Position numbers and translations under genes: made by a program. A model generated the notes under the pieces. It worked only from the letters and a program-made list of their open reading frames with translations. It made no database searches and had not been told where the DNA came from. From NCBI GenBank assembly GCA_946965045.2, contig OX337229.1, positions 5,642,001 through 5,706,000 of the forward strand: a stretch of 64,000 bases of DNA, written 5' to 3'. Positions 1 through 64,000 of the stretch are shown piece by piece; within the stretch, counting starts at the first letter, position 1; each line of letters begins with the position of its first letter. Origin of the DNA: Epithemia pelagica. Lineage: Eukaryota > Protista > Bacillariophyta.

Positions 1-1
1 C

Positions 2-3000
2 TTTACACTGGATCAAATTGAAACGCACATTAATTCCCTCAGTAATGGACTACAATTATCTCCCCAACGACTCAAGGCCAAGTGTCTCGAAGTCCTCAAA
101 GTACTCCAGTCGCACCAACATGCCTGGGTGTTTAACACACCAGTCGATCCGGTCGAATTGAACCTGCCCGACTATTTTGAAGTGATCAAGAAACCCATGG
201 ATCTCGGAACGATCCGGAAGAAACTGGACAATGGCGTTTATCACCGGCTCGAGGAATTTGAAGAACATGTCTTGCTCACCTTTGACAATGCCATGCTCTA
301 CAATCCCGAAGGTACCGTGGTCTACAACATGGCCAAGGACATGAAGGCCAAATTCCAGGAGGACTACAAGACTTTGTTGGATCAATTAGAGGCGGAAGAA
401 GACGTGAAACGGAAGAATGGCGAAGCCTGTTTTTTGTGTGGCTGTGAAAAACTCTTGTTTGAGCCGCCCGTCTTTTATTGCAATGGCATGAACTGTCCCT
501 CCAAACGGATCCGGCGAAACAGCTATTATTACGTCGGTGGGAACAACCAATATCATTGGTGTCATCAGTGTTTCCAAGAACTACGGGACAATACCACGAT
601 TGATCTGGGTGATATCTCGATCAAAAAGGAAAGTTTGACCAAAAAGAAAAATGATGAGGTTCACGAGGAGAGCTGGGTGCAATGCGACCGGTGTGAACGG
701 TGGGTCCATCAAATTTGTGCTCTTTTCAACACACGGCAAAACAAGGATCAACGGTCCGAGTATGCCTGTCCGCGCTGTACCATTGACGACCGAAGAAAGA
801 AGAATCAAACCGAAGGAACCTCCTCGACCCCCATGGCCGACGACCTTCCTCGGACCAAACTTTCCGAGTATCTCGAAAACCACGTGCGGGAAAAGGTGGA
901 CCATTTTTTGGATGAAAAAGCCAAGGAAAAGGCCGAGACGGATCATGTGACGGTCCAAGAAGCCCGGAAGAAGATTGAAATGGGCGGAGCCATCACAATA
1001 CGTCAAGTCACATCCATGGACCGGAAACTCGAAGTCCGAGAACGCATGAAGAAGCGCTACTCCTTCAAGAATTATCCAGACGAATTCTCCTTCCGGTGCA
1101 AATGCATTGTGGTCTTTCAAAATCTGGACGGTGTGGATGTCATTTTGTTTGGTCTTTACGTGTATGAGCACGACGAATCCAACCCGGAACCCAATAAGCG
1201 AGCCGTGTACATTTCCTATCTCGACAGTGTACATTTCATGAGACCACGGCAGATGAGAACCTTTATCTACCACGAAATTTTGATTTCCTACTTGGATTAT
1301 GTTCGACGGCGCGGTTTCAAGAGTGCCCATATCTGGGCTTGTCCGCCGCTAAAGGGGGATGATTATATCTTGTACGCCAAGCCAGAGGACCAGAAAACAC
1401 CCAAGGATGAACGTCTTCGTCAATGGTACTTGGATATGTTGATTGAGAGCCAGAGACGAGGGATTGTCGGCAAGGTCACCAATATGTATGACCTGTATTT
1501 TTCCAACGAGAAGTTTGACGCCACGATTGTACCATATATGGATGGTGACTATTTCCCGGCCGAAGTCGAGAATATTATAAAGGATATTGAAGAAGGCAAG
1601 TCAGGAAAGAAGAAGGATGCGGGTGGAAAGAAGAAAAAGGGTGACAAACAGAAGAAAAAGAAATCTGGACGATCAGGCACGCGATCTGCCGGCTTGGATG
1701 AAGAATCCTTCAAGGCCAGTGGGTTAGAGACACCAGGTGCCGACCAAAAGAGTCTTGAAGATGGGGCCCGTGATTTTGTCATGGTGAAACTGGGAGAAAC
1801 CATTCAACCAATGAAAGAAAGTTTTATTGTTGCTTTCCTGGCATGCGAAGGTGCCTCCGAGGAGACTATGGAAGTACCGGAAGATATTCGAGCGTACAGA
1901 GAAGCCAACAACATTGATTGGAAGCTTCCCCCGTCGGAAAAATCAGAGTCTGCAAACGAAAATACCTCCTCAGCGACTCCCATGGAAACGGAGGCTACAC
2001 CTTCTTCATCGGCTGCGCCCGATAAGGCCTCAGAAGCTCCTTCGGATCAAGCTGCGGCTCCATCCACGGCAACGAATGGTGACACCGAAGCTGCTCCCGC
2101 TTCGTCTGCACCTGCAGCAGATCCTGCGGCATCGAATCCTTCAGAAGCAACCGGTGAAGAGAAGCCTCAAACGGAACCGGCTGCGGCAGATTCTTCTGGT
2201 ACCAATGACGATGCCGAGAAGAAGAGTCAGGCGGTCAATATGAGTATTCGGGAAGGAAAGTTCGCCGCAATGGCCGCGCGCAAGCGTGACCGTGAAGGAA
2301 TTCCCAAAGAAACTGCGGAGAAGAAACCAGACAAGTCGAAGCCAGACAAGAAGGAGCCGAAACCAGACGTTTACGTCACGGACAGGAAAGGGCGCAGAGT
2401 CAAAGTTCTTGATGACGATGACGAAGAACTGGATTGTGAGTTCCTGAATAATCGCCAAGCATTTTTGAATCTCTGCCAAGGCAATCACTATCAGTTTGAT
2501 CACCTCCGACGCGCCAAGCATTCGTCCATGATGGTTTTGTGGCATTTGCACAACAGGGATGCTCCCAAGTTTGTCCAGCAGTGTGCTACTTGTTCACGAG
2601 AGATTTTGTCGGGATACCGTTTTCATTGTCCGACTTGTGCAGACTTTGATCAATGCCAGGAGTGTGTACAGAACCCAAAGATTCCACGCCACCAGCATCC
2701 TCTTAAACCCATACCGGTGACCGCAGGTCAGCAAAACGAGCTTACGGAAGCACAGCGAAAGGAGAGGCAACGAAGTATTCAACTTCACATGACCCTTCTA
2801 CTCCACGCAGCAACCTGTACTGCACCGAACTGTCCATCAGCTAATTGCAGTAAGATGAAAGGGCTTTTGAAGCATGGAACCACGTGTCAAATCAAAGCCG
2901 CTGGCGGTTGCAATGTTTGCAAACGAATCTGGGCCCTCCTTCAAATCCATGCTCGGCAGTGCAAAGCGAAGTCATGCCCCGTTCCGAATTGTATGGCTAT

Positions 3001-3094
3001 CAGAGAACGTGTTCGGCAGCTGAAGAAACAACAACAGGCAATGGACGATCGACGAAGACAGGAAATGAACCGCGCGTATCGGGGAAAGCGATAA
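2..3094 (+). CDS. CBP/p300-type histone acetyltransferase (5'-partial): bromodomain, RING/PHD, KAT11 HAT, ZZ and TAZ2 domains
   Basis: Frame is open from base 2. Motifs: bromodomain (WVFNTPVD...[12 protein letters not shown]), PHD ([15 protein letters not shown]), HAT core ([24 protein letters not shown]), ZZ (CATC...[13 protein letters not shown]), TAZ (LLLHAATC...HARQC). Confidence 0.95.
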
Positions 3095-3258
3095 GGTCTG
3101 AAAACAACAGTAACCTGTTTGCTACATCTAATATAGTCGATTTGATAAAATATTCTCATTTGTAATTTCTACTGTGAAAACGAGCATTGTGCATGGCTCG
3201 CATTTTGTCCAAGAGTAGATGCAAGATCTCTCAGCATGCCCGTGAGAAACAGAATGTT

Positions 3259-5261
3259 TCAGTGTTCTTGGCGCCCAAAGCCTTCGTTTCTTTTGTAGGC
3301 CAACTTCTCCGCAGCGGTAACACGGTCTTGAGTCCAGTTGCCGGAACTTGTCCGTCGCTGATACCGTGCCTTCTTGATGTCGAAGATCTCTTGAAGGTCA
3401 CAGGTTAGCACCTCGCCGAAAATTTGATCTGGATCATGTAGTTTTTGAGAGAACTGGTGGTCCAAAGCGGGGATCAATTTAGCTTTCTGTGCCCATTCTG
3501 GAATCCTCTTCTTGGGTTTCCTTTGTCCCTCATCTTCTGATTCACTGTCACTCTGATCTCGATCCGAGAGTTCATATGTATCCATCGGTGACAATACCGT
3601 AGAGAAACTCGACTTGACACTGGATGGTGTCAAATCTGGTTTCGCCGCCATGACCGCCGCTTTCGATTCAGCGATTGTCGCCTTAGATACTGTTTGACCT
3701 ACCATAGCGTTTGTCGAAGATGCAAAGCCCTTAATTGATTTTGTTGACTCTCCCAAAACCTTTGTGGCAGTGCTTGGTCCACCAAAAGGCCTAATTGGAT
3801 CTCCCACCATCTTTGTGGCAGATGTGCCGGTAGATTTTCCGAAGTATTCTTGAACAACTTTGTTTGGGCTGTTCTCTTTGGCTGGTTCTTGCGCTGGGAC
3901 AGATCCATGTCCCTGCAGCAGAGCCTGTGCCTTTTCACGCATTTGCGCAGCTAGTCGGTTCTTCTTCCCGTCACTGGCCGTCAATTGAGCGCACTCAGCA
4001 TATGCCCCTACCTTGGACAATGCAGGCACTGATCTTATCGACGATGTAGTAGTGGGCACAACAGGCTTGCTCTATCAACAAATTAACATACGTGAGGACA
4101 TTGACAATCAAGACAACTTGCAAAACATGCATGAGCGAATACGTACCTTGCTTCGGATCTCTGCAATCCTTGCTTTTCGGGCTTCTTTGAAGGTCTTCAT
4201 TGATGTAATGGATGAGCTACCTGGTGGGTCGGTGCCCTTCTTTGTCACGGTTCCGGAGGGCCCCCATGTTCTGAAGCTTTTCGATACCGAGGTGCTGGAG
4301 AGAGAAGTCTTGGCATCTGCGTTACTTTGAGATCCATCTTCGTGCAATGATGCCGTGGCAAGTGTTTGCTCCTCTCTTGTTTGTTTGGTCTCTATCTTCT
4401 GAATCAAACTACTAACATTCTTTGTCTTCGCTGGTGAGAGTGCTCTAAAGGCTGATTTCACGAGCTTCAAGGGAGATCGACCGCCACTTTTCGGTGACGT
4501 GCCCATATTTGACACTGGATTGTTGTTTCTTTCTTCCGTGGAGCTCTTTCTTTCGTACGACTGTTTGTCGGTTTCCATGGGAACAAGTTCCTCTTCTTGC
4601 TTTTCCGGGACGACGACCATTTCATCAGACACTTCTTCAATTTCCATCTCCGATACTCCATCCATGTGCTCACCAGTCGCTGGTACAGGGTCCCCGATCG
4701 CTGCTTGAGATTCTGCAGTACCTGATGCGGGATTATCGATCCCCGACGAGACGTTGTTATCTTCCTTTGCGGACTGTTGTGAGGAAAGGCTTTCACTTTC
4801 AGTCCTTTGTTCCTGTTGTTCAATGGCTTCCACCAGTCTGGCCTGTAGAACTTTCTTCACCCCGTTTCCATCGAGACCACGTTCACGAAGCATAGCACTC
4901 AGCTCTTTCACTTTAAGTGTATAGACAAAATCAACGGATGATGGAGCAGTCTCCACCTTTGCTTTCTTCTTAAGCGGTGATTTGCCTTCCGCAGATTCAT
5001 GTTTCGTTCTGGATTCTGCTATTTGTTTGCGTCGAATCTAAAAGGCATGTATACATAAGAACAGATTCCTTCAAAGGTTCATTGAATTGTGTCCAGTGAC
5101 GAGTCTTCCACCTTCTGGAACGATCTTACCTCAAACACTTGTTGCAACCATCTGGTTGTTTCCTCTGCTGATTGTTCCAATCGCTGGAGTGATTGGCAAT
5201 GCTGTGCCCCAATACTCTGGAGAACAGAGCTTGCTGTCTCTACCATCCGCCGAGAACCCAT
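3259..5261 (-). CDS. INCENP-like chromosomal passenger protein with SAP domain and C-terminal IN-box (Aurora B binding); 3 exons
   Basis: Exons 5261-5130, 5037-4147 and 4071-3259 join in frame across GT-AG introns. SAP motif LKVKELSAMLRERGLDGNGVKKVLQARL. IN-box: YELSD...IPEWA...DPDQIFG...DLQEIF...YQRRTSSGNW. Confidence 0.8.
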
Positions 5262-5941
5262 CTTTCGTCACCGTTGCAGAGTCTGAATATGAATGATCAA
5301 TAATCAATGTAAGTGAAATCTCGAGGGAAGAGGAAGTGTCGGTGAGATCCGTTTCCTGGGTCTCGCAGTGGCGAAAATATGAGGAGAAAAGGGATATGGC
5401 CGCCTGGCGTGAGTAGTAGATATCGCTATCGAACTGGAGGTTAGAATGGGGCCATCCGTCCGTTAAGCACGTCAGCAACGCATGGCGCACTAAAAATTCG
5501 AGCAGGACGAGCTCCCTTGCGCCATACCACTCACACATTTTAAATCGTATGAGAGTTCACCAACGCCGCCGATTTCGGAGAAGGGTCTGGTCTACTTTTC
5601 ATTGGGAGGAGAAAGTAACCTTATCAACATCTTACCTAAATTGTATTGTAGACACTCGTAAATACAATAACTATACTGAACAATCGCTATCCGAAGTACA
5701 AGGAAAAGAAAACTCGACCTGACTTCTACAAAACACGTGAAGGTGGCTGACGTAAAGGTTGAGGATTCTCATACGATGGGAATGCAGAATGAGACTACGC
5801 ACACAATCTTATATCGGGACTGTCGGCCTCCAGAATCGAACGCTGCATTTTCCAACCGCCGTCTTAGACGAGTATCTAGAATCATTTCACCAATGCTTAT
5901 GTTGTCCTTCAAAAACCGTAGTGTTGGGAATCATGAATCAT

Positions 5942-5976
5942 GGGAATCCACACATATCTGGGGAATCCACACATAT
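5942..5976. repeat. Short direct repeat GGGAATCCACACATAT x2 (19-bp period)
   Basis: Copies at 5942-5957 and 5961-5976, just downstream of the SPX-EXS stop codon. Confidence 0.9.
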
Positions 5977-6004
5977 ATGAGCAAATATCTCGTCAGATAG
6001 ATTC

Positions 6005-8734
6005 TTACAATTCAGTGCTTGACCTTTCCGTCGCGTGTTGTGCAGCAATCACGCTTCCAAATGACACCATTACTACCACAAGCGTGATAATCGCAACCTC
6101 CAGCAGAACGCTAAATCCTCTGTGTTGCTTTTCTTGCGTGTACTCGTGCATATGCCCGGTAGCAAAGTGCAATGGTACAAAGTCCACCCTCCTATAACCT
6201 GCAGTGTTGCTTCGGTGTTCATTTTCCAACCGTAGGAATCCCCACAAAGTTCGTCTCCACAGTTCGAGTACCATCGATACAGCTGTCAGGTAATCTGGAA
6301 TAGCAAACTTGGCACCCGTATGAGGGGGGATCAGCGTTAGGACCCAAGCAAATCTCAGTACGAAATCAACAGCGATGATAGCATAGTATGCTCCTTTTCT
6401 GGGAAACATGAGCCGAGGTCCGAGAAACGCATACTTTCGACGACCAAGGCCCCAATCCATGTAAACGTCCCATCCAAAGGAGTAGAGCGACGAACCAATA
6501 AAGGCAAACATCCAGAACAGCTGAAACACGTCCGACTCTCGATTGCTATTCAGATCCAAGTAGAGTGGATGGAAGGCACCAAACAGGGTAACAGTCTGAG
6601 AGACTGCATACTTGAGAGCATTGGGTAGGTGAGGAAATCGATCCCCCGTGTCCGCATATCTACGAAGGCACTGACTGAATCGGAACCATAAAGGGATCAG
6701 TGTGACCAGAGGAATCAGATAGTGCTTGTAGAGGTTTGTATGCGCCCATTTGTGCTTTCCCGAGGCCTTCAAATCCTCTGATACGAGCCAATCCCCAGAG
6801 AGTATAAAGAAAGAAGTCCAGACAATGTCCTGGAAAACCTTGACCATGCTGGTGAATATATCTCCGACGTAACCATCAAAGAACGATGGTGAGGATGTAG
6901 GTGTCGTAATAAGCTTCCAAATAGAGAGCCACATGGGTATTCTTGTTTTGACGGGCCAGAGAAGTTGCAGCAGAGTATACATGACCAGCAAAAAGGGAAA
7001 TATTCCGGCTGGAAGAGTGTCGCCCGGAATGTCATGAACTCCAGCTTTGTAGTACAAAAGCGCGCATGTGAGAAACACAATTGTATTGTCCACCGCTTCG
7101 TTGAATATTTTCAATGGACTTGCCACAATTCGTGGATCAAAGTCAAACAGGTAAATGTAGTTGATGCGATACCGTGACCAAACCCAGGCACTCATACCCC
7201 AAAACCATTGCAGCGTCAGCAATCCTCCACAGGCCCGGAAGACAGGAAAGGCCGCTCGTTCGCCAATGGTCGAAGACCCCTCGGACACAAAGCCCCAGAA
7301 GCAATCCCAGCATACCCATAAACCAAGAATGGTACACATTCCGAGTCGATAACCCAATCGAAACTGAGACCAATCCATTTCCAAACTATCTCCTTTCTTG
7401 GGTAGTAGTTGAGCTCGAGCTTCACTACGGTTGCCTCCACAGAACCATGATGCATACAGCCTTTCCAACAACGCAGCATGTTCTTCAATGGCTTTGCCTT
7501 CATTGCATATTTCAGTTGGACGAATCGCTTGTTTGTACTTTCCCTTTTCTTCCGGGATCCCCTTGTCATGTTTCTTGACAATCTTGACAAACCCAGTGAA
7601 ATTCAAAATGGCATAGTTGTGCAGCAGCTTGGCCGTCCGATATTGATCAACCAATGCACGTTGAATGGATTCCGCTTCGCGAATTCGTTGTGCCTTGACT
7701 TCGGTTCGTTTGCTGCTGTCCATTTCCTTGTTGGCATCACCACCACCCACAAATTCGACGTCTTCTTCGTCGTCATCAAAATCAAGCCCAATCGGAACCC
7801 GTTCGGAAGAACAAAGAGGGAGTCGTACCAGTGACTTGGCAAACTCAATCGGCGTTCTACTTCTTCGATGGTTTGGTCCTTCCTCATTTATTTGTCCCGC
7901 CAATTGCCGTGGTGTAAGGCCTAATCCTTCGGCTGCCGTTTCCTTGAGAAAGTCAAGACGGTCCTGCACTTCCTTCAACTTTTCGGAATAAAATTCATTG
8001 ACCATTTCAATGTCCTTGACCAGGACTTGTTCAAATTCCTTGGAGTGTTTTTGATATTGCAGGAGGGAATCCTTCATTTGACGCTCCAGGGGACTGCTAA
8101 AATATTCCGTCACTCCACTCGCGGCCCTTCGCAGGGCTTGCGTAAAGTTACTGCCCACACTGGATTCCGAGTGTTCCGATTTGGAAACGTCCTTGATTTT
8201 GTGATGACTCGAGTTGTCGAGTGGCATGTTTCTACTCCCAGAGTCACCATGCTGCTGTTGTTGCTGTTGTTGCGTAGCCAGAGAGACGCCCGGTCGTAGT
8301 GGTGATTGTTGTTCAAACGCATGATGAATCTGGCCTCCGTAGCCGAGTATGGTGGTCTTTCCATTCGGACTCACACCGCCGCCACCACCCAAGAGTGATG
8401 TTGTCTCATTAGTCGTGTCCAATTGGTTATTATTTCCTTCGCCCTCTTCCGACAGGGGCGACGATGCTAGCGTCCCAGCCACTACATTTTCGCGGCTGAT
8501 GCGACGCTTTTCTTCTCGAATACTTTCAATCGAACTGACCGGTGTCAATCGACCCGCCTTGAACAGTTCCTTGAGTGATTTGGCCAGTGCTGGATCTCGG
8601 TTGGCCAAGTCACTAAAGCGTTTAAAGTGCTCCTTGCACTTTTTGAGAATCTGTTTGAGTTTCTCATACCGAATATAGTAATCACCCCATTCCGCCACTC
8701 GATTGTCCTCCAACTTGAGTCCAAACTCCACCAT
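6005..8734 (-). CDS. SPX-EXS phosphate exporter (PHO1/XPR1/SYG1 family)
   Basis: N-terminus MVEFGLKL...EWGDYYIRYEKLK and SPX lysine cluster NFTGFVKIVKKHDK. Multi-TM EXS domain with GDIFTSMVK, WDVYMDWGL and WGFLRLENEH. Confidence 0.93.
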   Translation of the reverse strand: MVEFGLKLEDNRVAEWGDYYIRYEKLKQILKKCKEHFKRFSDLANRDPALAKSLKELFKAGRLTPVSSIESIREEKRRISRENVVAGTLASSPLSEEGEGNNNQLDTTNETTSLLGGGGGVSPNGKTTILGYGGQIHHAFEQQSPLRPGVSLATQQQQQQQHGDSGSRNMPLDNSSHHKIKDVSKSEHSESSVGSNFTQALRRAASGVTEYFSSPLERQMKDSLLQYQKHSKEFEQVLVKDIEMVNEFYSEKLKEVQDRLDFLKETAAEGLGLTPRQLAGQINEEGPNHRRSRTPIEFAKSLVRLPLCSSERVPIGLDFDDDEEDVEFVGGGDANKEMDSSKRTEVKAQRIREAESIQRALVDQYRTAKLLHNYAILNFTGFVKIVKKHDKGIPEEKGKYKQAIRPTEICNEGKAIEEHAALLERLYASWFCGGNRSEARAQLLPKKGDSLEMDWSQFRLGYRLGMCTILGLWVCWDCFWGFVSEGSSTIGERAAFPVFRACGGLLTLQWFWGMSAWVWSRYRINYIYLFDFDPRIVASPLKIFNEAVDNTIVFLTCALLYYKAGVHDIPGDTLPAGIFPFLLVMYTLLQLLWPVKTRIPMWLSIWKLITTPTSSPSFFDGYVGDIFTSMVKVFQDIVWTSFFILSGDWLVSEDLKASGKHKWAHTNLYKHYLIPLVTLIPLWFRFSQCLRRYADTGDRFPHLPNALKYAVSQTVTLFGAFHPLYLDLNSNRESDVFQLFWMFAFIGSSLYSFGWDVYMDWGLGRRKYAFLGPRLMFPRKGAYYAIIAVDFVLRFAWVLTLIPPHTGAKFAIPDYLTAVSMVLELWRRTLWGFLRLENEHRSNTAGYRRVDFVPLHFATGHMHEYTQEKQHRGFSVLLEVAIITLVVVMVSFGSVIAAQHATERSSTEL

Positions 8735-9310
8735 GGGGAGGGGCTTGTCGTCGTCGTATTAGACTCGTGTGAGTCGAACAAGCGAGAGGTCGCTTCCAAC
8801 GAGACGGAGAGAAAGACACGGCAGATGGGTGTGGTGGTGTGGTCCACCCACAACAACAACTCCTCCACAAAGGCAGCCTACCTAGAGCACGACAATACTT
8901 CTGGACGAAAATGTGAGAGCCGTCATTCGCCGTTGGGGCTCTCATTGCGTCAACAGTTTACTCAGACCAAATGTGTAGAATATGAGAACACTCTTTACAA
9001 ATCCTATCGCTCCATATAGTAAGTTTTATAAAGTATTGAGTTTAAATCATGATACAAAGCGAAGGAGATTTTCCCACGTCATTGCACGTTTGGATCGCAG
9101 ACTTTTTCCTCAGTCGCGGATTATATCCATGACTGCCACTGAACCTGCCTTCGTCCACTCTCCACACCACAAACTCTCGGACCGCATGGTGCGTGATACC
9201 ATGATATGTGGTTGTATTTCCCGGTGCGTCGTATTCTGAAGTAGTCCATGCTTTACGGACTGCCCTAGAAAATAAACATTCGAAGAAGAAGAAGAAGGGG
9301 AGGCGTTAAC

Positions 9311-11527
9311 ATGGGAGGTCGCGAGATTCTCCATGTGGGAATTGGATCCACCGCCTGCCATGTCTCGGCACATTACCTCAACTTGCAAGGGTTGAGTGTC
9401 ACCTCTTCCCAACATCCAACCGACGAACCAGCTGCGGAAGCACCCAGCTGTGAGGCTTCCATTACACATACCACCTTTCAACGGACGATTGTCCCTCGAA
9501 CTCTCTTGGTAGATGCTGCACCCGCAATTCCATATCGTTCCAGCGACAACCAACCCACGGCGACAACGTCCTCTTCCAGTGCTGCAATCGAGGCATCCAA
9601 GGAATCCTTTTTAAACTACAGCCTTCATCCTATCAGTCGGAACGAGTCGCAACAGTTTCAGTCGGCTGCCTTGTGGCACGGATCGATCGAACGACTGGAT
9701 CGAACGAATGATGTGCTCATGGCGGCGTCTCGGGTTCCCAATCGCGACTTGCTTCTCGAGGCACGAGAGACCGCGCAACAACTCTCGTGGGCCTCGCATT
9801 CGCGGTATCGGGCACCGGTCTCATCCCATTCATCACCTGAGTATGCCGTTTCGAGCACGGGACGAACCGTCGATTGGGATAGTCTTCCTCCGGAAGGGGA
9901 GGAGGAAGAAGAAGACGACGAAGAAGAACGAAGAAGGCTCGAACAAGGGCAAGAACGGCAATGGAAGCAACAAGTGTACCCGCCACTTCAACAGAAGATG
10001 GAAACCATATGGGACCAAGTGTTGTCGTCCACACCATCCACTCTCGAAGGTGAACCTGGATCCGATGCTCCCAATACTTTGAACGACATTCCTCCACGCT
10101 CAACTTTGTCGTGGCAAGACTATTGGATGCCTCCCGTTCATCCACATTCGACACTGCAACTGCCCGTTCGATCCGTGGAGTCGTCATCCTTCTGGCAGTC
10201 TTGGAATCATTACTATCCCATGGCCCATGCCACGGCCGGATCGGACGGTCTCGGACCGTGGATGGAAGACGAGTATTTGAACCGCATTCGTCAAATGCTG
10301 GAAGATTGCGATTCCTGTCAAGGGTTTACCATTGCATCGTCAGATGCCATGGCTGGCCTGGTGACGCCCTTATTGGAGTACCTCCAAGATGACTGTCGCC
10401 GAGCTCGACGATGGGTATGGTCCTTGAACGAGTCATCCATACAACCCGACAGTTCCAGTACATCATCGTGGAGAACCAAACGCGTCGAACAAACAAGGCA
10501 GGCGATGCAAGTCGGACTCATGTGGCATGACTTTCTCGAATCGGCACATGCCATTTTGGAATTGAATGTGCCCGGTACGGTCGATCCAGAACCGCATGAT
10601 CTCTTTTACCGTTCGGCCGTCTTGGCGGCGTCCATGGAAGCCGCCACACTCCCCCTGCGTCTGTCCACTGCGTCGTCCAACGGGACAAAACCTCTGTCGT
10701 CTCGAATTGGCCTCAAGTCCTATTACGACGGCGATTTTTCGGGGGATTCGACCTTTGGATCCGTCTCTCGCATGAATCTTTCCGACTTTTTGGCTCATTT
10801 GCAACCCTCGTCAGGTCTCTCTGTATTGGAATTGGATGCCCTCGTGTCGTTGGACCATTCGCACGTTCCACATGACAACGACGAGGGATTGTGGTCCAGT
10901 TTGCAAGAAGGAACTCGGTTCGAACGAGATCAGCGCATCAAGTATAACTCAGGCCATGCGGGTCGTTCCCAAACTGTTCTTCCTGGACGGTGGATGATGG
11001 GAACCGCACACAATGGTGGCCTGTTGACAGCACTCTCTCCCAACCGTGAGAGTGATCGAAGTCGTCATACCCATTTTGCCGTCTCGTCCTCGTTGCGGTA
11101 CCAAGGCTTGTCGTCGTCGTCGGCGGCTTTATCCTCCCAATATGTGGATTGTTTAATGGAAGGTATGGGGATTCGATATCGCCCCGAACAATCGTTTGCT
11201 ACGCATTTGAACCAAAGTTTGAGTAGCCTGACGAACCAGGGGTATGGTGCGGGGGCGTATTGGAAGCATGCCTGGGGTGCCAAGCCCGTCTTGTCGGTCC
11301 TGGGCAATACGACACGATTTCACACTCAAGCCGTCTCCATCGGAACCGGTGTCAAGCAAGCTCTGTCACCACAAAGTCGAGGATTTCTCCATCGTGACAT
11401 TGCCACCGGAATCTTGCCCGAAGAAGACAATTGCCACGAAGTACTGTCCACCATTTATAACCTTCGCGACAGATATCATCCTCCTGGTGGTATGGATGAT
11501 GACGACGGCCATGTGTTTATGGATTGA
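9311..11527 (+). CDS. Misato/DML1 tubulin-FtsZ-like protein
   Basis: N-terminus MGGREILHVGIG...AHYLNLQ, VPRTLLVD, WQDYWMPPVHPHS and IRQMLEDCDSCQGF match the Misato family. Single 738-aa ORF. Confidence 0.8.
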   Translation: MGGREILHVGIGSTACHVSAHYLNLQGLSVTSSQHPTDEPAAEAPSCEASITHTTFQRTIVPRTLLVDAAPAIPYRSSDNQPTATTSSSSAAIEASKESFLNYSLHPISRNESQQFQSAALWHGSIERLDRTNDVLMAASRVPNRDLLLEARETAQQLSWASHSRYRAPVSSHSSPEYAVSSTGRTVDWDSLPPEGEEEEEDDEEERRRLEQGQERQWKQQVYPPLQQKMETIWDQVLSSTPSTLEGEPGSDAPNTLNDIPPRSTLSWQDYWMPPVHPHSTLQLPVRSVESSSFWQSWNHYYPMAHATAGSDGLGPWMEDEYLNRIRQMLEDCDSCQGFTIASSDAMAGLVTPLLEYLQDDCRRARRWVWSLNESSIQPDSSSTSSWRTKRVEQTRQAMQVGLMWHDFLESAHAILELNVPGTVDPEPHDLFYRSAVLAASMEAATLPLRLSTASSNGTKPLSSRIGLKSYYDGDFSGDSTFGSVSRMNLSDFLAHLQPSSGLSVLELDALVSLDHSHVPHDNDEGLWSSLQEGTRFERDQRIKYNSGHAGRSQTVLPGRWMMGTAHNGGLLTALSPNRESDRSRHTHFAVSSSLRYQGLSSSSAALSSQYVDCLMEGMGIRYRPEQSFATHLNQSLSSLTNQGYGAGAYWKHAWGAKPVLSVLGNTTRFHTQAVSIGTGVKQALSPQSRGFLHRDIATGILPEEDNCHEVLSTIYNLRDRYHPPGGMDDDDGHVFMD

Positions 11528-12453
11528 CGAGCGGCAAACGAAACAGGTAGGTCCCGAGTTTGAATTTCCGGATTTGTGATGAAACTGTTTGGTGCACGCA
11601 TTCGGCACGCCGTGATAGAGACACACGCACAACAAGAACCCCCTCATGAGGAACGATCCGTCGGGCGGACAGAGGGCTCCACCGGAGTCCGTGTTGATTC
11701 GACGTTAAGTGGACAAAAATTTTATTCTGAAGGAAGTGGTTGTTGTTGTGATTGTGGCTGAGGCGTGCGTCGAAATTCGGATTCCAGAGGACGAGTGAAT
11801 CTTTTCAATCTTAACTACATTCTCTGAACGTATTGATATGAGGTAGAGAAGCAAGAACGCTAATCGGATGGAAGCAAACAAGATCCGTGGAATGCGAAAA
11901 TGATGTTGTTGCCATTTTGTACTTCTCACCACCGTGTTCTCTTATTTCATTCTCAGAGACGTCCACCTGAAGAATCTTGCACCCAGGTCATTCGGTGAGT
12001 TCAAAAAGAATCGAGACTGGACCAAATCCCAAAAGATGCGTTTGCTTTCATACAATTTCCTTTAACTACTCTGATAGTTTGTGAACGTCAAAAACAAAGC
12101 TTGCTGATGGTTGCGAGCGAGAGGAAAAGCTATTGGATTGAAACCTTACGATCATCTCACTTTTGTTGCTGTATTTCCGTGTTTTACACAGTTTGTCCTT
12201 CTGGAAAAGACGCACATGTTCGAATGGAGATGGGCTCCTTGACAAACTACAGAGGTGAAAAAGAAATGACATGCTACTCTTACAGGTTCATGACCGGATT
12301 CCCTACCCATCTTCATCTCCACACAATACAATTATCGCTGACTTGTGTTGGTAGTGGAAAACGTCTTTGAGGAGGAGAATGGAACGTTTACCCGGCTCCC
12401 CGGTGCGAATGAAAGGAGCAGGTGACGACAAGGTCGAGGCGACTTTCTCGTCG

Positions 12454-13746
12454 CTATGATATCGTCTCGTCCGTGGTCGTAACTCGATTGGTAGGTTTGC
12501 CTTTGACATGCCTACTTAAATCATCCACAAGCTCTTTCAATGTAAGTTCATTCTGCCCCGTTAGTTCTTTCCGGATACTTGCAGGGTTGCCTGGGTATCC
12601 AATCTTGGGATTCTTGAAACTCATGTAGAACAAGGCTCTACTTTGATTGGACTGATTGGCACCACCACAATGAAGTAAACGAGAGTCGTAAATGCCACAA
12701 GATCCTTTGGGCAACACACCCACTACGGAGGGTTGGGTTTCCAGCAACCAATCCTTGCCCTTTTCCTCCTCCGTGCCGCTGTCGTCCTTTTGAAAGATAT
12801 CGTGCATTTCTTTTGTATGAGTTCGCGGAAGCCACGTCGTCGGCCCCATATCCAATGTGATATCCTGCAAGGCGATGAAGCAAGTAATCAACACCGGTTC
12901 GTCGTCATCATCTTTAAACGGGTTATCAGGGTGGACGACCTGTCGTTGACTTCCAGGGTCACTCATTAAGCATGAGAATTCGTAGAGAACGGCAGCGTCA
13001 CTCAAGATTGTTGAGTACAACTTTCCGACCGGACTTTGGAGCAAGACTTCGGCCAAGGCATTGGCCACCAAACTGGAACCCAATGGAATGGGCATGTCAC
13101 ATCGATTGGTTTTGAGCAGCACATCAGCAAATCGATCTATGGGCTGCACTTGTCCCGAACGAACCAATTCCTCGGATTCCATTCTCTTGTCGTACAAAAA
13201 GGCTCTCAATTCGTCCGCTGTGGCTTCACTCAAGACGCGATCAATCCGAACCACGCCTTCCTCCTTCAAGACTTTGGCATATGCCTTGGCTTGAGCTTTG
13301 AGAAGTTGCTGTCCGGACTTGCTCCCCGATGACGATGATCCAGATTTACCACCAAATCCTCCTCCTCCACCTCCCCGTCCAGCTCCTACTCCTTTGATGA
13401 CTGGTGATTGCAGTGGTTCCGGTGGAGTTTTTGACATGAGTTCGCCTTCCACTTCACCACGCCGTATCAACAATTTTTCCTGTTCCTGGTACAACAACGA
13501 CGGTGCATCGCTACCGAAATTGTCATTCTGTGATGCTATCCCTGTTGTTCGAGGTAGCTGCGAGGATGTTCGACCCCGTGGCACCCGTGATGGTAGACGT
13601 CCTCGTTGTTGAAAATCAAGACGACGATGACTTCCATTTCTGCTTTTCGAAACATGTGACCATCCAATCACTTGTGGACTCAGCAGATGAAGAAAAATGA
13701 GCTGGTAGACAGTCGATAGCGTCGTGACAAGAGGAAGATGTGGCAT
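12454..13746 (-). CDS. Phytanoyl-CoA dioxygenase (PhyH)-family 2OG-Fe(II) dioxygenase with hydrophobic N-terminal presequence
   Basis: HxD...H triad (QVVHPD; LLHCGGAN), plus FIALQDITLDMGPT and R in SRALFY. Probable start is MPHLPLV at 13746; the ORF is open further upstream to 13914. Confidence 0.8.
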   Translation of the reverse strand: MPHLPLVTTLSTVYQLIFLHLLSPQVIGWSHVSKSRNGSHRRLDFQQRGRLPSRVPRGRTSSQLPRTTGIASQNDNFGSDAPSLLYQEQEKLLIRRGEVEGELMSKTPPEPLQSPVIKGVGAGRGGGGGGFGGKSGSSSSGSKSGQQLLKAQAKAYAKVLKEEGVVRIDRVLSEATADELRAFLYDKRMESEELVRSGQVQPIDRFADVLLKTNRCDMPIPLGSSLVANALAEVLLQSPVGKLYSTILSDAAVLYEFSCLMSDPGSQRQVVHPDNPFKDDDDEPVLITCFIALQDITLDMGPTTWLPRTHTKEMHDIFQKDDSGTEEEKGKDWLLETQPSVVGVLPKGSCGIYDSRLLHCGGANQSNQSRALFYMSFKNPKIGYPGNPASIRKELTGQNELTLKELVDDLSRHVKGKPTNRVTTTDETIS

Positions 13747-15362
13747 TTTGCATACACCGTTTACAAAAGAGCAAAAGAGTTGATGGATTTTGTTCGATGG
13801 ATGTGCGGCTGTCACGATCCTTTTGATTTGTCGCCCTTCAGTCGCTTGAAATGACTGCTCGACGGTACATCTCGACTTGAACAAAAGAAAAGACCTCATG
13901 GACGCTGAATCCATTTGCTTTCAGAATGATTAGACCGAAACAAGTTTTTGGAACAGAAAAGAGAAGCAGAAACCCAACAAACTCTCCGAAGAGACGAAGT
14001 ATGGAGATCGAGAGAGAATGAGACAAGCTGAGATTTTCGTGGAGATTTGGTCTACCCCAGTCAAAGCCCCTCGCTTGAACCATACAATCAATGCATGGTT
14101 TCTTTTCTTCGAGATTCAGAACCAATCTAGCAACGAAAGTCACAGCATCCCACTGTAACTTTAGTGACCGATGTCCAAAGAAAACGCAGAGGGGATTATC
14201 GTGTTTGAGTATCAGCAATGATATTGATGGAGTCATGAGGACAAGAACCAAACGAATGGTTATTCATCTCACAAATGCCAAGCCAGCAACTAGTACATCA
14301 CGGAAGACGGCAAAACCTCTAGACGACAATCAAATTCTACAGCAAAGTTTGCATCATATCATCGAACCAGGGAGTGTAGCACATGGGTCATGAGTCTAAT
14401 GAAGCTGGGGCATTATCTGCCTCAAACCCGTTAAAGCCATGAGAATACGACATGATGAAAGGTCGATAGAGTCCATATTCGTCACAAAACCTCGACGAGT
14501 TGGTCACTAGATTTGTCGCTAATCCACCTTCACGATCAGAGACTTGCCGACCTCATCACTTGACTACAATCGAAATGAGCAACAGAGTTAGCTTGGTATA
14601 ATTCAACCAGAGTCATGGGAGAAGGCAAACGCCATCCAGTATCAAATGCGTCATGCTGGTCCTTTTCAGGCCGGAAAATTATCTTCATCGGTTCATTTCC
14701 AGCCAATGAAAAAGGCGTGCAGGATGCGGAACAGAAGCATCGTCTTTTGAAGCAACGTCCCATTGATTCCATGACTATGGACAACGACTCTGCGTCGTTG
14801 ATGTCGGATAAAGTCTCTTGGATTGCACTGTTGCGTCGTGTCCCGACCATTGTGACACGCAATTTGTCTCGAAATGCGTTTCTGCTTGACTCGAGGCTGT
14901 GACCAATTCTTGTACCACTTCTTCCACCAATTCGCCGTAGTCTTTTCCGGCCGTCGGTTACAGCCAGGCTTCCCCAACTGGAGCTCCAATCCTTCTTTCA
15001 ACAAGCGGAGTTTCGTGCCGTGTGCGCTAATGATGGAAAGTGTCCACGAGGCTATCAGGTACGACGAGAAAGTGACAGTTTAGGATGAACAGTTTGAATG
15101 GTGACCATCTACTGCCCTTCCCTCTAGATGAGGGGAAAGTGAACATATAAGTTCTTCTGCCTCGCAAGTTCCTTCACTCCAATGTCCTCTTCTCCTAAGT
15201 TTTGGGATGTCACTTAGTAATAGTAGGCATACGAGAGTTACTCGTCCTCTTAACTGACCTACTCCTATCTAGGTAGGTAGGTAGCTTTTGTCTCTTCTTC
15301 TTTTGTCGGCATCAAAAATCAAAAGATGCGCAATGCACAGTGATGGTGCCGGTGCCGTGGGG

Positions 15363-15457
15363 AAACGTGCAAGAGCCATACCAAAGTCACGTGGTAGCGG
15401 ACACAAAAAATTTCGTGAACGCGACTGCAACTGTAGGACAAACAGTCAAACACGTGC
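15363..15457 (+). promoter_or_regulatory. Cluster of E-box-like motifs including exact ACACGTGC (candidate diatom low-iron response element) upstream of FRD paralogue 1
   Basis: AAACGTGC 15363-15370, TCACGTGG 15387-15394 and ACACGTGC 15450-15457 lie 320-420 bp upstream of ATG 15779. Confidence 0.4.
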
Positions 15458-15778
15458 TTGCTCGGGTCGGGACATTGAGACGCATGATGATGTGTCTCTG
15501 TTTCTCCCCTCTCAATTTTCTTTTTTTTTCTCTTTCCATTTCTCACCTCTTTGACTCTCTCTTTGAGATTATCCTCGATGGATATGAATGATTCAGGTAC
15601 CGCAAACAACTCTCATCTGTACTGGATCTTTGGGATATGAAGACTTGTATAGAGTGTGATCGTCTCACTTCCTCTTTCCTTTGTTTTCGTTGTGCTTTTA
15701 TCTTTTATCCGGTCGGTAGAGGTGTTTGAAAAAATATCGGTTCCAGTGTTTGATACTCGATCGAATTTGCAAAAGATC

Positions 15779-18106
15779 ATGCATATTTTGCCTCGAATCA
15801 CCGTGCTCCTGTGTTTTACATGGATATCAGTGTGGGTGCTATGGGGAATGACAGCCAATGGATATCCCTGGTACTTAAACAATATGGCGCGATCGTTTGC
15901 CCCTGAAAATCCAAAGATGGCCCTTCCATTCCTCGTTCTCGCGATTCCCATTCTATTAGCTGGTGCTGTAGGAGCACTGTGTTGGATTCGAAGCAAATCA
16001 TCTCGCCAGTCTCAGTGGAGAGTCCCGTCCCTGGGAGTCCTTTCTGATGAACGGAGCCTATTTGTTCTGTTTTGTTTGATACCCACATCAGTCTTTGTTA
16101 CAAGCTCCATTCGTCGGCATATGGATAATTTACCATTTGATCGCTCGTTGCTTGACGAACGAACCTTGGCAAACTTGACAATTAACATAAAAGCAAACGT
16201 CATCGGCTTTGCTTCCATCATTGCCATCAACTTTTTGTTTATTCTGGTGGCACGCCATTCTCCGTTGAATGCCGTGATTGGATGGTCGCCACCTCAAGCT
16301 CTTGTGTTCCATCGATGGCTGGGCACTTTAGTTGTCATTGGCAGTCTCCTGCACGGATCCATGCACACGTACCGCTGGATTATTGTCCAACAGCAGAATC
16401 CTTGGCATATCATCACCATTTCCTCCGATTGCTGGTCCTTTTGGACATCAGGCGGCGAGCGACCATGTAGCAACTGTGGTCAATGTAAAGCTCACATCAT
16501 GAACTTGACTGGGTTCTTGGCTGCCCTTCCCTTTCTTGTCATTTTCCTTTCCTCACTGGAACCCGTACGCAGAAGGGTCTACCGTATCTTCTATGCCATT
16601 CACGTGATTGCCGCACCGATGGGCATTTTCTTTTTACTTTTGCATTATCCAGCAGCTCTCTTGTACTTGTCCGGTGGCATTCTTTACTACGCTGCGTCCT
16701 CGCTGCCCGTGTTTCTGGAACGCAAATGTTCGGGACAGCAGCAAGTCACCCTCATGTCGGCGGAAATGGTCGACTGTGTGGCAAGTGTGGAAGAGAATAC
16801 CACCGTTTCCGATCATCGTCCTTGTGTCAGTTTGACATTTCAAGCCACTCCAACTGCCATGGAACGGTATCGTGCCGGACAGTATGTTCGTTTATGGTGT
16901 CCCGACATTGCTTACGAGGCGCATCCCTTTACCATTTCTCCCGTCTTGTCGTCGTTGTCTTCGTCACACAACGACGAACATGATGGCAATGGTACGATGC
17001 GTATCATCTTTCGACAAACGGGAAGATTTACGAAACTACTTGGTGCTTCCTTGCTCAACTCCGAGGTTCCACCCAAGGTTTTCATGGAAGGCTTTCATGG
17101 TTCCTCGAATCGAATGGACCAATTACAACGACACGATTCCGTCTTGATTGTGGCAGGAGGCATTGGCATTACGCCCTACCTTTCCCTATTGGCAGAGATT
17201 CGAGATGCCTCCCATCGAAGCAGTAGTACGGCCTCCCAGAATGGAACGACCCGCGTCATTCAGCTCCATTGGATTTGTCGTGATCGTGGATTGATGGAGT
17301 ACATTCGAAGCGAGTACTTGGATCCCATTGTGGAAACAATATCGGGAGATTACCAGATTCAGTGTACCATTCATTACACCGGAGGGACGACAACCAATCA
17401 AGAAATGGATTCGACACAAGATGAAGATGCAGACGACGAAGAAGATATGTTGGTGGTGCGGCGTCAAGAATTTACAAACCCCTCTCGTTCGGAACCTTTC
17501 CAACCATCCAAATTTGCCGTGGGAACAAAGTCCACGTACCGAACCAATCTGCCACAGTTTTTATCCTTTGCCGCAATAGGTACGGCTGGTTTGACCTTGA
17601 TTTGGGTCGGTATTGCGCACTTGGGAATCGCCTACACTCTCATTCCCATTCCCTTGCTGATACTTTGTCTGTTGGTGGCTGTCTTGGTCAACAAGTGCTT
17701 GCCAGAGGAGCACCAGGGAGCACAATTTTTGGCCGTAGTGGATGAAGATACTACCATCTTGTCCGATTCCTCCTTACACGCCAGTCCTGGTACGTGGGAA
17801 TTTGCCACACTGACTACCAAACGAACCAATTACAATGAATCCGCTTCCACTGCACAAGAAGAACGATCATCCTGGGTTCGTGTCCAAGAGGGTGGTCGTC
17901 CGATGGTCCCTCAATTGGTGGCATCGTTCTTGGAATCGACCACAACAGCGACGGGGCAGTCGTCGTGTCCCGGATTTTTTTGCTGTGGACCCAAATCTTT
18001 GATGCACAGTGTCCGTGGGGCGGTACGGTATGGGGGAAGTGTGTGGCCCGAAGGGGGCTGTGATTGTGGAAACTTGGCCGTCTATGAAGAAGCCTTTGAG
18101 TTGTAA
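15779..18106 (+). CDS. Ferric-reductase-domain (FRE/FRO/NOX superfamily) transmembrane oxidoreductase, paralogue 1
   Basis: Bis-His heme helices (FHRWLG...LLHG; IHVIAAP...LLHY), FAD motif HPFTIS, NADPH motif GGIGITP, C-terminal CGP and EEAFEL. Confidence 0.92.
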   Translation: MHILPRITVLLCFTWISVWVLWGMTANGYPWYLNNMARSFAPENPKMALPFLVLAIPILLAGAVGALCWIRSKSSRQSQWRVPSLGVLSDERSLFVLFCLIPTSVFVTSSIRRHMDNLPFDRSLLDERTLANLTINIKANVIGFASIIAINFLFILVARHSPLNAVIGWSPPQALVFHRWLGTLVVIGSLLHGSMHTYRWIIVQQQNPWHIITISSDCWSFWTSGGERPCSNCGQCKAHIMNLTGFLAALPFLVIFLSSLEPVRRRVYRIFYAIHVIAAPMGIFFLLLHYPAALLYLSGGILYYAASSLPVFLERKCSGQQQVTLMSAEMVDCVASVEENTTVSDHRPCVSLTFQATPTAMERYRAGQYVRLWCPDIAYEAHPFTISPVLSSLSSSHNDEHDGNGTMRIIFRQTGRFTKLLGASLLNSEVPPKVFMEGFHGSSNRMDQLQRHDSVLIVAGGIGITPYLSLLAEIRDASHRSSSTASQNGTTRVIQLHWICRDRGLMEYIRSEYLDPIVETISGDYQIQCTIHYTGGTTTNQEMDSTQDEDADDEEDMLVVRRQEFTNPSRSEPFQPSKFAVGTKSTYRTNLPQFLSFAAIGTAGLTLIWVGIAHLGIAYTLIPIPLLILCLLVAVLVNKCLPEEHQGAQFLAVVDEDTTILSDSSLHASPGTWEFATLTTKRTNYNESASTAQEERSSWVRVQEGGRPMVPQLVASFLESTTTATGQSSCPGFFCCGPKSLMHSVRGAVRYGGSVWPEGGCDCGNLAVYEEAFEL

Positions 18107-18605
18107 AGAATAGTCGTGGTGACGGTTGGTACCACGACAGTGCCGCTCTGTGTTGACATTGATGTTTCGTTGTAGAAACCCCGACGTGAGATGAAGGATG
18201 ATAGGATCCATGGCCCCCGTTCCGCTATTTCCCTTTGTATATTTCCTGACGTTTGACACGCACTTTGTTGTGCTATAATAGATTCATTCTTTGAACCAAT
18301 TTCTGCTCTTCATAAGACGTGCGCTGTTCGTCTTCCTAGGCCTTACCTAGAGAAGAATGCTCTGTCCAGATCCAGTTTGGTTGCATGTATTTGGCCGCTC
18401 ATCGTTGAACGCATTATTCTAAAGATTCTTCGCAGATCTCATTTCTTGAGAAAAAATGAGGGAGTTTTCTGCGACCCCTAGACGCCCAGTCGTGCGTTCG
18501 ACTCAAGAATCGCGGCACATTGAAAAAAAGCACATCCGCGCCGCAGAATCTGAGGCAAGCGGACGACCCTAGGTTTGTCAAACAAACTCAGGGGTATTCT
18601 GGAAC

Positions 18606-19019
18606 ATGATACGAGCATGTCGTATTCCTCCAGTACTGAATCGAGTTTGCGATGAATCCATTCCATCGGCGTTGCTCGTGACATTCAATGGTGAAATAAT
18701 TGGGGAGTCGACCAAGTTTCCGCACCACAAGGACCCGGCCTTCTTTGGTACGCTTGTGGCGGATATTGCCTTGGATTATCAACGAGCAGGGGAAGATTAT
18801 GCCTCCATTGAAGCTTCTAAAATTCAAAAGAGCCATTTACAGAGCGTGTTGATTGAAATGGAGGGAGGAACGGTTGGCATATCCGCCTGTTCCAAGGTGG
18901 ATATCTTTGCTATCGCTGTGGCACGACCGGATACGCCACCGGGGCTATTGAAAGCTAGACTGGAACAGCTTACTTTATTTGTGGAAGAATCTCTCTCGGA
19001 GATGTACGCAAATCCCTAA
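18606..19019 (+). CDS. Roadblock/LC7-domain protein, LAMTOR2-like
   Basis: 137 aa. The pattern LNRV...SALLVTFNGEIIG...A..W/Y...LIEMEGGTV...GLLKARLEQL fits the LAMTOR2 roadblock fold. Confidence 0.7.
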   Translation: MIRACRIPPVLNRVCDESIPSALLVTFNGEIIGESTKFPHHKDPAFFGTLVADIALDYQRAGEDYASIEASKIQKSHLQSVLIEMEGGTVGISACSKVDIFAIAVARPDTPPGLLKARLEQLTLFVEESLSEMYANP

Positions 19020-19686
19020 GATCGGAATTGCAGTCAAACGTTGTTGGTTTCCGCTTGGATTCGAGATTGAGAAGGCCAAAAAAATGTTCCCTCAATACAG
19101 GATGAAACTCTCGGAGCAACGCTGACAGGTGATGACGATTGTACCTTACTACATCTTTGTTTTAAGAGAAGGTGAAGTGATGATTGATGGTATCCTCTAC
19201 TTGCTATCCTACTTTGTCCACAACTTTGCACATAGGACAGTAGCTCTCTCCTCGTACGCCTTAGCAAGAGCTGTCTGAATTCAGTATCAACGTTACGTTT
19301 AATTTAGGTCCGTGAGACTCTGGGGTTTTGTAGTGAAGATGGCACGCTTTATTTCCGCGACCTCTGAAAAAGCGACCGCATACCGGATGGACGCGTGTTT
19401 GCACGCGCGCAGCCGCACTGCGAAATCTTTTGTTCATCTCGACAAAGATGTTCACGTTTGGATGGACGACAATGGAGGTACCCTTTGGTAATCTATTATT
19501 TGGATTTCAATTGTCCCCATCTTGATTCGTTTGTGATTGAGGCAGCCAAACGACATCTCATTCCTTCCGAGCGATACAATCAAGTGTTCGAACGTTTCCA
19601 GGTGTTTTGATATTGCCCACTCACTGAATCCGACGGAAAGACGAAACGCTTTCGCAAAGAATCACACACACACGCACAAACTCATC

Positions 19687-22068
19687 ATGAAGATTGTGGC
19701 TCGAATAACAGTGGTGCTATGCTTTGCCTGGATGGGAGTGTGGGTATTATGGGGATCCACAACTTCGGGATATGCCTGGTTCTTGAATGACATGGCCCGT
19801 TCCTTTTCCGAAGACAATCCCAAGGCTGCCCTCCCCTTGTTGGTTCTGGCCGTACCAATCCTCGTGGCGGGTGCTGTGACGGCTCTGTGTTGGACGAGTC
19901 GTGGTGAATTGTCGTCATCTACTCCTGCGAGGTGGAACAGCATGTCTTTGGGAGGTCGACTGAGATTTCTCTGGTCGGATGAACGAAGTTTGTTTCTGGT
20001 GTTTTGTATCATCCCTTTTGTCATTTTCATTTCCAGCTACGTGCGTCGGCATTTGAACAAGATCGAAGCGGATGACTCTGGAAAGTACGACGACCCGATG
20101 GCCGTTACCAACAAGACAATCATGGAACAAGCCAATGCCTTTGCCTTTGTGGCAGTCATTGGCTTCAATTTGCTGCTGATTCTCGTGGCACGCCATTCTC
20201 CCCTGTTGGCTATAGTGGCGTGGTCACGACCTCATGCACTTATCTTTCATCGATGGTTGGGTGTGACGGTCATTCTCACCAGCCTGCTGCATGGATTTCT
20301 CCATATTTATCGATGGATTGCCGTCCAACATCATGCCTTGGGGTACATGATTACCATTCCGTCCGAGTGTTGGCAAGATTGGAATGGCTATGAACCCGAA
20401 TGCGACGATTGCGATTGTCATGATCATTGGAAAAATGTCACGGGTTGTTTGGCCGCCATTCCCTTGCTTACAATCTTGATTTCGTCCTTGGAGCCGGTCC
20501 GAAGACGCATCTACCGTCTTTTCTATGCCATTCATGTCATTGCGGCACCCTTGGGCCTGGTCATGGTCATTATGCACTACAGCAAGGCCTTTTTGTATCT
20601 TTCGGGAGGCATTCTCTTTTACCTGGCCTCGTCCATGCCCGTGTTTGTGGAACAAAGCTGTTCTAGACAAGGATCGCCCGTCACATTGAGTTCGGCCGAA
20701 CAAGTCGACAGTCCTCCCCCGGTGGATGACGAACTTGTCATTTCCACCAATAGTGATCGTCCATGTGTGAGTTTGACCGTGCACGTGTCACCCATGGCCC
20801 TGGAACGGTATCGTGCGGGGCAGTATGTTCGGCTGTGGTGTCCAGAAATTTCTCGCGAGGCACATCCCTTTACCATTTCGCCCGTGGTCCATGGTGGTGA
20901 ACAACACAATGACAATCATGGTACCACGACTAGTATGCGCATCCTGTTTCGACAAACGGGCCAATTCACCAAGCAACTGGGCCATACCTTGCTCCAATGC
21001 GAAATTCCTCCCCGAATCTTTCTGGAAGGCTTTCATGGCTCCCCGAATCGCATGGATCAGTTGAGGAGGCATGACTCGGTGCTCATTCTCGCCGGAGGCA
21101 TTGGCATTACACCATACCTGTCACTCTTGACCACCATTCGCCAATCGTGGCCTGGAACCAAAAAGCCGTCTCCCCTGGACCAAGATAATTTTACGTGCGC
21201 CAAAGTGATTCAGCTTCATTGGATTTGTCGCGATCGTGGATTGATTGATTATATTCGAAGCGAGTACTTGAACCGTATCGTGGAGACGGTTTCGGGAGAC
21301 TACCAAATTCACTGTACCATTCATTACACGGGATGGGCCACCAATGAGGAATTCAATTGTGATGCTGCGGGGGGACGAGAAGGTGGAATGGCAGGAGGGA
21401 TTCACAAACAAGACTTTGAAAATCCACCCACGTCGGTACCATTTCAACCATCGAAATTTGCCGTTGGTACCCATGCGACCTATCGAGGAAATATCCCACT
21501 GTTCCTGTCCTTTGCGGCGATTGGCAGTATAGGAATGGCCTTCATCTGGATGTGCTATACACGTTGGGACGACGGATCCATTGTGGCACTTCTTCCATTA
21601 TTGATTCTTTGTCTTGTGGTGGGCGGTTTGGTCAACAGGCTTCTTCCCGATCACGGAAAACGGTTTACCGCACTCTCTTCCCTGGAGGAAGAAGAAGACG
21701 TGGTGTTTACCGACTCGGCGAACGATCATGGTTCCTCGGAACTGGAACTCACAACCAAACGAACAGAGGATGGTCACGACGACACTCTATCGGATGAATT
21801 TGGCGATTTGTCCTTGTCCGTTCCCAAACACAACGCACCCATGGCGTCGTCTTCCTTTGTCCGCGTGGAGGATGGTCGTCCCCATGTACCACATATCGTG
21901 TCACAAGCAGCACTGGATACCGCACTCTGTCCAGGGATTTTTGCGTGTGGACCCAAGAGTCTCATGCAAAGTGTTCGTGGTGCGGTCCGTATGGGTGGGA
22001 GTTTGTGGCCTTCGGGTGGATGCAACTGTGGAGATATTGCCGTCTATGAAGAAGCCTTTGAGTTGTAA
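19687..22068 (+). CDS. Ferric-reductase-domain oxidoreductase, paralogue 2
   Basis: Same motifs as paralogue 1 (FHRWLG..LLHG, HPFTIS, GGIGITP, CGP, EEAFEL) and collinear along its whole length. Probable ATG is MKIVARIT at 19687. Confidence 0.92.
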   Translation: MKIVARITVVLCFAWMGVWVLWGSTTSGYAWFLNDMARSFSEDNPKAALPLLVLAVPILVAGAVTALCWTSRGELSSSTPARWNSMSLGGRLRFLWSDERSLFLVFCIIPFVIFISSYVRRHLNKIEADDSGKYDDPMAVTNKTIMEQANAFAFVAVIGFNLLLILVARHSPLLAIVAWSRPHALIFHRWLGVTVILTSLLHGFLHIYRWIAVQHHALGYMITIPSECWQDWNGYEPECDDCDCHDHWKNVTGCLAAIPLLTILISSLEPVRRRIYRLFYAIHVIAAPLGLVMVIMHYSKAFLYLSGGILFYLASSMPVFVEQSCSRQGSPVTLSSAEQVDSPPPVDDELVISTNSDRPCVSLTVHVSPMALERYRAGQYVRLWCPEISREAHPFTISPVVHGGEQHNDNHGTTTSMRILFRQTGQFTKQLGHTLLQCEIPPRIFLEGFHGSPNRMDQLRRHDSVLILAGGIGITPYLSLLTTIRQSWPGTKKPSPLDQDNFTCAKVIQLHWICRDRGLIDYIRSEYLNRIVETVSGDYQIHCTIHYTGWATNEEFNCDAAGGREGGMAGGIHKQDFENPPTSVPFQPSKFAVGTHATYRGNIPLFLSFAAIGSIGMAFIWMCYTRWDDGSIVALLPLLILCLVVGGLVNRLLPDHGKRFTALSSLEEEEDVVFTDSANDHGSSELELTTKRTEDGHDDTLSDEFGDLSLSVPKHNAPMASSSFVRVEDGRPHVPHIVSQAALDTALCPGIFACGPKSLMQSVRGAVRMGGSLWPSGGCNCGDIAVYEEAFEL

Positions 22069-22614
22069 CATCCACAACAGCCAGTCATGGACGTCTCCAT
22101 ACAGGACATCTTGTTTCCTCACGATTACTACTGTACAAGCACAGGGTCGACCCTTCTTGTTGCGATAACTTACGATGCAGTAATCCACGAAATCTAGAAC
22201 ATGAATTTTGTACAAGTCGCAATACTGTGTCGCGCGCGACTGAAATGGTATTGATGCTTGTCACCCGGCGTTTTCGGGAGAATTCCATTGAGGAGTTGCT
22301 TTTGATTGGTCGAATGTCATGTCTTGCGTTCTGTCGGTTGCAGATTTCGCGTCCACTCCATGTTCTTTCCGCCTTTCGCGTTCCGCGAGCTCGCTGTACG
22401 AGTATTGTATGACGCGAGATTCGGAAGTGGAAGCTTGCGGAAGCGAACACCCAATCGCGACTATTGTCCAACCCCATTTGGATCAGACCTTCTCTTTCCA
22501 GCTTTGTTCGTCTTCAGAGAGACCAAGGAACCATAAAATCCATTCTTTGGATCTTGTGTAGTCTCTCTCTTTCTCCTGTGTGCGATTTCCTCTTTATAGA
22601 ACTCTCTCATCAAC

Positions 22615-24136
22615 ATGGTTTCGACGACGATACCTTTTATTTTCCTTTGTGTGCTGACCTTTCAGGTTGATGGTTTTTCCCCTTATTCGACGACTCGTCG
22701 ACAATCGTTGATTTCGACGGTCCCTGATGATCGACGATTGACAATGAGAACCACTCCAACATTTCTGTCCTTGGCCACAGTCAACACCACTTCGATTGTC
22801 ATGGACCCGCCCAACTCTCGCTTTGACCGAACGGCAAACCGCCAAATGAGGACAGAAGAAGAATGTATTCTACTGATTGACGGAAAACGATACAACATGA
22901 CAGCCTGGGCAAAGGCGCATCCTGGTGGTGTCAATGTGCTTCGCAAATTTCATAACAAGGATGCATCCAAGGCCTTTCATGCTTCTGCGCACTCCTCTGC
23001 GGCCTATGCTATGCTCCAAGAGTTTGAGATTGTCAATGATGAAGAAAGCAGTCTCTCCCTCATTTCGCCGACGTCGTCGACGGATACGCCGGTGCAAGAT
23101 CAATTAAGTATCACGACGTCCCCCAAGACAAGTTCGCTCCAGCGTAAGCGACCACGTTGGCAACAAAAGCTATTTACAAAAGAAGACCCCATTGGTGTTC
23201 ACAAGTACCTAGGCATTTTCTGCCTTTTGGTAAGTCGTATGTCTGTCAAATCCTAACCGTCGTGAATGACAAATCTTGTCGCACTCAAGTTGCTCACGAT
23301 TCACTGCGACCGCGCATTTGATTTTTCTGTAGAACTTTGCCTATCGTTTCGGACACATGTACTTTGGAGATCATACGGCTGGGTTTGGTTCATCCACCAC
23401 CTCCGTGTTGCCCGTTCTGACTTTGGTTCCACATGCGTTGCTATCGCTCACCAGTCTTATCTTCCATACCGTCCCCCGCGAACGTGTTGTTGGAAAACCC
23501 ATGATATGGAAAGAGTATCGTATCCACAACATTGCCTTTGGTCTCCGCAGTGTCATTTGCGGCTTTTTGGCCTGGATGTCGGTGCACTACTCCCCGCAAT
23601 ATCCCGTTCTCCGTCATGTGGCCGTTGTGGGGAGTGGTTTGACGGCATTGGCGACCATTGGGGTGGCGGAAATTGGAACGCGTCGACTTCAGCCGAGTAA
23701 GATTGAATCCACGACCGCCACCATGCCTTATTGGGAAGGATGTTCGCTTCAAACGCAACGCCGTTTCAAAATGTTTTATGCCTATTCACAGTTTATGGCC
23801 ACCATGGCATGTATTGTTGTGGCCAACCCAATTTGGCCCCTGTCCGTTCTCTTGGCTATTCAGTCGGCGTCCCTACTGATGACATTGGTTCGGAAAGGAA
23901 TCCTCTCTGCCAAGGGGTACCATATCGGTTACACCATCACTCTGGCAATGCCATACCTCGCCGTTCTCCGAAATGGTGCGGTCATGGGTCATTGGTTCTT
24001 TCCCTTCACATTGTCTCTCGCTGGCGTTTTGTTCTCGTTGCGTCGCCGTGGAATCAGCAAGTTTGCTCTTTGGGTTCCGGTGGTCATTGCACGAATCTTG
24101 GTTGGAGATCGAATCATACCATTTGATGTATGGTAA
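22615..24136 (+). CDS. Cytochrome b5-like heme domain fused to an uncharacterised multi-pass membrane domain; probable bipartite plastid presequence; 2 exons
   Basis: Exons 22615-23229 and 23333-24136 (GTAAGT...TGTAG, in frame). Cyt b5 motif WAKAHPGG...FHASAHS. Signal peptide ends VDG-FSP. About 7 hydrophobic segments. Confidence 0.8.
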
Positions 24137-24322
24137 ACCTCAGACAATCAAACCATAGTGTCGAAATGAATCTAGTAGTGAGTTCGGGTACGCCCCCAAT
24201 CATTCCGACACGAGTCCAGTATTGATACGTAACGACCGTCTAGGAGTTTTAGTCAAGCTAGCAAGAGCTCCTCACCATCCAGATAAGTCTTAGGTTGTGA
24301 AAGAGGCAAGAAGACAACATGA

Positions 24323-25684
24323 TTACCGAACCAATAGCTTTCCTAAAGCGCCGTTGTCGGCATGCGGAGAGACGTTGTAGTCGCTTTCAATTTCAAGTGA
24401 CGTTGAAGAATAGAAAGGGGTCGAGACTCTTCGAACGAAACATTTTTCAGAAATCTCTGGGGTTCTGGGGTCGCCACTATGTGATTCTTCTTCCAACTGA
24501 GTCATGCTATCTGGTGCTGTAGACTGTGTGTTGGGTCGGAGCGTCGACAGTGCCTCCTCCAGTGAGCAGTTGAGCGCTCCCAAGCGACTCATGGCTTGTA
24601 CATAACCCTCAAAGGCCTCTATTCGTTGGTTGTACTTGTGCCACATGTAAGAGAGAAGAATAGCAGTGGTAGAAAATTTGGGCAAGTTGGAGTTTCGATC
24701 GTTGCGAAAGCCCAACTCGTAGACCAAAAGACACCGAGCCAACGTCTTGGCAAACTCCTTTCTGCTTGCTCGTTCGTTTCGAACAGCGGCCTCGACTGAG
24801 CGCAGTTCCTGTCCAAGACTCATGCGATTGCACTGTTGACGAAGATCGGATACCAGGACCGAACCAGCCCCCTGCCGCGGCGCCAGTGCCTCGTCCTGTT
24901 TCTGCCGTTGAGACTCAGTGAGCGCCTTGCGAGTCTTGTCCCTCTGGTCCTTCAACTCTTGGATTACGATACGATATGTGTCATGATTTCCAATGTCATG
25001 ATACAAAGCTTTGGCCAACTTTTGTTGAATAGCAGCAGCAGTACTCGGAGTATGAATACTCGGAGTGAGAATGGTTCGAAGCCGCTCCAGGGTCTCAAAG
25101 AATCCTCCAATCATGCAAGGCGTCAGGTGCGCTCCCACATTATGCCGGCCTCTTTTTGCATGTGACTGTGAGATCAACTGAATGGCTCCTCCCAACTTCA
25201 TTTCGAACAGCGAGTGCACCAAATCAATCGCAGGCTCATGCCGTCGTCCTCTTGTCGGAAATTGATACAAGTCATGGACCAATCGGCTGCAAATAAAGAA
25301 TTTACCTTGTAAGGGAGAATAGTGTCGGAATCGAGGACAAAAGAGATCATGAAGGGTTTCCAGCTCAGCCACGGACGTGTCTGCTTCAATGGAATCCAGA
25401 AGGTCCAAAGCTCGGTCTGGTGTTTCTTCGTGTGCTATTATTGGAGCAGATGGGTGTCGCCTTTTGGCAAAATTGAGAATCGATGAGGCTGTCCGATTCA
25501 CAATCATCATCAAGGGTCGGAAAAGAATGGATCGAACTGTCACGAGAAGATTACCATGATGTTGGGGCTTGCCATTCTGGAACCTGGTTGCCACTGCAGC
25601 ATTCCTGGTTCGGTATAGTGTATCATCTTCGTCTTGATCGAACGAACTGAAGGACTGTGGTTGTTCATGTTGTGGTGGTGTCAT
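24323..25684 (-). CDS. Hypothetical protein (453 aa) with central coiled-coil
   Basis: Long ATG-initiated ORF with coding-like composition. No motif recognised. Confidence 0.6.
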   Translation of the reverse strand: MTPPQHEQPQSFSSFDQDEDDTLYRTRNAAVATRFQNGKPQHHGNLLVTVRSILFRPLMMIVNRTASSILNFAKRRHPSAPIIAHEETPDRALDLLDSIEADTSVAELETLHDLFCPRFRHYSPLQGKFFICSRLVHDLYQFPTRGRRHEPAIDLVHSLFEMKLGGAIQLISQSHAKRGRHNVGAHLTPCMIGGFFETLERLRTILTPSIHTPSTAAAIQQKLAKALYHDIGNHDTYRIVIQELKDQRDKTRKALTESQRQKQDEALAPRQGAGSVLVSDLRQQCNRMSLGQELRSVEAAVRNERASRKEFAKTLARCLLVYELGFRNDRNSNLPKFSTTAILLSYMWHKYNQRIEAFEGYVQAMSRLGALNCSLEEALSTLRPNTQSTAPDSMTQLEEESHSGDPRTPEISEKCFVRRVSTPFYSSTSLEIESDYNVSPHADNGALGKLLVR

Positions 25685-26756
25685 GATATGGAAGCTCTAC
25701 TACAGGTTTGTTTGCGTGTTGTTTGCTGTGCTTTGCAATGCTGTGAAAATATGAGACCATGATGTGGAGAGTGGATGGAGCGAGTCATGATTGTGTTCTA
25801 TCGAATGCACATCCATCATCTCCATTCGTCTTCTGTCGTGTTTGTTTCGCTTCGTGCTCCAACGTTCCTGGATCTTCTTGTGCGGAAGTGTCGAGAGTCG
25901 AGAGTCGCGAACTCCCTCTTCCCAACGCACGGGGCACGATTATCATCTGTCCCACGACTGGATGAGGCTATTGTAATCATTCCATTCAAAAACATATTAT
26001 TGTATTGCCCTTATCCCCCGGCGGATCGAGTCTTCCGTTCTCACAAAACTCTCATTGCACACTTTTTTCTGATGGGTTTTGTTGGTTGTTGGTATCTCGA
26101 CTATCCCCACTCCCGCCACACACACCTGCGCAACACCCAGTGGATCGGGACGAAAACACCACAATGGCATCTGTCACAATCGCCTCTAGCATATGAAAAT
26201 ATGGAGGATGGATGTACAGAACAAACAATAGAAGAAGCAGATATGGTAGAAGGGGACCTTGTAGTACGAAACCATACAGAGATGATGCTGACTGGCCAAA
26301 TCATGCGAGGGCATCATCAAGGTGCCATGTGGGTCGTTGCCCGTCAACACAGAGCTAGAGCTTTTTGGTCCTGGTATGCAGCGTAGCATAGAAATTGCGA
26401 CGACCATCACTGCCACGGGAAGGCATGCAGCATGGGTGAAAGCCAATTCCTGGCCACTAAGCGACCATAATCATCCAAACCAACATATGCCACACTGGAG
26501 CAACGACTCCTAAAATAGATGAACGAAAGAGACTCTCAAATTTCCTCTTCCGTGACAGAAAAGAAGAATGGTGGACACATCTGTTTCATTTCATGTGCCG
26601 GGGAAAATGACCAGCAAGTTCAATCCAAAGAGACCCGAAAACAGAAATATCGCATTTAACTTATAGTATTGTTTTAGGAGTACTGAGACTATCAAGAACG
26701 TTTGATCACTTCATTGCCAACATGAATTTTGAATTTTCCCTAAAGAAGCTGAGATT

Positions 26757-28127
26757 TTACTTTTCGTCCCCCACAATCAGTTGTTCCAACTTGTGTAGTC
26801 GACTTTCCAGCCTTTTGTTCGTCTCAACCTGCCTCTTGTTCTCCTCGACCTGCCTTTTGTTCGTCTCAACCTGCCTCTTGTTCGTCTCAACCTGTCTCTT
26901 GTTCTCCTCGACCAGCATCTTGTTCTCCTCAACCAGCTTCTTGTTCAACTCAAAAAGTTGTTCTAGAGAATTTGTGGCACCAGCTTTCCACTTCTCAATC
27001 TGGTCAACACGATTTAAAAGTGGCAAAACTTTGTCCTCCTTCTTGTTCATAGTACGAACCTTGTTTTGTTCTTTCTTCTCCGTCAACGCAAGATATTCGC
27101 AAGTATCTTCTTCGTAACTACTAATGGCTAAAATGCCATTGGAAATGACAACCATGCTACCATGATTCCGTTCTGTCGTCATAGATGGAAGCTTCCACAT
27201 GACGCGTTGTTCAGTGTCCATGACTTCGACGGATGACAATCCTTCATCGTCTCTATTCAACCCCCCTGCAACAACGAGACAGGATCCCATCTTGACTACA
27301 CAGTGTTGACATCGATCAGTGTCAAGAGCAAGCTCCTCTTGTATCTTCCAGGACTTGGTCGATGGAAAAACTGATGTTACAGTTACATCTGCATGGTTTG
27401 AACAGTCCTCAAACTCCATGTATTCGACAGGTAACTTTTCTCTGGACAGTTCCCCACCAACAACATAGATTCGCTGGCCAATCACAGCCATTCCAAAACA
27501 CCACCGTCCTATGTTCAAAGATGGCCCAGAGACGACAGCACATCGACTTTTGGATGCAGTGTCAATGATGTCTACAGATGACAACGATAAGTTGGCGTTA
27601 TCATCGTATCCACCAACCACAACGATGAATCTGTCCTGTACAGCAGCAGCGGCACACCCTGATCGTTTCGTAGACAAACGGCAATCCAACGTCTTCCATC
27701 GACTCGTTGTGCTGTTGGCACCTGGTGCGTGAAGCAAATCTCCAACTTGAATTGATTCAACAGTGTCTAGGTCGTCGTCATTGTCTCCACATCCACCAAT
27801 GACGAAAAGAGTACCATTGCAAACTACACTGGCAAACTTATCCCTCTTTTCGTTTAGGCGTGGTCCCTCTCGCCACTTTTTGTCAGTTTCGTTCACATTC
27901 AAAAGAAGAACCGAATTGGACACCTGTTCCTCTGCTTTCTCTCCGCCCATTACCACAACAATCTCCTCGTCGTTCCTGTCCGGATGCTTCACAACTACCG
28001 ACGCGTGACCATAACGCCAACCTCCCTAAAGTGGAGGCCAATTGGATGATTGCCATTGCGGTTCTTGACGGTTGTCACAGTCGTCAAGGACCAATCCGGA
28101 TTTGAGGGCTTGCTCTTGGATCCTCAT
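26757..28127 (-). pseudogene. Kelch-repeat beta-propeller protein with C-terminal heptad coiled-coil, interrupted by an in-frame TAG at codon 34
   Basis: ATG at 28127 gives MRIQEQALK...NWPPL*GGWRYGHASVVVKHPD. The stop is at 28028-28026 and the frame then continues 411+ aa with several Kelch blades (GG...W...P.L...R...A). Confidence 0.65.
26815..26946. repeat. 21-bp coding minisatellite (6 full units) encoding heptads V-E-[ET]-N-K-[RM]-[QL]
   Basis: Units such as TTGTTCGTCTCAACCTGCCTC and TTGTTCTCCTCGACCTGCCTT in tandem. Confidence 0.95.
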
Positions 28128-28559
28128 GTGCAATACTACGCTTCCGCTTCGTCAGGTCTTCTGATTCTGAGGCTCACTGGCAACGAGGTCTCCAAAAACT
28201 GGAAAGGCCGTTCTCTCAGCCAAAGAATCATGATCACATCATGAAAGTCGGATTTCTCTGCATCATCACGCTTCCCGTCGTTTGACGGCTGACGAAAAAT
28301 CTCACGAGCGCCTTTTCTCGTACTGCGGACGGACGGCGAGTCCCACAAGGACTGGAAAAATCATGGAAGGTTTGTACTCTAAAAAGCCGAAAAGACTGAC
28401 AGAATCTTTGGAAAAAAGATGAGCTGGACTTTTTTTTTGCCCGGCGAAAGTAATGTCTTCACCCACCGATCTCGAGTTCTACCATCGGCAATCGACAGAG
28501 GTTGGCAATCCAACAAGCACAACAGGAACTACCAAACTGAGTGATTAATCAAGGAAACA

Positions 28560-29879
28560 ATGTTGGGGTCTATCGCACGATCGGTGTCGGCCTCAAGGCA
28601 GGGCTCGAGACAAATGGTACGTTCTATCCAGATTGCAGTCAGTCTGGGAAATCCAATGTCGGCGTCGAAACTTTGGTCCTACGGCCCGACCCATGCGATC
28701 GGCATGTTGCTAGTTCTCTGCTGGAATGATCGCCCTTCCACAATGAACAATATCATGATTTTCATTGTTTTGATCCGGATAAACTCTGCTCTCATATTTT
28801 GTCTTTTATGTCCACTTGCTGTTTGCTACTATATGGATTCTTGTTGCAATCTTTTCTAGATTCGCAGCATGGCCACCATTGACATGGCGGTACGTGATGC
28901 TATTAACCAAGGCATTGATGAAGAAATGGCCAAGGATCCCAATATTTTTATCATTGGTGAGGAGGTAGCCCAGTACCAAGGTGCCTACAAAGTCACCAAA
29001 GGCTTGTACGACAAGTACGGCGATCAGCGTGTCATTGATACACCCATTACGGAAATGGGTTTCACTGGATTGGCCGTGGGAGCTGCCTACTCGGACCTAA
29101 AGCCCATTGTTGAATTCATGACCATGAATTTTTCCATGCAAGCGATTGATCAGGTCATCAATAGTGCCGCCAAACAATTCTACATGAGTGCCGGTGATAT
29201 GGCGTGTCCCATTGTCTTTCGAGGCCCCAATGGCCACAGTGCTGGAACGGCCGCTCAGCACTCGCAGTGTTTTGCTGCCTGGTACAGTTCTGTTCCGGGC
29301 CTCAAAGTGGTGTCCCCCTATTCGTCGGAAGATGCCAAGGGGTTGATCAAAGCGGCCATTCGCGATCCCAACCCCGTCATGGTTTTGGAACACGAACTCA
29401 TGTACGGTGTTTCTTTCCCAATGAGTGACGAAGCGCAATCGAGTGATTTTGTCATATCCATTGGCAAGGCCAAATTCGAAAAAGAAGGAACGGATGTCAC
29501 ACTTATTTCCTTTAGCAAACAGGTTGGCACTTGCATTGAAGCCGCGGAAGTAATGGCAACCAAGGGCGTTTCGGTTGAGGTGATCAATTTGCTCACCTTG
29601 CGGCCCTTGGACCGTCGGGCCATTATCGAATCGGCCATGAAAACGGGACGTGTTGTGTGCGTGGAACAAGGCTGGCCGCAATGTGGTATTTCTTCGGAAA
29701 TTGCGGCCATTTTGATGGAATCGGAAGCCTTCAACTATTTGGATGCACCCATGGAACGTGTAACGGGTGCCGATGTGCCCATGCCCTATGCCACGGAATT
29801 GGAAATTGCGGCTCTTCCGCAAGTGGAGGATATTGTCGCTGCTATTGAACGAACTACCTTCCGCAAACTGGCTGCCTAG
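28560..29879 (+). CDS. PDHB: Pyruvate dehydrogenase E1 beta subunit, mitochondrial; 2 exons
   Basis: Exon 28560-28616 encodes an Arg/Ser-rich presequence. Intron 28617-28859, exon 28860-29879. Motifs [34 protein letters not shown] and [11 protein letters not shown]. Confidence 0.96.
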
Positions 29880-30067
29880 GTAGGCTGTTGGTACATGGCT
29901 GCCCGTTGCTTGGTGTCTCTAGAAGCAGTTCTCTAATCTTAAAGTGCTAGCTAGAGGCTTGGTTCCTTCTCTTCTTGTTGGCCATGGAGGTGTCTAGCAA
30001 GGGCAGCATTGGCATGGGTCTTTGCGAGCCAAATGGCGCTCACGTCATTGTCGATTGTCGATTGTGA

Positions 30068-32617
30068 ATGCTACTCTCTATATTATGTAGGAGCTATGCA
30101 TCCTTCCCCCCATTAATGCGACCAAAAGCTTTCGTCAGTCGCTTGTGGGTCGTCAACTGTGCTGACATCAACTCTTCATTTTTTGTGGCACACCCACCAC
30201 AGAATGTCTGCCATCGTCGTCCAACGGAGTTCATGTGGTCTCCATCCATCCTCTTTGTGGGTGCATTTGTGGTTCGACCCACACGACGCTACCACCCATC
30301 CAATGGAGGCTTTCGAGAGGCTCGACCGTTCCATCCTCTGGCACTGCCGATGACAACTCCCTCCGACGGGGGTGGTTCGACCGTGTCCACCGCCACCATG
30401 GACGTGTCGTCGTCCAGCACTAGAATAGCAAGCAATGCCGAATCATCCGAGATGAATGAACTGGATGTCCTGTATCGCATGGTTGCTGCCTGTGATCCAG
30501 AGTGGTTCCATGAATATGTCGTCTCAACCATGACGACCGAATCGCATTCAACGACGAACCACATCGAAACCAGTGATTCTTCGTTTAATTTGACACTACT
30601 GATTGAAGAGTTTCAACGAGGGGACATTCCACCAATCGAGGATTTCGACCTCATTGCCTCAGAAGCAAATGTCGCGAATGATACTGTGTCGTCGCAAACT
30701 GAAATCGAGTCGACCACAGAAGCGAATAGTATGGTTGCTCAGGAACAAATGATGGAGAACACGGCTGTTTCAGCAGAAAAACAGCATTCATCTCAAGTCT
30801 CTGATGCTGCAGATGAAACATTTGTAATCCCTGGATCCTCGGACGACACATTAGTCGGAGACAAAGTCCAAGTAGTGTCCTTACACGATAGCAATCCTGA
30901 CGAGGATTCAAATCCCCTGTCCATGAGAGGATCTGACAACGAAAACGTGGAATCCAATGTGTCTACAGATTTGGAACCGCAACATATTACTCAAACGGAA
31001 CCAGCGCCAAATGAGGAGTTGGAGGATGTGGACGCAGCCATGACGGATCCACGTTTGGAGGAGGAGGAAGAGGAGGAAGAGGAAGAAGAGATTCAACACT
31101 CTGGATTGGAGCAGCCTGAGGCAGCTCCAACAACAGTGATACAACAAGCTTCATTGGAGCAAGCGAATCAAGGTTCTAATGAGAGGGAACCTCTGGAGGA
31201 GAGAGCGACAGGCGATATCGCTCTGAACGAGACCAAAGCACAAAATACTCGCGAACTATCCTCAACACCCGAACCAGCGACTATAGAATCAGGGTGGAAG
31301 CAAGACCCTTTTCCACCATCCACAAAACACGATACACCAAAGGAGGAGGCACATGGAGGTTCATCCGCACCGTCCTTGGACGAGAAACTCAGTGCTTCAA
31401 GTAAGACGACTTTGGACGAGGAGATTGCAAAGGAACAAACTCGTCGTCTCGTCGTCTATCGTATTCCCCAATCTTTGAAATACAAAAAGATTCCCTTGGT
31501 AGCAATGGAAAATCTTGGCTACAGTGAAACAGAAATCTTGTCATTGGACCCAGAAGCGTTGGCATCCATTTGGTCCAACAAGGTACGTCGACCTCAGCTT
31601 GGTATACCACCCCGATGGAAGGGTCGTCCATCATTACCAAACTTGGTGCAGATTGTCAACGAGTCACAAGAAGAAGCATTCGCAACCCTGGAAACTGCCA
31701 AAGAGGACACGCAGCAAACACTTTCGGGGGATTCTGCGACAATGGAGGAAACCACCAATGCGACGGCAGCCAACTCGACACGGGTTGTCCTGTATAAAAG
31801 GGGCTCTGTTTACAACAAGATTCCGATGGATCGATTAGAGTCCATGGGTTATACCGAGAAGGATATCCTCAACCTTCGACCGAGTGCGTTGGATATCATT
31901 CTAGCAGAAAAAGTCCAGAAACCCAAGAGTGGCGTACCGGGACGATGGATGTTCAAGAATCGAGCTTCCAAGTCTACGGCAAGCACGGTACAGATCATGG
32001 ATTCAACGCAAGCCTTGGAATTCCTCAAAGACGTCAAAAGTGATGATATTCCGACCACCACCATGAACAATCTGAGGTCCGCAGTCGCCGATCCATCGTT
32101 GGAGAATGATCGTGAGAGCCGCCGAGCTCGAGAACGTACCTCCGCGTCCCAGACCAGGTCAACCAAGGAGAGACGAGAACGGAGACCACGATCGTCGGTC
32201 CGGGAGGATGGTCAACGGAAACGAGTCTTTACAGGACGACCACCCGAAAACGAGATGCAACAACGACGACGCAACACCGATCCACCACCACCGGGATCCT
32301 TTTGGCCCGATATGGACTCTTTTCGTGATTTGCTTCGAGAGGAGGCCAAATTACGACTCGCCTTGGTGGGAGATGGCATGTCGGGATTTGTCAAACAAGA
32401 ATGTGATTGGCGATTGCAGCTCTACAAAGATTGGCTGTGGCTGTTGAATGATGGCATTGGGAACCCCATTGTAGAATCACGAAGTGACCGAGCACGACGC
32501 CTACAACGAGAAACAACAAATCCAACCAATACGAAAAGCAGAAAGCCGTCTACGAGAAGCAAGTACGCTCCGCGTTCCCCTCAAAACAAAGAGAAACGAA
32601 AACGAAATGTTTTGTAG
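30068..32617 (+). CDS. Hypothetical protein with acidic low-complexity middle and two copies of a ~60-aa domain; start uncertain (30068 or 30233)
   Basis: 849-aa ORF. Internal repeats at 31439-31618 and 31778-31948. Trp-rich C-terminal block FWPDMDSFRDLLREEAKLRL. Confidence 0.75.
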   Translation: MLLSILCRSYASFPPLMRPKAFVSRLWVVNCADINSSFFVAHPPQNVCHRRPTEFMWSPSILFVGAFVVRPTRRYHPSNGGFREARPFHPLALPMTTPSDGGGSTVSTATMDVSSSSTRIASNAESSEMNELDVLYRMVAACDPEWFHEYVVSTMTTESHSTTNHIETSDSSFNLTLLIEEFQRGDIPPIEDFDLIASEANVANDTVSSQTEIESTTEANSMVAQEQMMENTAVSAEKQHSSQVSDAADETFVIPGSSDDTLVGDKVQVVSLHDSNPDEDSNPLSMRGSDNENVESNVSTDLEPQHITQTEPAPNEELEDVDAAMTDPRLEEEEEEEEEEEIQHSGLEQPEAAPTTVIQQASLEQANQGSNEREPLEERATGDIALNETKAQNTRELSSTPEPATIESGWKQDPFPPSTKHDTPKEEAHGGSSAPSLDEKLSASSKTTLDEEIAKEQTRRLVVYRIPQSLKYKKIPLVAMENLGYSETEILSLDPEALASIWSNKVRRPQLGIPPRWKGRPSLPNLVQIVNESQEEAFATLETAKEDTQQTLSGDSATMEETTNATAANSTRVVLYKRGSVYNKIPMDRLESMGYTEKDILNLRPSALDIILAEKVQKPKSGVPGRWMFKNRASKSTASTVQIMDSTQALEFLKDVKSDDIPTTTMNNLRSAVADPSLENDRESRRARERTSASQTRSTKERRERRPRSSVREDGQRKRVFTGRPPENEMQQRRRNTDPPPPGSFWPDMDSFRDLLREEAKLRLALVGDGMSGFVKQECDWRLQLYKDWLWLLNDGIGNPIVESRSDRARRLQRETTNPTNTKSRKPSTRSKYAPRSPQNKEKRKRNVL

Positions 32618-32979
32618 CAGCTCAAAGAAGCTCGTATTGTTTCGGTACCTTAACAAAGTGATGTTGGTGATCCCATTGTGTCTTCCCATGCTGACAAAGG
32701 GCAGCTGTAAACGGCAAACGTCTTTTTCTCTTTTCCTGCAATGTTTGGGATGGTGCGAATGAAGAATACATGTCATGCGATCAAGGCAAGTTCACAGGAT
32801 CGGACGGATATAATTTGCGACAAGTTCCAAAGCACACAAACGTCGAACCATCCGAGAGACCTAACAATCTAATCAAGAGACTCGTGGTACAGTTATCAAC
32901 GTGACAGCGCCGGAACGCACTACGGAGCATTGTAATTCCTACAATGTACTTAATGGTTGTGTCTAGATGTGTATGTATG

Positions 32980-34524
32980 TTACGCTTCGTATCGTTGTTG
33001 GAATTCATCTTGTTCACTGTAGTATTGGCAAAATTGATCCAATTCAAAGACATTTTCGATACTTCCCAAAAAGGTGGGCACCCGTTGATGAATGTCGGTG
33101 GGTTTGACATCGAGAATGCGACCAAATCCCGTCGATCCCGCGCCTCCGGCTTGTTCCAGAATCATGGCCATGGGATTGGATTCGTACAAGAGTCGTAATT
33201 TGCCCTGTCGATTGCGAAAGGTGGCGGGATACCCGTAAATGCCCCCATTGATCAAGACATTGTGGGTATCGGCCACCAAGGCCCCGACGTAGCGCGAAAT
33301 GGCCTTTTTGCGGGGAGCGTCTCCGCCGCCGCCGCCGCCACTACTACTCCCTCCTTCTTTGAGGGCATTGAGGTATCGTTGAATGGGTTCGTCAAAATCA
33401 CGAAAATTGGCTTCATTGAAACTGTACAAGGGACCGGACAAGGGTATTCGAATATCGGGATGGGTATGCAAAAATTTTCCCGAATCGGGATCCAAGGTAA
33501 AGCCATCGACGCCCGATCCCAACGTCAGGACCAGGACGGTCGTGGCGGAATACAAACAATAACCGGCCGCCACGAGGGCATTGCCATCTTGCAAAAAGGA
33601 TTGGTTGGTAATTTCCGTTCCGGGTGGAGGTCGATAAATGCCAAAAATACTCCCCACGGGAAGCGAGGCATCTATGTTTTGTGATCCATCCAAGGGATCA
33701 AAAACGGCCACGTATTCTCCCACGGCAAAGGCTGGATCATTCTACATCGGTACGATCATAGCATACAGAGAAACGAAACGCACGTACATCAGAAGCAACA
33801 AAGGAGACACACACACACACAACACAATGAGCCGAACAAAAGGCTTGGATTTTGACAAGACGCTGTTGACAGTTGTTGTTTGTTTGTTTGTTTGTTTGTT
33901 TTTGGAACAGTTTCTCGACGTACGTACCATGACTTGCGAACAACATTGTGGTTCATCTTCTTCTTCCGAGGCGACGGAATGAATGAATCGGGACGAGCCA
34001 CAAAAGGCGCGCAACAAAAAGTCATTGCACAAGACATCGAGTTTTTGTTGGACTTCTCCTTGAATATTGGTAATGTTGTCGCCATCCGAGTGGGCCGCAC
34101 CATACATGTCATCGGTTTGGGCCCGTTGGACAATGCGATTGATTTGTTTGCAGGCATTGGCCACGGCTTGCAAGACGGGTTCCAATCCCCGCAATTCGGC
34201 ACGTTTCCAACATTCCACTTCGAGATAGCGGGAAAATTGACGCAACTTCTTTTTGGTACCCAACGACGAAGCACTGTTGTTGTTGGTTGTTGTGGTGGAA
34301 CTCAGGGGATCCAAATCTCCCAAGGTGCTCATGGGTAATATCACCAGGGACTCTTGTCTTCTTGATTGTTCCATCCGTTTTGGAAGATGACGACGGCATG
34401 GTCTCCCCGGAAAGGTGCCGTGTCCAGCCACTACTGTTCTGGAAGCCTCCAACACCACAAAGGCATTGCTTGAAGGAGCCACCAATAGAGTCCAGAGTGT
34501 GACAAGGACCATGCTGTAGCACAT
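32980..34524 (-). CDS. Class I fructose-1,6-bisphosphatase, probably plastid-targeted; 2 exons
   Basis: Exons 34524-33928 and 33741-32980. Motifs QQKLDVLCN, SEEEDE, FDPLDGSQNID, RYVGALVAD and KLRLLYESNPMA. Signal peptide ends SNA-FVV. Confidence 0.9.
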
Positions 34525-35042
34525 GTTGCTGGTGACAATCGTGATTGATTGGTTGCTGCTGATACTACTTGGTAGCTCTGGGCGCTTTCCGACCCCTGGA
34601 TGGTGTTTGTTGTTGCGACGATAATAGTGTTTGGTCTTGGGCCATCCACCAACTGCCAAAGACGACAAGAAACAAGAGAAACAAAAGATTTGTGGAGACA
34701 AAAAAGATTCCCTCGTCGTCTCACGCACAGACGGAGCACCTCTTATTCGGTCGCGGATTATTTCCATGCCACTTACACAGTGAAGTCGCGATCTTTGGGC
34801 AAGAACGCGCGAAGCATCACCCATCATTCATGATTGGTTGTTCCATAACGACACAAAAAAGAACACGCAAACGCAACAACAACAAGAGACGACACTCCTC
34901 AACTGCTTCTGGTTTTGAGTTCTCCTTTGGTTTCCCTTCTCTCTTCTGGATTGATTGATTGAGAACTATCATAAAATATACAATCGATAACGGAACCATC
35001 GAAACTCGAACGAAATTCAGTCACAGTCTATAGAGTATCCAC

Positions 35043-35690
35043 ATGATGATGATGAAACCGTGCCGCTCCAAAATGATCAGTCTGCTGCTGCTGGTGTGTC
35101 TGTTTTGTTCCACCAGTCAAGCGTTTTCGGTCCTACCGACGATCACCACAACAAGAGGCGGGGCATCACAACCAAGTTTGGATGGGCGCTTGTACACTTC
35201 TTCGTCGTCCTCCTCGTCAACCACCACGGATCAGCAACAACAGCAAGAGGAGGAAGAAGACGTTTTGCCACCGCACACACCGTCCTTGACGACTTTGGAA
35301 CAAGACGTGTACGACTTTTTTAGTCGTTTGCACGAATCGCGGTACGATTTTCGCATTATTGTCATGGGGACGGACAATGGTGCCATTTTGGAAACCACAG
35401 CCATGCTGGGTCCCACCTTTAAACTCAATGAATCACCCAAATCCGGCAAGGTCTTGTTGACCATGGCGACTGCCGATCAAGACTTTGAATTTCACGTGAC
35501 GCTCTCCTACATTTCCAAGTTGGAATTGGCCGAAAAAGTCAAACCCGATGGCTCGACCCTACGGGTCATGCGCTTTTTGACGCAAACGGACAGTGTCATT
35601 TGTGCCTTGCTCTTGTCGGAACAAACGGACGATGCGGCCGAATTTTTTGCCAGTTTGTTGGAAACCTATGGCGCCGCGTATACCTTTTAA
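35043..35690 (+). CDS. Probable plastid-targeted ChuX/HutX-like (heme-utilisation carrier fold) protein
   Basis: Signal peptide ends SQA-FSV. The mature part (FRIIVMG...AILET...FEFHV...ISKL...RVMRFL...CALLL) resembles the ChuX/HutX beta-barrel pattern by eye. Confidence 0.45.
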   Translation: MMMMKPCRSKMISLLLLVCLFCSTSQAFSVLPTITTTRGGASQPSLDGRLYTSSSSSSSTTTDQQQQQEEEEDVLPPHTPSLTTLEQDVYDFFSRLHESRYDFRIIVMGTDNGAILETTAMLGPTFKLNESPKSGKVLLTMATADQDFEFHVTLSYISKLELAEKVKPDGSTLRVMRFLTQTDSVICALLLSEQTDDAAEFFASLLETYGAAYTF

Positions 35691-35947
35691 GAAAACAAAA
35701 TAACCACACATGAACAAGAAAAGAGAAGAGGTGTCAGAGGCGTTGGACTGAATCCCACCACCTAGCTACAGGTAGGAACTCCATCCTCAAGCGCCACACA
35801 AAACACACGTAAGAAAAACAAAAGATTGCTACTAGAATATTGCTGTAGGTTGGTCGTAGCCCCACTTCGAATTCGAAATACCATTGGACTGCTTCCGAGC
35901 ATGTGCTCGGTAGATTTAAAAGAGTGACTCATCCAAAACCATAGCGC

Positions 35948-37216
35948 TTAGGCATCGTAGGGTGGTGGTGGTGTTCGTCCACACCGTCGAAAGAGGTAGG
36001 CCACTTCGACATCTTTGGTCATGGGGATAATGATATCTCGGTAGACACTTTCAATGACCAAGGGATCGACCTTGACACTTCGTTGTTGTTCTCGTCGATC
36101 TTGGATTCTTGCTTGGTGCTGTTGGTGTTCGTCGTCGTGTCGAATCGTTTCCATGGCGGCCGCGACGGCCGAGGCGGCTGCTGCCGCGACAGTGGAAATA
36201 TCGTCATTGTCACTATTGACCAAAATGGGTTCCGTTCCATAGGTGGTAGCCTTGAGTCGGGCGCGTCGCAAGACTTGGGCTTCCACCACGGAATTGGTCA
36301 AGAGTGCCATGACACCGTCCGCATCGCCTCGATCGACGAGCGTTTGATATTCAAAGGGACTGGACAAGTATTTGGATTCGGCCACAAACTTGCCGTAATG
36401 AATTCTCCGACTGAGCGCTTGCAAGACGGCAATGTCGGCCAAGACGGTCGATCCGTGTTGTTCATCGTCTCCCTTTTCGCACAAGCTGGGACAAATGTCG
36501 TCAATGTATCGTTGCAGCAAGCGTTTGTTGAAATTGACTTGATTGGCAAATCCCACAGACGAGAGCAAATCTTGTGGATACTCGAGGCGCGGCAAGGCGG
36601 CCATGGGCTCGGGCGGCAAGCGTTCCGGGAAAAAGGCGTGCTCTTCCGGGGAGGTATACCGACGCACAGTACTGTGCAAGACTTCGGTGCCCACCAAAAA
36701 GTATTCCAAAAAGGACAATTCCGTGTCGTCCTTGTCACTCGTGTCGTCACTGTCGTCGTTGGTAGTGGGCACCCGACTGCCGGGTGGAATCCCCAACGAG
36801 GATCCAAAGCCTCCCGGTCGATAGACGATGGAGTTTTGACGATATTGGGCTCGTTCAATCAAGGCAAAAATAATGGTTTCCTCTTGTCGAATCAAGGTAT
36901 TGCGAATCGAATTCAAGGACAAGATATCGACCGTTTTGACATTCAAGTCGTCGTCATTGTCGTTGTTGTGCTCCACCTTATTCTTTGGGTGGTGATCGCC
37001 ATTAATGGTGGAACCATTGGTCGAATCGTCCACTTCCACCAAGAATGGTTTGCTCCAACACACTGTGGCGGGAAGAGATGGTCGTGGTGGTTGTGGTTGT
37101 GATGAATGTTGTTGTGGTTGCTTGGGTGAGGAATTCCATTGGGCAAACGCCATGCTTTGTCCAACTGCCACAATTGTTGCTACCAAAGCAAGTCGAAGTA
37201 GAACGATTCGCACCAT
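35948..37216 (-). CDS. Chorismate mutase (eukaryotic AroQ type), probable plastid presequence
   Basis: Motifs LSLNSIRNTLIRQEETIIFALIERAQY, RRYTSPEEHAFF, LQALSRRIHYGKFVAESKY and IIPMTKDVEVAYL. Signal peptide ends SMA-FAQ. Confidence 0.93.
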   Translation of the reverse strand: MVRIVLLRLALVATIVAVGQSMAFAQWNSSPKQPQQHSSQPQPPRPSLPATVCWSKPFLVEVDDSTNGSTINGDHHPKNKVEHNNDNDDDLNVKTVDILSLNSIRNTLIRQEETIIFALIERAQYRQNSIVYRPGGFGSSLGIPPGSRVPTTNDDSDDTSDKDDTELSFLEYFLVGTEVLHSTVRRYTSPEEHAFFPERLPPEPMAALPRLEYPQDLLSSVGFANQVNFNKRLLQRYIDDICPSLCEKGDDEQHGSTVLADIAVLQALSRRIHYGKFVAESKYLSSPFEYQTLVDRGDADGVMALLTNSVVEAQVLRRARLKATTYGTEPILVNSDNDDISTVAAAAASAVAAAMETIRHDDEHQQHQARIQDRREQQRSVKVDPLVIESVYRDIIIPMTKDVEVAYLFRRCGRTPPPPYDA

Positions 37217-38000
37217 GGCGTTGGTTGCTCCAACGACAGAGAGAGACAGAGAGGAATGAAGGGAGATGCGTCGTATGGAGAGAGCAACGAGCCAACAAGC
37301 AACAAGTGCAATGCGTTTCCCGATCTGAGAGATCGTGGTCACGAAGACGACACAAGATTTGTGTGTCTAATGTTGTAAGTTGAAAGTTGAAACATGCATC
37401 TTGATCATTCGTCACTCTCCTCTCCGATTCCGATCGATGTCTTGATAGAGGTGGTGATGGCCCGCGCTCTTTCCACCCGCGACCACTTTCAAGGCACCGT
37501 TTGCGCGTCGCATCGGATCGTGTGTTCTTTCTGTTCGTTTGCATGTTTTGGAGAATGTCCGAGTGTTGTCCGGCGTTCGGACCTCCGGGTTTCCATGGAT
37601 AATACGGGATTCAAAATTGGGTCCCGTTTTATCGTACGTGTTGCGCGCCAGCCATCCTCGGGGAGTCACGAGTGACTTAAATTTGGGACTACACTAGAGG
37701 TAGTCGAGATCGAACAACCCAACACCAACACCGACGATACAGGTACGGATAGAGAGAAGGACAAACCAAAGAATTTGGCGCTCTCTCTGCTCTCTATTAC
37801 ACTGATTACTGCATGCTGTCTGTATTGCTCAAGAATTTATTGGCTGAAGTTGTATTTTTGGTGGTGTTATCGTCCAAGCTGCGGTGTCGAGCCTCCACCA
37901 ATCTGTCCTGGGATCCCCAAACTTGGCACCGTTGTCTCTGATACACACGATCAGCAAAGGCTGGTGCAAACAATACTAGAGAACTCTACTTCAAAGACGA

Positions 38001-40004
38001 ATGCGGCCTTCTCTTGTTCCCCCCATGGATCCACGGCAGGTCGACGCAACAACCCACAATTCTTCAGTATTGTTGCTCCACCATCACAAGGACCGTGCGG
38101 CAACAACAACAACAGAGATTGACCACACTCACGACGCTGCTTCTTGTTGCTCGTCTACTGCTACTACTACTAGTCCTCCTCCAACCATGGCTCCATCGTC
38201 GTGCAGTTCCACAACCACCGTTACAGAGTGGAGACGGATTACACCCAAAGCCAATCGCCCCTTGCACCATAGCAACAACAACAACAATCCCAAACCACAA
38301 AGCAGCCACTCCTCTGCTGGAGGACGAGCGGTTCGAACTGCGTCCTGCATGAGTTTACAACCGCAACCGCTTCGAAGACAAGCGGCAAAGAGTGGTCGCA
38401 AGGCCCCCCAAAGCCAAACCAGAGACGATGAAGCAGAACAACAACAAGACAATTCTTCACAAGGCGACGACGACGAAGAGAAACAAGCCGATGATCATGA
38501 TGACAAGAAGCAAAGATTTACCACAGCAGCAGCCTTGACTCTTTCTCTTGCCTCTCCTTCGAGTGGCAACAACAAACCCATTCGAAGAATAACACATGCC
38601 TCCTCTCATTCACCCATGTCGTCGTCGGTGTTGTCTCCATCATCGTCTTCTTCTTCGAACAAACATTTTTGGGGTTACGATTCGGATTTGGTCTTCAAGT
38701 TTGTTTGTTGCTTTGCGGGCTTACAAGTCTTTTATTTGAGTGGTGCCTATTTGCAAGAATTGATCATGACGACGGAATTTCAACCAACTCCTCGCAATCC
38801 CCAAGGCCGTTTTCCCTCTGCCACCTTTTGTGTCTTTTTGAACCGTTGTGTGGCCTTGACGGTGGCCTTGGTGGCCGTTCGTCTTCGACACGGCGCCTTT
38901 TATCACAACAATACGGCACCGGCCGCCATTTTTATTCCCTGTGCCCTCTCCAATACGGGCAGCAGTGTTTGTCAATACGCCTCGCTCAAATATGTCAGCT
39001 TTCCTCTCATGACCGTCTTTAAAAGTTGTACCATTATCCCCGTCATGATTATGGGATATCTCATCAAGGGAACAACCTACCCCCTCTCGCGCTTTGTCGA
39101 AGCTGCCTTGATTACGACGGGAGTGGCTCTGTTTTCCATGAGTAACCAGGAGGAACCAGACCCGACGGCGGCGCACGAGGACGAGGGTTCTTCTGCTGCT
39201 TCTACTACGAGTACGACCATGACGGCCTCCTTCATGGGCATGACCTTGTTGGTTTCCTATGTGATTTTGGATTCCTTTACGACCCAATGGCAACACAAGA
39301 TTTATTCCATGTATGGACGCGACCATGTCGATCCCTATCAAATGATGTTGGGTGTCGATTCGATTGCCATTTTCTTTACAACGGCCAGTTTGCTGGCGTC
39401 TGGAGAAGTCCCCTTGGTCCTGGAATTTTTGGAAACCAATCCGCACGTGCTCGTGTACAATCTCTTGTGTCCCATCTTGTCCACCTGTGGACAATTGTGT
39501 ATTTTTTATACCATTCAAGAATTTGGACCCATTGTGTTTACCGTGATCATGACGACACGCAAACTCTTTTCCATTGCCATTTCCTCCATTGTCTTTGGAC
39601 ATTCGATTCGTCCCTGGGCGGCCATGGGAGGCTTTTTGGTATTGGGTGCCATTGGCAATGGTGTCCATCGCATGTGCCTGGACCAGAAACACAAGCAACA
39701 GCAACAACAGCAGCAGCAACAACAAAATGACAATGTGGTCTTGTTTTCGGCCGCCGTGGATAAAAAGAAATTGGATGAGGAAGAATCGACCATGAACGGA
39801 GACGCAGCAGCCGCCGCAGCCGCCGCAGCCGCAGTTGTGGAACTGAGCAAACACGACGGACCCAACAAGAGAAGTGGGTGGATGTACCAAACGAACATGA
39901 CGACGCCCATGGTCAAGGAACGAACACAACGTCCAGATGTGGAAGTGGCACTCTTGTCTCCCACCACCCCTTCCAGCAGTCCACCACCGTCGTTGGGTGT
40001 CTAG
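38001..40004 (+). CDS. UAA-family nucleotide-sugar/PAPS transporter (SLC35B2-like) with low-complexity N- and C-terminal extensions
   Basis: Motifs CQYASLKYVSFP, FKSCTIIPVMIMG, DSFTTQWQHKIY, GQLCIFYTIQEFGP and IMTTRKLFSI; about 10 TM helices. Confidence 0.88.
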   Translation: MRPSLVPPMDPRQVDATTHNSSVLLLHHHKDRAATTTTEIDHTHDAASCCSSTATTTSPPPTMAPSSCSSTTTVTEWRRITPKANRPLHHSNNNNNPKPQSSHSSAGGRAVRTASCMSLQPQPLRRQAAKSGRKAPQSQTRDDEAEQQQDNSSQGDDDEEKQADDHDDKKQRFTTAAALTLSLASPSSGNNKPIRRITHASSHSPMSSSVLSPSSSSSSNKHFWGYDSDLVFKFVCCFAGLQVFYLSGAYLQELIMTTEFQPTPRNPQGRFPSATFCVFLNRCVALTVALVAVRLRHGAFYHNNTAPAAIFIPCALSNTGSSVCQYASLKYVSFPLMTVFKSCTIIPVMIMGYLIKGTTYPLSRFVEAALITTGVALFSMSNQEEPDPTAAHEDEGSSAASTTSTTMTASFMGMTLLVSYVILDSFTTQWQHKIYSMYGRDHVDPYQMMLGVDSIAIFFTTASLLASGEVPLVLEFLETNPHVLVYNLLCPILSTCGQLCIFYTIQEFGPIVFTVIMTTRKLFSIAISSIVFGHSIRPWAAMGGFLVLGAIGNGVHRMCLDQKHKQQQQQQQQQQNDNVVLFSAAVDKKKLDEEESTMNGDAAAAAAAAAAVVELSKHDGPNKRSGWMYQTNMTTPMVKERTQRPDVEVALLSPTTPSSSPPPSLGV

Positions 40005-40564
40005 GAACACAAGTGACACGAGTTTTGTGGGAAATCATCATGAGGATGAACATGCCTGTTGTTAATGGCATGCCTCTATGGGCTGGTACCGACGAACATC
40101 GTTCGAGTTCCAACCAGAGTTTCGAGCGTTTTCTCATGACAAGTCATTCTTCGACTTGAAGTTTTAAATATTCATGACGGAAGAACAAGAGTGCTGGCCG
40201 AACTCTCTCGTTGCAGCCGACTCACTCGTACTCTACGGGTGTGGAAAAAGACGACAAGCTTGCTCTCCATCAATAACAGCTAGATGAAGTAGAAGCAAGG
40301 ATCGATATCAAACGAGTCCCTACGTCAATTCTGTTGGAGGTAGTGTATTAGGAGTAGGAGTAGAACCAAGGGAGCAACCACCTATGCCACATTCCTTGCT
40401 AGGAGTCGACTGACATGCGCCACTCTCGTGCGACCGATCTGGTCTTCTTTCGGTCGCTCATAATGAGGTGTCCTCGTGGCACGAGTACGACCAACACACA
40501 CATTTTGCAACATGTCATTTCTCATTTTCTTCTCTTCAAACTTCAAATAGAGAACGACTTCACC

Positions 40565-41677
40565 ATGGGATCATCCTCAATTCTTGCTCATGTACTGATC
40601 CTTTACACGCTACTTCTTCCATTCGGTAGGAGCTTTCAGTATCCACGACAATTCTTTTCACCACTTCATTCAAGGCAGCAAGCTGTTGTCTGGACCCAAA
40701 GAACTCATGTTCACCATGCTGGCTGTGATTCGTTTCAAGATAACAAGAGCGACGCTGACGGCGGAATCAACAACAATGACAATCTCCCACTGGAAACTCC
40801 AGACACTCGACGACAAGCGTTAGGAAAGCTGACAAGAACTGTACTGGGAACCGCCTTCGGCACAGCATTGACACTTGGAGAACTTGTCCAATCCCCAGAA
40901 ACAGCGAGTGCCTATGATCGAGCCTACCCAACGGAACTGGTGGAACCTGAATTGGGGAGCATTCAAGATGGTCGTGAACGGGCATTGGAGCGAGTTCGAG
41001 AAAAGGAAGCCAAGCGAGTATCGCGTCTCGAGTTGGGACCAGGCTACAAGCCCCTCAGTTCCTTGTTGTGGGGAGCCGTCTTGTGGCTATGGTCCGGCAG
41101 TCGCTCCAATCCAGTGGTAACGCCCTTGGCCAACCTTGTGTTTGATTCCGAAAAGGAAGATTGGCTCAAGGATCGCAATGATGGTTTGTTTGCCGATCTT
41201 CCCTTTACTCTGTACGCACTTTTGACCGTAGTCTTTGTTGCCGCTGGCTTTGCCCTGGACTCGGTGTTGGTTGTCTTGACGGAAGGCGACCGGAACGTGG
41301 CACTCCAATTGGCGGGAGTTTGTTTGATTAGTGGTGCCGCCTTGGAAATTGGTCGCATTGCCAGTGGACAAAAGAAACAAACGCGCGATGAATTCAATCG
41401 ATCGGATCAATTGGAACAAGAATTTGCCGAGTTTGCCGAAAATCGTCTCGTACCCGGTGGCAATGTTCATCGGAGTGAGGTGGTCAAATCCTTTCGTCGA
41501 TACTTTGCCAAATACCGTGCGGCCGACAGTGAGGAATATCCACTGGGGGACTTGGAAATTGAACAGTTGCTCCGAGCCTGGAGTAAACAGCAGCCCAACA
41601 AGGTGGAACGAAGTCAAGCCGGTTTTTACAGTGGAATTCAGATCAATCGGGATGCCGATGTCTTCGTGCAACGATGA
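40565..41677 (+). CDS. Hypothetical membrane protein with probable plastid plus thylakoid (twin-arginine-like) targeting
   Basis: Signal peptide ends GRS-FQY. Later TRRQALG...hydrophobic...TASA-YD. Three TM segments and a helical C-terminus. Confidence 0.7.
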   Translation: MGSSSILAHVLILYTLLLPFGRSFQYPRQFFSPLHSRQQAVVWTQRTHVHHAGCDSFQDNKSDADGGINNNDNLPLETPDTRRQALGKLTRTVLGTAFGTALTLGELVQSPETASAYDRAYPTELVEPELGSIQDGRERALERVREKEAKRVSRLELGPGYKPLSSLLWGAVLWLWSGSRSNPVVTPLANLVFDSEKEDWLKDRNDGLFADLPFTLYALLTVVFVAAGFALDSVLVVLTEGDRNVALQLAGVCLISGAALEIGRIASGQKKQTRDEFNRSDQLEQEFAEFAENRLVPGGNVHRSEVVKSFRRYFAKYRAADSEEYPLGDLEIEQLLRAWSKQQPNKVERSQAGFYSGIQINRDADVFVQR

Positions 41678-42350
41678 CTTGAAAGAAGAGAGAAGTTTTT
41701 GGATTCGTCAACTCCACGTGACTGGGATTCACACAGCCACGGAAATCGAGATTCTCTTTGTTTTACAGCTCGCTTCGATTCCATCAACGTTTGGATGGGA
41801 GTGGTCGGGGCCTGCTCCAAGTTCTCTACTGTGCAAGAAATGTCGAATGACCAGACACCCCTTTGTGGCACTTTACTAAATTATTATCTAGTTGATATGA
41901 GTGGTCATAGCAGTCGTTCTTTCACAATTCGATACCGCTAACATTCGGCTGTCTCTGTCACGAGCTCCCTCCAACAAGGGTGAGGAATGTCTGCGTTTGC
42001 CGGTCGGGTAGGCTTGATGTGGAACTTGGCCACACAAAAGCTTCGTCCTGGAGGAATGAGCCATGTCATGGATCGACACGTTGCATCTCCATTGTTCAGG
42101 ACCTTTTCGGTCTTTTACAAACTCAACGCTGGAAAATGTCGCAAAACGTGTATCAACCAAGTTGTTGTTTGATGGGAGTTGGTCGGATCTGTAGCTTTGA
42201 CTGGAAACAGGATTGGCAAACAAACCATTGACAGCAGTCGGTGACAAGAAAAAACGTTGACAGCAAAAGGGGTTCCTCCCATTCATGCTCTGCTCTCCAT
42301 TGTATGCATGGGAGTGTTTTTCCACGCCACGACAATTGCCGTTTCGCGCA

Positions 42351-43043
42351 TCACTTTTTGGCACCCAACTGGTAGAGATAAATGGGCCATGCTGTCATGG
42401 GTTGATGCGGAACCGAAATCTTGTCCACTCGAATGGGTACTTCATCGGGTAGTGGTGCCATGTACGTCACGACATACAGGCCCTGTTTGTCACGTTTCCA
42501 TTGTTGTTGTTGGAGGTTTAAAGGATTTTCTTGTGCTGATTCGGTGGGCAATGGCAGTTTGCTTCGTTCCGAGGAGACTTGTAATAACAAGGGTTTGATG
42601 ATTCGCAATCCTCGTGGAATCAAGTACAAGAAAAGAATGGTGGCATTCTGAAACAATTCGGGGGAGTCCAAGGCATTGGCACAATAAAAGGACACTGGGA
42701 GTTGTGCATGAATTTCACCCTGTTGACGTGCCTGTTGCAAAGCCGATTGCGCTTGTTCGATGCGAGCAGCGTCAATATCAATTCCCACAAAGGAAGGAAA
42801 CGATACTGCTGTTGATTCTGTGTTGTTTGTAGCGTCACGGCTCAATGATTTTTGTGCTTGTTCTTGTTGTTGCTGCATTGAGGAATAGGCCTTGGCCCAT
42901 TGAAGGATACATCGACCATCTCCACATCCAATATCACACACTTGATCCTGCGACGTCAAGGTGGAAAACTCGGGGATCTTGTGAATCACATGGTCCATGA
43001 CCGCATCCGGTGTACTCCACAAGGTCTTGCGAGGGGCTAACAT
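42351..43043 (-). CDS. Class I SAM-dependent methyltransferase (FAM173/ATPSCKMT-like)
   Basis: Motifs WSTPDAVM, VCDIGCGDGR, VGIDID, NATILFLYL and VVTY. Confidence 0.8.
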   Translation of the reverse strand: MLAPRKTLWSTPDAVMDHVIHKIPEFSTLTSQDQVCDIGCGDGRCILQWAKAYSSMQQQQEQAQKSLSRDATNNTESTAVSFPSFVGIDIDAARIEQAQSALQQARQQGEIHAQLPVSFYCANALDSPELFQNATILFLYLIPRGLRIIKPLLLQVSSERSKLPLPTESAQENPLNLQQQQWKRDKQGLYVVTYMAPLPDEVPIRVDKISVPHQPMTAWPIYLYQLGAKK

Positions 43044-43407
43044 ATCGTCAGTACGGAAGCTCGTCTATTGTCGTGTTTTGGTTCTTGCGCGTTTGTAATT
43101 GTTGTCTGTTGCATCTACGCATCAATTGACGATAGAAAAGAGTCCAATGCCAATGACGCCTCAAGTTTCTTCGTAAGGTCTGAGGTCGTGGTTTGGTAGC
43201 TCGAAGAAGAATGAGACCTTAGAGCAGGTAGCTACCATAGAGGTATTGTATGCCTTTATTTCAGCTAGGAGTACTACTCTCCTACTCCTAGCGACGAAGA
43301 AACGTTCCTAGCTAGGAGTATGATGGAGTCCGAACATACAAGTATACATTTCAAGAGATGATATTCCATCATCCAGGTCCACAACACAAGAAACGCTACT
43401 CACTTCT

Positions 43408-45007
43408 CTAATATCGTGGCATGGAAGGATCCACGTCTTGTTGCCATCTCAAAATACCACCCTTTAGATTGTACAAGCGTTGCGGATCGACTCCTTGTTC
43501 CAATAATCGATCACAGGCCTTTTGGCCTCGAACACCAGCTTTGCAATACACGAGGACATCGCCCGAGTGGGGTACATCGTGCACGCGGACCGTTCGATGC
43601 GGTGCGACACGATCGGTAAAGGGCAAGGCGACAATGTCATGTTCCGTCGGTAATCGGACATCCAACACCCACGGACACCATCCATCCTTGAGTTTGTCCA
43701 TGACATCTTTGGGTTCAATCGAATGAAAGGTGGTATTTGGTACTTCCCCATTGACGACGGGAAGAGAAGTTTCGTCTTCGTCCATGGTACGTCCCCCGAT
43801 AGAAGAAGAAGCTACACTGTCGGTGTTTGCTGGTTCTTGTTGCGTCTGTGGTCCTCCACAAAACCCCTTGTAGTCAATGAGCTCCGTAATTGGTTCACGT
43901 TCGGTATCCTTTTCCAAGCCCATTTCACTAAACTTCATTTTTAGAGCATCAAAGACGAGCACACGTCCACTGCACACTCCGTCATCCTCGTCGTGATCTT
44001 TTGTGCCAAGGTCCGACAGGAGCATTTTGATTGCTTCCGTCGCCTGGAGGCATCCCATGGTACCGGGCAAGACACCAAGGACACCGCCTTCGGCACAACT
44101 GGGAACATCGCCGGGAGGTGGTGGAGTGGGCAACAAGTCTCGATAATCCGGTCCACCTTTCCACTGAAAGACGGACAATTGTCCTTCAAAGGCCAAAATG
44201 GCCGAATAAATCCAAGGAACCTCAAGAATGGCACAAGCATCGCTGGGAAAATGACAAGTGTTTACAAACGACGAGAGAGAGAGAGACGGGCACAACAACA
44301 ACAACCAGAGAGCAAGATTCGCCGTGTGAAAATGCATGAGTCAGCAAAGAGAGAGCTTTTTCATCTCAGTGGCAACCATCCAAATGCGCAGTGTGTCGTT
44401 CTTACTTGATCAAATACTTTGTAGGAAAATTATCGCTTCCGTCGACTACCAAATCGTAGGGCCGTCCTGGTTCAAAGCCATTACCGAGAATCTCCAGGGC
44501 CGTTTGCGAGGTGAATTCGGTTTCATAGGTTCGCACCAGAACAAACGGATTAATGTCGAGAATCCGTTGTTGGGCCGATTCACATTTGGTCTGCCCGACC
44601 GTACTAGTCCCATGAATGATTTGTCGTTGCAAATTGGAAGCATCGACCGTATCGGCATCGACAATGCCCACATGGCCGACACCGGCGGCGGCGAGATAGA
44701 GCAAACAGGGTGATCCCAAACCACCGGCACCCACGATGAGAACAGAGGAATTTTTCAGTTTGCGTTGACCGGCCATGCCCACATCCGACAAGACCAAATG
44801 TCGACTGTACCGAGCAATTTCGTCTCGGGAAAGATCCTCCGATTCATGATTGGAGGATGAGGCTGCAGACAAGAGAGTTTCCCTCACGTCATGAGCCAAT
44901 GTGTGTTGCAGTCTCTCGTGGCGATGCCTTGATGATAAGAAAAAGGAATTTCCATTGTGAATTGAAACAAGAAGAAAAAGTAACCTGACAACCATTGTCT
45001 CATTCAT
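43408..45007 (-). CDS. MoeB/ThiF adenylyltransferase-rhodanese fusion (MoeZ-like) with N-terminal signal peptide; 2 exons
   Basis: Exons 45007-44406 and 44242-43408. Motifs RYSRHL, GAGGLG, SNLQRQ, DGSDNFPTKYLINDAC and PSCAEGGVLGVLPG. Rhodanese VYCKAGVRG. Confidence 0.9.
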
Positions 45008-45315
45008 CTTCACCGGTTCATGGTCGACCAAATCTGCGTACGATGAGCGTGTTTGGATTGGCGCGGAGCAATCGGAAGTGTGTGACGTGGACGCAGGCTC
45101 GTTGGGTAGCTGGGGTAGAGATAGAGATAGAGGAGTTTCTTTGACTTTGACCCTCCTATTTCATCATCCTCATCATCATTCCGTCCTCCTATTCCAATCT
45201 AATCATGCACGCCTCATTCCTCGCCGAAGTCAAAGAGTATCAAATGCCCCATTGTGAGATCCCCTAATTTACACTACTGAACCACATGATTTCGCAATCC
45301 ATTTCCTTTGCTCTA

Positions 45316-46692
45316 CTAGAGATCGGAGGGCATGGTACCCAACTCAAACGACAAGTTCTTTCCATAAACCGTCGTTCGCAACTGGGAAATGACATCCATT
45401 CCCAAAATGTTCACCTCATTGTTGGTGGTGGTGGTGTCCCCGGATACTAACAAGTGCGCTTCGACCGCAAAGGGAAAGTCGGCCAACTTGACAATCAGCG
45501 ATTCCGGTAGTTTTGTCGTCCGAGTGGTGGTGGCTGTGGTGGGTGTTGTTGCATCCGAATTGCCTGAAGAGTGTTCCAGTAATACCTCCATGGCTTCTTG
45601 GCACAGATACGTGTTGGGGGAAACCATGTCGCAGAGAAAAATAACATTAAAGGAAGGATAACTGGGACCATCAATGAGACGGCTGCGACGGCGCGTGACA
45701 ATGTTCACCATTAACCGCTTGTGGGGACCATGCAAGACACCGGAAATGGGGGATTGTTGGGGCTGGTCCGCCGCCGACAGGTAGGGCACTTCCAATTCGA
45801 TACTAATTTTCCCATGCAGCGTGTCTGAAGTAATATCCGACAATGGTTGGTGATGGTGGTGTTTAGCATGTGGATCATGATTGGACAGTGTCGACCTGGA
45901 TTTGAGTTCGGCGTTTTGTTGGACCACTTCCCCCGACACTTGTTCCTGGGGACGCTTTTTGGGCAACCGGACACATTTCAAGTTCGTCGCTGCACCATTC
46001 GGGTTGGTAGTAGTGTCCGTAGGCTCCACGGAGTATCCTAGCTCCATGAGGATGGACTGGCACAATGGTACCTTGCGTGCCTTTCGAGAGCCCTTGACTC
46101 CACATCGACTGGCAAACATGCGGAGGAACAGCAGTTCAATGCAATGAATCGGAATGCCCTTGATGGACTTGAGGGCGGTACAAGGAACCGAGGTAGGAAG
46201 ACTCCCTCTTCGTGGTTTCACCACTGGATTGAGTGCCTCGGGTGTCACCTCGACATCTTTCAAGGTGGCAGACTCGATCGGATTGACAGGCCGGGGAACA
46301 TGCGCGTACTTGTCATCGTGTTGTGGTGGTGGTGGTTGTGCCTCGGAAAACTCGGCTTGTGGTGCTGGTGGTGGTGGTTGCTTCGGTGCTGGATCCTGCG
46401 TCGGGTCAACAGTGACAGCGGTGGTGGACGCATGAGTGCCATCGACAGTAGGAACTCCTGTCTCCTGTGATAGTCCTTTGGTTGGGTCCTCCGAGCGAAT
46501 GGGGTCCTCATTCTTATGCTGGTTGGACGAGGTTTCTTGCGGAGGATGGGCAGCACTACTGATTTCACCAATCAAGGATACGTAGGGCGTTGTTGCACCA
46601 TCGTTTTCTTGGGCCTTGGCGGAGGAACCATGGCTGGTAGGTTCCACTAGATGGATCTTGTTGTTGCTATTGTCGTTGTCGTCGAATGGCAT
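45316..46692 (-). CDS. Hypothetical protein: Pro-rich N-terminus, C-terminal retropepsin-like (aspartic protease fold) domain with degenerate active site
   Basis: C-terminal FNVIFLCDMVSPNTYLCQEAM...NILGMDVI mirrors the retropepsin pattern (F-L-x-DTG-S..T.L...ILG.D), with DTG changed to DMV. Confidence 0.55.
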   Translation of the reverse strand: MPFDDNDNSNNKIHLVEPTSHGSSAKAQENDGATTPYVSLIGEISSAAHPPQETSSNQHKNEDPIRSEDPTKGLSQETGVPTVDGTHASTTAVTVDPTQDPAPKQPPPPAPQAEFSEAQPPPPQHDDKYAHVPRPVNPIESATLKDVEVTPEALNPVVKPRRGSLPTSVPCTALKSIKGIPIHCIELLFLRMFASRCGVKGSRKARKVPLCQSILMELGYSVEPTDTTTNPNGAATNLKCVRLPKKRPQEQVSGEVVQQNAELKSRSTLSNHDPHAKHHHHQPLSDITSDTLHGKISIELEVPYLSAADQPQQSPISGVLHGPHKRLMVNIVTRRRSRLIDGPSYPSFNVIFLCDMVSPNTYLCQEAMEVLLEHSSGNSDATTPTTATTTRTTKLPESLIVKLADFPFAVEAHLLVSGDTTTTNNEVNILGMDVISQLRTTVYGKNLSFELGTMPSDL

Positions 46693-46893
46693 GAGAGGGG
46701 AGTGTGTTCTTGCGTTTGCGGGCTTGAAAATGGGCACCAAGAGCGCCTTGCTTGCTTGCTCTACGCTGTTGTTGTGCGGACAGATTTTTGAATTTTCTCC
46801 ATGTACCGCGCCAGGGGCGCGAAGCGCGGGGCACGGCGCACAAGCTACCCGAACCTGAAACTTTGCTTGTGAGCTACACCTCTCGGAGAAGAT

Positions 46894-46915
46894 GCTTTAA
46901 TCAGGGTGTGGAAGT
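46894..46915 (+). repeat. Left TSD (GCTTTAAT) plus left 14-bp TIR of the hAT element
   Basis: Sequence reads gatGCTTTAAT|CAGGGTGTGGAAGT. Confidence 0.97.
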
Positions 46916-47063
46916 TGGAAAATCAGCCATTAGACTTAACTTCCCAACTAATAATTCATTAGACAGTTTACTGTGATGCGACTTGTACCCACTAGTTAAT
47001 ACAACATGTATGATTAACTTAACTTAAACTAATCAAATCACAAAACCACGATACAGAATGAAC

Positions 47064-47280
47064 TTGCAACTAATAGTCTAACACGACTAAGGTACTAACT
47101 TGACTAGATTAAATATGGTTCCAATGAAGAACCTGCAACTTAACTTAGACTAACTTTGAAAGTCGTAGTTTCTTTTCTGAGTCTGCAACTAGACTAAACA
47201 AGTCCAAGTTGCAACTTTGCCCCTTGTAAGTAAACTTCATCCCTCTGTCACCTCCATAGTTACAACTATTAGTTGCAACT
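47064..47280. repeat. Left subterminal repeats (T/C)TGCAACT, including palindrome AGTTGCAACT x2
   Basis: Copies at 47064, 47133, 47183, 47209 and 47273. Full palindromes at 47207-47216 and 47271-47280. Confidence 0.85.
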
Positions 47281-47606
47281 TCTTTGTTGTCGTAGTCACA
47301 AACAACAACTTTTATTCAGAGGAACCATTCACTCTTATCTGTTTCTACGTATTTATTCACACTCTTCCTGCACATATTTACCAATATCACTCCCAGAGGA
47401 GTAGAACGTTCACGACTCACGACAGAGGTTCAACCAACACTCACAACTCTCAACCTCTCAACATTCACCAATCCACTGTCACCTGTCACCTTTACCTTTG
47501 TTCCTTTCCATCAACGACACAACCTTCAGTTTTCCTGCCCTTCTCATTTCTCATTGCCACTATTATTTCCCCATCCTCAACCCCATGCATCTTATATTCA
47601 AGTACA

Positions 47607-49448
47607 ATGGAAGCATCAGATGACCGTACCATCAACCTCGATGTGACTTGTCACCAAGTCATCACTGTGACCCATATTCCAATGTCGTTCATGACCATGA
47701 TGCTAGAGGACTCAACTTTGCTAACCACTCCCTTGGAAAAGGCGACACAAGACTTGGCAATGGAGAACATAAAAGATGTGGTGTTGCTGTGGCTTACCCG
47801 GTACAATGGAAGTCTGCACTACCAACAAGTCGACTATCCATCCAACACAAGCCACCCTTGTTTATCTCCCAGTCGCATGTCATTCGAAAGCTTACTGAAC
47901 ACTGTCTGTCGAATAGTGTTTACGGGTCTGTATTCCCAAGAAGATGACTCATTCCAAGTCACATACGAGATGAACCCCCCCACCGACGACCTCCCCTTCA
48001 TCTCCATTGAAGGAAAATGCCGACCAATATTTTCTTTGCCTTCCTCCAATGGTCTCAGAGCATTTCAAAAATTCAATGCCGATTACCATCAGCAAAACAA
48101 CTACACTAAACTTTCCGTGGAATGGAATCTTCTAACCTGGATGACCCGACACAATGCCAGAATCCAGGTTAGAAATTCCTTTGACCTACGGACAGAGTGT
48201 CCTATTTGTATTAGTCCAAGCATCGACATCGTTGTTGAGGACATTGTTGCGCATACTAAGAAGAGCACGAAGGAGGATGACCGTTACTCAATGAAACTGG
48301 ATACAACAACGTCCCCTCCTCCTATTGATACAAGTCCTCCATCAACTCCAGTTGCCAAAGCTTCTCAATCTACCATGGGCCCAAATAGCAACAACGCTTC
48401 TACTTCTGTCACCCATGAATATTGGGCTTCTTCTCCTGTCATTGATGAATATTGGACCAAGCGACAATTTTCCCCCACTGCCCATGTCTTGACTCGGCAA
48501 AGAAAAACTGTTCTCTGCCATGCTTTATTGCAATCATGTTCCGCCAAGGAACAGATAGTCTATGGCGACAGACACATGCCTGGGACACCTGCAATTACCA
48601 AACCTGTCATGACCAGAATGTTTCGCCCTTCCATCCCCATTAGAAACCAATCCACAATTGATTCCCGGCTGTTTTTACTTGATAATCTTTCCCATTTACG
48701 TCGGTATTTCCTTCAGTCTGGTTTGGAAGCCCCCAGAGACACATGGTCCGAATGGATTACCAACAATATGTCGGAATATGAAGACTCTGACCCAGCCTTC
48801 ATGTGTCTCATTGTTATCTTGATGAGCTCGGCCACATCAGATCAAAGTCTCTCTCAAGTGATCCCTCGCTTATTCCAATCGGGCATCACTAGTGCACAAG
48901 GAACAATTGAAGTGTCTACATATTTTGGGATGGATGTTTTCTGTACTTTGTTTGCAGAAACAGGACGGTATCGTGTCAATGCGGAACGCATAGTCAACGC
49001 CGCGGACTATTTCGTCCAGCGACACAAAGGTCGCATTCCTAAAGACATTTCCCTTACTGAGCTTATGACCTTACCTGGAATTGGCCACAAGACGGGAACA
49101 ATCATTCTACAAACGGCATTTGGCCGGACGGAAGGAATTCCCTCAGATATTCATGTTATCCGATCAACTAAGGTTCTCAATTGGACGGAGTCTCATATCA
49201 ATGACGGCATGGAATGCTCTTTGAACCTTCAATCATGGCTTCCTAAAGAACGATGGGAGGAAATCAATCCTTTATTTGGTTCACTAGGACAACTACTTAA
49301 CAAATCACAGACCAGAAGCAAGTGCCAAGAACAAATGGAGTCTTTTATTGTGGCTCACTCTCATGACAAATCCGAATCTAAATCTCCAGCGAATCTTCGC
49401 CATCTCAAGTATTTCTTTCTGCAGTTGATAAAAGAATATACTAAATGA
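47607..49448 (+). CDS. Transposon-borne endonuclease III (Nth/NTHL1)-like HhH-GPD DNA glycosylase/AP lyase with ~400-aa novel N-terminal region; no 4Fe-4S cluster motif
   Basis: FMCLIVILMSSATSD, HhH motif LMTLPGIGHKTG (catalytic Lys at 49089-49091), GIPSDIHVIR (catalytic Asp at 49146-49148), and LQSWLPKERWEEINPLFGSLGQ. The C-x6-C-x2-C-x5-C motif is absent. Confidence 0.88.
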   Translation: MEASDDRTINLDVTCHQVITVTHIPMSFMTMMLEDSTLLTTPLEKATQDLAMENIKDVVLLWLTRYNGSLHYQQVDYPSNTSHPCLSPSRMSFESLLNTVCRIVFTGLYSQEDDSFQVTYEMNPPTDDLPFISIEGKCRPIFSLPSSNGLRAFQKFNADYHQQNNYTKLSVEWNLLTWMTRHNARIQVRNSFDLRTECPICISPSIDIVVEDIVAHTKKSTKEDDRYSMKLDTTTSPPPIDTSPPSTPVAKASQSTMGPNSNNASTSVTHEYWASSPVIDEYWTKRQFSPTAHVLTRQRKTVLCHALLQSCSAKEQIVYGDRHMPGTPAITKPVMTRMFRPSIPIRNQSTIDSRLFLLDNLSHLRRYFLQSGLEAPRDTWSEWITNNMSEYEDSDPAFMCLIVILMSSATSDQSLSQVIPRLFQSGITSAQGTIEVSTYFGMDVFCTLFAETGRYRVNAERIVNAADYFVQRHKGRIPKDISLTELMTLPGIGHKTGTIILQTAFGRTEGIPSDIHVIRSTKVLNWTESHINDGMECSLNLQSWLPKERWEEINPLFGSLGQLLNKSQTRSKCQEQMESFIVAHSHDKSESKSPANLRHLKYFFLQLIKEYTK

Positions 49449-49550
49449 CTGTCAATATATTATATTTACCAAAATGCACTGCGATTATGAATGTATAGTT
49501 TCCGTGACGTTTCTTCCATTGTCACCTTCAATGACGTTCGTGGTCGGAGA

Positions 49551-52500
49551 TCAACTGGTACCGTCATTGTCCGCACTTGAGACTTCCTTCTCTGCAAGTC
49601 TTGGGCTTCTTCTCGTTGGCGAGTCGTTTGGGGTTGGGGGTGGTTTGCGATTGTCTTTCTTGCGTGGTGTTCTAACCACAGTTCTTGCGAGTGCCTCAGA
49701 GAGTGAATTCTGCTTCGTCCGTTTCCTTCCTTTTTGAATAGTTGAAGAGGCTTTACGTTTCCCACTATCTCCTTTCTTGCCTTCATTGGCATTTGCAACG
49801 GGCAGACTAGCAACAGTCTTCTCCAACGCGGTTTGTTGAATGAGTTCATTCTTTCTTTCCTGGATGGCTTCTTTTAACGCCGTGTCAGAATCTTCCTTGT
49901 CTTCGTCATCGTCGTAAGGAGCAACAACTTTTCGATCCAAAGCCTCTAGTTGATCTTCATCTCGTGGATCGTCTACCAGATCAACCAATTCGACGTCGTC
50001 CCATGTCGCATCGCTCACAACTGTCTTCTTATCAACCTTTTTGACCGACTTGAACTTGTAACTTGTTTCCGCCTCTATGCCGTGGGCACCAATAGTTCCG
50101 GACAGTTCGTAGAGTTCCAGCTTCGACGTTGCTCGTAGTACCGTTTCCATCCGAGTCATATCGGATTGTGTCGGTGTGGCTTTTTCCAGTGGGACAACAG
50201 GAACTTGTGTTCCTGCTGCCGGGGTGCGTTGTTGTGCGGTCTGTTGTACCTGACTGACTTCTTCCCCTTTAGATTCCTGGCTGAGATCTATCACCTTCTT
50301 TGCTTGGCGGCCACTGGCTGCCTGTTTTTCGTCGGAGGTCGCGCCTTGTTTGAGTAGCTTCTCATTCTTGACAATCTCAGAGCGCACCTCCCTTGTAATA
50401 CTTTCCATAGTGCGCATTTCAAAGTTCTTGTCAAGTTGGCGTCTCATTAAGGGATTCCTATCCATGAACGACGACCGAGAGAACACGCGTTCCTGGAATG
50501 CGTTTGTCGCAGGTTTCGATATCCAAATCAAGGCACTAGGAAAGAGTTTGGGGAATAGCATCTTGTTGTCGGACCACCATTTCAAGACGTCAAAATATTT
50601 CCCAACGACATGGAAATAGTGTTCCGTACAGGCCAACTTGAATTCTTGTTGTTTTTCAGGGTTCCACGAACCAGATAGTTTCAGAAATGCGGCAGTGGGA
50701 TACTGGCGAATCAAGTCCTCCCAGGATCCATGGACAACGTTCTCGCAAAATTCGAGATAGCGTCCGAACTGTTCATCACACATCTTGTATAGCTTGGCTC
50801 TATCAACTTGGTCATCTGTACTGGTACTTGTCGCCGTCGCCTCCATTAGTGCAGCATTTTCTTTCTCCTTGGTGATGCGATGTGTCTTGAAGATGTTAAA
50901 GCAGTCCATTACATTCGTGACAGCTTTTGGGACTGAAGGCTCTTCCTCTTCGTCCTCGATGATCTCCACAGGTGTACTTTCCTTTTGTTGTTCACGTTCC
51001 TGCTGATTCGACTTGGATTGGGGATTGGTGCCATTCTTCTTTGGCTGCGAGAACTTGCGGACAATGTCCATCACAAATTCTTTCCGAATCCGTTTAAGAC
51101 TCTCATCGTCGTAAACATTTATGGTTTTCAGTATGTTGGGACCATAAGATGCAAGGAAAGGATGTCCACACATGGCGTGTTCAGCGTGGGAGTCATGGCC
51201 TTCCTCAATGTAGTTTGTATATTCCACAAGTACTCGCTCGATCAACAATTGACTCTTTTCTGACAATTTGTCGTATGTTACAATGTCTCGATACGATTGA
51301 AGCTTGGCGATGGTGAGACTGGCATCCCATGGGCGTGCATTAGGCCCAGTAACAGTCAACACGGGCACTCCCTTATCTTTCATAACTTCCACACAATGCT
51401 TGCTGGTGAAGATTTCCAGCAATGAACAAGCCGATGCAGAAGGGTCGTCAACTTGGAGTGACATGGAGACTTGTTTGAGTGGGGCCAAGATTCCCTCGAA
51501 TTCGGCCAAGAGCTGCCAGTCCTCTTCAGAGGGATAATGTTTAATGAATTCGTCGTCCTTGTACTCAAATTGCTCTTTTGCATACATATCCGTTACAAAT
51601 TTGTTCCGGAATAGGTCATGAAAGGTAATGATGCAGCCTCCAACACGGGTTGTATTCGGCATAGAGACTTTGATGACCTTCCTCCCATGTTTTAGGGCGT
51701 AGGAACGTAGCTTTTCAAATCTTTTGGCACGCGAACTCATCATCCATGCTGCAAATTTGAAGAATTTTCTATAAACAGTCATGAATTCCTCGTTACTGTC
51801 CACCACTTCGCCTTTTTTTTTCCGGACTGCCAGACCTGTGGAGTGTTTCAAGATCAGTTCGGCCCTGTGCATGTCGCACTTGCCGCCTGTCTTATTACCC
51901 ACTATATACTTTCCAGCCAACACGGCGGAGTTCGTGTTGTCATTCACGGAGGCAGAGAGGTCTTGTTGCGTAAAGCCGACAGCGTTGAGGATTGATGAGG
52001 TGTGGTCGGCTACTTGTTTTGCTGTATGACCCTTTGTTGAGCAAAGGCCAATCGGGAGTCTGTAAGATTTACAGTTCCGAGGATCGGTGAACATCAAACA
52101 AACCCCAAGGACATCCTTGTCATTTCCCTGCCAGATGTCGTGTGTTATCGTAGAAAAGGCGATGGGTTTGTTGCATAGATCATGGTACGCTTGTCGTACG
52201 TTTTCTCCAAGTTCCGTAACGGTCTTGAGAAAATCATTGTAGGACTCCAATCTCATCCGAGTGATTGCTTTGTTGCTTATGGAACAGTCCTTTTCCTTGA
52301 GCTTTGGGGCGTTGGCAATTGCACACTTAAGAAGATCTCTAAACGATTCCTTCTCAACAGTTGATGCCGGGAAACCACAGTCATTCACGAACTTATAAAT
52401 TGACTGATGAAACATTACTCTGGCATCTTGTTTGCTAACCATTGTGCCAGAATACATGGAAATGGGTTGTTGAGTAGGGTCGGTTGCAACAGAGGCAGTA

Positions 52501-53216
52501 TCTTCCACGACTTCGGGGTGGTATTTACCAAAGTGTTTGCTGATGTTGGACGAAAGGCCTCTGCCAAGACCAAGGAGACATTTGTCGAGACTAACAGTCG
52601 GGTCGTCGAAGCAATGTGGACAAACAACAAGCTTCTTTACAATGGAATGATAGCCATCGTTCATTTCTTTGTCTTCATCAGAAGCTGACTCTAACAATTG
52701 CAGACACGAAAATAAACCTGGCATTTTCCCCAAATTGACAGCGGGGTTTGATTTTAAGGTCTTCTTCGTGCTGGTCAATTTCTTGAAGTTCAGGTAACGA
52801 ACTTTTCCAAAGAACGAATTTTGGAAATTTCGAAAGAGCTTCTTCGGAGGTGGACAAAACGAGACATATGATTTCTCTTGTTTGATTTCATCCTTTCGGC
52901 TTTGTGTCAAGGGTCCCTCGTCCGTAGGAGCAGGAGCAGCAACTTGTTGAGAGTTGTCTTCATTGTTGGCTGTTGTAGGAGGCGCCTGGTTTTCATTTTC
53001 TCTTTCATTGGTTGTTGTCGGTGGGTTCGTGGGTTCTTCATTGTTGTCGTCACCTCCAGTTGCTGACGATAGTCGAGCTTCTTTGGAGGATTGAGATGAC
53101 TGCCGTTGATTCTTTCTTTGGGGAGCCATGGCATACATGAATGTCGCTGATGAAAGACTGGAAACAGCAGGGGAGTTCAAATCTACTTCAATGTCCTCGA
53201 TTGGCAACAAAGACAT
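49551..53216 (-). CDS. hAT-family transposase (BED-like zinc finger, DDE core, C-terminal dimerisation domain), 1221 aa, uninterrupted
   Basis: CPHC...KHFGKYH zinc finger, THDIW (D1), NDNTNSA (D2), CDMH (CxxH), KWWSDNKMLFPKL, and ATNAFQERVFS (E). Confidence 0.95.
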   Translation of the reverse strand: MSLLPIEDIEVDLNSPAVSSLSSATFMYAMAPQRKNQRQSSQSSKEARLSSATGGDDNNEEPTNPPTTTNERENENQAPPTTANNEDNSQQVAAPAPTDEGPLTQSRKDEIKQEKSYVSFCPPPKKLFRNFQNSFFGKVRYLNFKKLTSTKKTLKSNPAVNLGKMPGLFSCLQLLESASDEDKEMNDGYHSIVKKLVVCPHCFDDPTVSLDKCLLGLGRGLSSNISKHFGKYHPEVVEDTASVATDPTQQPISMYSGTMVSKQDARVMFHQSIYKFVNDCGFPASTVEKESFRDLLKCAIANAPKLKEKDCSISNKAITRMRLESYNDFLKTVTELGENVRQAYHDLCNKPIAFSTITHDIWQGNDKDVLGVCLMFTDPRNCKSYRLPIGLCSTKGHTAKQVADHTSSILNAVGFTQQDLSASVNDNTNSAVLAGKYIVGNKTGGKCDMHRAELILKHSTGLAVRKKKGEVVDSNEEFMTVYRKFFKFAAWMMSSRAKRFEKLRSYALKHGRKVIKVSMPNTTRVGGCIITFHDLFRNKFVTDMYAKEQFEYKDDEFIKHYPSEEDWQLLAEFEGILAPLKQVSMSLQVDDPSASACSLLEIFTSKHCVEVMKDKGVPVLTVTGPNARPWDASLTIAKLQSYRDIVTYDKLSEKSQLLIERVLVEYTNYIEEGHDSHAEHAMCGHPFLASYGPNILKTINVYDDESLKRIRKEFVMDIVRKFSQPKKNGTNPQSKSNQQEREQQKESTPVEIIEDEEEEPSVPKAVTNVMDCFNIFKTHRITKEKENAALMEATATSTSTDDQVDRAKLYKMCDEQFGRYLEFCENVVHGSWEDLIRQYPTAAFLKLSGSWNPEKQQEFKLACTEHYFHVVGKYFDVLKWWSDNKMLFPKLFPSALIWISKPATNAFQERVFSRSSFMDRNPLMRRQLDKNFEMRTMESITREVRSEIVKNEKLLKQGATSDEKQAASGRQAKKVIDLSQESKGEEVSQVQQTAQQRTPAAGTQVPVVPLEKATPTQSDMTRMETVLRATSKLELYELSGTIGAHGIEAETSYKFKSVKKVDKKTVVSDATWDDVELVDLVDDPRDEDQLEALDRKVVAPYDDDEDKEDSDTALKEAIQERKNELIQQTALEKTVASLPVANANEGKKGDSGKRKASSTIQKGRKRTKQNSLSEALARTVVRTPRKKDNRKPPPTPNDSPTRRSPRLAEKEVSSADNDGTS

Positions 53217-53452
53217 GTGCTTTCAACCAGAGATTGGTTGTTTGATTCCGACAGTGTCAACTGGAAAAATCACACCTCATTCGTGTGCTGTAACGCTGCA
53301 ACAGAGGTGAAGAGATTGTGTGTTGGGTTCAGTGTTAAGAGGTAAGAAAGAGGTAAGGGGCCAGTACCGATTATATCTTGTTGACTGTGTTTGTTACTGT
53401 AGGATAGTGCGAAGTGACCAAGTGTCAAGTGTCGACAGTCGACACTGACACT

Positions 53453-53775
53453 AGTTGCAATGAAGTAAAATTACAACTTGATTTGGAGAATTTAGTTCTA
53501 ATCTTGAGACTTGCAATTAGACTTCAGACTTCGAGTCACTAAGTGGAGACATGTAACTTGATTGAACTATGTGAGAAAATTGCAACTTGGATAATTACAT
53601 TGGTGTGTGCCAATGTTCCGGTAATCAGAGCTTGTAAATAACTAAGTTGGATGGGTCCAAGTCAAGTTCGATGAAAAATGTGAGCAATTTGACTTTGTGA
53701 AAAAAGTTCGTTTGAGAAAGGCTAGTAATGTGATTTGATTTGTGAAATTATGGTGAAAAAGTTCAAAAGTTGCAG
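53453..53775. repeat. Right subterminal repeats AGTTGCA(A/G)/TTGCAACT
   Basis: AGTTGCAA at 53453, TTGCAACT at 53580 and AGTTGCAG at 53768. Confidence 0.75.
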
Positions 53776-53799
53776 AACTTAGAAAATTTTTCGCTAGTG

Positions 53800-53821
53800 A
53801 CTTCCACACCCTGGCTTTAAT
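53800..53821 (-). repeat. Right 14-bp TIR plus right TSD (GCTTTAAT) of the hAT element
   Basis: Sequence reads ACTTCCACACCCTG|GCTTTAAT. Confidence 0.97.
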
Positions 53822-54028
53822 GCTTTAGTATGATGGTCCGTTGTCCATCTCACACAAGTCATCATGAATGCCCTCCAATAATATCTAGAGTGGCAATGAT
53901 GTTGGACAGCGTACAAAAAGAAAAAAGAACTATTAATACTATTGCAGTAAGCTTGTGGATAAAAAGGGTCCCCCGAATGATGATGATGAGTAAACGAAAC
54001 ACACACAGATTTGCCGGAATCACGCGCG

Positions 54029-55709
54029 CTATGGCTCGTAACGCCCCGATGTAGCAGCCGGGTTGCCACAACTCTTCAAATCCACCACCACGACCGAAAA
54101 GTTGTCGGCGGAACCACACGATCGGGCATGTTCACACAAATTCCGCGCGGCCCACTTGAACCGGTTCGTGTCAATTTGGAGTCGTCCATCTTCCATGGCA
54201 CAGGACGAGGCAATCACTACATGTGCCGCTTCCTCATTGTCCATGACATCCCACACACCATCGCTCGAAAGAATCAAGAACCAATCATCTTTGCCAATAT
54301 CGTATTCACAAATCTCAGGTTCTGCTGTTATGTAGGGTTTGAGAGAGGCATCTCCCACACTTCGAGACACAGCCAGGAGTCCTTCTACTCGCCATCGGCC
54401 CCAGTATATCACTCGGCCTCCCAGTTCGGATATTCGTCTTGTTTCATCGGGTATTCCGGGCTTGTGGTCGCGAGACAATCGGACAATGGATCCATCTCGG
54501 CGTACCACAATGGCTCTGGAATCTCCTGCGTTGGAGCATACCACCCGTCGACCTCCGACAATGGATACCGCGCAGGCAGTCGATCCATCCGTTTGTCCCG
54601 AATTGACAAAGTCCTTGTCAACCGTTGTAAAAGCATTCTTCATGGAGTACCCCAAGTCGTAGGGGTACGAAGAGTCGCTTCGAATATAGGAAGACATCCA
54701 ATCCGCGCAAAACTGACTGGCCTTGTCACCACCATGACCATCAAACACGCCGCAAAACGTCAGCGGCATGGTTATGCGCCTCGATTGTTTTGGTCCATAG
54801 GTCACTTCCACATCTTCGGATTCGGACTTTACAGCCACCGGGCTGACCTCGACTTGAACTGCATCCATGTCTTCAATCGCATACCTGGAAAAACAAAGAG
54901 TGCAAATGTTAGACACAATCACGACGCAATGTGCGGAAACAGTCCAGAACTAGCGAAACATACCTGTCTTCCATGTAGGCTCGTCCTCCAGCATCACTCC
55001 AATGGCTCACATTGAGGTGCACATTGTTGGGCCGCAGTTCCCTGCGCTCCATGACGGATGGACCTATTGGTTGGCGCTCCGAGCCGTCCGTGACGGACGA
55101 TCGAAGCGAGTATCGAACAATCGCAGCGTTTCGAGGCAGAGAGGGTGGAAGTTGGCCATAGGGATCGCCCATATCGGACGCCAGTGGCGATGGTGGTGAA
55201 GTTAACACAGTGTCTTCTTCCTCCTCATCCTCCACTTCAGAATCTTTGTGGCGTATGCTTTTCCGCGAAAGAAGGAAATTCGGTACTCCCATACATGTTC
55301 TAGAACCAGATCCCACTTTAGCTTTGAGACAATGTTGGCGGTAGCTCTCCCCTGGATCAGAATCATAAGGATCAATTTCATCTTCCTCCTCTTCCTCGTC
55401 CTTCTTCTTTTGTTTGTTGTTGCGCAAGCGATTCTTCCGCTGCTCTTTGGAAGCGGCGGCATTGGATTCCTCTGCGTATTCCTTTTGCGCTCGTGCTTCC
55501 TTTCTCCTCCTTCTTTGTTCCCACATGGAGGATAGTGAATTTCGTCGAGTGGTACTCTGTTCTCGGCTCTCGTCTTCGTCCTCCTCACTGCGGATGGGGG
55601 AGGGTGTCACCCGGCTGCGTCGAGCACCAATGGTGTCTTTCTCAACAAGAGGTGCCTCGCGAAAAGCGGATTGGGCCGCATTATAATCGGATCGATACGC
55701 TAGTGACAT
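54029..55709 (-). CDS. PP2C (PPM) family Ser/Thr protein phosphatase with charged N-terminal extension; 2 exons
   Basis: Exons 55709-54964 and 54884-54029 join as GGRAYMEDR|YAIE. Motifs GVFDGHGG, DGSTAC, NAGDSRA, DHKP, LAVSRSVGD, SSDGVWDV and GSADN. Confidence 0.94.
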
Positions 55710-57371
55710 TGTGGCTTCTCCGAACTCGGATTCCCCGTGTGCTGGCAACTCCCGGTTGTTGTTGAGTATCCGTCTCCACTGGCAATTGGAAGGGACAAAA
55801 ATTCAATCCACTTCTACCGATGTTCCTCTTACTGCACCTTCGGTGATGGATTAGAGACGGCTCTGCTTTTTGTGGAGTCGCGTGTGCAAGTCCCTCTGTA
55901 CAAAGTCCGTAGATATCGTACACAAGATTGAACGAACCAGCACACCACAACAACTCCGGCAAACAGAGGGATCTGTCCCACAACAAAGGTCCAACTCGAT
56001 AGACCTCACCACACCAGGATCGACAACACCTCTAGGTGCAAGATCAATACACAAGATAGAAAGAGGATGGCACTCAAGTGGACTGCTCTGCGTCTCCGTC
56101 CATTCCTTTTCTTTCGATCGTTTCTGTCACTTCCTTTCTCGCAAATATCGAATACAACAGCCAACTGGATGTCGCAACGAGCCCGATAGCGCGCATGCCA
56201 GCAAGCTGGCAACGTTCTCTCCAATTTGAACCGACGAGAATGTCCACCCCGGGATTTATGGTCCCCTAATTAGAGTACGCGCTTATCACACTAAAGAATT
56301 GAACTAGCCTATTTACAATAGTCGCTCACATAATATTGGCGAGATAACTATAGCCCCATCCGTCCTTTGTGGCAAAATATTGGCTGATTAGGAGGCACCC
56401 AATTTTTCGTCGATGGGCAACCGAATTGCTAGGATCTATGCCCTTACTAACAAGAATGCTCACGCGGATGTAGGCAATAGTGATTGATTCCCTGTCCGCA
56501 GGGCGAGCAATCCTCGACAAAATTCGCACACGTCTTTGTCCAACAAACTGCTTTCACGGTGACACCCATTGGATTGGATGTGTTCGCCTTGTCCATCCAA
56601 AGAGACAACGAACACAACAGATGGTGAGAACTGCCAACCACAACAGCAAGAAATATCATCGAAACATCAAAATCATGTCTACAGTCTACACGATGGTATC
56701 CATGATGATAGTTCAGCAAATTTCAAACAAGAATGAACACTCCAATAGAATAGAACAGTACAGGCCTTTGTCGCACTCTAGTCTCAATAGTCTGTAATTT
56801 TGAATCCGCACTATCCATGGGAGATAGAAGTAGTAGCCATAGTGAGAAATGTGCAATTGGTCTTTACAGGAAGGGGAACATTACTCTGCGTCTAACCTAG
56901 ACCCATGGGTACAGTGGTTGTTGTCAAGTCACCTAGAGGTAGACGCGTTCCATTCGATCGATAGCATGTAGGTACATTGGTTGCTGTTCGGTCCACCATG
57001 GAATTGTCTACGCTCTGCGAGTTTCTCCCTCGACGACAAGACGTGGATCAAACGGCTCCTGAAACTGCTTGCTGCAAGAGATTCCAGGGTCGGTCTTGTT
57101 TGCATCGTTTCGTGTGTGGTCCCATGTGACCTAAATTTCTGCAGAACGCATCCTTGAACACCCTACCAAGACCGTATCCTTGAGCATATTCGTGCCTCTT
57201 CTTCTTTCATATCCTGCCTCTCTGTCTCTCTGTCTCTCTCTCTCTCTCTCTGGAACCACGGCAAACCGTACCGGTCTGTACTCTGTGTGTTGTGTCTTTC
57301 TTGCGTGAAACGATTCTGCATACATCCAGTCATTCCTGCATCCCTCGTTTTGTTGTTGGTGTGTGCTTCTC

Positions 57372-58609
57372 TTATTTTTCAAAGTATCCATCAAAGTGGG
57401 GACTTCGTTTTTCGGCCACGGCCCTCAGTCCTTCACCCCAATCGTTGCGATGGTAACAAATGGCTTGTGCCATGGCTTCTCGTTGCAAGGCTTGTTCCAA
57501 GCCGACATTTTGTTGCGCTCGTAGGGTTTGCACCATGAGACGAAGTGCCACGGGATGGGTCTGGTGGACCACGTCGTGAGCCAAGGCATGCGCTTCTTCC
57601 ACGGCTTGATTCACGGGTGCCAAGCGATTGAGCAATCCCCACTGCAAGGCCTCCTCGCCCGACAAGGTTGCTCCCCGCAACAAGAATTCCGTCGCCTTGG
57701 TCGAGCAAGGGACGGCCAACCGGACAAAATGCGAGGCACCCATGCCGGAATGAATGCCCAATTGGGTAAAATTGAGACCCAAAAGTTTGGCTTTCGGGAC
57801 ACCGACCCGTAAATCACAGGCCAAGGCCAATCCGGCTGGAATACAATAGCCGTGATGGTGATTGCACACGGTTCCAATACACACAAGGAATCATTGAGAA
57901 TGGTCAGAAACCCCAACAATCACCTCTCTCGACACGGTACAATGGTGCATGCTCCACAAACAAGTCATCTCTCAAACAACAACAACAACAACAACAAACA
58001 ACCTCAAGGTCTCTCCAACTCGACTCGACTCTTGTAGAACACACACACAAACTCACTCACCTCCCGCCCCCATGGCAGGTCCATTGAGAGCAGCAATAAC
58101 GGGAACGGGCACGTGTTGTCGAATGCACAAGAAGGATTGATAAAAGGCCATCATGCGATCGACATTGTCCTGAATGGAATTGTGACGCAACGACTCGAGC
58201 CATGTCAAATTGCCTCCCGCCGAAAAGGCATTGGTGCCGTGCCCCGTGACAATGACGGCCCGCAAATCGTAGTGTTGTTGCTGCGTCAACAGGGCGTGAC
58301 CGAGGTCTTGGACCGTTTGGGAAAAGGCGTGACCCAGTTCCACCGTCAAGGCATTGTACGTGTCGGGTGCGTTGAGGGTCAAGATTCCAATGTGGTCATT
58401 CTGATCACTAATGGTAAAGGTCACGAGGTCGTCCTTCTCCTTTTGTTCCTGGTCCACCTTGGTCGCAGACATTGTTGTTGTTTTTGTGGTTGTATGGATA
58501 TTATTAGAAGACAAGAATCGTCGTGGTTGTTGCTTCCAACGATTTGTTCCTCGACGACGCCAAGTCGTCATCATCGCGGGGCCAGGCGGCCGGAAACAAG
58601 AGCGAATCA
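57372..58609 (-). CDS. Enoyl-CoA hydratase/isomerase (crotonase) family, probably mitochondrial; 2 exons
   Basis: Exons 58609-58061 and 57835-57372 join as ALNGPAMGAGAGLALACDLR. Motifs TLNAPDTYNAL, AFSAGGNL and GIHSGMGAS. Confidence 0.92.
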
Positions 58610-58928
58610 TGGTAATACGATTTGTCCAACACTCTGTTCTCTGTTGAGATTGAGAATTAGTAGAGGGATCTTTGCACTTTGTGCTTCTCTTCTTCTTCTC
58701 GGTGATGGTGATGGGCGAAAAGATCTCTCTGTCGCAGCGGCATGGAACTAATGCGCGACTGATCGCGTCTGTCGTACCGTCAGACCACACATACAACACA
58801 CGCAAACCAACAACCAACCAACCATCATTCCAATACTGGAAATCTAGATTGTGTATCGACCTTTCTATATGGTTCACCGATGATACCGAATCAACCTGGA
58901 GTTTCTCATTCTTCGGGTCCAGATTTCG

Positions 58929-61900
58929 ATGAAACCACAACGTCGGAGCCGAGCTGGCAAACGTCGTCGTTCCGAGGGTGGAGGGAACGAATCCACCACC
59001 AGGAAGAAGATGGATTCGACGACGACTACCACCACCACCATGCCGCAAAACGATGAAACTCCAAAACCGGAGGAATTTCCCTGGAAATCGGTTGCCGTGT
59101 CCTTTGCCGGTGAACCATCCAATTCGGATCATGATCAGGATGAACACGACGACAACAATACTCGCAATCATTACGATCATCCCACCTTGCAAGGCCGCGC
59201 AGCGGTGGAATTGGAAGCTTCGGCCCACGAAGCGGCCGGCATTTTCTTTGGATTGCAAGTCTTGGATGGCAATTCCTATCGGATCCAACAAGATCCAGTG
59301 ACACATCAAAAACTCATGGTTCCCACTACCAATACTACTCTGCCAGCTGCGGCCGAGGAATCCACAAGGACGACGACGACCACCACCGCGCATCCGGCGG
59401 GGGAGGATTCGACCGCTCCGTCCTCGACAAGGACTCGTGAGAAGAAACGAGATGCCAAGAAACAGAAGAACAAGAAGAAAAAGAAACAAAAACGCAAGAA
59501 ACCAGACGAGACAAACCAACAAAATTCCTCATCATCCACGCCAGAGAAGGCCGTGTCGGCGGATCCAAGTACTCCCAAGGAGGACGATGCTACAAACAAC
59601 ATGGATGACCCATTAGGAGAAGGCACCACAACTCCTCACCATCCACTACCCAGTCATGACGACGAGGAGGAGCAACTCTCCAGTCTCCAAACGTCGTGGT
59701 CGGCGCAAACAGGAGGCGTCGCCCTTCATCCAACCTTGTGTACCGCCTTGTTAAATCAAGGCTTTTGGACTCCCACTCCCATTCAAGCAGCGGCTTTGCC
59801 GGCAGCCCTCTTGGGACGACGCAACATTGTCGGTGCGGCTCCCACGGGATCGGGCAAAACCTTGGCCTTTCTCTTGCCCATGGGACAAGTCCTCTTGGAA
59901 CAAGAACAACAGCAATTGCAGGAGAAGGACCAGAAGGACAAGACGAGACGGTCCTTGCAAGCCTTGATTTTGACCCCCACGCGAGAATTGGCCCTTCAAA
60001 TTCAAGCGGAAAGTGACAAGCTCTTGGGCAAGGGCCGGACGGGAACCTTGGTCGGTGGATTGGCCCATGCCAAACAAGGTCGCATTTTGGAACACAAACG
60101 TCCCCCCATTCTCGTGGCCACACCCGGACGTCTCTGGGAAATGGTACGTACGATTCGTAGTGAGGACCGCTCCGTTTTCTTCAAGTCCCATGAGGACAAA
60201 CAACATCGCACTGTTGATCTAGACATCCATCGCAATCTTTCTTGAACGAGTCTACATGTTTGCACGTCAGTCTGAGGCCTTCTTCTGTGCATGCGCGTGT
60301 TGGTAGTGTCGTTTGGCATGAGTCTCAGCGGATTTCATTTGTGGTTTGTTTGCTTTTTGCGTGTTGACAGATGTCGAGTCGAGAGTATGAGCATTTAAAT
60401 GATTTATCCCAAGTCCGATTTCTCGTCATTGATGAAGCCGATCGAATGATTACTCAAGGGAGTTTTCCCCAATTGTCCATGATTTTGGATGCCGTCCAAC
60501 GAGCCAATCCAGGAGAGGAGGATGACAAGGACAAGGACGAAACGAACCAAGAGCCAGAGGACGAAAATCTCCATGACGAACATCGATTGTTGGGGTTACC
60601 GGGTGTACCAGGGGAAGCCAAGCTCATGATGTTGAACGACACGGTCCTGGCCGAAATTCAACGACAAGGAGGCCTGGAAAACAACAGTGACAACGACAAG
60701 GACATGCTTGTATCGTCGTCGGAGCAGCCACCCACCAAGGAATTGGAGGACAGTGACTATGAAGAGCAACAGGCCCAGTTGATGGATATGGAACAAGTGG
60801 AGAGTTTGGACGATCAACTCTCGCTGCCGGCGGATCCACCGGTACAACGTCAAACCTTTGTCTACTCGGCAACTCTCACACTGCCCGCCTCGGCCAATTT
60901 CAACAAGTCCAAACGACAAATACGATATTCGTCCAATGTGGGCATTGAAGGTGCCATTGCCGAAATCCTGACCAAGTCACGGGCCCAGGGCAAAACCAAG
61001 GTGATTGATCTTTCCAATGTCAACCACCACCACCACAAACCCAAGGCTCGTGCGTTGCCCGAGGATAAGAAGGAATCCACCCAAAGTGAAACCTTTCGTC
61101 TTCCCGAGGGCCTATCCTTGCTGGAACTCAAATGCACGCAACGGCACAAGGATTCCCACCTCTATGCCTACCTCATGACGACCCATGTCGGTTCCTCTGG
61201 ACCCTGCCTGGTCTTTTGCAACTCGATTGCCGGCGTTCGTCGTGTGGGTGCCACCCTACAATCCCTGGGCTTGAATGTTCGAATCCTTCATGCCCATATG
61301 CAACAGGTACGTCATGATATTCCAACTTGAGAGCGCGCGCACAACCGGTTGTTGTGTGCTGTCGGTGGCTGCACTGAGGAACATTCAACCATCCCGATGA
61401 TTTGTGACACATCAAAAGGATGTTGTCCATCGTTCGTGTGGGCTTTGTGAACAATCTCTGAGCAATCGTTTTAGACACCGCCTGGCTCGCTTGTTGGGTT
61501 GTTGTCGTCTCTCAACAATGTGTCTCTCTCTCACACACAAATGTGTTTCGTACAGCGTGCTCGGTTCAAGGCGGTGGAACTGTTACAAGTTTCCGAGCAA
61601 CGGACCGTGGTGGTTGCCACGGATGTTGCGGCGCGTGGTTTGGATATTCCTTCCGTGACATCGGTGGTTCATTATGATACAGCTCGAACGGTCGATGCCT
61701 TTGTGCACCGATCGGGACGAACAGCGGTACGTTACAAAACAATCCAATTTGGTTGTGGAGAGAGAAGGAGCAGAACCAGGATGATATCCATGTGTTCAAC
61801 GGACTAGAGTCTCTGAAATTGTCCCTGTTGAGATACCACTTCTCTTGGCTGTCTGAGTTCTGCCAAATGACGACAAAGCCCCATGACGCGGTTACAGAGT

Positions 61901-62440
61901 GGATCCGATTCTAACGTCTTGATATTTCGGTTTTGCTTGCAGCGCGGAGTAGGGTCCAAAGCGATTGGCTCTAGTTTGTCGCTGGTAGCTCCCGACGAGG
62001 ATAAAATGCACATGGCGGTTTGCAAGGCACTCAACACAAAATTTGAGGCCGTGGTCATGGATGGCCGTCTATTGCAAAGATCGCAAGAGCGCGTCAACCT
62101 TGCCTGTAAGGTCGCCGAGGTGGGAAACCTGGAGAAAAAGAGCATACGACAAAATGAATGGTTAAAGGGAAAGGCTGCCGATGCTGGTCTAGAGATTGAT
62201 GAAGACATGTTGGACGAAGGGTTGTCGGGTGGTGATCGTCGAGATCAGGCGAAATTGAGGGAAGCGCAGAGGGCTCAAGAACAGTTGGCTCGGTTACTGG
62301 CGGAGCCATTGAAGACTCAGCGTTATGGAAAGTTCCTTTCCACAAACAGCTCGTTGAAGCAAGAGGTCATGCTGTCCACGCCAAAACTCCAACAACACAA
62401 TCTTCCTGGTCGCTCCAAGAAAAAGAGGCGGCGGCGTTGA
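58929..62440 (+). CDS. DDX24: DEAD-box RNA helicase DDX24/MAK5 (60S biogenesis); 4 coding exons
   Basis: Exons 58929-60143, 60371-61306, 61556-61726 and 61943-62440. Motifs [52 protein letters not shown] and QRYGKFL. Confidence 0.9.
60183..60281 (+). ncRNA. Intronic box C/D snoRNA, snR72/snoR72Y-like (predicted LSU Am876, yeast numbering)
   Basis: C-like box ATGAGGA (60190), D box CTGA (60272-60275), terminal stem AAGTCC/GGCCTT. Guide TTTGCACGTCAG is complementary to the conserved LSU sequence CUGACGUGCAAA. Confidence 0.8.
61370..61464 (+). ncRNA. Candidate intronic box C/D snoRNA, predicted guide for the LSU A-loop uridine (yeast Um2921)
   Basis: D box CTGA 61458-61461 is preceded by GTGAACAATC, complementary to LSU GAUUGUUCAC. 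The C box is degenerate (CTGAGGA at 61374 or ATGATT at 61397), so the 5' end is uncertain. Confidence 0.55.
61770..61863 (+). ncRNA. Intronic double-guide box C/D snoRNA, snoR37/SNORD53-like copy A
   Basis: 7-bp terminal stem GCAGAAC/GTTCTGC, C-like ATGATA, D' CTGA (61813) with guide GGACTAGAGTC, and D CTGA (61853) with guide TCTCTTGGCTG. Confidence 0.8.
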
Positions 62441-62524
62441 AAAACATTGTCTGAATGAGACTTGGATGCATACTCGAAGAGTACTGGTGTGTGGTAAGTG
62501 GCATCAAGTTGAGATTCTTTCTTG

Positions 62525-62620
62525 AACATGACAATGACGAATGTTGGTAATTTTGGACTAGAGTCTCTGAATGGAGTTTGTTGACAACGTAACCTCCCTT
62601 GGCTGTGTCTGAGTCTTGTT
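62525..62620 (+). ncRNA. Double-guide box C/D snoRNA, snoR37/SNORD92-like copy B, in a predicted 3'-UTR intron of DDX24
   Basis: Stem AACATGAC/GTCTTGTT, C box ATGACGA (62534), D' CTGA (62567) with guide GGACTAGAGTC, and D CTGA (62609) with guide TCCCTTGGCTGTG. It lies inside GTAAGT(62494)...CACAG(62707). Confidence 0.82.
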
Positions 62621-62911
62621 GTTGTTTCCGAGTTGCTGGAATTTTGACGAGCCTATGGACCATGTTTTCTAAATCGTTTCCATCTGTTGTTTCTGTCGTC
62701 ACCACAGGTGCTTCATCATCCGGACTGTATCGGGTTCTAGACACACATAATGAGTGTTCACGGCTCTGATCTTTCAGGGAGTGAAACTGAAAGGGCATCG
62801 ATTTTTGATCCACGTCGTTGTCGTAAAAGAGTCTACCTAGAGGAGTATGGGTGCTTCCACGCTTGAGGACCCAGAAACTACTCCTACTAGTAGACTAGGT
62901 AGTATGCTTGC

Positions 62912-63176
62912 ACTCGAAAACTCTTTGTCGCTCCGTGTGTGTACTTCGATCTTCGATGTACTTCCAAGAACATCTTCAACCTCAATTATTAAAGCCCCCA
63001 AGCCCAAGAATAGAGTTTCAAAATATTGCGAACAGTCTCCAGGCTTTGGCTAGCAGTCAGAATTACTCGAAAAATCTTTTACTTCGATCTTCGATGTACT
63101 TCCAAGAATCTCATCATCCGCCATTCCAAGCCCTGACGGCCTGAAACTGAAAGATCTCAAAATGCGAACAGTAGAG
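62912..63176. repeat. Degenerate ~138-bp tandem duplication with 29-bp identical core TACTTCGATCTTCGATGTACTTCCAAGAA
   Basis: Core at 62942-62970 and 63080-63108. The flanking blocks ACTCGAAAA, CCAAGCCC and CAAAAT..TGCGAACAGT also recur at roughly the same spacing. Confidence 0.85.
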
Positions 63177-63345
63177 GATTCATGGATCTTTGGCCAAAAG
63201 GTCAACAAGCAAAAGATACCATTGAAACGATACAGGGACAGGTAAGATCGCTGGTGTTTGTCGATAGGAATCACTCTTGCTCCCTGGGAACGTCACAACT
63301 TACCTTTGTTTGCTTTGCTTTTTCAGTTTTACTGGAACTGCAACC

Positions 63346-64000
63346 ATGAGTCTCGTCTGTATCCTTTGCATTGTTGCGTTGTCCTCTTCGATTGTGGGTG
63401 CCGTTCTGACTGGCGATTGGACAGAGATTGGGACCATTCCAAGTGAAGGCTTTTCGCTCTCCATGTCGGCTACGAGTGGAATAGCCGCAACAGACCAGAA
63501 TATCATTGCTGCAGGTGTGCCCCGGTTGGATACCGTAGCCATTTTTCGTGGTTCGGACACGGACGCTTTCACTCAAGAGTTTTCCATCACGGATGCTACT
63601 CCCAACTCCGAACTGGGACACTCGGTGAGTGTAGACTACACCCATTACTACGTGCTCGTGGGGTCTCCAGGGAAAGCAGGAGCTTCACGGGGTGCGGGTT
63701 CTGCTCGCGTCTTTCGAAGAAACAACGACGGATCGTGGTCGCCTCTATACAACGAGATTGTCAATTAAGATGCAAACATAGCTGGAGACAATGCGCGATT
63801 TGGAGAAGCTGTGGCAGTTGTTGATGGTATTACTATGGTAGTTTGCTCTCCTCTGGACGATCGCTTTCAAGCCGATGCCGGTAAATGCTTGGTATACCTC
63901 GACACGGAGATTCCTGGATCCACTGTCCGCCAGTGGCAGCTCGATCCTACCATTGAAGCACTCAACGACTTTACAGGGCGACAAGCAAACGATCGTTTTG
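63346..64000 (+). pseudogene. Secreted FG-GAP/integrin-alpha-like beta-propeller protein (3'-partial) with in-frame TAA at 63766-63768
   Basis: Signal peptide MSLVCILCIVALSS. FG-GAP-type blades (ELGHSVSV...VLVGSPG...GSARVF). After the stop the frame continues 77 codons with RFGEAVAV...VCSPL...AGKCLVY...NDRF. Confidence 0.7.

What the first reader, a model, noticed from the sequence alone, without database searches (positions are those of the whole stretch)
46902..53813. Intact hAT transposon carrying its own endonuclease III-type DNA glycosylase: a candidate self-protective (anti-silencing or repair) transposon system
Seen in the sequence: perfect 14-bp TIRs starting CAGGG, a perfect 8-bp TSD, an uninterrupted DDE transposase, and a second intact 613-aa gene between the TIRs. 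The two genes converge with a gap of only 102 bp, so each promoter sits in an element end. The cargo has the HhH-GPD catalytic Lys and Asp with the same 19-residue spacing as human NTH1. Established: hAT elements usually encode only a transposase. HhH-GPD enzymes with a catalytic Lys are bifunctional glycosylase/AP lyases, a superfamily that includes the plant 5mC demethylases ROS1/DEMETER. Diatom TEs are CG-methylated (DNMT5 in Phaeodactylum), and TE-encoded anti-silencing factors exist (Arabidopsis VANDAL VANC). Inference: the cargo may remove methylated or damaged bases from the element, or process hairpin/AP intermediates at donor sites. I know of no description of an hAT-Nth module.
Basis: partly seen in the sequence, partly recalled or inferred. 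Interest (0 to 1): 0.93.

Follow-up and report, generated by a model that had tools for sequence, protein, structure and literature searches.

The report
Jumping gene with own DNA glycosylase
This alga has a recently active cut-and-paste jumping gene that, through many long-separated lineages, has kept a second gene for a predicted DNA base-removing repair enzyme, which may erase silencing marks or damage on the element, though its job is untested.

Summary
Observation confirmed. Window 46902-53813 is a 6912-bp hAT transposon with perfect 14-bp TIRs and a perfect 8-bp TSD. It carries two intact convergent genes 102 bp apart: a 613-aa HhH-GPD protein and a 1221-aa hAT transposase.

The element moves as a unit. 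A 98.7% copy elsewhere ends exactly at the TIRs with its own TSD. Public reads hold the precise empty site with one TSD copy.

The glycosylase is not a one-off capture. Eight further elements in this genome, and one in a sediment metagenome, share the two-gene layout. Their proteins are down to 34% identical and synonymous sites are saturated. The glycosylase and transposase trees have the same topology.

The enzyme is nearest NTHL1/endonuclease III, and its catalytic Lys and Asp are invariant. It lacks the Fe-S motif and has an internally duplicated N-terminal domain with no fold match.

Function is inferred only. My best guess is base excision on the element's own DNA, against methylation-type silencing or its mutational after-effects. 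No RNA data were obtainable.

I found no published TE-borne HhH-GPD glycosylase. The closest analogue is fungal transposons carrying TET/JBP. This scan already reported the same family on other pieces of this genome (s1-226339, s1-232827).

The parts
46894..46901 (.). Left target-site duplication GCTTTAAT
   Evidence: Identical to 53814-53821. The empty-site contig in run X1 holds a single copy.
46902..46915 (+). Left terminal inverted repeat CAGGGTGTGGAAGT
   Evidence: 14/14 complementary to 53800-53813. The same 14-mer bounds the diverged elements in L001, L002 and L003. Public contigs of the element start exactly at 46902.
46916..47606 (+). Left subterminal non-coding region with AAGTTGCA repeats (47134, 47206, 47210, 47274). 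Presumed transposase-binding sites and promoter of the glycosylase gene.
   Evidence: 6 of the 7 AAGTTGCA matches in the 64-kb window lie in the element's two non-coding ends. Other subfamilies have their own AAGT-core subterminal repeats. The promoter role is inferred.
47607..48272 (+). Glycosylase gene, residues 1-222: internally duplicated N-terminal domain (two modules of about 110 aa) of unknown fold family
   Evidence: AlphaFold2 model has pLDDT 88, pTM 0.76. hhalign of the two halves gives probability 97.7%, E 9e-12. No match in PDB, AFDB clusters, VIA-wide, ESM Atlas or Pfam.
48273..48719 (+). Glycosylase gene, residues 223-371: low-confidence linker, then a conserved motif around residues 296-335 (invariant T296 R297, Y319, R322 H323, G326, P333) and a helix leading into the catalytic domain
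   Evidence: pLDDT is below 50 for residues 219-319. The invariant columns are listed.
48720..49304 (+). Glycosylase gene, residues 372-566: HhH-GPD catalytic domain. HhH motif LPGIGHKT; Lys495 codon at 49089-49091; Asp514 codon at 49146-49148. No Fe-S motif.
   Evidence: Pfam HhH-GPD. NCBIfam nth E 1.7e-21, below the equivalog cut-off. NTHL1 7rdt E 4e-19. Foldseek to NTHL1/EndoIII gives TM by target 0.64-0.70. K495 and D514 are invariant. No C-x6-C-x2-C-x5-C motif.
47607..49448 (+). Whole glycosylase-like ORF, 613 aa plus stop
   Evidence: Identical protein P0213 sits on a 603,889-nt contig of assembly ERZ21939226.
49449..49550 (.). 102-bp spacer between the two convergent stop codons
49551..53216 (-). 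hAT transposase ORF, 1221 aa. Invariant CxxC...H....H (C199, C202, H228, H233; 52518-52622). Candidate catalytic D360 (52137-52139), D426 (51939-51941), E909 (50490-50492). hAT dimerisation block at residues 873-915 (50472-50600).
   Evidence: Pfam PF05699 28.3 bits, cut-off 21.4. Hermes transposase aligns over the block holding E909. Invariant columns across 7 subfamilies. Coordinates.
53217..53799 (-). Right subterminal non-coding region with AAGTTGCA repeats (53581, 53767). Presumed promoter of the transposase gene.
   Evidence: Most other copies in runs X1-X3 carry a 10-bp insertion behind 53301. The promoter role is inferred.
53800..53813 (-). Right terminal inverted repeat
   Evidence: Public element contigs end exactly at 53813.
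53814..53821 (.). Right target-site duplication GCTTTAAT

Best explanation
Shown:
- This is a structurally intact member of a hAT-superfamily transposon lineage. The copy has both ORFs, both TIRs and a TSD, and its site is polymorphic.
- The element carries two conserved genes in convergent orientation between short CAGGG-type TIRs: the transposase, and an Nth-like HhH-GPD protein.
- The two genes have been inherited together through deep diversification of the lineage.

Inferred from sequence:
- The second protein is an active bifunctional DNA glycosylase/AP lyase. It has an invariant Schiff-base Lys and an invariant catalytic Asp in an endonuclease III/NTHL1-like fold.
- It has lost the Fe-S cluster and gained a duplicated N-terminal domain. 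That domain probably supplies targeting, either to the element's AAGT-core subterminal repeats or to the transposase.

Inferred mechanism (my best guess, untested):
- The enzyme removes a base from the element's own DNA to keep the element active.
- The most likely substrate is methylated cytosine, or an oxidised or deaminated product of it, so that host base-excision repair restores unmodified C.
- This would counter methylation-based silencing and/or its mutational decay. It would parallel the role proposed for the TET/JBP genes of fungal DNA transposons.
For: Element and mobility:
- TIRs and TSD.
- Copy L002 is 98.7% identical over exactly 46902-53813 and has its own TSD, CTTCTCAC.
- The empty site carries one GCTTTAAT in runs X1-X3. 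Element word depth is about 1000 against about 144 in the flanks.
- L007 and L008 are one element at two loci, 3 differences in 6798 bp, each with its own TSD.

Conserved module:
- Convergent glycosylase plus hAT pairs with an exact 8-bp TSD in L001, L003 inner, L003 outer, L005, L007 and L008. L004 has 7 of 8 TSD positions.
- The same pair sits in sediment-metagenome contig L013 with CAGGGTTAYGAAGT termini.
- The gene trees of 7 elements have identical topology.
- pS is about 0.8 (saturated) against pN 0.23-0.47.
- 31 family catalytic domains form a clade with SH-aLRT 99 among the 96 nearest other HhH-GPD proteins, out of a 1.8-billion-protein library.

Enzyme:
- K495 and D514 are invariant.
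- NTHL1 E 4e-19 with identical Lys-Asp spacing. Foldseek TM by target 0.64-0.70 to NTHL1/EndoIII.

Context for the silencing idea:
- DNMT5-dependent methylation represses TEs in the diatom Phaeodactylum (PMC9998398).
- Transposon-borne TET/JBP, including in hAT7 elements, is proposed to counter methylation (PMC12730594).
- In the window versus L002 comparison, CpG sites take 9 of 39 substitutions against 7.5% expected, p 0.002. This hints that the copies are CpG-methylated.
Against: - No activity, substrate or expression data exist. No RNA run could be listed.
- Sequence places the domain nearest Nth enzymes, whose known substrates are oxidised pyrimidines, not 5mC.
- The DME/ROS1 hallmarks (Fe-S cluster, DME-specific domains) are absent.
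- The Gln of the NTHL1 SSQTKD motif is Ala/Ser/Asn here, so specificity cannot be read off.
- The CpG-biased substitution signal was not reproduced against the read consensus (4 of 28). CpG o/e of the elements (0.69-0.76) is only mildly below the flanks and close to GpC o/e.
- Targeting by the N-terminal domain is pure inference.
- Whether related hAT subfamilies without the glycosylase exist (for example the 205-member cluster P0195) is unknown.
Confidence: 0.45

Rival explanations
1. Transposition-coupled repair factor. The glycosylase/AP-lyase acts on DNA intermediates of hAT transposition, not on epigenetic marks. Candidate sites are donor-site breaks, the 8-nt gaps at the new insertion, or lesions near the ends. 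Its nicking or lyase activity would channel repair, for instance toward homology-directed refilling of the donor site, which would raise copy number.
For: - The gene is retained and co-diverges with the transposase in every element examined. That pattern is expected of a protein needed for the transposition cycle itself.
- The Nth-like fold with an AP-lyase Lys gives strand-cleaving chemistry.
- Precedents exist for nuclease-type second genes in DNA transposons, for example KolobokP with a His-Me endonuclease (PMC9587614).
Against: - Known hAT elements transpose with the transposase alone, and the flank hairpins they form are not glycosylase substrates (established knowledge of Hermes/Ac, not tested here).
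- No base lesion is an obligatory intermediate of DDE chemistry.
- No data here link the enzyme to ends or junctions.
Confidence: 0.2
2. Non-catalytic partner protein. The second protein serves mainly as a DNA-binding or architectural cofactor, like the Myb-like protein of PIF/Harbinger. It would bring the transposase to the subterminal repeats or into the nucleus, with the HhH-GPD fold used only to grip DNA.
For: - The large duplicated N-terminal domain is conserved (invariant W62 and W178).
- Each subfamily has its own subterminal repeats.
- Two-protein DNA transposons of this logic are known (own knowledge).
Against: - The Schiff-base Lys, the catalytic Asp and the HhH glycines are invariant across sequences as low as about 30% identical. 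They are present in all full catalytic domains of the family. That is not expected for a purely structural role.
- The C-terminal catalytic half is the more conserved half (pN 0.23-0.37 against 0.37-0.58 for the N-terminal half).
Confidence: 0.12
3. Passive passenger. This would be a recent accidental capture of the host NTH1 gene by one hAT copy, with no function for the element.
For: DNA transposons do sometimes capture host gene fragments (general knowledge). The domain's nearest solved relatives are cellular Nth enzymes.
Against: - The gene is present in all ten elements examined, across subfamilies whose proteins are 34-51% identical.
- Its tree is congruent with the transposase tree.
- The ORFs are intact despite saturated synonymous sites.
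- The family forms a distinct clade with a private N-terminal domain and no Fe-S cluster.
Confidence: 0.02

Closest known systems
Fungal DNA transposons encoding TET/JBP dioxygenases, including hAT7 families (PMC12730594)
   Same: Both are cut-and-paste DNA transposons, some of them hAT. Both carry, inside the TIRs and beside the transposase, a gene for an enzyme that acts on DNA bases. A role in escaping methylation-based silencing is proposed for both and shown for neither.
   Different: - The enzyme class differs: an HhH-GPD glycosylase/lyase here, a 2OG-Fe(II) dioxygenase there.
- The host group differs.
- In fungi the TET/JBP gene hops between transposon superfamilies. Here the gene co-diverges strictly with one hAT lineage.
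- The TSD is 8 bp here and 7 bp in hAT7.
Endonuclease III / human NTHL1 (PDB 7rdt, 2abk, 1orn)
   Same: Best sequence and fold match for residues about 372-566. The HhH motif, the catalytic Lys and Asp, and their 19-residue spacing are all shared.
   Different: - No 4Cys Fe-S cluster motif.
- The score is far below the NCBIfam nth equivalog cut-off, 76.8 against 211.7 bits.
- There is about 370 aa of extra N-terminal sequence with a duplicated novel domain.
- It is encoded by a transposon.
- The Gln of the SSQTKD motif is replaced.
Plant 5-methylcytosine glycosylases DEMETER/ROS1
   Same: Same HhH-GPD superfamily, with a catalytic Lys and Asp, so bifunctional chemistry is expected. A role against methylation is conceivable.
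   Different: - DME/ROS1 have an Fe-S cluster, a split glycosylase domain and DME-specific C-terminal domains. None was detected here.
- No specific sequence affinity was seen; Nth proteins score best.
- 5mC excision is untested.
VANDAL (Mutator-like) elements with the anti-silencing protein VANC (PMC5735166)
   Same: Both have a TE-encoded accessory protein, separate from the transposase, that is thought to act on the element's own copies. Here, diverging subfamilies also have their own cis repeats.
   Different: VANC is a sequence-specific DNA-binding protein without known enzymatic activity, and its effect on methylation is shown experimentally. Here the protein is a predicted enzyme and no effect has been shown.
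Two-gene DNA transposons: PIF/Harbinger (transposase plus Myb-like protein) and KolobokP (transposase plus His-Me endonuclease, PMC9587614)
   Same: A second conserved ORF is inherited with the transposase inside the TIRs.
   Different: The superfamily differs, and the second protein is of a different kind. hAT elements are normally single-gene (own knowledge).

Membership tests
hAT superfamily of DNA transposons | 8-bp target-site duplication | tested here: met
   The window copy and eight further elements have exact 8-bp TSDs. The empty site holds one copy.
hAT superfamily of DNA transposons | Short TIRs fitting 5'-YARNG (consensus from own knowledge) | tested here: met
   The 14-bp TIR begins CAGGG. 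Related termini occur in all subfamilies.
hAT superfamily of DNA transposons | Transposase with the hAT C-terminal dimerisation domain (PF05699) | tested here: met
   28.3 bits against a cut-off of 21.4. Hermes transposase aligns over this block.
hAT superfamily of DNA transposons | RNase-H-like DDE catalytic core with an inserted domain | tested here: inconclusive
   D360 (HDIWQ), D426 (NDNTN) and E909 (QERVFS) are invariant across 7 subfamilies. Only the E-containing block aligns to a solved hAT transposase. No structure model was made of the transposase.
hAT superfamily of DNA transposons | Target preference nTnnnnAn (own knowledge of Ac/hobo/Hermes) | tested here: met
   T at position 2 in 6 of 8 exact TSDs and A at position 7 in 7 of 8. 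The sample is small.
HhH-GPD superfamily of DNA glycosylases | HhH-GPD fold with a helix-hairpin-helix and a Gly/Pro-rich loop followed by a catalytic Asp | tested here: met
   Pfam 26.3 bits against a 26.2 cut-off, which is borderline. PDB profile E 4e-19. Foldseek TM by target 0.64-0.70. D514 is invariant.
Endonuclease III (Nth) family proper | Catalytic Lys in the HhH motif (bifunctional glycosylase/AP lyase) | tested here: met
   K495 is invariant and aligned to the NTHL1 Lys.
Endonuclease III (Nth) family proper | C-terminal [4Fe-4S] cluster, Cys-x6-Cys-x2-Cys-x5-Cys | tested here: not met
   The motif is absent from all family sequences and present in many of the non-family hits.
Endonuclease III (Nth) family proper | Score above the NCBIfam nth equivalog cut-off | tested here: not met
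   76.8 bits against 211.7. The family is a separate clade with SH-aLRT 99.
DEMETER/ROS1 5mC glycosylases | Fe-S cluster and DME-specific domains flanking a split glycosylase domain | tested here: not met
   No Fe-S motif. Pfam finds only HhH-GPD at E up to 0.01.
DEMETER/ROS1 5mC glycosylases | Excision of 5-methylcytosine | not testable with these tools
   Needs an enzyme assay.
TE-encoded anti-silencing systems (VANC; TET/JBP-bearing transposons) | The accessory gene lies inside the element and is mobilised with it | tested here: met
   Two copies with different TSDs both contain the gene. The empty site lacks it.
TE-encoded anti-silencing systems (VANC; TET/JBP-bearing transposons) | Reduces methylation or silencing of cognate copies | not testable with these tools
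   No methylation or RNA data were obtainable. CpG statistics were inconclusive.

The most novel reading that the evidence does not exclude
A whole lineage of hAT transposons in diatom-type algae encodes its own 5-methylcytosine-directed (or 5mC-derivative-directed) DNA glycosylase. A novel duplicated N-terminal domain would aim it at the element. That would make it a transposon-borne active demethylase, evolved from an Nth-like enzyme independently of plant DEMETER/ROS1, and used as a counter-defence against DNMT5-type silencing.
Probability: 0.25. Interest if true: 0.92.

Novelty: new variant of a known kind. Interest (0 to 1): 0.78.

Why it matters
hAT elements are textbook single-gene transposons. 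Here a lineage has kept a second, enzyme-coding gene through deep diversification and is still moving.

If the enzyme edits bases on the element, it would be the first transposon-encoded DNA glycosylase. It would also be a second, independent route (beside TET/JBP) by which DNA transposons carry machinery against methylation-based silencing. And it would lie in a major group of marine algae where no demethylation pathway is characterised, to my knowledge.

The finding makes a concrete question testable with one recombinant protein and one knock-in experiment. It also supplies a compact, Fe-S-free Nth-like enzyme with a new putative targeting domain, and a structurally intact, possibly autonomous hAT that could serve as a genetic tool in diatoms.

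Tried and rejected
- **RNA evidence.** Two searches for RNA runs listed only three DNA-type runs and then none. Transcription is therefore untested.
- **Numerical dN/dS between subfamilies.** Not computable because pS is 0.78-0.92, which is saturated. I report only pN well below pS. The window versus L002 pair has too few changes (4 synonymous, 5 non-synonymous).
- **CpG depletion as a methylation proxy.** Element CpG o/e is 0.69-0.76 against 0.83-1.04 in the flanks, but GpC o/e is similar. Uninformative.
- **CpG-biased substitutions.** Significant in window versus L002 (9 of 39, p 0.002). Not significant against the read consensus (4 of 28) or in L007 versus L008 (1 of 3). Kept as a weak lead only.
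- **Fold of the N-terminal domain.**
  - Foldseek PDB, AFDB clusters, VIA-wide, ESM Atlas and Pfam gave nothing above noise.
  - Weak winged-helix/HTH-like pieces (Z up to 4.8) and diatom DUF6824 (TM about 0.3) are leads, not matches.
  - An Atlas feature hit to HORMA/ATG13 at 0.34 is noise.
- **More distant HhH-GPD protein P0049 (L012).** Its neighbours are not hAT-like, so it gives no support for a wider association.
- **Organism identity.** The neighbouring PP2C protein gave no diatom-specific signal.
- **Solved hAT structures.** Only the C-terminal block aligns, so the DDE triad is assigned by motif only.
Full report
**1. The observation**

The region is exactly as described.
- A 14-bp inverted repeat, CAGGGTGTGGAAGT, sits at 46902-46915 and 53800-53813 with 14 of 14 complementarity. 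With up to two mismatches the only other match in the 64-kb window is an internal 2-mismatch site.
- The eight bases outside each end are both GCTTTAAT.
- Between the ends lie two long ORFs: a plus-strand ORF whose first ATG gives 613 aa (47607-49448), and a minus-strand ORF of 1221 aa (49551-53216).
- The stop codons are 102 bp apart.
- G+C drops from about 0.50 in the flanks to 0.37-0.47 inside the element.

**2. It is a mobile unit**

- A locus from assembly ERZ21939226 (L002) matches the window at 98.7% over exactly 46902-53813 and nowhere else. It is flanked by its own perfect 8-bp duplication, CTTCTCAC.
- The window's two proteins are identical to P0213 and P0232, which lie on a 603,889-nt contig of the same assembly. 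L001-L008 are therefore other places in this genome.
- In public runs X1-X3, a 4216-nt contig covers window 46600-46901 at its positions 1491-1792 and window 53814-54600 at its positions 1785-2571. The two flanks overlap by one 8-bp GCTTTAAT, which is the precise empty site. These runs behave as DNA runs, with contigs up to 0.5 Mb.
- Element contigs in those runs start at 46902 and stop at 53813. Their word depth is about seven times that of the flanks (about 1000 against about 144), and other flanks appear as loose ends. This indicates several near-identical copies elsewhere.
- In X2 and X3 the flank contigs break within about 30 nt of the junction. I cannot tell whether the filled and empty states are two alleles of one strain or a difference between strains.
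- The window and L002 copies differ by 39 substitutions and 5 indel events, spread evenly over coding and non-coding parts. Two indels break the transposase in L002. The window copy has both ORFs intact.
- At least 6 of 15 listed glycosylase variants and 3 of 15 listed transposase variants of this subfamily are full length.

**3. The transposase**

- Pfam finds the hAT dimerisation domain above its cut-off.
- Hermes transposase is the only solved relative, and it aligns only over the block that holds E909.
- An alignment of seven subfamily transposases shows invariant C199, C202, H228 and H233 (BED-like). It also shows invariant D360, D426 and E909 in hAT-like motif contexts.
- The 8-bp TSD, the CAGGG terminus and the T2/A7 bias of the TSDs also fit hAT.
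- Both non-coding ends carry AAGTTGCA repeats. Six of the seven matches in the window lie in these 1.3 kb. Other subfamilies have their own AAGT-core repeats.

**4. The second gene**

*Catalytic domain (residues about 372-566).*
- The Pfam HhH-GPD hit is borderline, 26.3 against 26.2 bits.
- A family profile hits human NTHL1 at E 4e-19 and bacterial endonuclease III at 1e-11 to 1e-14.
- NCBIfam nth is the best model but scores far below its equivalog cut-off.
- The AlphaFold2 model of this domain matches NTHL1/EndoIII with TM by target 0.64-0.70.
- The HhH glycines, K495 and D514 are invariant in seven sequences that are 30-54% identical to the window protein.
- K495 and D514 align without gaps to the NTHL1 Lys and Asp, 19 residues apart.
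- No family member has the Cys-x6-Cys-x2-Cys-x5-Cys motif, which many of the cellular hits have.
- The Gln of the NTHL1 SSQTKD motif is Ala, Ser or Asn here.

*N-terminal region.*
- Residues 1-222 model confidently with a 19-sequence alignment: pLDDT 88, pTM 0.76.
- They are a tandem duplication of a module of about 110 aa, each with the motif W-L/M-x-R...G/A-x-I. hhalign gives probability 97.7%, E 9e-12.
- No fold or family match was found.
- A low-confidence linker follows. Then comes a short conserved motif (T296 R297 ... Y319 ... R322 H323 x x G326 ... P333), which precedes the catalytic domain.

**5. Not a one-off capture**

- All homologues with genomic context sit convergently beside a hAT transposase of about 1220-1290 aa:
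  - L001 (glycosylase 51% identical to the window's)
  - L003 inner (40%)
  - L004 (34%)
  - L005
  - L007 and L008, which are one element at two loci
  - an outer element in L003, into which the inner one has inserted
.
- Each has CAGGG-type TIRs and an exact 8-bp TSD. L004 has 7 of 8.
- The TIR is letter-identical in the window copy, L001, L002 and L003 inner, although their synonymous sites are saturated.
- An 8.7-kb sediment-metagenome contig (L013) carries the same convergent pair. Its transposase is 42% identical to the window's, and its glycosylase catalytic half 46%. Its termini read CAGGGTTAYGAAGT.
- Short contigs from other samples show a low-complexity convergent ORF stub after the glycosylase stop codon, or a CAGGG-type terminus about 700 bp upstream. 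This is suggestive only.
- Between subfamilies pS is 0.78-0.92 and pN is 0.23-0.58. The catalytic half is the more conserved, and glycosylase and transposase dN run in parallel.
- Maximum-likelihood trees of the two proteins from seven elements have the same topology, with support 88-100.
- A search of 1.84 billion representative proteins found 41 hits below 1e-30, then a drop to generic Nth-like proteins.
- In a tree of the catalytic domain, 31 family sequences form one clade (SH-aLRT 99) among the 96 nearest other HhH-GPD proteins.

**6. Mechanism**

Shown: a two-gene hAT lineage, recently mobile, with both genes under long-term constraint.

Inferred from sequence: an active bifunctional glycosylase/AP lyase.

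Beyond that, nothing here identifies the substrate.
- I favour a role on the element's own DNA connected with cytosine methylation, either erasing the mark or removing its oxidation or deamination products.
- Three things support this. Methylation is the known TE-silencing system of diatoms (PMC9998398). The nearest precedent, TET/JBP genes inside fungal DNA transposons including hAT7, is read the same way (PMC12730594). And one copy pair shows a three-fold excess of substitutions at CpG.
- The support is thin. The CpG signal did not replicate, composition is uninformative, and the domain's nearest relatives act on oxidised pyrimidines.
- The rivals remain open: a transposition-coupled repair function, and a mainly architectural partner. 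The passive-passenger reading is refuted.

**7. Known or new**

- Full-text searches for hAT or transposon terms together with glycosylase, HhH-GPD or endonuclease III found no description of a transposon-encoded HhH-GPD glycosylase.
- Within this scan the same family was already noted on other pieces of this genome. Two follow-ups (s1-226339, s1-232827) reached the same reading. My tests were run independently and agree.
- I class it as a new variant of a known kind: a DNA transposon carrying a DNA-base-modifying or repair enzyme.

Noticed in passing
L003:2301-16710 (outer) and L003:9467-16392 (inner): Nested insertion. One glycosylase-bearing hAT (TIR CAGGGTGTGGAAGT, TSD AGTAGAAT) sits inside another of a different subfamily (TIR CAGGGTTGTGAAGT, TSD CTCATGAC). 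The outer element has a 543-aa HhH-GPD gene and a 1283-aa transposase.
   Followed up: partly
L007:8541-15338 and L008:8541-15338: Two copies of another subfamily at different loci differ by only 3 substitutions in 6798 bp. Each has its own exact TSD (TTGTTCAC, ATTCAGGC). This points to very recent transposition of a second subfamily.
   Followed up: yes
protein cluster P0195: A related hAT transposase cluster (39% identical) has 205 member sequences in the same assembly. That is far more than any glycosylase cluster.
   Followed up: no
window 46740-46901 and 53822-54029: The element lies between two host ORFs. It is about 160 bp upstream of the start of a 474-aa minus-strand ORF (45316-46740), and about 210 bp beyond the stop of a PP2C phosphatase gene (54029-54922, minus strand). 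It probably sits in the promoter region of the 474-aa ORF, and the site is polymorphic (an empty allele exists).
   Followed up: partly
proteins P0050, P0057, P0132: Proteins of about 280-320 aa match only the N-terminal duplicated domain of the family profile. They may be truncated copies or stand-alone versions of that domain.
   Followed up: no
window 53301: Most copies in runs X1-X3 carry a 10-bp insertion (CAAGCCACAG) behind 53301, in the transposase upstream region, that the window copy lacks. About 28 fixed single-base differences separate the window copy from the read consensus.
   Followed up: partly
window 46902-53813 vs L002:9313-16210: Substitutions between the two copies are enriched at CpG sites: 9 of 39 against 7.5% of sites, 7 of them transitions, p 0.002. 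This would fit methylation of the copies, but it was not reproduced in two smaller comparisons.
   Followed up: partly
L004:174-4607 and L005:16231-19782: Copia-type (RVT_2) retrotransposon genes lie within a few kb of two of the hAT elements. Their CpG o/e values differ strongly (0.71 and 1.17).
   Followed up: no
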